This document shows, piece after piece, positions 1-20,000 of a stretch of DNA of 20,000 nt. Within the stretch, counting starts at the first letter, position 1. Every line of letters starts with the position of its first letter. A program made the position numbers and the translations under genes. The stretch covers positions 235,941 through 255,940 of the forward strand of contig KZ537960.1 in assembly GCA_000934665.2 (NCBI GenBank). Direction: 5' to 3'. The stretch is from Catajapyx aquilonaris (lineage: Eukaryota). The notes below the pieces were generated by a model. The model was not told the origin of the DNA. It saw only the letters and a program-made list of their open reading frames with translations, and did no database searches.

Positions 1-326
1 ATACTTTCCATTGGAGGGGAATATAAAAACTTGTTCCACTCCAAACAAAATTATTCAACAACCTAAAACTCGCGGTGGGCAGGAACCTTGTACACTATAT
101 ATTCCAAGTCGAAGGTAACTGTACCCGCACATCACAAATTGTGCCATATCTCACTCTGGTCAATGCTGGTTCTGGGGGGTGCTGGAAATATAAACAACTC
201 GGGAAGAAAGATGCGCAACAAATACTGCTCTGGTAACCTAACCACGAAATGACCATTCGGGGAATTGTCTGCACTGTAGCTAGATGAACAATTTATATGG
301 GAAAAAACAATGGCGTAGTTATGCAT
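1..326 (-). pseudogene. Possible decayed Polinton/Maverick minor capsid (penton-like) gene, running off the window edge
   Basis: One frame with 3 stops: MHNYAIVFSHINCSSSYSADNSPNGHFVVRLPEQYLLRIFLPELFIFP...*CAGTVTFDLEYIVYKVPAHREF*VVE*FCLEWNKFL. It resembles the recalled pattern SS..Y..N....F.V.LP...L.E...P followed by (I/V)P......++.....+N. Pattern recall only. Confidence 0.35.
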
Positions 327-984
327 AATTTTTTGAGAAATGTGTGTAAAGGAAAATGGTCCAAACCGTTCTGTACGAATCGGTGAAATTTTGTGAGCTT
401 TAACACCGACCTATATATCTAATTGCAGGCTTGGCTTCTGTGTCAACGAGACCATAAAATCCTCTTATGCAAAAACAATATATTTAAATGCTAAATCCAT
501 TGGTGCAAAACGCTTGATTCCCCAAGTTCCATTCAGTTCACATGAATGGAAGACTCCAAACCCCCTCTTTCCCAAATTCAAGGTTTCAATTACAACCACA
601 GGTGTTAAAACCCATTCATGCTGCAAACCCTCTCTTTTAACAAAGGCCAAAATTACCCAAATGATTATTGTAATTGAACCGGATAACAAAGGCGCTCTAA
701 CACCCCACATATCCGATCAAAAAAAAAAAAGATCTAAGCCCCTCATTGTCCCTCTCAAAAATAATACGAACGTGTCTAAAACCGGGTGTAAATAGGTATT
801 GATGAGATGCTAAAATTGGCACTGATCGAAAAGGATCAATTTACAAAATCGGTGCATGTAAAGGGGAATCCTTGGATGTTTCTGCCACGCTTCCGATAGG
901 GGACACCACTAGGAAAAAAAGGGGGTGCACCCCCCTCTAGACCACCCTTAGGTGGAAGCTGCCTTTGAAAACCCATTTGGCGTG

Positions 985-1340
985 GAAAAGGCGAGCGTCG
1001 AGGGATCGTGAGCCTCTAAAGGCTGCACTTTTCCCCTGGCAAGGAGGCTGGAATTGCCTGTGGCTTGGGGAGGGTGCTGGAGGCTGCATCTGGCAACGCG
1101 ACAAGATGGACTCCTACAGAAAACCTTCTTTAAAAAAAAAAAAAAAAAAAAAACTGAAAGAGAAAGACTCGGCAGGGCAGAAAGCGCCTGTTCGTTTGCA
1201 AGACGGGTTGACAGCCACTGGAGGAATTTTGGGACGCAACTCATGCGACCACACCCTAAAAGAACCCCCAAGCGTTCACTGCAAAAAAAAGTCAGCGAAT
1301 GAGTACCTAATTTCGTCACAATGCCACAAATGGCTGACTA
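985..1340 (+). mobile_element. Decayed hAT transposase fragment (insertion-domain region)
   Basis: RRGIVSL*R...CGLGRVLEAASG-NATRW (NATRW at 1095-1109), with DSY in the adjacent frame, consistent with TRWNS after a 1-nt loss. Downstream are DSHWRNF, HTLKEP and SANEYLISSQCHKWL in hAT-like order. Interrupted by A22 at 1132-1153. Confidence 0.45.
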
Positions 1341-1899
1341 GAGAAGAGTTTCCTCAGCTGACATGAGAGGATTATTCTCATAATAAGCGATGTGCTGGGT
1401 GGGGACTTCGCACAAAAGCGGCGCGTTGAAAATCCCCCACGAGATATATGATTTCTAAAATTAGCTTGTAACCTAACAATGTAAATGGGATGCGATTCTC
1501 TTTGTTCCACAGAAAATCCGTCCTACCCTAATACAGTATAAACCTCTCACAACACGCAAATCTTGATTGGATCAACTCTTTGGAGAGAGAAAAATCAATT
1601 ATGTCTACACAATACAAAAAAACTGGTCTCAGTCATATTTTTTGGTTATCTCTGACTCTGTTTAATTTGATATGGCACACAGCCCGGGCTTAAAACAATA
1701 GCGGGGTCTATCTATAGTTTGGCAGGAACTAAAGCACGCTATAACAATTCACGAAAAAAAAAGTATATGAGAGAGGGTTGCTAAAATTGTGTACAGGTTT
1801 CGGAAAGAATGTTAGTATCGTGATATATCCTGTTTCAGTCAAAAACCACTTTCCCCACCAAAGCCGCATCAAAGGAACAAGTTCGATTGGCTAGTGTAA

Positions 1900-2820
1900 A
1901 AACTGAGCACAAGTTACGCAGATAAATTCGATCTACATTGTGACAAGTTTCATCACTTGAACATGGGAATAAATTCAGCATACGTTTGCAATATGCGGCT
2001 ACACATATGTCTGATGACACTAATCAAAAATCCAACGAGGTTGTGTAATAACCTAAAGAGACGTAGTAAATAGCGTCAAATTTGAACCTTATTGCATATT
2101 TTTTTGTGTGCATTAGAGTTGGAATTCCACCAGTCCCTGCAAACTGTTCCACATCGTATTATCCGCACGTAATGATATTTTAGGGTTAGAAGTGCCAGAC
2201 TGCATGTAGGAATCCCTTTAACATCAGTCAGTTTTTTCAACCAAAAAACACGCGGTTTCACATAATTAATAATGCACTTTTTCTGGATCCCCCATATTAT
2301 CGTTCCACGCATCTTTATTGGTTCTCTGTCAATTGCTGGAACAATCAGGGGGACACTTTTTGAAGCTGTCACACTGACTTATTCCATGCTCCACAGAGCT
2401 TCAACATTCCAGCTGTCCGCACTAACTAGGTTTTCCTGAACTATTTATTCAAAACGGGATATGGCAGCAACATGTTGTGACTCATCCGGTATGTTGCGTA
2501 ATTGAATCCACACTATGCAAAAAAATGCATATGGCAAAGTCTATTAGGTTCATGTTTTAGAAATACGGATATGACTGAACTTAATGCCAGTGTGATTGAA
2601 CTTTTGACATTTAATTAATTAATTAATTATTAGCATCTAGTGACATAGAAAGCATTACCACTTCCACTTCTACTTTGTTTCATCCTGGCATGATGCAACC
2701 CAACGAACATTTTACTCATTTCAACAGCTATGAAGTAAATTATCGCAGGTCGTAAATGGCGTAACCATTTATTTAACTTATTTGCAGTCCCAAGCGTCCA
2801 AAGCATAAGCGACTCCAGCA
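1900..2820 (-). mobile_element. Decayed hAT transposase (catalytic core) fragment
   Basis: Collinear degenerate motifs across frames: GVAYALDAW (D at 2798-2796; cf. hhxDxW), LVSADSWNVEAL (~2429-2394; cf. VTDNAxNM), IQKKCIINYVK...KKL, PKISLRADNTMWNSL (TMWNS at 2157-2143; cf. TRWNS), ILQTYAEFIPMFK (~1994-1956; cf. L..PF). Confidence 0.55.
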
Positions 2821-3363
2821 ATGTATCACTGTTGGGACCCCATCAGTATCATGTTTAAGTGGCCATAATTGCATGACCCCTTATTAAAGCGCGCCAGACG
2901 TAACTTAGAAATTCTATTACCGCCATAATTACAGGGGCAATTTGCTGATTCCGGCAGTTTCGCCCCCCGTTAATAATCCGCACAACTTCTCAGAGCGATG
3001 AGCCTGTGTAAATCACCGAAGGGTGCTGCTCTGGTAGAGAGAGGCTGGCCCATAGGGTCAGCAACTATCTCATTCTTCCCTAATCAATTCACGTTGGGGT
3101 CAGTACCAGCTTCTTTACGGGGACTAAGCCTCGTTTAACCTGTTCTAACACCTGCTTAAGCCGTGTTTGGTAGGGCTTACAACAGGCTTCAATTGAAAGG
3201 TACGTGCCATACAGCGTTGTCATTTTACTTAATTAAAACAAGCAATATATTGTTAGAATATTGTTCATACAACTACACCTACTTAATTACCTGTACACAG
3301 TCCTGCGCCCCATAGGCTGTGGGGGCAAGGACAACACACATTTTCGAAGCGAGTGGAAACTGA

Positions 3364-3406
3364 CCTAACCTAACCTAACCTAACCTTACCTAACCTACCT
3401 AACCTA
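3364..3406 (-). repeat. Interstitial (TTAGG)n arthropod telomere-type repeat, about 9 imperfect units
   Basis: + strand reads CCTAA x4, CCTTA, CCTAA, CCTA, CCTAA, CCTA(G). Confidence 0.9.
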
Positions 3407-4301
3407 GGCTGAGAAAAATGGACTTTTGTAAAGCCCTACATAACGGAATTGTGGGGACCAGCTGAACCAGGCGTTTTTGCTGTACCCACAATTTGGAGAC
3501 TGACCCCAGAGCCACAGTCAAAACACCAACCTAGGTCCCCAGACCCTATATGCGAGACCGGAACAAAGGTACAGTGGTGCTTCATTGCCCTCAATCTTTC
3601 ACCACTCCAGAAACATCAGTGTGCAGACGGCAGCACCTCAACCTGTTTGAGGACTAGCCAAAATGGCCAGTGTGGTCCTTTCTCATTTAGAAGTCCACCC
3701 GCGGCCAAGTCCAGCAATTGGACTAACCCTCTACCTCAGGGGGAAAAAAATTAGAGCTCCATCTAATGTCCTTTTCATGGACAGCATAACAGTTAAGGAC
3801 AGTCTAAAAAAATGGGGTCCTCCTTTTCATTAACTCCCTGGATGTCGTTTTACTGAAAAAGGATGGGGGATGGAGGAGGAACCGGATTTTCTCACCCCCC
3901 CCCCCCCCTTCCCACCCCAGCAAACCCAGTTTCTGCTGCTGACTTGCAGACACCGCCTTTTTGATCCGCACTGTAGCGACAAAACCTCCGCCGATCTGCA
4001 TAATTGTTTAAGGGTTGCCGAGTTTGCAGCACTGTAGACAGGAATTAGGGTTTTGGGTGGAGGGGGGGGAGCAGGGTAGAATGGGGAGGGGGGGAGTTAT
4101 TAATTCTGGTCTCCATGGCGACTGCTCCCGTGGAGAGATCGAGCGAGCCAGCTAGCGAACACCCCATGGTATCTTCCTGTTTCGCCGAATCTTCCCGGGT
4201 CGAATTTGGGCGAAATGAGCGATCCCTGAATGTGGCGCTGCGCCGCATCGGACGGCGCGGCGCGTCCTCGTGGATTCGGATTGCCTATCTGGCAGGAGTG
4301 T

Positions 4302-4388
4302 GACTGTGAGGAGGGACTGTGAGGGGACTGTGAGGAGTCTGTGAGGGTATTACATCAAATTCGGTGTGGGTATATTCGGTGTGGGATT
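4302..4388. repeat. Short tandem duplications
   Basis: Four copies of (ga)ctgtgagg at 11-13 nt spacing, followed by two copies of ttcggtgtggg 15 nt apart. Confidence 0.75.
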
Positions 4389-7224
4389 CCCCCTCCCAGT
4401 GGGGGATGGGAGTTGATAGTGGGTATACTGAAGGAGAAGCGCTAACTTTACTTCGAAATCGGGACCTGGGGGACCTCCGTAGCTTGCGGTTCCGAGACGA
4501 TAACCGGAGGGGTTTCCTTTTAAGATTGCTCATCACCGGCAGAAGTGATGAGGAATAAACTCATCCTCATGATAACTACACTCTTTCATCAGTAGCTCTT
4601 AATGCGGCTCGTAAAAGATGAGATTGACGCCACGGGAGGAAGAAAGTGGCGCCCATTGCACAAGCCGCTTAACAACGGCGCAGCCTGCAATTTTGCTAAT
4701 AGGCGCCATATAATGATGTCGCTCCTCCTGTTTTAGTTGGCTCCTACCCGGGGGTATGTCGAGAGTTTTTTTTTGGAAACGGGATTTTTTGAATGCTTGC
4801 ACTTCCAGAGCAGGCAGGGGTATACAAGGTCCATGTAATGAGGGGTGAGGTAGCACTGCTGCAAACACTGTGCTCCCAGGGGGTAGGGGAATCTTCCTTA
4901 AATTTTTAAACCAAGCTCTGATTTTTAATCGCTACTAGTAGAACACAACAAACTTTCCCATCCAAAATATACAAGCAGTTTAATCAACATGCATCTTCAA
5001 TCTCCCCTGTAGGCAAGTGTGTAATTCGATTTAAGAGTGGCTTTGAATGTATAGCGGGGGAAATAATCCTCCAAGTCCGACGTGATAGAACGGAGGAAAT
5101 CCTTGAGAGTTTCCGTTCATCCCGACAGTATCGATAACCCAAGTGCCCTCTTGTTATTCGAAGCAGAATACCAATGGGGTGCTAGAAACTTTTATACCGA
5201 CGAGTGAGCACTGCTGGGAGAAAGGAAGGGCTCCACAGGCTTTGGGCTATGTCAGAAGGGCGTTAAGCAAGCATACCAGTCAGATTATATCAGTAAACTA
5301 ACTATAACATTGTTGATAAACTTTTGCATTAATCCTGCCCCATGTGGATTGTTGTCAACTGCTACAATTTTGCGAGCATTTGGTTCGTGCTGATAGCCAA
5401 CAGCCCCTGATGTTGATTTTTTTTGTAGCAGTAAAAAACGAAACGCCATTGCTTTTTTTAGACAGACTAGTATACGAGTTTATTCAGGATAATGAAGGCA
5501 GCGGGGAATTTAAAATGACTGGCGGAGCTGCAAGTTTTGCAAGTCAATTTAAGGAAGCAACGTTGTGAGAAAAGGGTATCATCAGTTACTTCTTTCTCTG
5601 TTAATAACTGGCTAAATTGAAGATTATTTTGCTTGTTAGTCGTGCAGTGCCTCTGATCTGTCGTATTAGAGACACACATTACTTTAAAAGTGCTTATATG
5701 CAATTCTGTCTCTATACCTGAACGTGTAGGCTGCATTATAGTTATTTCTACGGGACATTCTAATAATGCATTCAGATATACGTTTCGTTCTGATGGAACC
5801 ACTTAGCTATGATTGTTCTTTTGAATGCTTTAGAAATGTCACGAGGGAAATAAAATATTCAGTTCCCTCTGTAATATCTTGCAAACGTGGTTGCTATGTT
5901 GGCTGTGGATTTAAGTGAAGGTTTTTCGAACAATAAGGCACGTGTATAGACCGACTCTTAAGTCGAGTTCCCATCTTTTTAAAACTTATAAAGAGGTAGG
6001 CCAACCAAGAGTTCCACTAATGAATGACACGTGGTGGTACGTGCTCAATAAGCTTTGAGTCTCCTAGATAAGTCACGTTCCAAAGAATTTTCGGCATACC
6101 CTATTAACCGCATGCAAAAAGCATCACTTGATGTCATTCAAAAACACTTTGGATTCATATTACATGCCGGTACGCAAAAATTTTGGGATATGAAAATAAT
6201 ATTACTTCCTACTGTATGTATGAATATCAAGAGTCATCTATACATCTTTGCAGGTAATATAAAACCACGTTTATGATAGGGAAATATAACCTCTTCACGT
6301 AAAAGCCTATAATGACATTAGGCCTACATGTTACCTCGACCTGCATGTGTCAAGAGGCCCATAGACGTGGCTGATTCTAAGATTTACTTAGATAAGTAAG
6401 TTGGGCAAGTTAATTAAGGGTGAGTGATTAATGTGCTGGAATTGTATTTCGTGATTGTAATATTCATCATGTTTGTTAAGTGCAGGAGTTGTTTATATCA
6501 CCTTATTTTATCATTGATTTGTGTCTCCTATATCGTTGACTACCTCTTTAGGCAAAATTCGTGATGGATTGATTCGTTGATATGTTACTGAGACATCAAC
6601 ATACTAGCCTTACAACTTAATACTGCATTTTTTTAAAGATTGTTTGATAGCCAAAGTTGAGTCAGATGTGCAGAGCTATAATGATTGTTCCAAATTTCAA
6701 CGTACCGGTACGTTGTTTACAACTACAAAACCTTCACGCATAATGGCATGACAGATTGGCACAACGTGTACTGTACTAGACGTAAAGCGCATACGTTACA
6801 GACTTTTATGCCGGTAGCGGGATGCTCTCCATTAATCCAGAAAAATGACATTTTGTAATTATCTACCTACAGCAAGCTTCCTTCTTCAGTACAAAAACGC
6901 ACAGTATCAGCTGTACCTTAGGCTGCATTTCACTGATTAAAATCACAGCACTGATGTTTACTGTGGCAATGTCGTTGACCTTTCAACTTTGACGAATATG
7001 ACCGTGAGCAGAACAATTCCGCCTAAAATGACAATCGTTTAATAGCAACGAACTGTACAGTAGTTTTTGGCCAATATAGGTTGCACTATAGGTGACTGAA
7101 TGGTTAGAACCAATATTTTAAACATGATTACAAACCCTCCCATTTCCTTCTGTTGTTCAGCACAAAAACATCCTGACTAACTATAGTATTACGCAGCCCC
7201 ATGGGAAGCGCATTTTATCAACGT

Positions 7225-8010
7225 GCACCCAAATTAACTCGGTTAATGCTACCAAGAGCGGAATACATGAGGCAGTTTCATCAAGGAGATTGAATCTACG
7301 CCGCGACCAACACATTCGTCACCAGCCTTATGAAATTAACCAACCATTCCAATCGACATTAATTTGACAGCCTAACCTGCAGGGTGCAATAGAGCATATG
7401 AGTTACTCTAGCATTTTGTCCAATTCAAGTCTTGCAAACAGTTTTGAAGGCGTGGCAACCCTTGTATATACCAATGCTAATCTAATGAAACTATGATCGA
7501 CCTTGTCATGTGATGGATGTCCTATGTTACCTAACCCTGTCTGACAACCTGGCAGCTTGTTGATACATGTGCTCTAGTGCGACGAAAATAATTCCTGAAC
7601 ACGCCTCAGTCCACAGATCATAACACATACTCTCATGGGAATTTTTTTTATCCACCTATATGACATGTAGTGGATGATAGAAAAAAGGCTAGAGGCAGAC
7701 ACTCTGCTGTCTCCATATTTGAATTTCCAAACTGCAGAGAGGTAAATTAGAACTCGTCCATTGCTTCATATAGCCAGGCTCATGTTGTGGCCTCTGGCGA
7801 AGTGAGCAATAACTAACCCATACAAAATAATGCTAATACTCTCCGGAGCGATGACACGATTATGCGATGGTGGCAAATGAGGGCCAATTCATACTTTGCC
7901 ACGCTTATTCACCAACTTCTTGCATTAATGGGATAAACATGCTGATACCAGGCTAAAATTATAGCCTCTCCATTATTGGAGAAAATATATACAGTAGTTC
8001 CGTATGCCCA
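7225..8010 (+). mobile_element. Decayed hAT transposase C-terminal half, including the dimerisation domain
   Basis: PKLTR/VNAT..RNT (~7228-7267; degenerate TRWN), VLQTVLKAWQPL (from 7429), DDTIMRWWQMRANSYFATLIHQLLAL (from 7850; cf. D.L.WW...YP.L..+A..LL), then DTRLKL and PLLEKIYTV (cf. R.RL....E.L). Confidence 0.5.
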
Positions 8011-8981
8011 AGGCAACTGACCCTGACTTCCTTGCTGATATTCATGTGTGTCCTAGTTTCAAAAATCTAATTAGTCGACAATCAGCTACCGTAACAGAGT
8101 CGCATGTGTTCTCATTTTTTCATACATGCCAAAAACTAATAACAAGCTGTAGTGCTTGTCGCTGAAAAGTTAAAATCTGCCAACTCTTTTCCACGAGCCC
8201 TCGTGAATAACGCAGTAATGAGTTGCATATTTTACACCCAACGCAAGTTCAGAACTGAAGCTGCGAAATTAGGCCAGAAAAAAATACAATTCACCGCACA
8301 AGTATAGTTGCAATTCGTCAATTTTGCAGATTAATTTTTGCACCTGACTTAATGATATTCGTACAAAATCATGCAAAAAAAAGTAGCTCATTTCGGGTTC
8401 GTCGACCGCTTACAACAATAACATAGTGAAAACCTCTGCACCCTGCACAGGTACAGTACACCTCGCTGAAAATCAATGTTAGAGGCAACCTCTGAATATA
8501 TAGACGTGGGTATATCAGTGCTCGACGTGGGATGACGAAAGTCTCTCTTTATACTTCATTCGACTATGATGAGTTGGTTGATGTGGCGGAGATGACAGCT
8601 GTAATAAGTTTTCTGAAAGCTACTGCTGCAATTGCTGCTCACTTTGATCTTGTATGCACGAATTAGACATGCAGAATTTTTTAATCTTCGAATACTGCTT
8701 CTTTTTTTCCCCTTTTGGTCAGAGAGGACTCGTCATTAGTAACTTTTGTACGTTTCCAGGGGTCTCATTATCGAACTATGCTTGTAGATTTAAAACACCG
8801 CGGAAGTCATTTAACTATGTACTGGCCTCCAAAGAAAATGTGCCGGTACTGTATCAAAAAGCACGTTGATTGGCTACAAAAGGCTTGGTCAAATATGGTC
8901 GTTTGCTAACTAAAGGGCAGATTTTCACAGGGTAGACGAAATTCTTTTTAAAAAATTAGCATAAATATCAGTCGTGAGAGC

Positions 8982-9093
8982 TAACATCTGCCCAGGCAGT
9001 CTCACGACTACATCAGTCGTCAGACTACACCAGTCGTAAGACTACACCAGTCGTAAGACTACACCAGTCGTGAGACGGCCAGACTCCATCCAC
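8982..9093. mobile_element. Miniature TIR element filled with four 17-bp palindromic tandem units
   Basis: GGCAGTCTCACGACT (8995-9009) and AGTCGTGAGACGGCC (9066-9080) are 14/15 inverted. Units (A/C)GACTACA(C/T)CAGTCGTN start at 9005, 9022, 9039 and 9056. The outer boundaries are uncertain. Confidence 0.7.
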
Positions 9094-9189
9094 AAGATGG
9101 GGGTGATGTCACAGTCAGACCTATAAGGGGTCGAACAAAGGCACGAAGGGTCGGACATGCCCTATACAGGGAAGCATGCAATTTATCTC

Positions 9190-9490
9190 AGTCTACTAAT
9201 AGAACAGCTCGATTCTTGAGACCCTTCCTCCAATTTAGAGGGCCGGTACAGACCAAACAGAAAGGATGGCACGCTGTCTAGTGAGTGACAATTTAACCAC
9301 AACAGCTCAGGACAATAGCCACCGGAGGCTGTGGCTGAAACACCGTTGCCCATAAATTATATAAACCGGGGCCTATTCCACGCTCCAGTTAAGTCCGCCT
9401 TACCAAATGAAATTCGAATACAGTTGGCACCTCCTGCATAATTGCGGCATAACTACCCCGCATTAAAAACGGCTAACTGAAAAGTTATGA
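9190..9490 (-). mobile_element. Decayed LINE ORF2 apurinic-like endonuclease fragment
   Basis: One frame with 2 stops: FQLAVFNAG*LCRN (from 9482; cf. L.I...NARSL.NK) ... CPELLWLNCHSLDSVPSFLFGLYRP (E at 9308, YRP at 9248-9240; cf. E.LW....+..YRPP). FHLVR and ERGIGPGLY occur in adjacent frames (cf. R.DR..RGGGV.+Y). The ETW block appears deleted. Confidence 0.6.
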
Positions 9491-11546
9491 CTCTCCCTGT
9501 GTTACTATAGTAGCTTGCTCTATTATTCATCGAATCCCCAGAATGAAGTGCAAACACTCCTCGAGGCACATTATTTGACGTCACTTGGGACGTAACTTTT
9601 CAGAGTCCGTTAACCTCTCCAGGTCCGACGAAACGTGCGTGTCGCCGTACCTCTCAGGTATAATACCAGACAATACTCGGAGGTTGGATACACGGTGCTT
9701 CCATGGCAACCAGGTGCGCAATCTCCCACGAGAGGTTTAGGGGGTACATCACCGATAATTAACCATTTGCGGTGCGGTAGGCCGGATCCCCAGGGCCCTT
9801 TAGACATAAATGGTACTTTTGCATCCCACGGTCCCTCAACAAGATATGACTGTCAGTGTAACTAACAACCAGACCTTCCTCCGTGAATATATATTAAGAC
9901 AAAGGAAATTGCCATTCATACTAGAGCATAGGCGCTGCATACTGATAACCACTACTGATATTAATATTTATATTAGTTTCTGCTCATGGGTAGTAGATAA
10001 GCCCTTTTGTTCTGTGTTGATAGAGCGAAAAAATACAATTAGCAGCCAGGCCTATAGGTGGTGATTTGTAGCGGCTAGTGGCTAGCATACATAGAGAGCG
10101 TGTATCGGTATAAATAGCTGGGTTGGGCGACGCAAAAGGCTACATGGCAGGTTATGGCATGTCAAAATATGAGACTTTTTTTTTTTTACAAAAAGCTAAA
10201 GCTCCGTAACAAGGCGTGTTTCTCGCTCTCCCGGGTTTCATTATTTTGTTTTGTTGATACCAAAAATGCATGGACGCTGTTGTTTGGGCAAGGCTTTTGT
10301 TATTTTGCCTTTTTTGTACTCAATTACCTTGGCAGAATTAAACTACGTATCTGGGGAGCTATATCCCCATGTGGCAGAACTGTATCAAATGGCATTGTGC
10401 CATTAAGTAGTGTGAAATACTGTACACATGGCCATGCATGTTCCCAACTCATACTTTAAAAAAAATATATATGCAATCAGATGGCTTAATTTTCCGAACT
10501 ATTATTCCTTACTGACTATTACACTTTGCTCGTTTTCTTGTAGCGGCTGCTGCGATGCGAATAGCTTCCCTTCAAGAATTATGCAACAGCTTAACTTCCA
10601 ACTTCACAATTATGCTTGCTAAGGACTAGTAAACTGCAGCTGTTCTCATTAGCACCTTTTGGAAAAGCCAGCCTGGTGCTGGGAGATTGGTTAGCAGGAA
10701 TGGGGAAGATTGGGGAGTAAATGGGGTAAGAGGGGGGAAAGGACCGAAAAACATTTTCAGTAAATTGTACTATTCTCATTGAAGGTTTCTCTGTGAACAA
10801 TATTAGATTCAGAGTTGGAAATGACTGTTCCAAGATCTTGTTAAGGTTGCTCACTGCTGGGGGAAAGGTATTTAGGCCAGCATTTATGAAATACATACAA
10901 GCATTTTTTTTCTCTCTCCAATATATTGATTTTTGCAAAATTTCATATTAAATATTCATGCTGTTCTCCTACACAGCACAATCACCATTAATAATTTACA
11001 GCACGCTTAAGTGCACAGAGCAGCCCCCTATAGAGCACAGAGGTATATGAAAAGGGTACAGATGTTTTTCCCAGGCGAACAATTTTTATATCGCCTAGGG
11101 ATTAGGCAGCATATGACAACTCTTTGTTTTTCATCCTTGAAACAAGGTTGTTTTTCTCGCTATATCCACAACCTGAGAGCTGCTGAGGAATAATTGCAGC
11201 ATCCTTTGACTGAGAATTCTCGCCGTATCTAGGTGCCTCTGCAGCAGTTTCCTTTGTGCAGTCTAATCAATATCATAACTGATATAGCGGAGATCCCTGG
11301 CAGTCACATAAATAATTCCAGGCAAAGGGGGTGAACAATGCACTTGAGAAACTGCGTCTGGATTCTGTTACACAGCTGGAAGCGGTATAAAAACTGACAG
11401 AAGCACTGTAGATAATCGCTACAGCTTCGCTTCAAGTTATCATGACGAGTTGGGTAAGAATCGAGCGCGCATTAAGTATTTAAAGGGAACAGAAATCCGC
11501 AGCTGGTAGGTACACGTGTATCTCCGTCTAATGTGGCTAAAGTATG

Positions 11547-11627
11547 TGCGACAAAAAAAATGTCGCAAATTTAAAGTCAGAAGCCTGACTTCAAATTTGC
11601 GACACATTTGCGACACATTGCGACACA
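11547..11627. repeat. Cluster of TGCGACA motifs in direct and inverted orientation
   Basis: tgcgaca-aaaaaaa-tgtcgca hairpin at 11547-11567, then three tandem copies of ttgcgacaca at 11597-11627. Confidence 0.7.
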
Positions 11628-11958
11628 CAATAGTCCTATTGTCAAGTAATTCACTAGTCAATTTAAAATGAACCGAATGGGCCACATTACTATCTTCTCG
11701 AATTACAGTAGTAGCCAGTCCGGCGTGGAATTCCGTCCGCGACATAGCCCTTTGAAGAGTAAGCCATTACTAACGCCATAGCCTTTGCAACATATCCCAA
11801 CCGCAGACTTGCGAAAGCCGAAAGGAAATCTATAACGCTTTGTCTGCACGTCACATAAAGCTGCGTAACTCGCCTCACATACATCAAAAATGGGTGTTTG
11901 GGTCAAGTTGACATCCTGTGGTTTCTTGCAAATGTCAGCCAACACCTTCCATTTGCAG

Positions 11959-12571
11959 GTTATGGTCGGGTCGGGCCCAGATCGGCATTGGGCAAGGCCA
12001 TCACTGTGGTCTACGCGGTGCTGGGAATTCCTTTGATGCTTCTGTACCTGTCATCAGTCGGCGCCCTTTTGGCACGCTGCGCCAGGCTGTTCTGCTCCCG
12101 GGCCTGCTTGTCCCGACGCTCGCGACAACGACGCCCGGACGTCAAGAGCGCCCTGGCAGCAGCCGCTGCAGCATCCCGACCCGGCAATGAACCTTTCTAC
12201 CTGCGCGCATCGTTGCACAACAGCTTACCGGATGGGGACATCAGCAGGGAGAAGCTGGCTCTAGATGATGGTGACCTTAAGGACAGCTGCGGAACACCAG
12301 TCACCATGACGCCGTCGACGCCTCTCGACGCCTCCAGACGGATGCTGGCCGTGGCCTCTGCGGCTGCGGCGGCCAGTTCATCCGGATCCCTGCTGCTGCC
12401 GGCCGTGGTCTGCGCCGCTGCCATGGCCGGCTACCTGCTTCTTGGAGCGGTGGTGCTGGCTCGGTGGGAAGCCTGGGACTTCCTAGAACGAGCCTACTTT
12501 TGCTTCATGGCTCTCAGCACCATTGGATTTGGAGACCTGCTGCCAGGGGACTTGCCATTGCCTCCCACCAG
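11959..12571 (+). CDS. K2P (two-pore-domain, TWK/KCNK-like) potassium channel, internal exon: end of P1, M2, M2-M3 loop, M3, P2
   Basis: Acceptor ccttccatttgcAG at 11957-11958 splits the Gly codon (phase 1). Translation reads (G)[34 protein letters not shown] (P1 GYG plus M2 with the GIP motif), then a hydrophobic M3, then [28 protein letters not shown] (P2 filter TIGFGD). Donor AG|GTAAAG at 12571/12572. The ORF-track N-terminus (11898-11957) is intronic. Confidence 0.95.
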
Positions 12572-12631
12572 GTAAAGCACTCCACTAAAGATTTTTTGGG
12601 GACATACAGAGGTCGTGTTTTCTCACTACAG
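12572..12631 (+). other. 60-nt phase-2 GT-AG intron of the K2P gene
   Basis: GTAAAG...gttttctcactacAG. Splicing joins AG+G (Arg) and links PPT-R-QVLEG in frame, removing the TAA at 12573-12575. Confidence 0.9.
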
Positions 12632-12968
12632 GCAAGTACTGGAGGGCAGCCACAACATGAGCACCATGGTGATACGCGTGCCGATGGGTGGCCCCAGCAC
12701 ACCCGGATCCGGAAGTGCGGAGTGGTTTTGTTCCTTCTACATCCTCCTGGGCATGGCCCTCACCGCCATGTGCTTCAACATCTGCCACGAAGAGCTGGCC
12801 CATCGGGCTGCCAGTGCGGCGGCAGCTTCTTCAGCAGCCGCAGCAGCCGCCGCCGCCGCCGCAGCCGCCGCGGCCCAGCAGTCCTCCAGAATGCTGGCCG
12901 CCACCGCCCGAGGCCCTCCACCTCCTCCGCCCATGGTCACCCGGCGTCCAGACGACTCCTACTCCTGA
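12632..12968 (+). CDS. K2P potassium channel, last coding exon: P2-M4 linker, M4, Ala/Pro-rich C-tail
   Basis: WFCSFYILLGMALTAMCFNICHEEL is a typical K2P M4 helix. A 14-Ala tract lies at 12834-12875. TGA at 12966-12968. Confidence 0.92.
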
Positions 12969-13070
12969 CCCATGCGCAACCTGACCCAAGAGACCCTCTG
13001 TCCACCCCTAGTCTCCGACGTATCGCCCCGAAGACATCTCAATGACGACGAGGCCAACACCGGGGTGTGA
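12969..13070 (+). other. Candidate stop-codon readthrough extension (33 aa) of the K2P channel
   Basis: TGA-C context, then in frame PMRNLTQETLCPPLVSDVSPRRHLNDDEANTGV and TGA at 13068-13070. About 61% GC by hand count versus about 41% in the next 100 nt. Confidence 0.45.
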
Positions 13071-14037
13071 CTTTCAACGGACAAATCTGTACGAATTTAT
13101 TACATTTATACTTGAGCGACTCCATCCGTCTGATTCGCTCAACATTACCACGACGTTGTCAACTAACTGGTGGCGGAACTTCTTGGATGTGAAATTTTTC
13201 CTACTTTAATATTCGCCAACTACCTCCCAGTTGCTTGTGGTGAGTACAAATCGCCGTGAGACACCATCCTTGATCCCTACCGGCCGGCCACAGTCGCAGA
13301 GGCGCCACCTATATACACCTTACTGGGAACATCCCTGGAAGACAGGCCGACCTGAGGGCTTAAGGAAAGGGATTAGGCCACGCAACGGTTAGCAATGAGG
13401 TAGCCGGGTTTTGCGATATGCGGTCGCACCCCTTCCGAAACCTCCCGGGAATGATGAGATGAGATGAGATTGGATGAAGCCAACCTAATTCCTCCTCTTC
13501 CCCTTCTGGAAATTGCGGATTCGATTGTGGCGAGCAGGATGATGAGAGGAAGGGTCGATACTCGAAGACGCTTCCTTGGTAGAGGTGGTTGTAGTGGTAG
13601 TGGTGTGGTGGTGGTCTTCTGCTTCCCCAGCACGATCAATGTCAGTGAGAAAGAAACGGTGAACTAAGAGGAGGATAGGGAGGGTTGGTTGTTGACGTCC
13701 TCCTCAATCACTATCTTGAAACCTGCCGACGGGTACTCTTTCCGACCACATGAATCAGCTCTGTCAAACGGAGACAGCCGCCCGCCAGAAGACTTATACC
13801 AGACGCCTAATGTCACTTTGACTTTGCTCATGTGTTGGTGCTGGATGTGAATGAGTGACTGCAATGCGACAGGCATGTGAATGAATGAGTGCGTCAGATG
13901 CGTCAGGATAATCGCCTCGTCGTGGATTTCATGTCTTGTCCTATTTCTTTTCTGGTGCTTTCGTTTTTCACGGTGCAGTGTTTTTTGAGATTCGTTTCAT
14001 TTTCTTGTTGTACGTCTTATACCAGTAGTTATCGTCC

Positions 14038-14105
14038 AATAAAATCATTAGATACAGATGGTTGTGTGGAATAAAAATGTGTCACTTGTACTTGTGATAT
14101 TTGTG
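14038..14105 (+). terminator. Probable polyadenylation signals of the K2P gene
   Basis: AATAAA at 14038-14043 and 14070-14075, followed by GT/T-rich sequence (gtgtcacttgtacttgtgatatttgtg) and preceded by T-rich UTR-like sequence. Confidence 0.6.
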
Positions 14106-14120
14106 AGCGTTGACCTCCTC

Positions 14121-14194
14121 AGGCCTGGAGCCGGGCCGTCTCACGACTAACTAGAAAAGAGCAGGTCCACACCTAGTGGCCTGCCCTCTAGTGA
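14121..14194 (+). mobile_element. One end of the GGCCGTCTCACGACTA TIR family
   Basis: Exact GGCCGTCTCACGACTAA at 14134-14150, shared with 19177-19193. Downstream aggtcca..ctag..cctgccNtctaNtg is also shared. No partner end was found. Confidence 0.65.
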
Positions 14195-14689
14195 AGAGTG
14201 TCACATATTGAATGGTTGATTCTGGTTGCGAAGCACGTGTGACAATCAGGTACTACCCTATTTACGTCAACAACTCTGGGCAGTTCTATACATTTGAAGC
14301 AATCATCAGGCAACATGTGGATTTAACGTCGCCACAGGCCAGCACGTTACGACGTTATGGTCCTACATAATTATTCAGGCCAGGATTCCCTCGGGGAAAG
14401 TGGGTGACTGTACAGGACAGTACAGTACATCATCAGTAATAAATATATAACGCCGTGAAGTGCCTCTGGCGTGCAAATCAAATTCACATGATGAGGCAGT
14501 GAGTAACCAAGCGATAAGAAATAAATTATGCGATTATCCAACCACGTTACTTTCATTATTAAAGCTCTCATTAGAAACAGTGTTTCTTCTAAAAAAAACT
14601 TGGCATTAAAGAGAATATTTGATCCAGGGCAAGTTTCGCACAGTGCATACATCGTCATGTATTTAAGTAACGTCGGAAGCCATTAGTCA

Positions 14690-15190
14690 GTGAGGATGAC
14701 TAGGAATGTGAGGAACTTCTAAAGTACATTGGCTCTTGCCTCTTCCTCGTTTCCCATTCAATCCAGATGTCATTCTCACAGGACTACTGTACCGGAGCCG
14801 CGTATTTCTGATTTTCATTTCACTCTCTCGGAGTCGAAATTACTTTTTGTCTGTTTTCCTACCACCCCCACCCTACCCCCGTTCTCAGAGTTTGACAAGC
14901 ACTTTACTTCAGGACACATATTTCGCAGCCAGCTCGAGCTCAAAAACTACTTTGGCCCTATTTCAAAGCAGCAGCTTTATTATTTTGTTAACTCATTCTT
15001 TCCTGAACTTGTAGAAATGTCACTATAGCATATTGGAATTGTCTCTTCCCATCAACATATTCACAAGGGTAATCCTCCCCCCAAACTTCATGGGCCAACT
15101 TTCAAACTATTGGTGACTAGCATTATGAGCTCCTGATGGAAAAGTATGGCGGCAGTGTAGCACAAAGAGACTTTTACTGACTTGATCCCC
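14690..15190 (+). mobile_element. Possible highly decayed LINE endonuclease fragment
   Basis: MTRNVRNF (14696; cf. T.NVR.L), FNPDVILT (14757; cf. PD+I.+TETW), LLFVCF/YHPH (cf. Y.PP) and VAQRDFY*LD (cf. GDFN) occur in the expected order but in different frames. Confidence 0.3.
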
Positions 15191-18107
15191 GCAGCTGCTG
15201 GCCATGGATTGGTCCATAGGGTCGATGGATAGATGGACGCATAGCCTCCATCAGTCTACACAAAGCTGGTCGACCGGACTTACTCATCCGTCTTCATATG
15301 CCGATAGCCCCTTTCGCCCTATCCTTTTCCATTTCCTTCATTCCCTAGCCAAATGGTCAGACCCCGTTCTGAATATAAACTGGTTCCAAGATGGGTACTC
15401 ATCAAGCGTTTAATTCATTCATGAGCTAATTACTTAGACGTGCCAAAATTGATATAAAAAAGGACACCTTTCATTTTTCAAGCGCCTGAGTGTTTTTAAT
15501 TGCTAATTCATCAGATGCGGGTTGGCGACAAGGCGTCGAAGGCGTCGTGCCTCATTTTTCATCCAGCTTCTTACCTCCAACAGCTCCCTTAGGAATTGCA
15601 ATGTGTCCAAAAAAAATCCGTATGATTTAACCATATAGTCGTAATGGAATTGTCATGTTCATTGCGATATAATGTGTGATATATGGCGGCTTCTTTTTTT
15701 AGAGATGCATTTTTTTTAAAGCGGGGAACCGATTGAAAATGTGCATAGTCAAAGCTAATCAATCTGCAAAATTAATGTGTGGTTGGTCAATCGGAATGGT
15801 GCATCAAATCAGAACAAAATTTGAACCCTGCTGCATCGAAAATATGGGGTCCCCCCCAAAAAAATTTGATCATATGGTGGAAATGTTCAAGATCAATGTT
15901 CAATCTTGAAAGCTGCTTTCGCGCAGAGTCGAGAAAATATATGCGGCCCATTTTTGCTAAAGTTGTATAAAAAAGTGGGAAAACACTTGGCTGTAGTGCA
16001 TCGTATCTTTTTCCGAATGCACTCTCCAGCGTCCATGACAGTGAGAGAATATGCTGGGAATTTCTTGCCAAAAAAAAAGGAGTGGAAACCCTGCATTTTT
16101 ATTGAGATTCATCCATTCAGAAAAGGGCAATATTCGACAAAAGTTATATCTGAATAACAGCGCTGACATTTTTTGCTAGTGTTTTAATATATAAAAATTA
16201 TTACATAGAAGTTACACATCAAGATGCAATACAGTGAGAGACTACTCCTGTAGACTTAATTTGCAAGACTTACCCCCACCTAAATCCAATCCGCTTTCCA
16301 ACCGACTTTGCACTTTCACTTCAGCGTCACCTTTTTGATGAATCTTTCAGTAAGACGGTCCTATCTTGCATTTCAAATAGGTAGGCTCACTGCAGATCCT
16401 CACCAATCACACAGCCTCAACCACAAGAACCATTACAAAAAATGGCAAAAAAATTGTCCAATATTAATTTCTAGAGTTATCGCCTAAGCCACAAGTAACT
16501 TTTAGAAAGAGACAAAAAAGTTGGCAAAATTTTTTTTTCCAGTTGAATATTTCCCAACTGCGCCAACTTTTGGCTGCCAAGTCGCTTTGAAGGCCGTGTG
16601 GACTAGTTACGAGGGTCATAGAACTTTTTCAACAATATTTATGATTGGCATGACGATCGGTGCCTCGCAGCAGGCGGCATTGATCCTTTGGAAGCCACAT
16701 TGATGTGCAAAATGCATCAGTCCGTGGGAGTCATATTGATGAGTATGCATTGAATGGCCCTCGCTTGTAAAGTATGAAACTTGCTCAAATATAGGACCCA
16801 GGCTCGTCTCAACTGCCTATTTTTTGGGGGGAGGCACTTGGTGATAGTGAGGGAGTCATAAGGCATGCCTAATTGTGACAAAACGAGGATAAATTATTTA
16901 AAAAATTTAAATACAATTTGTGTGTTAGACATATTAGGATTACAGTACTAATATAATAATTTTAAAATACTTTAACAGGTTTTGATCACACCAAATATTT
17001 TAATAGTCAGATAATTTTGTACAGCAGCAAGCCAAATTATGCATGGCAATATCCCTTAAACTTTTAAAGGGTTAATCCGTAGTGTGCAACCTTTCACTTT
17101 CATTGAAGCTCGGCTTTTAAAAAATTAATTAGTTAATTATAGCTAACAGGTAAGGCAATCCGACATATATCTATAGAGTAATAAACTATTGGACATTTCA
17201 AAGCCTGCTGCAGCCTACATAATTATTATTACTACGAAATACTGCCTTTCCTACATAAGTTAATTTGACTGTAGAATTGTACTAATGTACAGGTCCACAA
17301 TTTAATTCCAACCTTGTGCAGTGCCATACTGTATTAACACCCTATATTACAGCCTATACTCTTTTTTCAGCAGACACTCACGTATGAAATAAAAATCAGC
17401 CAAGAGGGCAGGCAGGTTATGTCAATACATTACCGTGAGAGTAATAACGCAGTAGACCTGAAGGGACCTGTTAGCTCGTCACCGTACTGCCTAATATTAC
17501 TATATTTTTGCTGCATAATTTGAACGAGGCTGCTCTGCAAAATGCATTATACAGAATACAAGCTCCAACCCAAATTACATGCGTATACTGCCTCCCGCAA
17601 AATGTACTGTATGACACTCATAAATTACGCATCTGATTACTAATGACTTTAAGTTCGTTGCTACCTGTAATCAAATGCCCATCACCCAATGCGTAATATC
17701 CATGCACCACATTAGTATACAGAATAGTCCCTTCCTTTTTATCTAGGCAAAAAAGCCCTGGCAATTTTTCCCTTTTCATCCTTTAACTCCTTTTCTTCCA
17801 TTTTCTTCCATCTCCTGCTGCACTCACTTCCAGGACTTCATTCCGAGTGTGTAACGAGAACTTCGTGTCCCAAGGAATGCAGAATTCAAGCCCCCACGTG
17901 ACTTATTTATACCGGAGCCCTTCTCGTCAGGTTTGTTCTGGGAAGCGCTTTTTTTTTGCACTCCAACTGCTCTTTTTCTCCTCTATACTGTATGTAAGGC
18001 TCGTATAGGGTTCTGTCTCTGCTATTTGCCTTCCTTTACGGGCCTAAATAAGGTGGGTTTCAAGTCATGTTGTCACATGTTGTCCTGTACACTATAGGTC
18101 AGAGAGT

Positions 18108-18226
18108 TGTGCTTAGGTTGTGTACAGGTGTGTATAGGTAGTGTATAGGTGTGCATAGGTAGTGTATAGGTGTGCATAGGTAGTGTATAGGTGTGCTTAG
18201 GGTGTGTATAGGTGTGCATAGGTTGT
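18108..18226. repeat. Minisatellite: 10/11-nt monomer GTGYATAGGT(A) forming a 21-nt higher-order unit
   Basis: gtgtataggt-gtgcataggt-a is repeated. It explains the (PMHTYTL)n pseudo-ORF on the minus strand. Confidence 0.9.
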
Positions 18227-18229
18227 GGA

Positions 18230-18484
18230 TAGTTTAAAAAAAAATTAAACTGAGAGTCGAAATTGAACGAGCTCATTCGAGCAATTCACTCGAGTGCTAT
18301 TTACTCATATTGAGTGGTTTGGAGTAATCAAGTCAAATTGTGTGAATGGAAATAGCGTTGAAATGGGAATCCGTTCAATTTGGGCTGTCCCATTCAGTAG
18401 GAGTTATTTTAAGCCCAATATATCGGTAAGCTAGTTATACTATCCACTCATTGTGTGAAACTTGACTATGAGGGTTTAAGAGTG
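18230..18484. mobile_element. Possible CACTA/EnSpm-type non-autonomous remnant
   Basis: The right end tttaagAGTG (18474-18484) is CACTCTTAAA on the minus strand. Multiple internal ACTC/GAGT motifs and two copies of attgtgtgaa. The left TIR is not recognisable. Confidence 0.25.
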
Positions 18485-18659
18485 TTGGAACCAACAGGGT
18501 GCAGTTTTATTTCAGACACCGGACAGACACCTTCAAGTTTGTATATTTTGTCATGCAGAAAACACAGGCGTGGAACAAAAAATTAGCATTTTTCTCAGCG
18601 GGCTCTTGCTTTTTTTTGCGAAAAATTTTTTTGCGACGAGTTTTGACGCTCGAGTGCAA

Positions 18660-18970
18660 GATATAGGACCATGGGTTCTGTTCCCAACCAAGACCTTGGC
18701 TTGGTATCAAATATTCAGCAGTTTCTTTTGCAGCACTACCGCACACTCCAAAGCCCACTTTTCATACCTCTCTCATTAAAAACACTCCACATTGTAATGT
18801 ATGCAGTAAAAAAAATCTCAAACCGCAAGCACATAGCCTTGTAGACATACGATGCAGTAATGGATGTGGACTCGATACTTTTGTTGTCGCAGTGTGCCTT
18901 GAATTTCAGAACCAACAACCAGGATGTTGCCAGCCAACCGTGATATATAATCCGGATTGATGTGCGCATA
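18660..18970 (-). mobile_element. Decayed LINE ORF2 region C-terminal to the RT domain
   Basis: AHI..DYISR, then YVYKAMCL, FYCI/TMWS, and ALECAVVLQKKLLNI*...NRTHGPI. This matches the order HI.YI ... +Y.A...L.YC..VW ... L..LQK+.+RI ... H..P known from L2/CR1-group ORF2. Confidence 0.5.
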
Positions 18971-19163
18971 AAAACGTCAATATTATTGTTTGCTGTAGCG
19001 AGAGGAAGGGAAATGTTACAGAGCAATCCACTTTCACAAAAAACAATAACACAGTACCATAATGTACCTCAGTGCAGTTCTCTACTTGAAATCCAGGATT
19101 TTACAGTGCCTTGATGTAAAAGGTTCATGCCTACTATTTTTCACTATCATATTAGGCATCAAC

Positions 19164-19308
19164 TAGCCTCGCTCAAGGCCGTCTCACGACTAATTCAACT
19201 TCAACCCTCTTCCTAGGTCCATCACTAGACACCCCTGCCATCTACTGGGGGCATGCCATCATCTTGCTATCTTCGCAGGAACATCCGATGAGATGACCTC
19301 GCAGACTA
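19164..19308. mobile_element. 145-bp TAG...CTA miniature element (Academ-like termini), GGCCGTCTCACGACTA family
   Basis: Left end TAGCCTCGCTCAAGGCCGTCTCAC. Degenerate right end atgagatgacctcgcagaCTA. Flanks aac / gac are a candidate 3-bp TSD with one mismatch. Confidence 0.55.
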
Positions 19309-19410
19309 GACGGAGGAGTTGACTAGTGGTCATTAGCCAGTCACCTGTCACATTAATTCTTGCCAATAAACAACATTAACAGCTTCAGTCTACCTGTCCA
19401 ATGTCCAGTG

Positions 19411-19491
19411 TGGGGCGGGAGGGAGGGAGAGAGAGGAGAGAGAAAGAGAGAGAAGAAAGACGGGAGACAAGACAGAGAGGGGGAAAGAGGG
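19411..19491 (+). repeat. GA-rich low-complexity (polypurine) tract
   Basis: ggggcgggagggagggagagagaggagagagaaagagagagaagaaaga... Confidence 0.85.
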
Positions 19492-19688
19492 GTTTTGAAG
19501 GTGAACACTATTCAATGAGCNCCCAATCGTCAGTGTTTCTTTCTTTTCATTGGTTTTGCACTGTCATGGAGTTTTATGCAGAGAAAAACATGTCAATTAT
19601 TCTTTCAAGTCATTATTAGCCCAACTTGAAGTGATGGCGCCCTTTCTTTACGTCAAGTACATGTTGGAGAGAGTGTCAGTATCGAGGT

Positions 19689-19752
19689 GGCGCAGTGGTC
19701 CAGTGGCTAAGGCGCTATCTTCGTAACCTGAAGGTTGAAGGATCGAATCCTG
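19689..19752 (+). pseudogene. tRNA-Thr(CGT)-like pseudogene or tRNA-derived SINE head
   Basis: GGCGCAGTGGTCCAGTGGCTAAGGCG...TT-CGT-AA...GGATCGAATCC. A box at 19696-19706, loop triplet CGT at 19722-19724, B box at 19740-19750. The anticodon and acceptor stems do not pair. T5 at 19771-19775. Confidence 0.7.
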
Positions 19753-19888
19753 AAAGAAAGACATCGTTTCTTTTTATCGTTATGGACCTTTTTCGCTGTT
19801 ACTTCATCTCTCATTTCACATTTATTTCTCTTTGAAGTGCATCTGGTAAATAGGCTAGACCCTTCCAACACCCACACTCTCGTTGCAG

Positions 19889-19960
19889 CATAGCGTGGCT
19901 GTGTGGTAACGCATCAGACTCTCAATCGGGAGATGTGGGTTCAAATCCCGAATCTCCACG
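19889..19960 (+). pseudogene. Second tRNA-like pseudogene or SINE head (loop triplet CTC)
   Basis: A box TGGCTGTGTGG at 19896-19906, tcaga-CTCTCAA-tcggg imperfect anticodon arm, B box GGTTCAAATCC at 19938-19948. No intact acceptor stem. Confidence 0.65.
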
Positions 19961-20000
19961 GTTGATGAGTCAGGAAAAAAATTTGCAGCCGTCATCTCTG

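Follow-up and report, generated by a model that had tools for sequence, protein, structure and literature searches.

Programmed stop-codon readthrough is, we are fairly confident, the best explanation for an open frame of 33 codons that lies directly behind the first stop codon of a potassium channel gene of Catajapyx aquilonaris. On its plus strand the window, by which is meant the whole stretch of 20,000 nucleotides that was analysed, carries the final two coding exons of a two-pore K+ (K2P) channel gene of the arthropod TRESK/KCNK18-like type, and the 33-codon extension behind the first TGA reads as a compact copy of the long C-terminal tail found in orthologues. Readthrough had been proposed for this locus in an earlier note, made from the letters of the window, and the comparisons described here support that proposal through conservation of TGA-C in 7/7 orthologous DNA loci, a coding pattern of substitution in termite-like relatives, and the presence in the window of both of the boxes that characterise the orthologous tails.

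Membership in the K2P family is indicated by a match to Pfam Ion_trans_2 (PF07885) over two stretches of the penultimate exon (E = 1.3e-18), together with a GYG at the start of that exon and the K2P filter sequence TIGFGD at pore 2. The part of the channel that lies within the window is its C-terminal ~315 residues; an upstream exon for M1 and pore 1 was sought across the window and was not found. The named relatives closest to the channel are insect potassium channel subfamily K member 18 and TWiK-family proteins, with a top identity among them of 39%, to a Schistocerca protein. The acceptor of the penultimate exon (cag/g at 11957-8, where here and below a slash within letters marks a junction) falls within the first G codon of the pore-1 GYG; the donor of the exon is ag/gtaaag at 12571/2. 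The 60-nt intron that follows contains TAA in frame at 12573, the reading frame resumes at 12632, and orthologues align on either side of the intron (tblastn with P0001). The features of the locus, all on the plus strand, are the following.

Positions 11959 to 12571, plus strand: penultimate coding exon, with pore-1 G-Y-G, M2, a long cytoplasmic loop, M3 and pore 2 (TIGFGD).
Positions 12572 to 12631, plus strand: intron between pore 2 and M4, 60 nt, with gt..ag ends.
Positions 12632 to 12965, plus strand: canonical part of the last exon, with M4 (WFCSFYILLGMALTAMCFN) and an Ala/Pro-rich short tail that ends ...RRPDDSYS.
Positions 12966 to 12969, plus strand: first stop TGA with C at +4, a leaky context.
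Positions 12969 to 13067, plus strand: in-frame extension of 33 codons, PMRNLTQETLCPPLVSDVSPRRHLNDDEANTGV.
Positions 12975 to 12998, plus strand: conserved box 1, RNLTQETL (family consensus RNxT[EQ]ETL), from a motif HMM.
Positions 13044 to 13067, plus strand: conserved box 2, DDEANTGV, at the extreme end (family pattern acidic-acidic-x-N-T-x-hydrophobic-stop), from a PSSM.
Positions 13068 to 13070, plus strand: second stop TGA, with C at 13071, read from the sequence.
Positions 13071 to 14075, plus strand: 3'UTR, still within the terminal exon, with AATAAA at 14038 and 14070 and with colinear X5 contigs.

The Ala/Ser/Pro-rich short tail includes 14 Ala codons at 12816-12879, unlike the tails of other orders, and this run was skipped as a repeat in read mapping.

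What the earlier note had read from the letters was reproduced on measurement. The TGA at 12966-12968 is followed by C at 12969 and by exactly 33 open codons (12969-13067), as claimed, and the second TGA-C is present with its C at 13071. The fall in GC, which had been put at about 61% to about 41%, was measured as 0.62 in the extension and 0.40 in the next 99 nt. By codon position the GC of the extension is 0.67/0.45/0.73, that of the coding exons being 0.64/0.57-0.65/0.69-0.73, and the sequence after the second stop is AT-richer and without codon periodicity. The reservation that such an open frame could arise by chance was well placed: 33 open codons have a probability of 0.20-0.36 when the 3'UTR, or the extension itself, is modelled as a first-order Markov chain. 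The proposed hairpin is not supported. Its two arms, cacccc at 13003-13008 and ggggtg at 13062-13067, are present and are paired in the minimum-energy fold, but that fold is not unusually stable, at -23.8 kcal/mol where shuffles average -23.74 (z = -0.02, 110 nt) and 89 of 200 shuffles folding at least as well; a stimulatory RNA structure, sought by folding against shuffles over 110 nt and again over 201 nt (z = -0.50), was not found. Because the open frame is within chance expectation and the fold is no better than those of shuffles, the question of readthrough would stay undecided from the window alone.

Comparison with orthologous proteins carries the argument further. Annotated proteins of a short-tail class, drawn from many orders, end soon after M4 in an acidic-aromatic-x-S motif, with endings such as DEDPYS, DPFALTS, DPYNLTS, DPFYMNS, DYPPTS, DPYSTSS and YYVPAS, to be set beside the DDSYS of the window gene. 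Other models form a long-tail class that reads RNxTEETL, then (G)VYTLPEE, then an acidic end ...NTEM. The junctions between M4 and the long tail vary by model (QYY/RNPTEETL, HEE/DTPTS, QYY/DYVNHELV, RHM/KNTNLYQ, EIR/TPTSV and AINS/IITEENICL), and their mutual inconsistency points to the behaviour of gene predictors at an in-frame stop; the long-isoform junctions of mosquitoes, flies and wasps are likely to be annotation artefacts around a readthrough stop. Inconsistent long isoforms were noted in P0005, P0067, P0071, P0090, P0104, P0105, P0108, P0130 and P0136, from mosquitoes, flies and a wasp, and in A. gambiae two separate models, AGAP013077 and AGAP003031, divide the gene between them.

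Another set of sequences runs across the stop without any junction. Three of the 11 members of one cluster of collection ORFs (P0029, P0059 and P0062) read ...DYPPAS-W-...EENTVM-W-, and the other 8 end at DYPPAS. A W stands at the same junction in P0036, P0043, P0052 and P0100; like the first three, these come from further lineages, and the W-containing ORFs run on into the conserved tail motifs, with the exception of P0043. In P0100 the W occupies the exact position of a genuine TGA in a close relative, the dipteran-like DNA locus L007 described below. We infer that the W in these ORFs is a TGA called under a code in which TGA is Trp. A distant relative, P0033, aligns by BLASTP across the stop, with TRRPDDSYS-x-PM...RNLTQETL of the window gene set against TRRPVENSYS-V-HY...RNYTEETL, and it has a sense codon (V) at the position of the window gene's TGA. 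A protein search with the tail plus extension among 1.84 billion representatives gave 39 matches, 38 of them confined to M4 and the following Ala-rich stretch, and a word-index search with residues 98-145 gave no match at E <= 10 among proteins of 79-254 aa. The match to P0053 (query residues 118-136) was set aside, as this looks like an unrelated repeat protein.

The resemblance between the window's extension and the orthologous long tails resides in two boxes. An HMM derived from ten orthologous segments that surround RNxTxETL, none of them from the window, gives the extension the top score among 1287 six-frame ORF pieces, 14.6 bits (E = 0.0014), the runner-up scoring 6.7 bits (E = 0.42). 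A PSSM of the eight C-terminal residues, derived from 14 long tails of orthologues without the window or near-duplicates, ranks DDEANTGV first among 1287 ORF ends at 10.6 bits, the next scoring 7.1, and like the HMM it was defined after the resemblance had been noticed. This PSSM also omits P0033, P0043, P0052 and P0090, whose ends are possibly incomplete or divergent; family members scored by leave-one-out span -4.1 to 19.5, and the orthologue end closest to DDEANTGV is LDEANTEM of P0134. An HMM of the whole long tail matches the extension weakly (E = 1.7) and in the box 1 region only. The mid-tail and the VYTLPEE box of other orders were sought in the window by regular expression, tblastn and HMM and are absent from it, and a downstream exon for VYTLPEE...NTEM, sought in the window by regex scans, tblastn and HMM, was not found. 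The extension has 33 codons here; termite-like relatives have 112, and 136 are listed for the probable fly orthologue. Deep motif conservation is the basis on which purifying selection would be assigned to the window's 99 nt. A reading of GGG/GTGTGA at 13062-13070 as a splice donor, in which NTGV would be the start of an internal NTGVYTLPEE box, was considered and dropped, because colinearity of the X5 contigs extends to 14035, there are poly(A) signals beyond that point, at 14038 and 14070, and the C-terminal box gives the better fit.

Seven insect-like loci, L001-L007, were recovered as DNA when metagenome contigs were scanned with a beetle orthologue as query. They amount to 5 distinct sequences from about three lineages; the same kind of scan with the window's last exon as query found no relative. 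TGA-C stands at the homologous place, at the end of the short tail, in every one of the seven, and an in-frame extension holding RNxT[EQ]ETL follows it in all of them. The stop contexts are cct TGA caa, tct TGA cat (five loci) and tcc TGA cgt, and that of the window is tcc TGA ccc. The earlier note had named frameshifts or stops within the extension and loss of TGA-C in relatives as observations that would speak against it, and none of these is seen in the relatives' loci. Five loci, L002-L006, are termite-like and comprise three distinct sequences, with a short tail that matches the end of a Cryptotermes protein and an extension of 112 codons that ends ...VPGVYTVQEEDEEAEDNTDM-TGA, stops being frequent thereafter. 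The comparison of L002 with L004 divides the termite-like gene into three segments.

Upstream coding sequence, 600 nt: differences 5/4/31 by codon position, with 31 synonymous and 8 non-synonymous codon changes.
Extension, 336 nt: differences 2/2/20 by codon position (24 in total), with 18 synonymous and 6 non-synonymous codons and no gaps.
After the second stop, 396 nt: differences 13/23/15 by codon position, with 8 gap columns.

The share of third-position differences in the L002/L004 extension has a binomial P of 6.6e-7, and the remaining two termite-like pairs have the same substitution pattern. The termite-like extension evolves as coding sequence, and the pattern decays past the second stop. 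A coding signature that ends at the second stop is thus found in the termite-like relatives, and for the window itself the conservation is at the level of motifs.

The dipteran-like loci have a further feature, an intron inside the extension, located right after ...ETL(V/I)(S/T)G at L001:911-990 and L007:819-1078, that of L001 being probable. In L007 the extension reads RYEKNTNLYQRNPTEETLITG, then comes an in-frame intron, then TPTS.... The L007 DNA shows mosquito models of the form RHM/KNTNLYQ... to be splicing around an in-frame stop, and the dipteran-like long form would need readthrough followed by downstream splicing. Taken over all of these loci, the arrangement is ancient and common to insect orders.

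Transcript-type evidence comes from run X5, a second sample of unrecorded library type, in the form of contigs, which drop rare isoforms. One X5 contig of 249 nt fits the window over only 143 nt, at 11958-12100, its remainder lying elsewhere, and its end at the predicted 11958/9 acceptor is consistent with a spliced transcript. Two others, at 12901-13534 and 13531-14035, are colinear with the genome over both stops with no joint and with one difference, at 13170, so that stop 1, the extension, stop 2 and ~1 kb of 3'UTR are carried in one colinear stretch. The contig at 12901-13534 is identical to the reference at 12966-12969 and shows the TGA.

Elsewhere in the window, X5 contigs also lie at 308-564, 878-1118 and 1287-1550, far upstream of the channel exons and without a convincing ORF; they may belong to another transcript, a UTR or a transposon. 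The segments 3336-4002 and 19344-20000 are very high-copy, with summed X1 contig depths of ~17,700 and ~7,400 against ~33 elsewhere, and the clipped ends of X1 contigs at ~3360-3400 are TTAGG-type (CCTAA)n telomere-like repeats, in keeping with an arthropod-like genome. A single N occurs at window position 19521.

The most serious competitor to readthrough, though an unlikely one, is that alternative splicing delivers the conserved tail, from a donor inside the last exon to an acceptor past the stop, with the TGA a plain terminator of the short isoform. Models from Dendroctonus and Odynerus, a beetle and a wasp, read EIVHR/N.TEET..., with M4 joined directly to N-x-TEET, the An. albimanus model reads KEIR/TPTSV, and introns do occur within the extension of the dipteran loci (L007 and probably L001). 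The window itself offers an in-frame splice pair, with a donor A/GTGCGG at 12813/4 and an acceptor at 12990/1, 177 nt apart. However, box 1 starts two codons past the stop and there is no AG between 12966 and 12988, so that no canonical acceptor can skip the TGA and yet keep RNLTQ; the first AG past the stop, at 12989-90, lies inside box 1, and a canonical splice there drops RNLTQ, which is nevertheless conserved. L007 is likewise without an AG between the stop and RN, and the candidate AG before RN in termite-like loci is lost in L005 and L006, where CGA replaces AGA. The splice junctions of the models, moreover, differ among species, the sole contig across the site is colinear (though contigs drop rare forms), and the C at +4 is conserved though it has no role in splicing. 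In some lineages, beetles and wasps, splicing may supply the tail.

Considerably less probable is that translation truly ends at the stop and that the extension is either open by chance or a relic in decay. Its length is well within what the Markov models allow, other orders have a far longer extension with middle boxes that are missing here, and P0033 is without a stop at the homologous place. Against this, the two terminal boxes have survived intact, each with first rank among 1287, the gene shares its open frame and its TGA-C with the seven DNA loci, and GC by codon position is coding-like and falls right after stop 2. Least credible of all, and hardly to be entertained, is that the UGA is recoded in some other manner, by selenocysteine insertion or by A-to-I editing that turns UGA into UGG. 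Selenoprotein genes, too, are marked by a TGA in frame with conserved coding sequence behind it, and editing is common in insect neuronal ion-channel mRNAs, but neither a SECIS nor any other Rfam family is found at E <= 1 in 12600-14300, save two far-below-threshold chance matches, no orthologue has Cys at the UGA position (P0033 has V), TGA is what the X5 contig reads, an A with a G before it is disfavoured by ADAR, and neither selenocysteine nor editing explains the conserved +4 C.

Programmed readthrough is the reading that accommodates these observations, and TGA-C is the best-known leaky context (PMC5100048, PMC13278127). The majority of ribosomes would terminate at the UGA at 12966 and yield a channel ending ...DDSYS, and a fraction would decode the UGA-C with a near-cognate tRNA, translate 33 more codons and terminate at the UGA at 13068. 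The second isoform so produced would have a cytoplasmic C-terminus with an RNxT[EQ]ETL box and an acidic N-T-x-hydrophobic-COOH end, and this tail would recruit a partner, a PDZ-type scaffold being one candidate. That ribosomes read through in Catajapyx aquilonaris itself, and how frequently they would do so, we infer.

The PDZ-type C-terminus proposed in the earlier note is a match of pattern, and one that dipteran orthologues do not share. The end -N-T-G-V-stop has T at -2 and a hydrophobic last residue, so that -T-G-V-COOH resembles class I PDZ ligands ([S/T]-x-hydrophobic-COOH) by pattern only, and ends of the form [ST]x[VLI] have a base rate of 50/1287 among window ORF ends. Orthologue tails end in a hydrophobic residue (M, V or I) behind an acidic run in 14/14 cases, with T at -2 in 8 of the 14 and N-T-x-M ends likewise in 8 of the 14, but the dipteran ends PAM, ERV and DRI fall outside class I. 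A free-end docking motif, PDZ-type or other, is plausible.

Readthrough in insects is well described (Jungreis et al. 2016, PMC5100048; Dunn et al. 2013, PMC3840789), and among ancient readthrough candidates the stop is TGA in 74-76% and the 3' base is C in 55-63% (PMC5100048). The window gene resembles such insect readthrough genes in its TGA with a 3' C, its conserved stop, a downstream coding signature and the expectation that the gene is neuronal. The nearest known case is CG42594 of Drosophila melanogaster (FBtr0345704), one of ten fly K2P genes (PMC8020223), which Supplementary Table T3 of the Makarova et al. 2026 preprint places in tier 1 with a score of 12 (PMC13278127). Its row in that table gives a TGA stop, an ORF of 2718 nt, an extension of 408 nt, Conserved_SCR = 1 and support from 3/3 Ribo-seq models, with a stop identity of 1.0 across flies and an extension protein identity of 0.92 (PMC13278127). 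CG42594 is probably the orthologue of the window gene, judged from lengths, because Drosophila family members have 857-915 aa against its 905-codon ORF and modelled tails (P0104) fit ~125-136 codons. The two genes are alike in being K2P genes with a canonical TGA stop and a conserved extension, and they differ in that the extension of CG42594 has 408 nt (136 codons) and ends in TAA, whereas that of the window gene has 99 nt and ends in TGA. The QSGQSG repeat of CG42594 (PMC2809761) was tried as a check on orthology and proved uninformative, with a partial match in 1 of 10 fly orthologues.

None of the ten fly K2P names, nor AGAP013077 or AGAP003031, occurs in one searchable supplement table of Jungreis 2016 (PMC5100048), and K2P names are absent from two small supplement files of Dunn 2013, of 8,584 characters (PMC3840789). 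Split, stop-skipping mosquito models would hide the gene from a scan anchored on annotated stops. CG42340 was at one point taken by us to be a K2P gene. It is present in the Jungreis 2016 table with TGA-C and 236 codons (PMC5100048), and was dropped as a K2P readthrough gene, as it is not in the fly K2P list (PMC8020223) and has no channel link in the literature examined.

Readthrough of such genes has itself already been described, and what is added here is the depth of its conservation and the minimal two-box tail. One may go further, tentatively and with more doubt than conviction, and suppose a translational switch that spans the insects, possibly the pancrustaceans, and dates back hundreds of millions of years, of which the 33-residue tail is a natural minimal version, reduced to two essential elements and with an end that docks a PDZ-type or similar scaffold, the neuronal readthrough rate setting the fraction of leak channels at a membrane site. 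The short and long forms of this channel are probably mis-annotated in many genomes, as mosquito, fly and wasp models splice around the stop inconsistently, and collection entries with W at the stop amount to ready-made readthrough translations that could be mined for readthrough candidates. For the channel family, the comparisons suggest that readthrough of this leak channel would be an old conserved feature of the gene and not a peculiarity of flies. With its 33 residues the natural tail singles out two boxes, each of eight residues, as the conserved and presumably functional elements, and the function of the tail thereby becomes directly testable.
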